Shown here: positions 1-24,503 of the stretch, piece after piece | Numbering within the stretch: the first letter of the stretch is position 1 | How the letters are laid out: each line of letters starts with the position of its first letter | Origin: a virus | Taxonomy: Duplodnaviria; Heunggongvirae; Uroviricota; Caudoviricetes | Length of the DNA: 24,503 nucleotides | Strand: one strand, 5' to 3' | Virus record (IMG/VR): IMGVR_UViG_3300029551_000088 | Program-made: the position numbers and the translations under genes | Notes under the pieces: generated by a model | Seen by the model: only the letters and a program-made list of their open reading frames with translations | Database searches by the model: none | What the model was told of the DNA's origin: nothing

Positions 1-265
1 CCTCCAGCGACAACCCGTTAATGTCATCCGGAATTGCAGATCTACCTTGGCTGCTTTGAAAGCACGGACCAAATGGTACCTGTGGATTTTCGGGACGAAA
101 GTGAAAACCGCAAATATGGGTTAGCAGTCTTATCTCCGCTCTTCCATCACCTAGGCTAGAAAGATACTTTGTGATATCAAAGCAGGTAACTGGCAGCTTA
201 CTCTGGATTAAGGGGGATAAATCAATAGTGTTAAGTTCGTCGAGGCTGATATTAATATCGTCCAT
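1..265 (-). CDS. hypothetical protein, partial (start at 265, runs off the left edge of the window); AT-rich
   Basis: Minus-strand ATG (plus 263-265) preceded by AAGGTG Shine-Dalgarno; my manual translation gives at least 88 codons with no stop (MDDINISLDELNTIDLSPLIQSKLPVTCFDITKYLSSLGDGRAEIRLL...). Absent from the supplied ORF track, presumably because it has no stop inside the window. No family recognised. Confidence 0.3.
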   Translation of the reverse strand, partial: MDDINISLDELNTIDLSPLIQSKLPVTCFDITKYLSSLGDGRAEIRLLTHICGFHFRPENPQVPFGPCFQSSQGRSAIPDDINGLSLE

Positions 266-783
266 GTCGTCACCTTGATGATTTGTTAATGCGGGGGCAA
301 CATTAATAAATGTACTTGAGACCGCAATTTGTCGATGGAGCCAACATTTATAACTATGTGCTTCTACCCTCTGAATTTTTACATGTGAATTGCTAGCTTG
401 AATAGCTCTATCATTATATACGTGGCACTAAATTATGGCTGTTTTTCGCTCAAAGCGGACTAGAAGGTTAGCTTGTGTCGGACTTTGCGTATTAAAAGAA
501 GTGCTGGTGGTGACTAGTGGTTGTGCCCCATTTCCACAGAAAAAATCAGAGAAACTATACCCAATAGTTGTATTGAATCACTGACGAGACAGCCTCATAT
601 TCATCAGGACTGGTCTACGTCCAATACAGGAGGTTGTGGTGCTGGTTCTCAAATGTGCGCTGGCTATTACGGCTGTAATGGCGATTTATTGTCTTGCTAT
701 TGTTCTTATGGATCGCCTTTCTGACTGATTTCATATTGGCGAGGTAACGGTAGTTAAGTAGAATGGCTGCGGGTGCTTGAGGC

Positions 784-818
784 TATCTGCCTCGGGCATG
801 AACACCAAAGGCAGATAG
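784..818 (+). promoter_or_regulatory. perfect 9-bp inverted repeat (CTATCTGCC / GGCAGATAG, 17-nt loop) in the leader upstream of the hok-like gene; candidate regulatory RNA structure
   Basis: Stem arms read directly from the sequence at 784-792 and 810-818. Hok-family mRNAs are known to be controlled by extensive leader secondary structure and antisense RNA; assignment here is inference. Confidence 0.3.
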
Positions 819-939
819 AGAAAAGCCCCAGTTAACATTACGCGTCCTGCAAGACGCTTAACATTAATCTGAGGCCAATTTCATGCTAGACACATGTAGG
901 TTAGCCTCTTACGAGCCGAAAGGCAAGGAGAAGCAGGCT

Positions 940-1095
940 ATGAAGCAGCAAAAGGCGATGTTAATCGCCCTGATCGTCATCTGTTTAACCGTCATAGTGA
1001 CGGCACTGGTAACGAGGAAAGACCTCTGCGAGGTACGAATCCGAACCGGCCAGACGGAGGTCGCTGTCTTCACAGCTTACGAACCTGAGGAGTAA
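940..1095 (+). CDS. hokD: Hok/Gef-family type I toxin, small membrane peptide (HokD/RelF-like, 51 aa)
   Basis: Translation MKQQKAMLIALIVICLTVIVTALVTRKDLCEVRIRTGQTEVAVFTAYEPEE matches my recollection of E. coli HokD; AAGGAG Shine-Dalgarno at 925-930. The track ORF from 883 is an in-frame upstream extension. Confidence 0.85.
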   Translation: MKQQKAMLIALIVICLTVIVTALVTRKDLCEVRIRTGQTEVAVFTAYEPEE

Positions 1096-1165
1096 GAGAC
1101 CCGGCGAGGGAGAAATCCCTCGCCACCTCTGATGTGGCAGGCATCCTCAACGCACCCGCACTTAA

Positions 1166-1190
1166 CCCGCTTCGGCGGGTTTTTGTTTTT
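1166..1190 (+). terminator. rho-independent terminator candidate downstream of hokD
   Basis: GC hairpin CCCGC-TTCG-GCGGG followed by a T-rich run (TTTTTGTTTTT). Confidence 0.55.
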
Positions 1191-1311
1191 ATTTTCAACG
1201 CGTTTGAAGATCTGGACGGTGCCGGAATAGAATCAAAAATACTTAAGTAGCGCGCAGGGATAAGAGGGATGGTCCCTTAAAGGGGAGAGCTAATTATCCG
1301 GAAGGATTCTG

Positions 1312-1563
1312 ATGATGAACATCGAAGAACTGCGTAAAATTTTTTGTGAAGATGGCCTCTATGCTGTGTGCGTTGAAAATGGAAATCTTGTTAGTCATTA
1401 CCGCATTATGTGTTTGCGAAAGAATGGGGCTGCGTTAATTAATTTTGTGGATGCTCGGGTCACGGACGGATTTATCTTGCGCGAAGGTGAGTTTGTCACT
1501 TCATTACAGGCATTGAAAGAGATCGGAATAAAAGCTGGCTTTTCTGCTTTTGCAGAAGAATAA
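1312..1563 (+). CDS. rem: Rem-like protein (Qin prophage rem homolog, 83 aa)
   Basis: 83-aa ORF MMNIEELRKIFCEDGLYAVCVENG...; size and position (between hokD and ydfU) match the K-12 Qin gene order; GGAAGGA Shine-Dalgarno upstream. Confidence 0.7.
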   Translation: MMNIEELRKIFCEDGLYAVCVENGNLVSHYRIMCLRKNGAALINFVDARVTDGFILREGEFVTSLQALKEIGIKAGFSAFAEE

Positions 1564-1629
1564 ACTCATCTACAATCTTGCGCGGGGCTGAACTCCCGCT
1601 GAGTAACACCGTGCCACCGGAGAAAACCG

Positions 1630-1908
1630 ATGGCACGCAACGTAAAATATTACAATTCTGATAATTCGCCCGTTCTTGCCTGCACGCACGGGCGGTATTC
1701 TCACGCATTCAAGTCTGAATGGTTCCAGCACCCTCCATGCACTGCAGAACAGGCCGAATGGCTGATTCATTCTTACCGCAGGCGCGGGTTCGAGGTTAAG
1801 AAAGCTCTCAGTCTCGACTATCGGCACTGGATAATCTCTGTCAGGCTGCCTTATTCCGAACGCCCACCACGTGCGTCCCGCACTTTCCAGCAACGGATCT
1901 GGAGGTAA
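1630..1908 (+). CDS. hypothetical protein (92 aa)
   Basis: ATG at 1630 preceded by GGAGA with 6-nt spacer; ends 1 nt before the GTG start of the next gene. No family recognised. Confidence 0.4.
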   Translation: MARNVKYYNSDNSPVLACTHGRYSHAFKSEWFQHPPCTAEQAEWLIHSYRRRGFEVKKALSLDYRHWIISVRLPYSERPPRASRTFQQRIWR

Positions 1909-1909
1909 C

Positions 1910-2959
1910 GTGCGGGTATTACTTAGACCTGTTCTGGTGCCTGAGCTTGGGCTGGTGGTCCTTAAGCCGGGCCGTGAATCCATACAGATATTTCATAATC
2001 CTCGAGTGCTGGTGGAACCGGAACCAAAAAGCATGCGAAATCTGCCATCCGGAGTCGTTCCTGCCGTTCGCCAGCCGCTGGCAGAAGACAAAACATTGCT
2101 GCCGTTTTTTAGTAACGAACGGGTGATTCGTGCTACTGGCGGCGTTGGCGCATTGTCTGACTGGCTATTACGTCATGTTACATCCTGCCAGTGGCCTAAT
2201 GGCGATTACCATCACACTGAAACAGTCATTCACCGTTATGGTACCGGCGCAATGGTGTTGTGCTGGCACTGCGACAACCAACTGCGTGACCAGACATCGG
2301 AATCACTGGAGCTGCTTGCTCAACAAAATCTGACAGCATGGGTGATTGACGTCATCCGTCACGCAATAAGCGGTACGCAGGAGCGGGAATTATCTTTGGC
2401 TGAATTATCCTGGTGGGCGGTCTGCAATCAGGTGGTGGATGCACTACCTGAGGCTGTATCGCGTCGTTCGCTGGGATTACCAGCGGAAAAAATCTGCTCG
2501 GTGTACCGCGAAAGCGACATCGTACAGGGAGAGCAGACCGCCACCAGCATATTGAAACAACGCACAGAAAATCTTGCACCGTTGCCTTACGCCCACCAGC
2601 AACAAAAACCACCACAGGAAAAGACGGTGGTAAGCATCACCGTTGATCCAGAGTCTCCGGAATCTTTCATGAAGCTGCCTAAACGTCGCCGCTGGGTTAA
2701 GGAGAAATACACTCGTTGGGTTAAGACACAGCCGTGTGCTTGCTGCGGTATGCCAGCCGACGATCCGCATCATCTGATTGGTCACGGGCAGGGCGGAATG
2801 GGAACAAAAGCACATGATCTCTTTGTGTTGCCTTTGTGCAGAAAGCATCACAACGAGCTGCATACGGATACAGTGGCATTTGAAGAGAAGTATGGCTCCC
2901 AACTGGAGCTGATATTTCGTTTTATCGATCGCGCGCTGGCAACTGGCGTACTGGCGTAA
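1910..2959 (+). CDS. ydfU: DUF968-family protein with C-terminal Cys/His-rich HNH-like zinc-binding motif (YdfU-like, 349 aa)
   Basis: GTG at 1910 preceded by GGAGG (1901-1905) gives 349 aa, the length I recall for K-12 YdfU; C-terminus contains CACCG...HHLIGHG...CRKHHNELH. The track start at 1871 is an earlier in-frame GTG without a ribosome-binding site. Confidence 0.7.
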   Translation: MRVLLRPVLVPELGLVVLKPGRESIQIFHNPRVLVEPEPKSMRNLPSGVVPAVRQPLAEDKTLLPFFSNERVIRATGGVGALSDWLLRHVTSCQWPNGDYHHTETVIHRYGTGAMVLCWHCDNQLRDQTSESLELLAQQNLTAWVIDVIRHAISGTQERELSLAELSWWAVCNQVVDALPEAVSRRSLGLPAEKICSVYRESDIVQGEQTATSILKQRTENLAPLPYAHQQQKPPQEKTVVSITVDPESPESFMKLPKRRRWVKEKYTRWVKTQPCACCGMPADDPHHLIGHGQGGMGTKAHDLFVLPLCRKHHNELHTDTVAFEEKYGSQLELIFRFIDRALATGVLA

Positions 2960-2972
2960 GTGGAGAACGAGC

Positions 2973-3725
2973 ATGAACCTTGAAGCCTTACCAAAATATT
3001 ACTCCCCAAAATCTCCAAAATTGAGCGATGACGCTCCAGCGACAGGCACCGGTTGTTTAACAATTACGGATGTAATGGCAGCGCAGGGGATGGTGCAGTC
3101 GAAAGCACCACTTGGGTTGGCCTTATTTCTGGCAAAAGTTGGTGTTCAGGACCCTCAGTTTGCGATTGAAGGCCTGCTAAATTACGCGATGGCACTGGAT
3201 AACCCGACATTGAACAAATTGAGTGAAGAAATCCGGTTACAGATTATTCCTTACCTTGTGAATTTTGCCTTTGCTGATTACTCCAGGTCTGCGGCAAGTA
3301 AGGCTCGCTGTGAGCATTGTTCAGGTACGGGATTTTATAATGTATTGCGCGAAGTGGTGAAACACTACAGACGCGGGGAATCTGTAATCAAGGAAGAATG
3401 GGTGAAGGAACTATGTCAGCATTGCCATGGTAAGGGCGAAGTCAGCACAGCGTGCAGAGGGTGTAAGGGTAAAGGGATTGTTCTGGATGAAAAAAGAACC
3501 CGGTTTCATGGCGTACCGGTATATAAGATTTGTGGGCGTTGTAATGGAAACCGATTTAGTCGTTTACCGACCACGCTGGCACGACGTCATGTCCAGAAGC
3601 TGGTACCAGACCTGACCGATTATCAGTGGTATAAGGGGTATGCGGACGTCATTGATAAACTGGTAACAAAGTGCTGGCAGGAAGAAGCATACGCGGAAGC
3701 GCAATTGAGGAAGGTGACGAGATAA
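2973..3725 (+). CDS. quuQ: late-gene antitermination protein Q (QuuQ-like, 250 aa) with Cys-rich zinc-binding region
   Basis: 250-aa ORF immediately upstream of a promoter/terminator unit and the lysis genes; CEHCSGTG...CQHCHGKG...CRGCKGKG cysteine clusters; length equals K-12 QuuQ as I recall it. Confidence 0.8.
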   Translation: MNLEALPKYYSPKSPKLSDDAPATGTGCLTITDVMAAQGMVQSKAPLGLALFLAKVGVQDPQFAIEGLLNYAMALDNPTLNKLSEEIRLQIIPYLVNFAFADYSRSAASKARCEHCSGTGFYNVLREVVKHYRRGESVIKEEWVKELCQHCHGKGEVSTACRGCKGKGIVLDEKRTRFHGVPVYKICGRCNGNRFSRLPTTLARRHVQKLVPDLTDYQWYKGYADVIDKLVTKCWQEEAYAEAQLRKVTR

Positions 3726-3756
3726 ATGATTTTTGCTGAAGATGGCGACATGATGT

Positions 3757-3860
3757 TTGCATTTTTCAAAAAATATGGATAAAATTTTTTCAACGATGGG
3801 CTTTGTATACCCGACGTTAAGAAAAAGTAGAAAACCCGCTGATGAGCGGGTTTTGTGCTT
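3757..3860 (+). promoter_or_regulatory. candidate late promoter pR' (-35 TTGCAT 3757-3762, 17-nt spacer, -10 TAAAAT 3780-3785) with downstream tR'-like hairpin terminator (3835-3860); putative qut region
   Basis: Sigma-70-like hexamers read from sequence; hairpin CCCGCT-GATG-AGCGGG followed by TTTTGTGCTTT. Placement immediately 3' of Q matches lambdoid pR'/tR' architecture. Confidence 0.4.
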
Positions 3861-4146
3861 TAAATGGGGCAATGGTAATGTTGAATCTCATCCCGGGACT
3901 CATGTCTGTTAACTTATTATTTAGCTGGTGACTTGGTTATTTGCCTGATGTTTAAAATGTTTTCTTCCAGTACAATGTCCCTAAACACAATGAGTCTGCT
4001 TATTATATTATTAGCAGAGCTATTACGGCCAAAGTACAGCATAAGCTTTTAAAGCCAATCAACCAGTCATCAAGACAGACGGGGTTATTCATAAAAACTC
4101 TCCATGTGTGATCCGATGGGGCCTGAAATTAAAGCTTTAATATAGC

Positions 4147-4359
4147 TCATGAAAGGTAAACATTGGCAGCTGAAGGGCCACGCAGACCATTTATCCGGCA
4201 AAATTCCACGCGTAATCCGGTGGTAATTTCTTCTGCATCGCGGAGATTGAGCGCTGAAACATGAAGCTGGACATCGATACGACCATCGGATGGGGTGATA
4301 AGACCCTTGCCGCTTTTGCCGTCAAAGGTTTTGACAATTCCTGTCATTTTACGGGACAA
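4147..4359 (-). CDS. cspF: cold-shock protein family (CspF-like, 70 aa)
   Basis: [27 protein letters not shown]... has the cold-shock domain signature; divergent from the cspB-like gene as in Qin. Confidence 0.8.
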
Positions 4360-4659
4360 AAAAATTCCTTAATACTGATAACTTGGCGCACTATACACAC
4401 GTTCCTGAAGAAAGCTATAGTTTTTTGATGGGGTTGAAGATGGCTGGATGTCTAAAATAAACATTGCTTCATATGTTCAACTATGCGTTAATGATTGCGT
4501 CGGTTTGAAGAACAGACGATATACGAAGTAGTTTACTAAAGCAGTTCTCATTTCAGGTGTTATTCACTTATTCCTTCTTTGAGTCTCTCCAATTAAGTAC
4601 GAAGTCGTTTCTGTTATGCAAACCATTTATGCCGAAAGGCTCAAGTTAAGGAATGTAGA

Positions 4660-4875
4660 ATGTCAAATAAAATGACTGGTTTAGTAAAATGGTTTAACGC
4701 TGATAAAGGTTTCGGCTTTATTTCTCCTGTTGATGGTAGTAAAGATGTGTTTGTGCATTTTTCTGCGATTCAGAATGATAATTATCGAACCTTATTTGAA
4801 GGTCAAAAGGTTACCTTCTCTATAGAGAGTGGTGCTAAAGGTCCTGCAGCAGCAAATGTCATCATTACTGATTAA
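4660..4875 (+). CDS. cspB: cold-shock protein CspB-like (71 aa)
   Basis: [71 protein letters not shown], canonical CspA-family sequence with RNP motifs; long AT-rich 5' leader typical of cold-shock genes. Confidence 0.9.
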
Positions 4876-5158
4876 AATTCATCGCTCGTCTGTATACGAT
4901 AACGAAGAAGGCTGATGCCTGAGTAGAGATACGGACAGAGTAGTGAATATTGGATCTCTTTAATAAAAAGTAAGGAGGTCCAATACATGAAACAATGGCT
5001 AGCATATTTGGCAAAATCTTAATCAGGAAAAGTATGCTAACCATTGTGGTGAAGTGCAGGTTTGCTGCATGAATAGTTTTACAGCAGAAGCTAACTGCTG
5101 GCATGGCAAAACAAAGTGCGTAAGTGGATGACTCCCACAAAAAGCACCACAATCTCAA

Positions 5159-5186
5159 ACCCGCTCAGGCGGGTTTTTTATTATCT
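5159..5186 (+). terminator. rho-independent terminator candidate
   Basis: Hairpin CCCGC-TCAG-GCGGG followed by TTTTTTATT. Confidence 0.5.
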
Positions 5187-5238
5187 GCTTTAAATATATT
5201 ATTAAAATATAAAAAATACTTGTTACTAATAAAATCAA

Positions 5239-5409
5239 TCAGGCTACAGCTTTAAGATTTGTCTGGAATACTTTGTTGCAATGAGGGCAGATCAAAAGGG
5301 CACCTTTTTGTACTCTTGAAAAACTGTGTTCTGACTCTTGGGTGCAGTTTGGGCAGGAACATTTAACGAGATAATTACGGCGTGATTTTGAGTTTTTACG
5401 TTCTGACAT
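5239..5409 (-). CDS. small zinc-ribbon protein (CxCPxC ... CPHC), hypothetical (56 aa from the internal ATG)
   Basis: MSERKNSKSRRNYLVKCSCPNCTQESEHSFSRVQKGALLICPHCNKVFQTNLKAVA; the ATG at 5409 has an AGGAAAA ribosome-binding site, whereas the longer track ORF start at 5460 has none. Confidence 0.4.
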   Translation of the reverse strand: MSERKNSKSRRNYLVKCSCPNCTQESEHSFSRVQKGALLICPHCNKVFQTNLKAVA

Positions 5410-5628
5410 AGGCTTTTCCTGTATAAATGGCCGTATACAGTACACTAAATATGAAAACATTTCTCGTATTATTATTTTATATATGACTTTCTTTCAAAAT
5501 AATTACCCACATTTTTAATGTGTATGTTTTTTTAGCGCCGTTGAGAACAACGTGTGCTGTCAAAACTACCCCGTAGACTCCGATCTTTTCAAACATATTG
5601 CACCATCCGTGTACATCGGGGTGAGGAT

Positions 5629-5844
5629 ATGAAATCAATGGATAAGTTAACAACAGGTGTTGCCTATGGCACATCGGCGGGTAATGCTGGTTTCTGGGCA
5701 TTGCAGTTACTCGATAAAGTAACTCCGTCACAGTGGGCTGCAATCGGTGTGCTGGGTAGCCTGGTTTTTGGCCTGCTGACGTATCTGACAAATCTTTATT
5801 TCAAGATTAAAGAAGACAGGCGTAAGGCTGCGAGAGGAGAGTAA
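5629..5844 (+). CDS. essQ: class II holin / pinholin, phage 21 S-like, with dual-start motif (MKSM; 71 aa)
   Basis: [71 protein letters not shown]; two TM segments; Met1/Met4 dual start; GAGGAT ribosome-binding site before the ATG at 5629; near-identical to my recollection of S21/EssQ. Confidence 0.85.
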
Positions 5845-5872
5845 TCCAACGACTCAAGACTATGAACTGGTT

Positions 5873-6156
5873 GTGAAAGGAGTCCGTAATTTTGAGAATA
5901 AAGTTACGGTAACTGTAGCCTTACAGGACAAAGAACGCTTTGACGGTGAAATTTTTGACCTGGATGTCGCCATGGACCGTGTTGAAGGAGCTGCGCTGGA
6001 GTTTTATGAGGCAGCAGCCAGAAGGAGCGTCCGGCAAGTCTTCCTGGAAGTAGCAGAAAAATTGTCAGAAAAAGTTGAGTCTTATCTGCAGCATCAGTAC
6101 TCCTTTAAGATTGAAAATCCTGCCAATAAGCACGAGCGTCCTCATCATAAATATAT

Positions 6157-6160
<4 letters not shown>
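5873..6160 (+). CDS. ydfR: YdfR-like protein of unknown function, located between holin and endolysin
   Basis: 95-aa ORF with GTG start in the position occupied by ydfR in Qin; sequence identity to YdfR not verified. Confidence 0.5.
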
Positions 6161-7184
<1,024 letters not shown>

Positions 7185-7547
7185 GGTAATATTAAATCGG
7201 AACATTTACATCGCGGAATGTAAAATTTAAATAAAAAGGACTCTTCCATGAGCCAAAATTCCTGAAATCTTAAGGGTAAGATAAAAGGTCTTAATCAGAA
7301 TGACACGTTATTATTAATAAATAAAGCTATTCTTTCATTGCTGTGTTTTTCTTTACAAAAGTAATCCTTGCTATGGGTGGTTAATCATGCGTTAATGGTG
7401 TTCTGGTTTGTTACAAATTTATCTGAAGCAGTCATTGTTATAATTTTATTATTTGTACCTCTTGAGATTTCCTTGTTGGTTTTTCTCTCTGATATTTTTT
7501 TTCGGACCATTCTGCCCAAGGGCTAATTTCTTCAAAAGGTAATAATT

Positions 7548-7760
7548 ATGTCTAACAAAATGACTGGTTTAGTGAAATGGTTTAACCCTGAAAAAGGTTT
7601 TGGTTTCATCACGCCGAAAGATGGCAGCAAAGATGTGTTTGTCCATTTCTCAGCAATTCAGAGCAACGATTTCAAAACATTAACTGAGAATCAGGAAGTT
7701 GAATTTGGTATTGAGAACGGACCTAAAGGTCCTGCCGCTGTTCATGTAGTGGCGCTTTGA
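7548..7760 (+). CDS. cspI: cold-shock protein CspI-like (70 aa)
   Basis: [70 protein letters not shown]; long AT-rich 5' leader (7185-7547). Confidence 0.9.
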
Positions 7761-7964
7761 GGTAGACAATATTACAAACCATATTCACTTTAGATGCCCG
7801 TGTTGTCATGGTTCCCAGTATAGAACATCATCTTTTGATGTTTCTGACATGAATCCTTTCGGGGCAAAATGTATCTTTTGTAAATCAATGATGATTACAT
7901 TTGATAATATTTCACAATACTTAAATGCCAGCCGTCTGTCGTTGGATTTAAAAAAGTGAAAATG

Positions 7965-7987
7965 AAGGCTCCTTCGGGAGCTTTTTT
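7965..7987 (+). terminator. rho-independent terminator
   Basis: Hairpin GCTCC-TTCG-GGAGC followed by TTTTTT. Confidence 0.6.
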
Positions 7988-8031
7988 GCTTGGTATCTAT
8001 TCGATGGATACTCACATACTACGGTAACATC

Positions 8032-8262
8032 ATGAAAAAAATCATAGTTTTTTTTAACTCTGAACCAGCAGTGGTAGTGCCAGCGATGACTGGAGTTAAC
8101 ACCATCATGCGTGAATATCCAAATGGCGAAAAAACACACCTTACTGTAATGGCCGCAGGGTTTCCATCTCTGACCGGAGATCATAAAGTCATTTATGTAG
8201 CCGCGGATCGACATGTTACTTCAGAAGAAATTCTGGAAGCAGCAATAAGGCTCTTGAGTTGA
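8032..8262 (+). CDS. hypothetical protein (76 aa from ATG 8032)
   Basis: Track ORF begins at a TTG (7990); the first ATG gives MKKIIVFFNSEPAVVVPAMTGVNTIMREYPNGEK.... No family recognised; ribosome-binding site weak. Confidence 0.35.
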   Translation: MKKIIVFFNSEPAVVVPAMTGVNTIMREYPNGEKTHLTVMAAGFPSLTGDHKVIYVAADRHVTSEEILEAAIRLLS

Positions 8263-8433
8263 TTTGATGCTATTGTATTGATAATTCAGGAAAATTCTCT
8301 TTGTCTGTTTGTGTAAAATTTAGACTATCGTATGTTGATTATTGCGATGTTTCATCTTATCTTTTACACGTTTGCACCATATAATCGACTTACTGTGTAA
8401 CTGGAAAGTCATAACAGACTAAAAGAGGAAATG

Positions 8434-8607
8434 ATGAATATTGAAAACTTAAAAACAAAAGCAGAAGCAGATATTTCTGAATATATAACAAAAAAAATTA
8501 TTGAACTTAAGAAAAAGACCGGGAAAGAAGTTACCAGTATTCAGTTTACCGCACGGGAAAAAATGACGGGTCTTGAAAGCTATGATGTCAAGATTAATTT
8601 AATCTGA
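8434..8607 (+). CDS. gnsB: GnsA/GnsB-family small protein (57 aa)
   Basis: Hand translation MNIENLKTKAEADISEYITKKIIELKKKTGKEVTSIQFTAREKMTGLESYDVKINLI resembles E. coli GnsB as I recall it; AGAGGA ribosome-binding site; below the 60-aa cutoff of the ORF track. Confidence 0.75.
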   Translation: MNIENLKTKAEADISEYITKKIIELKKKTGKEVTSIQFTAREKMTGLESYDVKINLI

Positions 8608-8758
8608 TGTATTCAATAATAAAATTTATCCATAAACCTCGTTTTTACGGGGTTTTGTTATATTTGAATGGTTCCGAATATCTAAATCACAATTGTTGAT
8701 GGTTTTTATTAAACCAATGCAGTCCGGCTCAGGAGTGAGAGAAGCCGGACGTTATGGT

Positions 8759-9169
8759 TTAGCGTGGTAAGATCTGTGTAGTTTTCTGGATGCTTTCAGT
8801 AAATAGTAATGAGTTATCAAAGGCATAGTAATATCTTTGGTGTTCCTGGATATTTGTAACCCATCGGAAAACTCCTGCTTTAGCAAGATTTTCCCTGTAT
8901 TGTTGAAATGTGATTTCTTTTGATTTCAACTTATTATAGGAGGTCTCTATAAGATGTTTGTTTCTGGAGAATTTAACATTTACAACCTTTTTGAGTCCTT
9001 TTACTAACACTATGTTGTCGTTTTCTAACACAATGTGAATATTATCTGTGGCTAAATAGTAAATATAAAGTGAGATATTGTGACGTTTTAGCTCAGAATA
9101 AAATAATTCACAGTTTAAATCTTTACGCACTTGATCGAATATTTCTTTAAAAATGGCAGCCTGAGCCAT
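8759..9169 (-). CDS. ydfO: DUF1398-family protein (YdfO-like, 136 aa)
   Basis: [47 protein letters not shown]...; start chosen at the ATG with GGAAGG ribosome-binding site, giving 136 aa. Confidence 0.7.
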
Positions 9170-9469
9170 TGGTAAACCTTCCATGTGATACGATGGCGCG
9201 TAGTTTGCATTATCGTGTTTATTGTTTTAATCTGGTCTGACCTCTTTGTGTTTTGTTGATGATTTATGTCAAATATTAAGCCTGTTTTTAATGAATAGTG
9301 TTGATTGCGTAACAAAATTGAGCCTTGCTGGCATCCAGGAGGGATATGCAACCGACAGATGTATGTAAGGTCGATGTACTCAAACTTTCATACTTTTCCT
9401 CTTTTATGCAGTAAGATTTGAAGTAATATTTTAACCGCTAGATGACGAGCAAACGCATGGAGCGACAAA

Positions 9470-9676
9470 ATGAATAAAGAACAATCTGCTGATGAACTCT
9501 CGTTGGATCTGATTCGTGTAAAAAATATGCTTAATAGCACCATTTCTATGAGTTACCCGGATGTTGTAATTGCATGTATAGAACATCAGGTGTCTCTGGA
9601 AGCATTCAGGGCAATTGAGGCAGCGTTGGTGAAGCACGATAAGAATTCGAAGGATTATTCCCTGGTGGTTGACTGA
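9470..9676 (+). CDS. hypothetical protein (68 aa)
   Basis: ATG preceded by GGAGCG; lies between the accessory cluster and cos. No family recognised. Confidence 0.35.
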
Positions 9677-10000
9677 GCACCATAACTGCTAATCATTCAA
9701 ACTATTTCACCTGTGACAGAGTCAATATCGCATTCTGTCACTGTCAGGCTAATACAGAGCTGCAATTCAACTACTGCAATGTCCTCGTAATTAGGTGAAT
9801 TTACAATATCGTCCTGTTCGGATGCCGGCTGCATTGCTGAAGATGAGGCATTTATGGTTCGCATATTTTCCCCTCATGCTCGTCAGTCCTGTGCGTAGGA
9901 AGAAACAGGACACTCACACTAATTTGTGTGGGCATGCTGTGATGTCCTTCTGAATTATTCCTATGCCATTATGTAAAGCGCTGTATCAGATGCTCGTCAC

Positions 10001-10110
10001 GGCTGTCAGGCTGTCAGGCTGTCGGGTCCTCCCGGTGGGGGCCCCTGCCACGGGGCGGGAGCGTCGCGGAAAAAGGCTAGTTTTTGAAATTTTATTCGTC
10101 ATCACCACTA
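10001..10110. other. cos region: 9-bp tandem repeats (GGCTGTCAG x2 then GCTGTCGGG, 10001-10027), cosN-like GGGCGGGAGCGT (10053-10064) and cosB-like TTCGTCATCAC element
   Basis: Direct comparison with my recollection of the lambda cohesive end (GGGCGGCGACCT ... TTCGTCATAACT); located immediately upstream of the Nu1-like gene as in lambda. Confidence 0.6.
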
Positions 10111-10238
10111 CTGTAATTGATTGATATTACAGTGGATTTATTTTTATGGTGTCGATTCTGATTGTTTTTTGTTCATCACTAACACCGTTTGCCTAAAGTT
10201 GTTCGCAAGATGCATGTTTAAAACATTCTGGAGCGGGT

Positions 10239-10733
10239 ATGGATCGAGAGTTAAAAAATCTGACGCTGAATATCAGTCAACTGGCGGCATTGTCAGGTGT
10301 ACATCGCCAGACTGCTGCGGCAAGGCTGCAAAATCTACCCGTTGCAGGGGGGCATGAAAGCAACCTCAAGCTTTATCGGGTGGTTGATATTGTGTCGGCA
10401 TTTCTGGCATTACCACCGCCGGTTGCAGAAGGCGAAATGGACGCGCATGAGCGCAAAGCCTGGTATCAGTCTGAACGTGAGCGTCTTAAGTTCGAACAGG
10501 AAACGGCACAACTCATTCCGGCCAGTGATGTCAGACGGGAGTTTGCCATCTGGGCAAAAGCGGTCGTGCAGGTGCTGGAGACATTACCGGATATTCTTGA
10601 ACGTGACTGCGGTCTGCAGCCTGCCGCTGTGAGCCGTGTTCAGTCCATTATTGATGATCTGCGCGATCAGATAGCCCTGCGGGTGACTGAAGCAGGTGCG
10701 GATGATGAGGAGGAATTACAGCAGGAGGAGTAA
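10239..10733 (+). CDS. terminase small subunit (Nu1-like, 164 aa), acidic C-terminus
   Basis: First gene after cos; stop overlaps the large-terminase start (TAATG); N-terminal region (LNISQLAALSGVHRQTAAARL) reads like a helix-turn-helix DNA-binding segment. Confidence 0.75.
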   Translation: MDRELKNLTLNISQLAALSGVHRQTAAARLQNLPVAGGHESNLKLYRVVDIVSAFLALPPPVAEGEMDAHERKAWYQSERERLKFEQETAQLIPASDVRREFAIWAKAVVQVLETLPDILERDCGLQPAAVSRVQSIIDDLRDQIALRVTEAGADDEEELQQEE

Positions 10734-11896
10734 TGCTGAATCAGGAAACCGCAAAGGCAGCACGAACCGATTCAGGTTATATCCTTCGCGCACCGAGACG
10801 AATGCGGGTTGCTGATGCCGTTGCTCAGTATATGCGGGTGCCTATGGGGGCAGGGAACTCAGTCCCGTGGGATCCGCTGGTGGCACCGTATGTTATTGAG
10901 CCTATGAACTGCCTGGCCTCGCGTGAATACGACGCAGTGATATTTGTTGGCCCGGCACGAACCGGCAAGACTATCGGCCTGATTGACGGCTGGGTGATTT
11001 ACAACGTGATTTGCGATCCTGCTGATATGCTGATCATTCAGATGACGGAGGAAAAAGCCCGCGAACACTCCAAAAAACGACTCGCCAGAACGTTTCGCGT
11101 CAGCCCGGAAGTGGTCAGTCGCCTGAGTCCGAACAAAAATGACAACAACGTTTATGACAGAACATTCCTTGCTGGCAACTACCTGAAAATCGGCTGGCCG
11201 TCAGTCAATATCATGTCTTCATCAGATTATAAATGCGTGGCGCTGACGGATTATGACCGTTTTCCGGAAGATATTGATGGTGAGGGGGATGCCTTCTCTC
11301 TTGCCTCAAAACGTACCACCACATTTATGTCCAGTGGTATGACGCTGGTGGAGAGTTCCCCCGGCAGGGATGTGAAGGATGTGAAATGGCGACGGACTTC
11401 ACCGCATGAGGCTCCACCAACCACGGGGATCCTGTCGCTCTATAACCGTGGCGATCGCCGTCGCTGGTACTGGCCCTGTCCACACTGTGGTGAGTATTTT
11501 CAGCCCTGCGGCGATGTGGTTGCTGGTTTCCGTGATATTGCCGATCCTGTGCTGGCAAGTGAGGCGGCTTATATTCAGTGTCCTTCCTGTTCAGGACGGA
11601 TTTTGCCTGAACAAAAACGCGAGCTGAACGGACGTGGGGTCTGGTTACGGGATGGTGAATCCATCAATGCAGATGGCAGTCGTTATGGTGATCCCCGGCG
11701 TTCACGTATTGCGTCATTCTGGATGGAGGGTCCGGCAGCTGCTTATCAGACACTCTCGCAACTCGTTTACAAACTGCTTACTGCAGAACAGGAATACGAG
11801 ACAACCGGAAGTGAAGAGACACTCAAGACGGTTATCAATACCGACTGGGGATTACCTTATCTTCCCCGCGCCAGCATGGAGCAACGAAAAAGTGAA

Positions 11897-14304
<2,408 letters not shown>

Positions 14305-14305
<1 letters not shown>

Positions 14306-15813
14306 TGGCAATTCTTGATGATGTGATTGGCGTTTTTTCACCAGGATGGAAAGCGGCAAGGCTGCGTTCCCGTGCGGTGATCCAGGCTTATGAGGCCGTA
14401 AAAACGACACGGACACACAAAGCCCGGCGGGAAAACCGAACTGCCGACCAGTTAAGCCAGTACGGGGCCGTGTCGTTACGTGAGCAGGCCCGTTACCTTG
14501 ATAACAACCACGATCTGGTTATTGGTGTATTTGACAAGCTGGAAGAACGGGTGGTGGGGAAAAACGGGATTATTGTCGAGCCACATCCGGTATTACGCAA
14601 TGGGGCCATTGCCCGTGATCTGGCAGCGGAGATACGCACCCGATGGAGTGAATGGTCTGTCAGTCCGGAAGTCACCGGGCAGTTTACCCGTCCGATGCTG
14701 GAACGTCTGATGCTGCGTACCTGGCTGCGCGATGGTGAGGTGTTTGCCCAGATGGTTTCCGGGCGCATAAACAGCCTGACGCCTTCTGCCGGTGTTCATT
14801 TCTGGCTGGAGGCGCTCGAGCCGGACTTTATTCCCATGACCAGTGATGAGAGCAACAGGCTGAATCAGGGCGTGTTTGTTGATGACTGGGGGCGTCCCGA
14901 AAAATATCTGGTGTATAAAAGCCGTCCCGTATCCGGGCGGCAGATGGAAACCAAAGAAGTGGATGCAGAGCGAATGCTGCATCTTAAATTTGTTCGCCGT
15001 CTGCACCAGATGCGCGGGACGTCTTTGTTGTCCGGTGTGCTGATCCGCCTCAGTGCCCTGAAAGAGTATGAAGATTCTGAGCTGACTGCAGCAAGGATCG
15101 CCGCTGCTCTGGGGATGTACATCCGGAAAGGCGACGGGCAGAGCTATGAACCGGATGGTAATGGCAGCAAGGAGAATGAACGCGAGCTTACCATTCAGCC
15201 AGGCATTATTTACGACGATCTGAAACCCGGCGAAGAAATCGGAATGGTGAAGTCGGATCGTCCCAATCCTAACCTTGAAACTTTTCGTAATGGTCAGTTG
15301 CGTGCCGTGGCGGCGGGCAGTCGTCTGAGTTTTTCCAGTACGGCACGCAACTATAACGGCACTTACAGCGCCCAGCGTCAGGAGCTGGTTGAATCCACTG
15401 ATGGCTACCTGATCCTGCAGGACTGGTTTATTGGTGCCGTCACCCGCCCGATGTATCGTGCCTGGCTGAAACAGGCTGTGGCATCCGGTGTTATCAGGCT
15501 ACCCCGCGATCTTGATCGTTCTTCACTGTATACCGCGGTGTATTCCGGACCGGTGATGCCGTGGATTGACCCTGTTAAGGAGGCTGAGGCCTGGAAAATT
15601 CAGATTCGTGGTGGAGCGGCGACAGAATCAGACTGGGTACGTGCAGGTGGTCGTAATCCGGATGATGTCAAACGTCGGCGCAAGGCCGAAATTGATGAAA
15701 ACCGCAAGCTGGATCTGGTATTTGATACCGATCCGGCCAGTGATAAAGGAGGCAGCAGTGCCGCAACGAAACGACAGGAGCCGCAGCACACCGACGACCA
15801 GTCCGAAGAATAA
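14305..15813 (+). CDS. portal protein (lambda gpB-like, 502 aa)
   Basis: Position after W; about 500 aa; translationally coupled start (TGATG). Track ORF 14233 is an upstream in-frame extension. Confidence 0.8.
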
Positions 15814-15826
15814 TTCCTGGTTCAGG

Positions 15827-17785
15827 ATGCAGGCAGGTCACCAGAGTGACGCGGATATTTATATTTATGACGAGATTGGTTTCTGGGGTGTTACAGCGAA
15901 GCAGTTTATCAGTGATCTGAATGCACTGGGCGATATCACCCACATTAATCTCCATATTAATTCACCGGGTGGCGATGTCTTTGAAGGCATCGCCATTTTT
16001 AATGCACTGAAAACACATGGTGCGTCCATTACCGTTTATGTCGACGGTGTGGCGGCGTCAATGGCGTCGGTCATTGCGATGGTGGGAAACCCGGTCATTA
16101 TGCCGGAAAACTCCTTCATGATGATTCATAAACCATTTGGCTTTACGGGCGGTGATGCGGAGGACATGCGCACCTATGCCGACCTGCTCGATAAAGTTGA
16201 GGCGGTTCTGTTACCCGCTTATGCACAGAAAACCGGGAAAACCACCGATGAAATTGCTGCCATGCTGGCGGATGAGACCTGGATGTCCGGTGCCGAATGT
16301 CTGGCACAGGGATTTGCTGATCAGGTGACACCAGCCGTTAAGGCAATGGCATGTATTCAGTCAAAACGTACAGAGGAATTTAAAAAGATGCCGGAATCCA
16401 TTCGAAACATGATTACTCCGCCACGCAACAGTGCTCCACGCGTACAGGATGATGAACCTGCAGCCTCCCGGACGCCAGTGCAGGCAGCAGCACCCGTGGT
16501 GGATGAAAACAGTATCCGTGCGCAGGTACTGGCAGAGCAAAAAGCGCGTGTAAACGGTATTAATGATCTGTTTGCCATGTTTGGCGGGCGTTATCAGACG
16601 CTGCAGGCCCAGTGTCTTGCCGATCCTGAATGTTCGCTGGAGCAGGCCCGTGAAAAGCTGTTGAACGAGATGGGGCGCGAGTCCACGCCATCCAATAAAA
16701 ATACCCCGGCTCATATTTATGCCGGTAACGGTAATTTTGTGGGGGACGGGATTCGCCAGGCGCTGATGGCGCGTGCCGGATTTGAAAAAACCGAACGTGA
16801 TAATGTCTACAACGGGATGACCCTGCGTGAATATGCCCGTATGTCACTAACTGAACGGGGTATTGGGGTTTCCGGTTATAACCCGATGCAGATGGTCGGT
16901 GCGGCGTTCACACACAGTACGTCTGACTTCGGTAATATTCTGCTGGATGTTGCGAACAAAGCCATTCTGCAGGGCTGGGAAGATGCCCCTGAAACCTATG
17001 AACAGTGGACGCGGAAAGGTCAGTTGTCTGATTTTAAAATTGCCCATCGTGTGGGTATGGGGGGCTTCAGTGCTCTACGTCAGGTGCGTGAAGGGGCGGA
17101 ATATAAATACGTCACCACCGGAGATAAACAGGCCACTATTGCACTGGCGACCTATGGCGAGCTGTTCAGTATCACCCGTCAGGCCATTATCAATGATGAT
17201 CTGAATATGCTGACCGATGTCCCGATGAAACTGGGCCGTGCGGCGAAATCCACTATTGCCGATCTGGTTTATGCCATTCTGACGTCTAACCCGAAAATCT
17301 CCACAGATAATGTAAGTCTGTTCGATAAAGCGAAACATGCAAACGTACTGGAGAGCGCTGCAATGGACGTGGCATCGCTGGATAAAGCCCGCCAGTTGAT
17401 GCGCGTTCAGAAAGAGGGGGAGCGTCATCTGAATATTCGTCCTGCGTTCGTACTGGTACCGACGGCGATGGAGTCTGTTGCTAACCAGGTCATTCGCTCC
17501 TCAAGTGTCAAGGGGGCTGACATTAACGCCGGTATTATTAACCCGGTGAAAGATTTTGCGACCGTTATTGCAGAGCCTCGTCTTGATGATAACAGCCAGA
17601 CCACCTTCTACCTGGCTGCGTCAAAAGGCTCCGATACGATTGAAGTGGCTTATCTCAACGGTGTGGATACGCCATATATTGATCAGATGGAGGGCTTCAG
17701 TGTGGATGGCGTGACAACGAAAGTGCGTATTGACGCCGGTGTCGCGCCAGTTGATCACCGCGGTCTGGTGAAATGTACGGCGTAA
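15827..17785 (+). CDS. ClpP-like (S14) prohead serine protease fused to an HK97-fold major capsid protein (652 aa)
   Basis: N-terminal region reads as a ClpP fold (DIYIYDEIGFWGVTAKQF...INSPGGDVFEGIAIFNALK...ASMASVIAMVG...MIHKP); central Ala/Gln-rich linker; C-terminal about 350 aa typical of a lambdoid major capsid protein. Start set at the first ATG after the portal stop. Confidence 0.75.
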   Translation: MQAGHQSDADIYIYDEIGFWGVTAKQFISDLNALGDITHINLHINSPGGDVFEGIAIFNALKTHGASITVYVDGVAASMASVIAMVGNPVIMPENSFMMIHKPFGFTGGDAEDMRTYADLLDKVEAVLLPAYAQKTGKTTDEIAAMLADETWMSGAECLAQGFADQVTPAVKAMACIQSKRTEEFKKMPESIRNMITPPRNSAPRVQDDEPAASRTPVQAAAPVVDENSIRAQVLAEQKARVNGINDLFAMFGGRYQTLQAQCLADPECSLEQAREKLLNEMGRESTPSNKNTPAHIYAGNGNFVGDGIRQALMARAGFEKTERDNVYNGMTLREYARMSLTERGIGVSGYNPMQMVGAAFTHSTSDFGNILLDVANKAILQGWEDAPETYEQWTRKGQLSDFKIAHRVGMGGFSALRQVREGAEYKYVTTGDKQATIALATYGELFSITRQAIINDDLNMLTDVPMKLGRAAKSTIADLVYAILTSNPKISTDNVSLFDKAKHANVLESAAMDVASLDKARQLMRVQKEGERHLNIRPAFVLVPTAMESVANQVIRSSSVKGADINAGIINPVKDFATVIAEPRLDDNSQTTFYLAASKGSDTIEVAYLNGVDTPYIDQMEGFSVDGVTTKVRIDAGVAPVDHRGLVKCTA

Positions 17786-17809
17786 ACGTCGCAGACAACA
17801 ACTCTGATG

Positions 17810-17828
17810 GCCCGTAAGGGCTTTTTTT
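17810..17828 (+). terminator. rho-independent terminator/attenuator after the capsid gene
   Basis: Hairpin GCCC-GTAA-GGGC followed by TTTTTTT. Confidence 0.45.
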
Positions 17829-17871
17829 GTACCTGAAATCAGCCCCTGAACGGGGCTGTGCGGAGACAGTT

Positions 17872-18195
17872 ATGGCAAAGAATTTTGTAGAAGAAGGAAA
17901 AACGGTGGCGATTGTTGCCAGTGCAGCCATCAGCAGCGGAGATCTGGTGCAGGTGGGCGATGTTTTTGCGGTGGCGCTGACCGATATTCCACAGGGTGAA
18001 ACAGGCGACGGCATGACCGAAGGTGTGTTTATGCTGCCTAAGCTGAAAACGGATGACATGAAAACGGGTAAGAAGGTTTATCTGAAGTCCGGAAAAGTTC
18101 AGCTGACTAACAGCGGCTCTGATCCGCTGGTCGGGGTTGTCTGGGCAGATGCCGGAACCAGTGCAGAAGAAGTGCCGGTAAAACTCAATGTCTGA
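17872..18195 (+). CDS. putative head-associated protein (decoration/DUF2190-like, 107 aa)
   Basis: Position immediately after the capsid gene; GGAGA ribosome-binding site; small Gly/Val-rich protein. Family assignment is uncertain. Confidence 0.45.
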   Translation: MAKNFVEEGKTVAIVASAAISSGDLVQVGDVFAVALTDIPQGETGDGMTEGVFMLPKLKTDDMKTGKKVYLKSGKVQLTNSGSDPLVGVVWADAGTSAEEVPVKLNV

Positions 18196-18463
18196 TCCCT
18201 TTTCCCGGCTGGCAGCGCGTATGGATGCTATCACGGTCAGAAAGATGGGAAAGACAGCCTCGATTAATGATGTCGATATGACTGTGATCCCGGGAGAAAC
18301 ACTGGCAGAGCTGAATGCTCTGTCCGGACCTGCGGTCTCTCTGGTGGTGTTTTCTTCGGGATACCGCCCACGGCGCGGGGATCGCGTTGTTTATGACGGA
18401 CAACAATGGACGGTCACACGGCATGAACGTTTTAACGGTAAGCCAATGATCTTTATTGAGTAA
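18188..18463 (+). CDS. head-tail attachment protein (lambda gpFII-like, 91 aa)
   Basis: Pattern similarity to lambda FII (N-terminal FSRLAARMDA..., central RRGD, C-terminal W-V); position before Z. Confidence 0.65.
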   Translation: MSDPFSRLAARMDAITVRKMGKTASINDVDMTVIPGETLAELNALSGPAVSLVVFSSGYRPRRGDRVVYDGQQWTVTRHERFNGKPMIFIE

Positions 18464-18474
18464 AGAGGTGTGGG

Positions 18475-19053
18475 ATGAAGGGGCTTGAGAATGCCATCCG
18501 TAATCTGAACAGCCTTGATACCCGTATGGTGCCACAGGCCAGCGCATGGGCGATAAACCGTGTGGCACAGAAAGCGGTCTCGGTCGCCACCCGGCAGGTT
18601 GCCGGGAATACCGTTGCGGGAGATAACCAGGTGAAAGGGATCCCCCTGAAACTGGTACGTCAGCGTGTCCGGGTGTTTAAAGCCAGTCCGTCAGGAAAAA
18701 TGACGGCCAGGATCCGCGTTAACCGGGGCAATCTGCCCGCTATTAAGCTGGGGACAGCCCGGGTCAGACTGGCCCGGCGTGGTGGAAAACTGCAGTACCG
18801 TGGCAGTGTGCTGAAGGTGGGTAAATATCTTTTCCGGGATGCGTTTATTCAGCAACTGGCGAATGGTCGCTGGCATGTGATGCGGCGTATTGATGGCAAA
18901 AATCGTTACCCCATTGATGTGGTGAAAGTCCCGCTGTCCGGACCGCTGACACAGGCATTTGAAGATGCCCGCGACCGCATTATTGCTGCGGAAATGCCGA
19001 AACAGCTGGGGTATGCACTGAAACAACAACTGAGGTTATGGCTGACCCGATGA
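18475..19053 (+). CDS. minor tail protein Z (lambda gpZ-like, 192 aa)
   Basis: Strong similarity to lambda Z throughout (KGLE.A..NL..., AINRVA, IKLG.ARV, GRWHVM.R..GKNRYPIDVVK, LGYAL..QLR). Confidence 0.85.
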   Translation: MKGLENAIRNLNSLDTRMVPQASAWAINRVAQKAVSVATRQVAGNTVAGDNQVKGIPLKLVRQRVRVFKASPSGKMTARIRVNRGNLPAIKLGTARVRLARRGGKLQYRGSVLKVGKYLFRDAFIQQLANGRWHVMRRIDGKNRYPIDVVKVPLSGPLTQAFEDARDRIIAAEMPKQLGYALKQQLRLWLTR

Positions 19054-19451
19054 ACCGACATACACAAATCCGCCAGGCCGTACTGGCACGCCTTCGGGAA
19101 CAGTGTGGAGACAGCGCCACGTTTTTTGACGGGCTTCCGGCATTTATTGATGCGCAGGAACTGCCTGCCGTGGCGGTGTGGCTGAGTGATGCTCAGTACA
19201 CCGGAAAAATGACGGATGAAGATGACTGGCAGGCTGTTCTGCATATTGCTGTCTTCATCCGGGCACAGGCACCGGATTCAGAGCTGGATATGTGGATGGA
19301 GAGCACCATTTTCCCGGCCCTGAATGATATACCGGCACTTTCCGGACTCATCGACACCCTGATCCCTCTCGGTTTTAACTATCAACGTGATAATGAGATG
19401 GCCACCTGGGCGATGGCGGAAATCACGTACCAGATCACGTACACGAATTAA
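19050..19451 (+). CDS. tail terminator protein U (lambda gpU-like, 133 aa)
   Basis: Similar to lambda U (ATFFDG.PA...PAVAV, PDSELD.WMES, DIPALS); ATGA overlap with the Z stop. Confidence 0.85.
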   Translation: MNRHTQIRQAVLARLREQCGDSATFFDGLPAFIDAQELPAVAVWLSDAQYTGKMTDEDDWQAVLHIAVFIRAQAPDSELDMWMESTIFPALNDIPALSGLIDTLIPLGFNYQRDNEMATWAMAEITYQITYTN

Positions 19452-19456
19452 AGGAG

Positions 19457-20206
19457 GTGGCAATGACCACACCAAATCCACTGGCAAAAACGAAAGGTGC
19501 GGGAACGACGTTCTGGATGTACACCGGCAAGGGCGATGCGTTTGCGAACCCTTTATCGGACACTGACTGGCTGCGTCTTGCGATGGTGAAGGATCTGCAA
19601 CCTGGCGAAATGACCGCTGATGCAGAAGATGACACTTATCTCGATGATGAAGATGCAGACTGGAAAACGACAACCCAGGGGCAGAAATCCGTCGGTGATA
19701 CTTCGGCGACGCTGGCCTGGCGTCCGGGTGACAGCGGGCAGAAAAAACTGGTTCAGTTGTTCGACTCCGGTGAAGTCTGCGCGTTTCGTATCAAATATCC
19801 CAACGGCACTGTTGATGTTTTCCGTGGCTGGCTGAGCTCACTGGGTAAAACCATTGCCTCAAAAGACGTGATGACCCGCACAGTGAAAATCAGCGGTGTG
19901 GGGCGTCCGTATCTGGCAGAGGAAGGCACTGAAACAGTGAGCGTTACCGGGCTGACGGTGGCACCGGCATCTGCCAGTGTAAAAGTGGGAGCAACCACCA
20001 CGCTGACCTTTACAGTAAAACCTGACGGAGCCAGTGACAAAGCGATCAGTGTGCATTCGACAGATCCACAGACTGCCACGGTGACCCTGAACGGGCTTGT
20101 GGCCACGGTGAAAGGCGTGAAGCAGGGCAGTGTCAGCATTGTGGGCATGACTTCTGACGGCGATTTTGTGGCAGTGGCTGCGGTGGCTGTCAGCGCCGCA
20201 GGTTAA
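19457..20206 (+). CDS. major tail protein V (lambda gpV-like) with C-terminal Ig-like domain (249 aa)
   Basis: Strong similarity to lambda V (KGAGTT, ANPLSD.DW.RLA.VKDL.PGE.TA, YLDDEDADW, NGTVDVFRGW); AGGAGG ribosome-binding site. Confidence 0.9.
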   Translation: MAMTTPNPLAKTKGAGTTFWMYTGKGDAFANPLSDTDWLRLAMVKDLQPGEMTADAEDDTYLDDEDADWKTTTQGQKSVGDTSATLAWRPGDSGQKKLVQLFDSGEVCAFRIKYPNGTVDVFRGWLSSLGKTIASKDVMTRTVKISGVGRPYLAEEGTETVSVTGLTVAPASASVKVGATTTLTFTVKPDGASDKAISVHSTDPQTATVTLNGLVATVKGVKQGSVSIVGMTSDGDFVAVAAVAVSAAG

Positions 20207-20226
20207 CAGGACGATACTCATCATTT

Positions 20227-20250
20227 GCCCCGGTTATCCGGGGCTTTTTT
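20227..20250 (+). terminator. rho-independent terminator/attenuator between V and G
   Basis: 7-bp GC stem GCCCCGG-TTAT-CCGGGGC followed by TTTTTT. Confidence 0.55.
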
Positions 20251-20263
20251 GCAGGTGGAGAAC

Positions 20264-20653
20264 ATGATGTTTCTGAAACAGGGCACGTTTAATTATGAAA
20301 AGCAGTCCGTGGTGCTCAGTGAGCTGTCCGGGCTGCAGAGAATTGAATATCTGGCGTTTGTTCAGCAGCGAACGGCAAAGTTTGATGCCGAAGAGGGAGA
20401 ACTGCCGGAGGCTGAACGACAGATTGCTTTTCTGCGGATGGGGATGGATATCAATGCCTGGCTGGTTTCCCGCTCACTGTGGAATGCGGAACAGTCTCAG
20501 GATGTTGAGACGCTTTGCGCATCCGTTATTACAACATGGTCGTATGATGCCCTGGGAGCGGGGGCGGAGATGGTTCTGTCGCTGAGCGGTATGGGAGTCA
20601 TTGAGAATGCCGGGGATTTGGAGCATGAGGTGCTGACGCCGGAAAAGTCCTGA
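20264..20653 (+). CDS. tail assembly chaperone G (lambda gpG-like, 129 aa)
   Basis: MMFLKQGTFNYEKQSVVLSELSGLQRIEYLAF resembles the lambda G N-terminus; GGTGGAGA ribosome-binding site. The track ORF starts at an upstream TTG inside the terminator. Confidence 0.8.
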   Translation: MMFLKQGTFNYEKQSVVLSELSGLQRIEYLAFVQQRTAKFDAEEGELPEAERQIAFLRMGMDINAWLVSRSLWNAEQSQDVETLCASVITTWSYDALGAGAEMVLSLSGMGVIENAGDLEHEVLTPEKS

Positions 20654-20991
20654 CGCGGGAAATGCAGTTTGTCATGCGGCTTGCCCGGGAGTTCCGGCGG
20701 GCAGACTGGCGGCGGATGCTGTCGGAAATGTCGGCCACTGAGCTTGGTGAGTGGGGCGATTATTTCCGGATGCAGAGCTTCAGTGATGTGTGGATGGATG
20801 CGCAGTTTGCCTCGCTGAAGGCATTGATCGTGAGAATGGTGTCCGGTAGCAGTGATGCTGCGGTGGCTGATTTCAGCCTTTTACCGGAAGAGAACGGGAT
20901 ACCGGAGCGAACGGACGAAGAACTGATGCATCTTGGGGAAGGTATTTCCGGAGGTGTGCGTTATGGACCAGATAGCCAACCTGGTCATTGA
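20264..20991 (+). CDS. tail assembly chaperone GT fusion, predicted by programmed -1 frameshift near 20641-20647 (G GAA AAG)
   Basis: The -1 frame is open from 20629 and continues to 20991, overlapping the last 8 codons of G; conserved G/T arrangement of long-tailed phages. Heptamer is non-canonical, so the exact shift site is uncertain. Confidence 0.5.
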
Positions 20992-23900
20992 TTTGGGGAT
21001 TGATGCGGCAGAGTTTAAAAATGAAATTCCCCGTATCAAAAACCTTCTGAATGGTGCAGCCAGCGATGCAGAACGGTCTTCTGCCCGTATGCAGCGTTTT
21101 ATGGAGCGTCAGACTCAGGCCGCCCGGCAGACAATGCAGGCGGCTTCTTCGGCTGCAACAGCCGCATCCGTCCATGCGCAGACGGTGGAGAAGAGCGCAC
21201 AGGCTCATGAACGCATGGCCCGCGAGGTGGAGCAAACCCGCCAGCGTATGGAGGCACTGAGCCAGAAAATGCGCGAGGAACAGGCGCAGGCCATGGCTCT
21301 GGCGGAGGCTCAGGATAAAGCGGCTGCCGCGTTTTATCGTCAGATTGACAGTGTGAAACAGGCCAGTGCGGGGCTGCAGGAATTACAGCGTATTCAGCAG
21401 CAGATCCGACAGGCCAGAAACAGTGGCGGGATTGGTCAGCAGGATTATCTGGCGCTGATTTCTGAGGTTACGGCGAAAACCCGTGTTCTTACGCAGGCTG
21501 AGGAAGAGGCTACCCGACAGAAAGTGGCGTTTATCCGTCAGCTTAAAGAGCAGGCAACCCGCCAGAATCTTTCTTCTTCTGAGTTGCTTCGTGCTAAGGC
21601 TGCCCAGCTGGGGGTAAGCAGTGCTGCAGAAGTGTATATCCGCAAAATGGAGCAGGCAGGAAAAGCCACGCATTCGCTGGGTCTGAAAAGTGCAGCGGCC
21701 CGCCAGGAGATTGGCGTTCTGATAGGTGAACTGGCCCGCGGCAATTTAGGGGCGCTGAGGGGATCCGGGATAACGCTGGCTAACCGTGCCGGATGGATAG
21801 ACACTCTGATGTCACCGAAAGGCATGATGCTTGGCGGGGTTATTGGCGGTATTGCCGCGTCCGTCTATGGTCTGGGTAAAGCCTGGTATGACGGTCAGAA
21901 GGAGGGGGAAGAATTTAACCGCCAGTTGTCGCTGACGGGGCATTATGCCGGAGTCACTGCCGGGCAGCTGTGGACGCTCAGTCGTGCTATTTCCGGGAAT
22001 GGTATCACGCAACATGCTGCAGCCGGTGCGCTGGCTCAGGTGGTGGGGAGTGGTGCATTTCGTGGAAACGATATCGGTATGGTGGCGAGAGCTGCCGCAC
22101 AGATGGAGCGATCGGTTGGCCAGTCGGTCAGCGATACCATAAATCAGTTTAAGCGGCTGAAGGATGATCCTGTAAATGCCGCGAAGGCTCTGGACAATGA
22201 GCTGCATTTTCTTACTGCCACTCAGCTTGAGCAGATACGTGTCCTTGGGGATCAGGGACGGTCCAGTGATGCTGCACGGATAGCCATGTCTGCACTGGCA
22301 GAGGAAACCGGTCGGCGTACTGCGGATATTGATAATAACCTCAATGCGCTTGGCAGTACGCTGAAGTATCTGTCTGATTTGTGGAGTCGTTTCTGGGATG
22401 CGGCCATGAATATTGGTCGTGAAGACTCGCTGGATGAACAGATTGCCGCTTTACAGGAGAAAGTGTCGCGGGCGAAAAGACTCCCCTGGACGGCATCATC
22501 TTCTCAGGTTGAATACGATCAGCAGCGTCTTAACGATCTTCAGGAGAAAAAACGCCAGAAGGATTTGCAGGATGCAAAAGAGCAGGCAGAGCGGAATTAT
22601 CAGGAGCAACAGAAACGACGTAATGCTGAAAATGCTGCACTGAACCGGATGAATGAAACGGAAGCAGCACGACATCAGCGTGAAATTGCGCGTATTAATT
22701 CCATGCAGTACGCCGATCAGGCTGTCAGGGATGCAGCGATACAACGTGAAAATGAACGTTACGAGAAAGCCCTGGCATCCGGTAAGAAAAAAACACGCGA
22801 ACCCCGTAATGATGAGGCCACCCGGTTATTGCTGCAGTACAGTCAGCAACAGGCACAGGTGGAAGGACAGATTGCTGCTGCCAGACAGTCAGCAGGCATT
22901 GCCACGGAAAGGATGACAGAAGCGCATAAACAGCTTCTGGCTCTGCAGCAGCGCATCAGCGACCTGGACGGGAAAAAACTGACGGCAGATGAAAAGAGTG
23001 TGCTGGCCCGTAAAGATGAACTGATTCAGGCACTGACGCTGCTGGATGTAAAACAGCAGGAGCTTCAGAAACAGACGGCACTCAACGAGCTGAAGAAAAA
23101 AACAATTCAGCTGACCAGTCAACTGGCTGAAGAAGAGCGCGCTCAGCGTCAGCAACATGACCTGGATATCGCCACGGTGGGTATGGGTGATCAGCAGCGG
23201 CAGCGATATCAGGTACAACTGAGTCTTCGCCAGAAATACCAGCAACAGCTGGAGCAGTTGAGGCGGGATAGTGAGCAGAAAGGAACATATAACACGGATG
23301 ACTACAGAAAGGCCGAGCAGGCGCTGACGGAGAGCCTGAACCGACAACTGAATGAGAATCGCCGTTACTGGCAACAGCTTGAAGTTGTGCAGGGTAACTG
23401 GAAAAACGGAGTCCTGCGTGCATTTCAGGATTTTACCGTGGATGCAGATAATACGGCAGGAACAGCAGAACAGGTGTTCTCGTCAGCCTTCAGCAACATG
23501 GGAAATGGCCTGGCAACTTTTGTCACTACCGGCAAACTCAATTTCAAATCCTTCACCTCTTCTGTGCTGTCAGATATGGCGAAAATCCTGGCGCAGGCAA
23601 CCATGATGAAATCGATAAAAGGGATTGGCAGTGTGCTGGGATTTGATCTCAGCAGCCTTTCCCTGAATGCCAATGGGGGGATTTATCAGTCTGCTGATTT
23701 GAGTCGTTACAGTGGCACGGTGGTTAACCGTCCGACGTTTTTTGCTTTTGCAAAAGGCGCGGGTGTGATGGGGGAAGCGGGACCTGAAGCCATTCTGCCA
23801 TTGCGTCGTGGTGCTGACGGTAAGCTGGGGGTTGTGGCGGATATTGGGGGTTCAGGTATGGCGATGTTTTCCCCGCAGTACAACATCGAGATCAATAACG

Positions 23901-24028
23901 ATGGCACGAACGGGCAGATAGGTCCGGCTGCCCTGAAGGCGGTTTATGACCTCGGGAAAAAAGCGGCAGCGGACTTTATGCAACAGCAGGCCCGTGATGG
24001 TGGTCGGTTAAGTGGAGCATATCGGTAA
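20963..24028 (+). CDS. tail tape measure protein H (lambda gpH-like, 1021 aa)
   Basis: N-terminus MDQIANLVIDLGIDAAEF and C-terminus INNDGTNGQIGPAALKAVYD...RDGG resemble lambda H; extensive Ala/Gln/Arg-rich coiled-coil; GGAGGTG ribosome-binding site. Confidence 0.9.
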   Translation: MDQIANLVIDLGIDAAEFKNEIPRIKNLLNGAASDAERSSARMQRFMERQTQAARQTMQAASSAATAASVHAQTVEKSAQAHERMAREVEQTRQRMEALSQKMREEQAQAMALAEAQDKAAAAFYRQIDSVKQASAGLQELQRIQQQIRQARNSGGIGQQDYLALISEVTAKTRVLTQAEEEATRQKVAFIRQLKEQATRQNLSSSELLRAKAAQLGVSSAAEVYIRKMEQAGKATHSLGLKSAAARQEIGVLIGELARGNLGALRGSGITLANRAGWIDTLMSPKGMMLGGVIGGIAASVYGLGKAWYDGQKEGEEFNRQLSLTGHYAGVTAGQLWTLSRAISGNGITQHAAAGALAQVVGSGAFRGNDIGMVARAAAQMERSVGQSVSDTINQFKRLKDDPVNAAKALDNELHFLTATQLEQIRVLGDQGRSSDAARIAMSALAEETGRRTADIDNNLNALGSTLKYLSDLWSRFWDAAMNIGREDSLDEQIAALQEKVSRAKRLPWTASSSQVEYDQQRLNDLQEKKRQKDLQDAKEQAERNYQEQQKRRNAENAALNRMNETEAARHQREIARINSMQYADQAVRDAAIQRENERYEKALASGKKKTREPRNDEATRLLLQYSQQQAQVEGQIAAARQSAGIATERMTEAHKQLLALQQRISDLDGKKLTADEKSVLARKDELIQALTLLDVKQQELQKQTALNELKKKTIQLTSQLAEEERAQRQQHDLDIATVGMGDQQRQRYQVQLSLRQKYQQQLEQLRRDSEQKGTYNTDDYRKAEQALTESLNRQLNENRRYWQQLEVVQGNWKNGVLRAFQDFTVDADNTAGTAEQVFSSAFSNMGNGLATFVTTGKLNFKSFTSSVLSDMAKILAQATMMKSIKGIGSVLGFDLSSLSLNANGGIYQSADLSRYSGTVVNRPTFFAFAKGAGVMGEAGPEAILPLRRGADGKLGVVADIGGSGMAMFSPQYNIEINNDGTNGQIGPAALKAVYDLGKKAAADFMQQQARDGGRLSGAYR

Positions 24029-24357
24029 TGGAGACGTTTCACTGGAAAGTGCGCCCGGATATGAATGTGGTATCAGAGCCGAAAGTGGTGACAGTGAAGC
24101 TTGGCGATGGTTATGAACAGCGTCGTGCGGCGGGACTGAATAACCAGTTGTCGACTTACAGCGTGACGATACGTGTTCGTAAATGTGAACACCCATCTTT
24201 AAAAGCCTTTCTGGAACGGCACGGTGGCGTCCGCGCATTTCAGTGGACGCCACCTTATGACTGGAAGCCGATCAGGGTGGTTTGTCGTAAATGGTCGGCA
24301 AGCGTGGGGGCGTTGTGGGTAACCATAACGGCAGATTTTGAACAGGTCGTGGCATAG
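24028..24357 (+). CDS. minor tail protein M (lambda gpM-like, 109 aa)
   Basis: Similar to lambda M (FHWKV.P.M, GDGY.QR, TYSVT, HGG, WTPPY.W, KWS, FEQVV); TAATG overlap with H. Confidence 0.9.
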   Translation: METFHWKVRPDMNVVSEPKVVTVKLGDGYEQRRAAGLNNQLSTYSVTIRVRKCEHPSLKAFLERHGGVRAFQWTPPYDWKPIRVVCRKWSASVGALWVTITADFEQVVA

Positions 24358-24366
24358 GAGGCTCTG

Positions 24367-24503
24367 ATGCAGGATATTCCACAGGAAACACATCATGAGA
24401 CGACACGCCTCACTCAGTCAGCCCAGGTGGTGCTCTGGGAAATCGATCTGACAGAGGTCGGTGGTGAACGTTATTTTTTCTGTAATGAGCAGAACGAAAA
24501 AGG
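24367..24503 (+). CDS. minor tail protein L (lambda gpL-like), 5' portion only; continues beyond the window
   Basis: Hand translation MQDIPQETHHETTRLTQSAQVVLWEIDLTEVGGERYFFCNEQNEK is near-identical to the lambda L N-terminus as I recall it; AGGAGG ribosome-binding site. Confidence 0.85.
   Translation, partial: MQDIPQETHHETTRLTQSAQVVLWEIDLTEVGGERYFFCNEQNEK

What the first reader, a model, noticed from the sequence alone, without database searches (positions are those of the whole stretch)
636..1190. Hok-family toxin locus without the RelBE partners, plus an upstream small hydrophobic ORF
The hokD-like toxin (940..1095) is followed by a clean terminator and preceded by a perfect 9-bp inverted repeat (784..818). 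In K-12 Qin, hokD lies directly downstream of relB-relE, but here the 880 bp upstream contain no RelE/RelB-sized ORF. Instead there is a 29-codon ORF (GTG at 639, stop at 726-728, AGGAGG at 628-633) encoding MLVLKCALAITAVMAIYCLAIVLMDRLSD, which looks like a single TM helix. It could be a second membrane-active small protein, an unannotated type I toxin-like peptide, or a chance ORF.
Basis: partly seen in the sequence, partly recalled or inferred. Interest (0 to 1): 0.5.

Follow-up and report, generated by a model that had tools for sequence, protein, structure and literature searches.

The report
Complete hokD toxin locus plus conserved microprotein gene
This stretch of an E. coli lambda-like prophage holds an ordinary, complete hok/sok toxin-antitoxin locus. 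Just upstream lies a real but uncharacterised 29-codon gene for a tiny membrane protein, which is conserved in related phages and does not depend on the toxin.

Summary

**hok locus (about 736..1190).** This is a full hok/mok/sok type I toxin-antitoxin locus:
- hok promoter at 736..764;
- mRNA leader from about 771, matching Rfam RF01794 at 116 bits;
- a 70-codon mok;
- a Sok-like antisense RNA with its own promoter;
- pairing between the 5' and 3' ends of the mRNA, and a terminator.

The missing relBE is not an anomaly. K-12 matches this sequence only from base 926 onwards, so K-12 hokD is the truncated copy. relBE is one of many cargoes found at a variable site upstream; here the cargo is a PDC-S39 candidate defence gene on the minus strand.

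**29-codon ORF (639..728).** This is not a chance ORF.
- In 32 distinct DNA alleles, 26 of 44 inferred changes are synonymous, against about 28% expected (p = 2e-5).
- dN/dS is 0.13-0.43.
- The start codon swaps between GTG and ATG, and indels are in frame.
- Some loci carry the ORF without hok, and many hok loci lack the ORF.
- A 34-aa paralog (Sakai ECs_5710, also called XECs145) was shown by ribosome profiling to be translated in uninduced cells.

I found no family match, no antisense partner and no structured leader, so nothing supports a type I toxin. Its function is unknown. The locus is of modest interest.

The parts
446..638 (+). Conserved non-coding block upstream of the small ORF. 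It is shared by most type A loci whatever cargo lies to its left. It holds two weak, back-to-back promoter-like sites: plus strand TTGAAT-17-CATATT at 573..601, and minus strand GTGATT-16-TATAGT at 581..554.
   Evidence: The left edge of homology falls at window 435-446 in 46 of 61 distinct contexts. A 1-nt indel and a 14-nt indel show the block is not coding. The plus-strand site is kept in 35 of 43 alleles and the minus-strand -10 in 43 of 43. There is no Rfam match and no excess folding energy (z = -0.51 and +1.01). Promoter function is inferred, not shown.
628..633 (+). Shine-Dalgarno sequence AGGAGG of the small ORF, 5 nt before the GTG start.
   Evidence: Read directly from the sequence. 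It is kept as AGGAGG, GGGAGG or AGGAGA in all contexts compared, including those that share nothing further upstream.
639..728 (+). 29-codon gene for a single-helix hydrophobic microprotein, MLVLKCALAITAVMAIYCLAIVLMDRLSD ('type A'). It is not annotated in RefSeq copies of this locus.
   Evidence: Across 22 type A and 10 type A' DNA alleles, the type A changes split 19 synonymous to 13 non-synonymous and fall 8/4/20 on codon positions 1/2/3. Combined with type A', p = 2e-5. dN/dS is 0.13-0.43, including against the 34-aa paralog. In-frame 3-nt deletions and GTG/ATG start swaps occur. The other frames fail the same test. The ORF is present in four isolated phages. The exact peptide is deposited as a 'hypothetical' or 'membrane' protein. 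The paralog is translated.
736..764 (+). hok promoter, TTGGCG-17-TAGAAT.
   Evidence: Found by the consensus scan at 9 of 12 matches. It sits 7 nt upstream of the first base of the Rfam leader match at 771.
771..1190 (+). Full-length hok (mok-hok) mRNA. It comprises the 5' tac region (768..776), the first hairpin (783..818), the leader, mok, hok, the 3' stem-loop (1103..1124), the fbi box (1152..1160) and the terminator (1164..1181 plus a T run).
   Evidence: Rfam RF01794 matches 771..945 at 116 bits against a gathering score of 59, over the full model. A perfect 9-nt 5'/3' complement lies at 768..776 / 1152..1160. In the minimum-energy fold the two ends pair: -174.8 kcal/mol, z = -7.95. The terminator was found.
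883..1095 (+). mok-like leader ORF of 70 codons, with its SD (GAGG) at 871..874. Here it is in frame with hok.
   Evidence: ORF listed. Relative to the mRNA start, the mok ATG is at +113 and the hok ATG at +170. [quoted passage not shown]
940..1095 (+). hokD toxin gene (51 aa), with its SD (GGAG) at 927..930.
   Evidence: Pfam PF01848 at E = 1.2e-23. PHROG 251 at E = 2.8e-33. Identical to K-12 HokD. Annotated as hokD in RefSeq.
818..926 (-). Sok-like antisense gene. The promoter is TTGCCT (926..921), a 17-nt spacer, then TAACCT (903..898). The RNA runs from about 891 to about 820. It has a single-stranded 5' tail complementary to the mok start region, then a long hairpin and a U-rich end.
   Evidence: The minus-strand sequence was read directly. 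The 75-nt RNA folds as a free 10-nt tail plus hairpin: -30.3 kcal/mol, z = -5.27. The promoter was assigned by eye and from my memory of the R1 Sok promoter layout. It falls below the consensus-scan threshold.

Best explanation
The interval holds two separate genetic units at the right-hand edge of a variable cargo site in a Qin-like lambdoid prophage of E. coli.

**1. hok/mok/sok locus (bases about 736..1190).** This is a complete hokD-type type I toxin-antitoxin locus, and I expect it to work as the plasmid R1 system does.
- The full-length mRNA is locked shut by pairing of its 5' and 3' ends.
- Slow 3' trimming opens the mok ribosome-binding site.
- Translation of mok allows translation of hok.
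- The unstable Sok-like antisense RNA, made from the minus strand, pairs with the mok start region and blocks this.

K-12's relB-relE-hokD arrangement is a derivative. There, everything upstream of base 926 was replaced, so the absence of relBE here is the normal state.

**2. Small gene (bases 639..728).** This is a real 29-codon gene for a single-pass inner-membrane microprotein.
- It belongs to a small family confined to Escherichia/Shigella prophages.
- The family includes a 34-aa paralog, ECs_5710 (XECs145) of O157:H7 Sakai.
- The gene is independent of hok. I infer that it is transcribed with the rightward early genes or from a weak promoter of its own.
- I infer that it is translated at tolerated levels in lysogens and acts in the membrane as an accessory (moron-like) protein, not as a repressed toxin.

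**Shown:** the anatomy, the conservation, the coding signature, the independence from hok, and translation of the paralog.
**Inferred:** expression of this particular allele, its membrane location, and any function.
For: **hok locus**
- Rfam sok/hok-leader model at 116 bits, full length, and Pfam HOK_GEF.
- Promoter and terminator.
- 5'/3' complement and closed fold, z = -7.95.
- Sok-like RNA fold, z = -5.27.
- mok and hok spacing matches R1.
- K-12 identity (99.4%) starts at base 926. The literature states that K-12 hokD lost canonical components by rearrangement.
- No relBE in the 6 kb to the left of identical chromosomes.

**Small ORF**
- Excess of synonymous changes, p = 2e-5; dN/dS 0.13-0.43; third-position bias 20 of 32; the other five frames fail.
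- Nine or more DNA alleles encode one identical peptide.
- In-frame deletions and GTG/ATG start swaps.
- SD plus ORF are retained next to six different cargoes.
- Present in phages mEp460_ev081, Tritos, Evi and HannyBb.
- The 540..770 stretch containing it is at least 80% covered in 1730 of 5426 complete E. coli genomes.
- About 10 loci, plus strain 41, have the ORF without hok.
- Of 80 loci chosen through hok alone, only 13 carry type A and 7 carry type A'.
- Paralog XECs145 in LB: RNA 79 RPKM, ribosome footprints 346 RPKM, ribosome coverage value (RCV) 4.35, coverage 0.99, predicted inner membrane. It is now annotated as ECs_5710, upstream of mok/hok in prophage Sp6.
Against: - There is no expression data for the 29-aa allele itself. 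The ribosome-profiling evidence is for a paralog only 52% identical. That paralog has several copies per genome, and spontaneous prophage induction could contribute reads.
- One copy (L200) is frameshifted, and four loci keep only the last six codons. The gene is therefore dispensable.
- Most alleles were collected with a pattern that required the C-terminal motif, so only codons 7-16 are free of that bias.
- The family is young and narrow, so the substitution counts are small.
- Tight physical linkage with hok (101 of 120 pattern hits have hok within 250 nt) could reflect a functional tie that I cannot exclude.
- The Sok promoter was assigned by eye.
Confidence: 0.75

Rival explanations
1. 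The 29-aa peptide is a second type I toxin with its own RNA antitoxin. For example, a leftward transcript from the conserved minus-strand promoter-like site (581..554) could pair with the start region of the small-ORF mRNA.
For: - The peptide is small, very hydrophobic (mean Kyte-Doolittle hydropathy 1.8-1.95) and sits next to a known type I toxin.
- The minus-strand -10 (TATAGT) is kept in 43 of 43 alleles, back-to-back with the plus-strand site. This layout recalls the divergent toxin/sRNA pairs tisB-istR and zorO-orzO (from my own knowledge).
- An 8-nt direct repeat, GTGCTGGT, lies at 501..508 and 639..646. It would make such an RNA complementary to the start codon.
Against: - Several contexts (BL21, HannyBb, SWHEFF_58) keep only the SD and ORF and lack the whole upstream block.
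- Five alleles delete 497..510, which includes the repeat.
- An 8-nt repeat is close to what chance would give.
- There is no excess RNA structure on either strand and no Rfam hit.
- There is no toxin family match.
- The paralog is strongly translated in growing cells, unlike a silenced toxin.
Confidence: 0.1
2. The small ORF is functionally tied to hok. Either its peptide modulates Hok in the membrane, or its transcription and translation feed into or insulate the hok promoter, which starts 8 nt after its stop codon.
For: - Spacing to hok is fixed at 301 nt start-to-start in the window and in four isolated phages.
- hok lies within 250 nt downstream in 101 of 120 family hits.
- No terminator lies between the ORF and hok.
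- 52 of 80 hokD loci have some small hydrophobic ORF just upstream, drawn from four unrelated types.
Against: - The ORF occurs without hok in about 10 loci and in strain 41.
- hok occurs without the ORF in most loci, including four where cargo replaced all but six codons.
- In type A' loci a 60-nt palindrome-bearing spacer separates the two, so the spacing is not conserved across the family.
- The linkage is explained well enough by descent of a shared mosaic block.
Confidence: 0.1
3. The ORF is not translated. The sequence is conserved as DNA or RNA, for example as an upstream element of the hok promoter, a recombination junction of the cargo site, or part of a longer alternative-frame ORF (521..724, 67 aa).
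For: - RefSeq does not annotate it.
- The non-coding block next to it is almost as well conserved.
- The alternative frame is open for 67-107 codons in several alleles.
Against: - The substitutions are frame-specific: 19 synonymous to 13 non-synonymous in the ORF frame, against 5 to 27 in the alternative frame.
- Frame-breaking 1-nt and 14-nt indels interrupt the long alternative ORF upstream.
- An open +2 frame is expected over any run of NTN codons.
- The divergent paralog keeps the peptide (dN/dS 0.18-0.43) while synonymous sites are close to saturation (dS 0.85-1.65).
- The paralog gives ribosome footprints.
Confidence: 0.05

Closest known systems
hok/mok/sok of plasmid R1 and the chromosomal hok loci of E. 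coli (Pfam PF01848, Rfam RF01794)
   Same: - A 51-aa Hok toxin and a 70-codon mok leader ORF.
- An mRNA leader of the same length and hairpin layout.
- 5'/3' (tac/fbi) pairing, a 3' stem-loop and a terminator.
- An antisense RNA gene overlapping the mok start.
   Different: - It is carried on a prophage rather than a plasmid.
- mok is in frame with hok here. As I recall, it is out of frame in R1.
- One leader hairpin carries an extra 17-nt insertion.
- Activity has not been tested.
hokD (relF) of the E. coli K-12 Qin prophage, in the relB-relE-hokD operon
   Same: The HokD protein is identical, and the DNA is 99.4% identical from base 926 through rem and beyond. The downstream genes are the same: rem, ydfU, quuQ, cspF, cspB.
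   Different: K-12 lacks bases 736..925: the hok promoter, leader, mok start and sok. It has relBE in their place. The window has the complete locus and a different cargo, a PDC-S39 candidate defence gene on the opposite strand.
ECs_5710 / XECs145 of E. coli O157:H7 Sakai (RefSeq WP_001278450.1 in O104:H4; Huecker et al. 2017, PMC5597208)
   Same: It is a homologous microprotein: ALAVIAVVGVYCLVVFLMDRLGN aligns with ALAITAVMAIYCLAIVLMDRLSD. It has the same strand and the same position just upstream of a hokD-type locus in a lambda-like prophage. It is predicted to have a single transmembrane helix.
   Different: - It is 34 aa with an acidic N-terminal extension, MSDDISLAMEG.
- It is 52% identical overall.
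- It is preceded by another small transmembrane ORF and followed by an 18-bp palindrome before the hok promoter.
- It is annotated and has ribosome-profiling support, whereas the 29-aa form has neither.
Type I toxins of E. coli other than Hok (TisB, ZorO, Ldr, ShoB, DinQ, Ibs)
   Same: The size (about 20-35 aa), the single hydrophobic helix and the location in a mobile element.
   Different: There is no sequence family match, no identified RNA antitoxin and no long structured 5' leader. The paralog is translated during normal growth.

Membership tests
[quoted passage not shown] | Toxin of the Hok/Gef protein family | tested here: met
   PF01848 at E = 1.2e-23 and 82.9 bits, against a cut-off of 22. 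Identical to K-12 HokD.
[quoted passage not shown] | Conserved structured mRNA leader (hok 5' UTR and sok region) | tested here: met
   RF01794 matches 771..945 at 116 bits, against a gathering score of 59, over model positions 1-157.
[quoted passage not shown] | Overlapping mok leader ORF that starts upstream of hok | tested here: met
   70-codon ORF at 883..1095 with its SD at 871..874. The geometry matches R1.
[quoted passage not shown] | Long-range pairing of the mRNA 5' end with a 3' fold-back box (tac/fbi) | tested here: met
   Perfect 9-nt complement at 768..776 / 1152..1160. The two ends pair in the minimum-energy fold, z = -7.95.
[quoted passage not shown] | Cis-encoded antisense RNA (Sok) with its own promoter, covering the mok translation start | tested here: inconclusive
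   TTGCCT-17-TAACCT on the minus strand, and a 75-nt RNA with a free 5' tail, a hairpin and a U-rich end, z = -5.27. The promoter is below the scan threshold, and no transcript data exist for this locus.
[quoted passage not shown] | Killing when the antisense RNA is lost | not testable with these tools
   This needs an experiment.
relBE type II toxin-antitoxin as neighbour of hokD | RelB and RelE genes directly upstream of hokD | tested here: not met
   There is no such ORF in 1..939, and none in the 6 kb to the left of identical chromosomes. K-12 homology starts only at base 926.
Type I toxin (for the 29-aa ORF) | Small hydrophobic membrane peptide | tested here: met
   29 aa, mean Kyte-Doolittle hydropathy 1.8-1.95. 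The paralog is predicted to be an inner-membrane protein with one transmembrane helix.
Type I toxin (for the 29-aa ORF) | Cognate antisense or divergent small RNA antitoxin | tested here: inconclusive
   There is only a weak, conserved minus-strand promoter-like site. There is no Rfam hit and no excess structure. The upstream block is absent in several contexts.
Type I toxin (for the 29-aa ORF) | Homology to a described toxin family | tested here: not met
   No hit in Pfam, NCBIfam, PHROGs or PADLOC. phmmer against 1.84 billion representatives returns only 9 close relatives.
Type I toxin (for the 29-aa ORF) | Toxicity on expression, with translation kept silent in normal growth | not testable with these tools
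   Indirect evidence points against it: the paralog XECs145 has a ribosome coverage value of 4.35 in LB.
Protein-coding gene (for the 29-aa ORF) | Purifying selection in this frame, with the start, stop and SD conserved | tested here: met
   26 synonymous of 44 changes against about 28% expected, p = 2e-5. dN/dS is 0.13-0.43. The other frames fail. SD and start are kept.

The most novel reading that the evidence does not exclude
The 29-aa microprotein and its 34-aa paralog are a new class of prophage membrane factor that works together with Hok or with the neighbouring defence-cargo site. Three forms of this idea remain open: a protein-level modulator or immunity factor for Hok; a membrane sensor or effector used by whatever defence gene is inserted next to it; or a new toxin controlled by a divergent small RNA from the conserved 554..581 promoter-like site.
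Probability: 0.12. Interest if true: 0.6.

Novelty: new member of a known kind. Interest (0 to 1): 0.3.

Why it matters
The hok part adds nothing new beyond a clear statement: the textbook K-12 relBE-hokD arrangement is the broken form, and many wild E. coli prophages carry the intact locus.

The small gene is a useful annotation correction.
- The 540..770 stretch containing it is at least 80% covered in 1730 of 5426 complete E. coli genomes (about a third). In every sampled copy RefSeq annotates no gene under the ORF.
- It is present in inducible phages that can be manipulated in the laboratory.
- It sits at the fixed right-hand border of a site where these phages swap defence and toxin-antitoxin cargo.

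If it has a membrane function linked to Hok or to the cargo, that would be worth knowing. For now it is one more uncharacterised bacterial microprotein with good evidence of being real.

Tried and rejected
- **The search for related loci** with the peptide alignment found no stretch conserved enough to search with. I used a back-translated DNA pattern instead.
- **Peptide strings in the paper library** gave no relevant hit. The supplements of the Enterobacteriaceae microproteome study had none either.
- **Rfam at a permissive threshold on 266..800** gave nothing except the start of the hok leader.
- **Folding of 446..735 on both strands** gave no excess stability, so I dropped the idea of a long structured leader.
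- **The 67-aa alternative-frame ORF (521..724) and the 49-aa ORF (435..584)** were rejected. The substitutions are non-synonymous in that frame (5 synonymous to 27 non-synonymous), and 1-nt and 14-nt indels break it.
- **The 9-nt complement between the small ORF (712..720) and hok codons 4-7 (951..959)** was rejected. About one such match is expected by chance in this span, and the ORF side varies between alleles (GATCGCC, GATCACC, GAGCGGC).
- **The terminator-like hit at 663..682 inside the ORF** was treated as chance.
- **The GTDB scan** gave 36 hits, of which only 4 are real: E. albertii, E. ruysiae, Shigella flexneri, and one probable contaminant contig in a Collinsella bin. The rest are chance matches, in the number expected.
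Full report
**What is in the sequence**

The window is an E. coli lambdoid prophage of the Qin type. Bases 400..1320 are 100% identical to many E. coli chromosomes, and some part of that stretch occurs in 4768 of 5426 complete genomes. The only features RefSeq annotates under the match are hokD and rem.

- hok CDS at 940..1095;
- terminator stem at 1164..1181 followed by a T run;
- a perfect 9-bp inverted repeat, with arms at 783..791 and 810..818;
- AGGAGG at 628..633;
- a 29-codon ORF from GTG 639 to the stop at 726..728.

Bases 1..265 are the start of a minus-strand gene that runs off the left edge.

**The hok locus is complete and canonical**

- HokD matches Pfam HOK_GEF (E = 1.2e-23) and is identical to K-12 HokD.
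- Rfam's sok/hok-leader model RF01794 matches 771..945 over its full length, at 116 bits against a gathering score of 59.
- A promoter-like site, TTGGCG-17-TAGAAT, lies at 736..764, correctly placed for a start at about 771.
- A 70-codon mok-like ORF starts at 883. Its ATG is at +113 and the hok ATG at +170. [quoted passage not shown]
- The 5' end (768..776) is perfectly complementary to 1152..1160. The 416-nt mRNA folds with its two ends paired: -174.8 kcal/mol, z = -7.95. This is the tac/fbi lock described for R1.
- On the minus strand I read TTGCCT (926..921), a 17-nt spacer and TAACCT (903..898). The 75-nt RNA that would follow has a free 10-nt 5' tail complementary to the mok start, then a long hairpin and a U-rich end: -30.3 kcal/mol, z = -5.27. 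That is the Sok architecture. The promoter assignment is by eye and from my memory of R1, not a tool result.

**relBE is not missing; K-12 is the truncated form**

A pairwise comparison shows that K-12 matches the window at 99.4% from base 926 onwards, and not at all before it. K-12 hokD therefore keeps only its own ribosome-binding site, coding sequence and 3' end. It lacks the hok promoter, the leader, the mok start and sok. Published accounts say that K-12 hokD was inactivated by rearrangement and lost canonical components (PMC12214031).

In chromosomes identical to the window, the genes to the left run in this order:
- a DUF4209 gene on the minus strand;
- a DUF977 gene;
- the replication and immunity genes.

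No relBE is present there.

**A variable cargo site lies upstream**

Between the DUF977 gene and hokD, different strains and phages carry different cargo:

| Strain or phage | Cargo |
|---|---|
| K-12 | relBE |
| this window | DUF7380/DUF4209 gene |
| NCTC9966 | DUF5677 gene |
| strain 41 | retron-type HNH gene plus a phospholipase D gene |
| SWHEFF_58 | ABC-three-component genes |
| phage Evi | acetyltransferase |
| BL21 | nothing |

The window's cargo gene matches PADLOC candidate defence family PDC-S39 at E = 8e-103.

**The 29-codon ORF is a real gene**

*Database status.* It has no match in Pfam, NCBIfam, PHROGs or PADLOC. The exact peptide exists in public collections only as a 'hypothetical' or 'membrane' protein of E. 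coli.

*Conservation of the translation signals.* The ribosome-binding site and start codon are kept next to every cargo except K-12's. This includes BL21-type loci that share nothing further upstream.
- The start is GTG in most alleles and ATG in one.
- The GTG at 636 is not conserved.
- Two alleles carry in-frame 3-nt deletions.

*Substitution pattern.* From 80 loci chosen through hok and 120 hits to a back-translated pattern, I collected 22 distinct 90-nt type A alleles and 10 alleles of a divergent 34-aa paralog, which I call type A'.
- At least nine DNA alleles encode one identical peptide.
- The minimum numbers of changes are 19 synonymous to 13 non-synonymous in type A (codon positions 8/4/20) and 7 to 5 in type A' (2/1/9). 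About 28% synonymous is expected, giving a combined p of 2e-5.
- dN/dS is 0.13-0.43 in every comparison, including type A against type A', where dS is 0.85-1.65.
- The other two forward frames give 9:23 and 5:27.
- The only reverse frame with many synonymous changes is the one whose wobble positions coincide with the ORF's. That frame is not open across the region.

*The longer alternative-frame ORF.* The ORF at 521..724 is rejected by this test, and also by 1-nt and 14-nt indels upstream. Its lack of stop codons is expected over any run of NTN codons.

*Caveat.* The pattern required the C-terminal motif, so only the N-terminal half is sampled without bias.

*Disrupted copies.* One copy is frameshifted. 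Four loci retain only the last six codons.

**Distribution**

- The 540..770 stretch containing the ORF is at least 80% covered in 1730 of 5426 complete E. coli genomes. The type A' block is in 672.
- The ORF is present in four isolated phages, always 301 nt upstream of the hok ATG.
- Among GTDB species representatives it occurs only in E. albertii, E. ruysiae and Shigella flexneri, plus one probable contaminant contig. The other 32 pattern hits are chance.
- phmmer against 1.84 billion representative proteins finds only 9 clusters, all at least 83% identical.

**Independence from hok**

Of the 120 pattern hits, 101 have hok within 250 nt downstream. However, about 10 loci, and strain 41, have the ORF followed by unrelated DNA and no hok.

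Conversely, among 80 loci chosen only for encoding an identical HokD, the region just upstream holds:

| Upstream of hok | Loci |
|---|---|
| type A | 13 |
| type A' | 7 |
| unrelated 27-aa hydrophobic ORF (type B) | 17 |
| 72-aa membrane ORF (type C) | 15 |
| six-codon remnant of type A | 4 |
| none of these | 24 |

**Evidence of translation**

The type A' paralog is the 'novel gene' XECs145 of Huecker et al. 2017.

| Condition | RNA (RPKM) | Ribosome footprints (RPKM) | RCV | Coverage |
|---|---|---|---|---|
| LB | 79.1 | 346.1 | 4.35 | 0.99 |
| BHI | 121.3 | 150.1 | 1.14 | 0.84 |

Footprints were almost absent under cold and osmotic stress. The protein is predicted to be an inner-membrane protein with one transmembrane helix (PMC5597208 supplements).

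In the current Sakai record the 105-nt gene ECs_5710 occupies the corresponding position, in prophage Sp6, directly upstream of a mok/hok gene. The paper's coordinates differ by about 144 nt, which I attribute to a different record version.

This shows that a family member is translated in uninduced cultures at a level the cells tolerate. That argues against a silenced toxin. It is not direct evidence for the 29-aa allele.

**The region upstream of the ORF**

Most type A loci share a non-coding block that begins at window 435-446, whatever lies to its left. Its best-conserved part (531..602) contains two weak, back-to-back promoter-like sites:
- TTGAAT-17-CATATT on the plus strand (573..601), kept in 35 of 43 alleles;
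- GTGATT-16-TATAGT on the minus strand (581..554), with its -10 kept in 43 of 43.

The first could drive the small ORF. The second could drive minus-strand cargo such as the PDC-S39 gene. Both readings are inferences.

The block has no Rfam match and no excess folding energy. It is absent from several contexts that keep the ORF. In type A' loci the ORF follows another small ORF after a 37-nt gap, in an operon-like arrangement.

**Conclusion**

The hok part is a known system in its intact form. The small ORF is a genuine, conserved gene for an uncharacterised single-helix membrane microprotein that RefSeq does not annotate here. It belongs to an Escherichia prophage family and is not required by hok, nor does it require hok.

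I think it most likely acts as an accessory membrane protein expressed from the prophage. A type I toxin role, or a functional tie to Hok, remains possible but has no positive support.

Noticed in passing
window 1..265 (minus strand); full gene in L001 4079..5866: This is the 5' end of a 595-aa DUF7380/DUF4209 gene that matches PADLOC candidate defence family PDC-S39 (E = 8e-103). The site between the DUF977 gene and the small ORF carries a different cargo in each strain or phage examined: relBE, DUF5677, retron HNH plus PLD, ABC-three-component genes, acetyltransferase, or nothing. It looks like a cargo/defence hotspot of Qin-like prophages.
   Followed up: partly
window 884..900 (mok codons 2-6, which correspond to the 5' tail of the Sok-like RNA): Among loci that encode an identical HokD protein, this short patch is hypervariable, with at least 10 versions (for example ATGCTAGACACATGTAGG, ATGAACGGCAAATCTAGG, ATGCTCTACACACGTAGG). 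The flanks are constant. Because it is the antisense recognition tail, this could give different Sok specificities to the several hokD-type copies in one genome (median 2, up to 10).
   Followed up: partly
L087, L096, L118, L140, L189 (IMG/VR contigs): In L087, L118, L140 and L189 the hokD-type locus is split directly after the hok Shine-Dalgarno sequence by an insertion of about 1.3 kb that begins ATGTATGGGTCCACCACATATTG. The hok ATG reappears about 1347 nt after the small ORF's stop. L096 shows the same junction, but its contig ends before hok can reappear. This resembles the IS-inactivated hokA, hokC and hokE of K-12.
   Followed up: no
L013, L019, L041 and others (type B); L012, L022 and others (type C): Other hokD loci have unrelated small hydrophobic ORFs at the same upstream position. 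One is a 27-aa ORF, MTWPEALTTVGIAMAVALVVYSICRWG, whose start overlaps the stop of the preceding gene. The other is a 72-aa two-helix ORF. In all, 52 of 80 hokD loci have some small membrane ORF just upstream.
   Followed up: partly
L020 and other type A' loci, between the 34-aa ORF and the hok promoter: A perfect 18-bp palindrome, ATATGGGAATTCCCATAT, follows the type A' ORF. The ORF-plus-palindrome segment is flanked by a direct repeat, GGGTAAAAACG, as if it were a small inserted cassette.
   Followed up: no
window 501..508 and 639..646: The 8-nt direct repeat GTGCTGGT occurs once in the upstream block and once at the start codon of the small ORF. Five alleles delete 497..510, which includes the first copy. 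It is probably chance.
   Followed up: partly
window 1078..1081: The HokD Tyr47 codon TAC is followed by G (TACG). This corresponds to the site reported to undergo A-to-I editing to Cys, numbered position 46 in PMC12214031.
   Followed up: no
window 1204..1233: A promoter-like site, TTGAAG-18-TAGAAT, lies between the hok terminator and rem (1312..1563).
   Followed up: no
window 12966..13088 (minus strand); 4499..4891 and 7402..7787 (plus strand): There are Rfam gathering-level matches to the isrC Hfq-binding sRNA (150 bits) and to two cspA-type thermoregulator leaders. The first overlies the 71-codon ORF at 4660..4875, whose position matches cspB in identical chromosomes. The second overlies the 70-codon ORF at 7548..7760.
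   Followed up: no

Follow-up and report, generated by a model that had tools for sequence, protein, structure and literature searches.

The DNA analysed here, a 24,503-nucleotide window from a tailed-phage genome (IMG/VR record IMGVR_UViG_3300029551_000088), raises the question of how one gene can take the place of separate prohead protease, scaffold and capsid genes, and of how such a gene sets its protease-to-capsid ratio. The open reading frame as first delimited (15827..17785, ATG start, 652 aa; all features given here lie on the plus strand, and residue numbers follow this 652-aa form) consists of 652 codons and a stop without internal stop or frameshift, which bears out the single fused ORF of the initial annotation. 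The proposed ATG start did not hold up. The frame is already open from 15566, and ATG 15827 has a near-absent ribosome-binding site (duplex with the anti-Shine-Dalgarno sequence, anti-SD, of -2.2 kcal/mol), whereas the GTG at 15758 is preceded at a distance of 5 nt by the Shine-Dalgarno sequence AAGGAGG (15746..15752; anti-SD duplex of -11.6 kcal/mol). This site lies inside the 3' end of a lambda-family portal gene (14305..15813; Pfam Phage_portal_2, E 7.1e-82; PGAP coordinates transferred from L001), and a start at GTG 15758 makes the fusion ORF overlap the last 56 nt of the portal gene up to its stop at 15813. RefSeq/PGAP uses the same GTG for the gene of strain 118UI, which is 100% identical, and the AAGGAGG-N5-GTG arrangement recurs in mEp213. 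Translation of the fusion gene likely begins at GTG 15758, and the full-length ORF (15758..17785) would then encode 675 aa that comprise a ClpP-like protease, a linker, a scaffold-like domain and the major capsid protein.

The N-terminal part of the protein is a ClpP-like (MEROPS S14-type) prohead serine protease domain (aa 8-170; 15848..16336), to which Pfam CLP_protease aligns at aa 23-168 with an E-value of 4.6e-36. Across 116 homologues of 34-59% identity, the predicted catalytic residues Ser78 (16058-16060) and His101 (16127-16129) never vary, and the position of the acidic third residue, Glu150 (16274-16276), is occupied by E or D in 110 sequences; the motifs GxAAS-M and MIH-P line up with the catalytic motifs of ClpP. 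Membership of the cellular ClpP family was not found: TIGR00493 reached 60 bits against a cut-off of 308.6, all PRK ClpP models stayed far below their cut-offs, and the ClpP profile match begins only at about ClpP position 57, leaving the N-terminal part of ClpP uncovered. The domain has a ClpP fold and is not a ClpP orthologue. Pfam and NCBIfam searches of the fusion protein found no Peptidase_S78 domain, and NF045541, which describes S78-type fusions, aligned only to aa 197-649 with 402 bits, below its cut-off of 525.

AlphaFold2 with an alignment of 84 sequences (41-96% identity) modelled the protein with a mean pLDDT of 85.5, versus only 35.5 with a shallow alignment of 18 sequences (75-100% identity), and confined disorder (pLDDT <50) to residues 199-224 and 287-301. 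The first of these segments corresponds to linker 1 (aa 199-225; 16421..16501), which is rich in Pro, Ala, Val and Arg, predicted to be disordered and hypervariable in both sequence and length (mean identity 0.15 and gap fraction 0.35 in the 84-sequence alignment), and the second to linker 2 (aa 287-303; 16685..16735), likewise predicted to be disordered. Between them lies a conserved domain of three helices (aa 226-286; 16502..16684; helices at 227-250, 257-265 and 271-285, pLDDT ~93), in which R241 is invariant or nearly so, and an LGxxxxP motif with nearly invariant G283 and P288 precedes linker 2. This domain, a candidate scaffold analogous to the HK97 delta domain, has a homologue in Faecalibacterium phage FP_Epona, where it forms the N-terminal extension of an unfused capsid gene, the central and capsid domains making up one gene beside a separate S78 protease gene. 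It is also common to the S78-type fusions, as the NF045541 match indicates, and Rhodobacter RcMeacham has an S78 protease fused to the same capsid module. The remainder of the protein is an HK97-fold major capsid protein domain (aa 304-652; 16736..17782), with Pfam Phage_capsid_4 matching its core at aa 357-649 (E 1.4e-54). In one frame, a ClpP-like prohead protease with Ser78, His101 and Glu150 is thus followed by a small helical scaffold-like domain and then by an HK97-fold capsid protein, with a flexible linker between each part and the next.

Domain searches of the two ends, which the initial annotation had proposed as a check, returned both of the folds that it had predicted, a ClpP-like serine protease at the N-terminus and an HK97-fold capsid protein at the C-terminus. 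Its suggestion that an Ala/Gln-rich middle acts as scaffold survives in part: a scaffold candidate is indeed present, but at aa 226-286, while the linker itself is confined to aa 199-225, a hypervariable and disordered stretch, which leaves the conserved domain as the better candidate for this role. The maturation cut that frees the capsid protein would most likely fall in or near linker 2.

A fused protease-scaffold-capsid gene is an already known type, the Gifsy-2 type, with a curated and named family of its own, rather than a novelty. The protein scores 986 bits against NCBIfam NF045540 (scaf_prot_MCP1; cut-off 475), with residues 9-651 covering profile positions 2-651 of 652, and it agrees with that family in every respect tested, namely score and coverage, a ClpP-related protease with its Ser and His, and an HK97-fold capsid domain. 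The name of the family, 'ClpP-like prohead protease/major capsid protein fusion protein', is exactly the RefSeq name of the identical gene, and PHROG 133 is matched with E=0. Effantin et al. (2010, Virology 402:355) reportedly gave a structural description of the Gifsy-2 'tripartite capsid gene' (STM1033/STM1034.3n), with proteolytic release of the mature capsid protein, a T=7 shell and a trimeric decoration protein. Other literature describes the Gifsy-2 gene as one in which prohead protease and coat protein are fused (PMC12315714), and the capsid as T=7 (PMC8814770), its 3-fold axes each occupied by a trimer (PMC8538268). The gene in the window is 69.6% identical to that of Gifsy-2 over its full length and shares its three-part layout, all in one ORF between lambda-type portal and decoration-protein genes, and the two loci agree in their succession of large terminase, small ORF, lambda-type portal, fusion gene, a gene of ~107 aa, gpZ, gpU and gpV. 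They differ in that the window gene resides in another host and another lambdoid background (a Qin-like E. coli prophage) and has a linker 1 of different sequence and length. Self-processing is the accepted reading of the Gifsy-2 gene, and this precedent supports the same reading here.

Head-tail joining genes had been expected directly downstream of the fusion, but the next gene (17872..18195, 107 aa) instead encodes a capsid cement or decoration protein (Pfam Phage_cement_2, E 9e-21). Gifsy-2 has a gene of the same size at this position, and the syntenic genes of F10, mEp213, S1 and FP_Epona are annotated as 'head decoration'. This protein is the functional partner of the capsid protein.

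As a whole, we consider a Gifsy-2-type tripartite capsid gene with the following route of assembly and maturation to be the best explanation of the locus, with a probability of roughly 85%. Translation would start at GTG 15758, coupled to that of the portal gene, and a second in-frame start at ATG 16388 may add a 465-aa precursor devoid of protease, such that only some subunits would carry the enzyme. The capsid domains would form a T=7 prohead on the portal, with their N-terminal extensions pointing inward, like the delta domains of HK97. The tethered proteases would thereby come to lie inside the shell, where they would cut off the extensions, most likely in or near aa 287-303, and would in addition break down the scaffold and themselves, so that a mature capsid protein of ~350 residues remains. 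After DNA packaging and expansion, the Phage_cement_2 product would stabilise the shell. In this scheme domain identities and folds, catalytic residue conservation, synteny and family membership were observed in the present analysis, and T=7 geometry, trimeric decoration and processing would carry over from the Gifsy-2 precedent.

The same logic is found in more distant systems. HK97 gp4 and gp5 share with the window gene a scaffold-like N-terminal extension on an HK97-fold capsid protein that is removed by an encapsidated serine protease, and the gene order portal, protease, capsid is the same (PMC10275583). Unlike the S78 enzyme of HK97, the protease in the window is ClpP-like (S14-type) and covalently joined to the capsid precursor, and the capsid of the window phage is predicted to be stabilised by a cement protein. 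The fusions of family NF045541 and of the Rhodobacter RcC-cluster phages follow the same three-part logic with the same Phage_capsid_4 capsid module, and Microbacterium cluster EE, a group of small-genome actinobacteriophages, shares the protease-scaffold-capsid layout, though the layout only (PMC7302621). All of these fusions differ from the window gene in having an unrelated protease family at their N-terminus, and the fusion thus arose more than once.

The fusion itself being ordinary, given the Gifsy-2 precedent, its own NCBI family name and its occurrence in ~40% of complete E. coli genomes, the point of interest lies in the protease-to-capsid ratio, on which the putative second start bears. 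Just past the protease domain, the in-frame Met188 is encoded by ATG 16388-16390, preceded by GAGGA (16373-16377) and a 10-nt A/U-rich spacer. This putative internal initiation region (16373..16390) presents the hallmark of a nested gene, an in-frame start codon that lies beyond the protease domain and has a ribosome-binding site of its own, and its anti-SD duplex of -6.0 kcal/mol is comparable to that of real starts in the operon (cement, -6.6; gpZ, -7.1). Nine homologues from phages and prophages, the most distant with an identity of ~57%, all have Met188-Pro189. An AGGA or GGAG core is found 9-10 nt upstream of the junction Met in 28 of 28 distinct junction sequences, among which the residue encoded at the core varies between E, Q, K and G; codon -5 is GAG, CAG, AAG or GGA and never GAA, CAA or AAA. 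The anti-SD duplexes of junction Met codons average -6.3 kcal/mol versus -1.7 at 250 other in-frame ATGs (Mann-Whitney p 6.6e-8, with related sequences treated as independent).

For the wider family, every ATG in the linker was listed for each locus. A single universal start position had to be discarded, as the Met188 column is conserved only within an enterobacterial/Pseudomonas subgroup; the candidate starts fall instead into two classes, a junction Met and a linker Met. Likewise, a rule that takes the first in-frame ATG after an F..xP motif misidentified the Met in several distant homologues (L128, L131, L138). Among 116 distant relatives, 94 have Met in a single column of the linker, which is hypervariable elsewhere, a further 6 have Leu there and 4 have Val; a junction or linker Met occurs in all 84 sequences of the alignment. 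Among 16 loci with nucleotide sequence, 13 have an SD-like site upstream of the linker or junction ATG, against 12.7% of background ATGs, a comparison that ignores kinship. The residues upstream of the linker Met are rich in E, K and G, which could partly reflect preferences at the protein level. Gene callers place the start of two proteins (P0226 and P0166) exactly at the junction 'MP'; P0226, which sits on a 1.5-kb contig truncated just upstream, was dismissed as evidence of a split gene. The same internal-start signature is seen in the S78-type fusions of Stenotrophomonas S1 and RcMeacham.

These patterns suggest a nested scaffold-capsid product of 465 aa translated from ATG 16388 (16388..17785). 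The 'fusion' would then be a nested in-frame gene pair in which the protease rides on a minority of subunits and the short precursor builds most of the shell, a device that would recur throughout the family and, independently, in S78-type fusions; we regard the chances that this is so as about even. Lambda C/Nu3, HSV-1 UL26/UL26.5 and gp17/gp17.5 of the archaeal virus HFTV1 are organised in such a manner, each with a long product that contains the protease and a short in-frame product that shares the C-terminal part incorporated into the procapsid (bioRxiv 10.64898/2026.09.13.751334). The pattern around ATG 16388 agrees with such an organisation, with the difference that the shared part is a separate scaffold in those systems and would here be the scaffold plus the capsid protein itself. 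Should the internal start be functional, one gene would supply the protease carrier as well as the bulk capsid precursor, and annotation as a single CDS would overlook the more abundant product. It would also add another nested-gene case to those of tailed phages, archaeal tailed viruses and herpesviruses, and extend the principle of C/Nu3 and UL26/UL26.5 to genes whose shared part is the capsid protein itself. Of the two starts, the full-length one is served by the stronger ribosome-binding site, so that no ratio of long to short product can be predicted.

That difference in strength (-11.6 versus -6.0 kcal/mol) also speaks for a true single-product polyprotein, in which every subunit would bring its own protease and scaffold, no internal start would function, and the Met and purine-rich codons would be a relic of an ancestral junction or a protein-level motif, for example for processing or recognition. 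The tether clearly matters, as the fusion is conserved in >150 divergent protein clusters (clustering at 50% identity), and neither an internal start nor a short product of such genes was found described in the literature searched, where the HFTV1 preprint was the one relevant find, a search that did not extend to the primary Gifsy-2 paper. Moreover, by a rough estimate 415 copies of the ~33-kDa extension fill only about one third of the interior of a T=7 prohead, so that an internal start is not physically required. A relic, however, should decay, whereas the ATG and SD core persist within a hypervariable segment, and conservation acts at the nucleotide level, with AGGA or GGAG kept in all junctions while the residue changes. 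Proline is a poor P1' residue for serine proteases, and its usual presence after the Met argues against a cleavage motif; the recurrence of the signature in S78-type fusions likewise weighs against the single-product reading. We hold this reading to be possible but somewhat doubtful.

Two further explanations concern the gene as such and are far weaker. The N-terminal domain might be a ClpP-fold module without protease activity, structural or for targeting, with maturation by a host protease or none at all, as the third triad residue is Glu where cellular ClpP has Asp. The invariance of Ser78 and His101, the prevalence of an acidic residue at position 150 and the alignment of both motifs with those of ClpP tell against this, as do a match to NF045542 ('head maturation protease, ClpP-related') above its cut-off and the fact that no other protease gene was found in the window between the portal and tail genes, making an inactive module very improbable. 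The long ORF might also be an artefact or a decayed gene, adjacent protease and capsid genes having been joined by sequencing error or recent mutation in a defective prophage. The host element is a lambdoid (Qin-like) E. coli prophage that is indeed damaged elsewhere, its large terminase gene being split by an IS element, and the VT1-Sakai homologue of the fusion gene is itself interrupted by IS629. But 1378 E. coli records match the gene at ≥99% identity, and the ORF is therefore not a sequencing artefact; all 12 among the matches listed are identical (100%) over the full length and annotated as a single CDS. Of 5426 complete E. coli genomes, 2125 contain matching DNA, the isolated phages cdtI, mEp460, Tritos, Ayreon and phi458 encode proteins of ≥99% identity to this one, and the same single ORF occurs in the isolated plaque-forming phages cdtI, mEp460, mEp213, Gifsy-2, F10 and MD8. 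Together with the divergent clusters and the NCBI-curated family, these matches refute an artefact or decayed gene, to which we give virtually no credence. A scan of IMG/VR at first returned 80 near-identical E. coli loci and yielded diverse ones when seeded with a distant member. One apparent natural split into ClpP and capsid genes (L177, GCA_000755365.1) was rejected, as it looks like the result of frameshift errors in a draft genome; a clean case of separate genes is that of FP_Epona, though its protease is of the S78 type. The copy in the window may never be used, because the terminase gene of its prophage is split. Nearly identical genes occur in phages that can be grown (mEp460, cdtI, Gifsy-2), which makes the idea of an internal start cheap to test.

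The initial annotation had proposed that the prohead protease and major capsid protein are encoded as a single fused ORF, and we found that window positions 15827-17785 (+) indeed comprise 652 codons and a stop in one open frame, with the frame itself open from 15566. DNA matching this fusion ORF is present in 2125 of 5426 complete E. coli genomes, with at least 99% identity in 1378 E. coli records, and the 12 matches listed show 100% identity across their full length and carry a single-CDS annotation in every case (12/12). Because the ORF recurs in E. coli genomes and is annotated there as a single CDS, an assembly artefact is excluded. The originally proposed start codon, ATG 15827, fared less well, as it has a near-absent ribosome-binding site (anti-SD duplex of -2.2 kcal/mol). 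By contrast, GTG 15758, which is the RefSeq start and yields a 675-aa product, has AAGGAGG upstream at 5-nt spacing (-11.6 kcal/mol) and is probably the real start; residues are numbered here from ATG 15827. When begun at GTG 15758, the gene overlaps the portal gene (stop at 15813) by 56 nt, and the location of both the GTG and its AAGGAGG site within these last 56 nt (15758-15813) suggests that portal and capsid-gene expression may be translationally coupled. The 23-residue N-terminal extension encoded at 15758-15813 is highly variable among homologues.

The predicted ClpP-like N-terminus and C-terminal capsid protein were confirmed by Pfam matches to CLP_protease (aa 23-168, E 4.6e-36) and Phage_capsid_4 (aa 357-649, E 1.4e-54) and by NCBIfam NF045540 (scaf_prot_MCP1), which aligns from end to end, scoring 986 bits (cut-off, 475). 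The score for NF045542 ("head maturation protease, ClpP-related") likewise exceeds its cut-off and PHROG 133 is matched with E = 0, whereas scores against the cellular ClpP models fall far under their cut-offs; the protease domain has a ClpP fold, yet is no ClpP orthologue. An AlphaFold2 model (mean pLDDT 85.5; alignment of 84 homologues, 41-96% identity) predicts a protease domain (aa 8-170), two short helices (aa 180-196), a disordered first linker (aa 199-224), a three-helix domain (aa 227-285, pLDDT about 93), a disordered second linker (aa 287-301) and a capsid domain (aa 304-652) that includes a 28-residue helix (460-487). Fold comparison with Foldseek confirmed ClpP. The ClpP motifs AAS78M and MIH101KP are present, no substitution of Ser78 or His101 occurs among 116 aligned homologues (34-59% identity), and Glu150, which aligns with the catalytic Asp of ClpP, is E in 101/116 and D in 9/116 of them. 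Overall, the initial interpretation of the ORF was essentially right.

This type of fusion gene is already known, named and common, with the full-length ClpP-scaffold-capsid architecture found in more than 150 clusters at 50% identity. The ORF's product shares 99% identity or more with its counterparts in the isolated phages cdtI, mEp460, Tritos, Ayreon, phi458 and HannyBb, and identity declines to about 77% in VT1-Sakai and several Stx2a-converting phages, 74% in mEp213 and LLS, 72% in Fels-1, 69.6% in Gifsy-2 and about 57% in the Pseudomonas phages F10 and MD8. The Gifsy-2 capsid gene was studied by Effantin et al., who are reported to have described a ClpP-like N-terminus, a C-terminal capsid protein and a central domain of ~200 residues that may serve as scaffold. 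Gifsy-2 shares the gene order of the window, and its capsid is T=7 (PMC8814770). Protease-scaffold-capsid fusions have also been reported in small-genome actinobacteriophages (PMC7302621), and in Rhodobacter RcC-cluster phages the capsid module found here is fused to an S78 protease of the HK97 type. Unlike the one-frame fusion ORF, Faecalibacterium phage FP_Epona has an S78 protease gene and, after it, a distinct 530-aa gene whose residues 43-519 align with aa 184-649 of the fusion protein. Because FP_Epona encodes this region unfused, and S78 and ClpP fusions both exist, we infer that the central and capsid domains constitute an HK97-gp5-like unit joined to two unrelated protease families. 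At a homologous locus in a draft genome (GCA_000755365.1, BBMQ01000056.1, 1857-3832), ClpP-like and capsid genes are called apart; given frame changes relative to homologues, at the junction and in the protease body, the separate calls probably reflect sequencing errors or decay, not a natural split. In the Stx1 phage VT1-Sakai, the fusion gene (AP000400.1 23248-26507, 77.6% identity) is broken by IS629.

The domain identities and folds, conserved catalytic residues, two predicted disordered linkers and an adjoining cement gene are established features of this system, and a conserved helical domain accompanies the capsid domain across relatives. By analogy with HK97 and Gifsy-2, the N-terminal extensions would be oriented to the prohead interior, the tethered proteases would switch on once assembly is done, cut off the extensions and then degrade themselves, and the cement protein would bind following expansion. 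The leading candidate region for the maturation cut is the predicted disordered stretch aa 287-303, which is preceded by an LGxxxxP motif with nearly invariant G283 and P288. This L-G-x4-P motif (aa 283-288, window 16673-16690) is common to all 84 aligned homologues and could mark where the maturation cut falls or where the protease docks.

Directly after the protease, the fusion ORF contains an in-frame ATG at 16388 (Met188) with an upstream GAGGA and an A/U-rich spacer, and its anti-SD duplex (-6.0 kcal/mol) compares with -6.6 and -7.1 for the real starts of the cement and gpZ genes in the same operon. Nine phage and prophage homologues, with identities as low as about 57%, all have Met188-Pro189. 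Across 28 distinct junction sequences from all loci collected, codon -5 is GAG (18), CAG (4), AAG (4) or GGA (2) and never GAA, CAA or AAA (0/28), codon -4 is always GAN, and an AGGA or GGAG core is found in 28/28. Since this core is constant while the encoded residue varies between E, Q, K and G, the junction is conserved as nucleotides, not amino acids. The duplex at the junction Met averages -6.3 kcal/mol versus -1.7 for 250 other ATGs in 12 ORFs (p 6.6e-8, indicative only, with relatedness ignored).

More distant family members have lost a Met at this exact column. One column of the otherwise hypervariable first linker is Met in 94/116 sequences (Leu 6, Val 4), with E/K/G-rich residues directly upstream, and in the 84-homologue alignment 37 sequences have the junction Met and 47 the linker Met, such that one or the other occurs in 84/84. 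An SD-like site precedes the linker ATG at 13/16 loci with DNA versus 12.7% of 307 background in-frame ATGs (Mann-Whitney p 1.7e-5, likewise indicative only, with relatedness ignored). The S78-type fusions of Stenotrophomonas S1 and RcMeacham (n=2) have the same ATG and SD where protease meets linker.

These patterns make an internal start at ATG 16388 probable, and their simplest reading is a nested gene that would encode two products in one frame, a long one that carries the protease and a 465-aa scaffold-capsid one, with parallels in lambda C/Nu3, HSV-1 UL26/UL26.5 and the recently reported HFTV1 gp17/gp17.5 (bioRxiv 10.64898/2026.09.13.751334). Against this, the ribosome-binding site is stronger at the upstream start, and a rough estimate indicates that 415 extensions could physically fit, leaving no need for a short form. 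Of all the features of the fusion gene, only the conserved signal for internal initiation may be new; phages with nearly identical genes can be cultivated, which makes it directly testable.

The window is a Qin-like lambdoid prophage, and positions 2566-24503 are 99.99% identical to the E. coli 118UI prophage, one insertion excepted. A small terminase-like gene, the large terminase, a small ORF and a Lambda-family portal gene precede the fusion ORF. The head-tail joining genes had been placed directly after it, which overlooked a 107-aa capsid decoration/cement protein gene at 17872-18195 (Phage_cement_2, formerly DUF2190; E 9e-21), whose product RefSeq still names just 'DUF2190 family protein'. 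A small gene with a Pfam 'Gifsy-2' match (Phage_attach weakly), gpZ, gpU and gpV homologues and the remaining tail genes follow. The head and tail genes are intact. A 1257-bp IS3-family insertion sequence (11899-13155; ends TGTAGTGG...CCACTACA; orfA 12773-13120 and orfB 11907-12953, both on the minus strand) is flanked by a 4-bp AATT target duplication (11895-11898 and 13156-13159). With its large terminase gene divided by this element into N-terminal (10733-11914) and C-terminal nuclease (13056-14096) parts, the prophage copy is probably incapable of DNA packaging. Positions 7001-10000 have a G+C content of 35-39% versus 51-57% in the structural genes and, by collinearity with 118UI, hold the cold-shock-like genes and small accessory genes (cspI, ynfN, gnsB, DUF1398) that separate the lysis cassette from the terminase genes.
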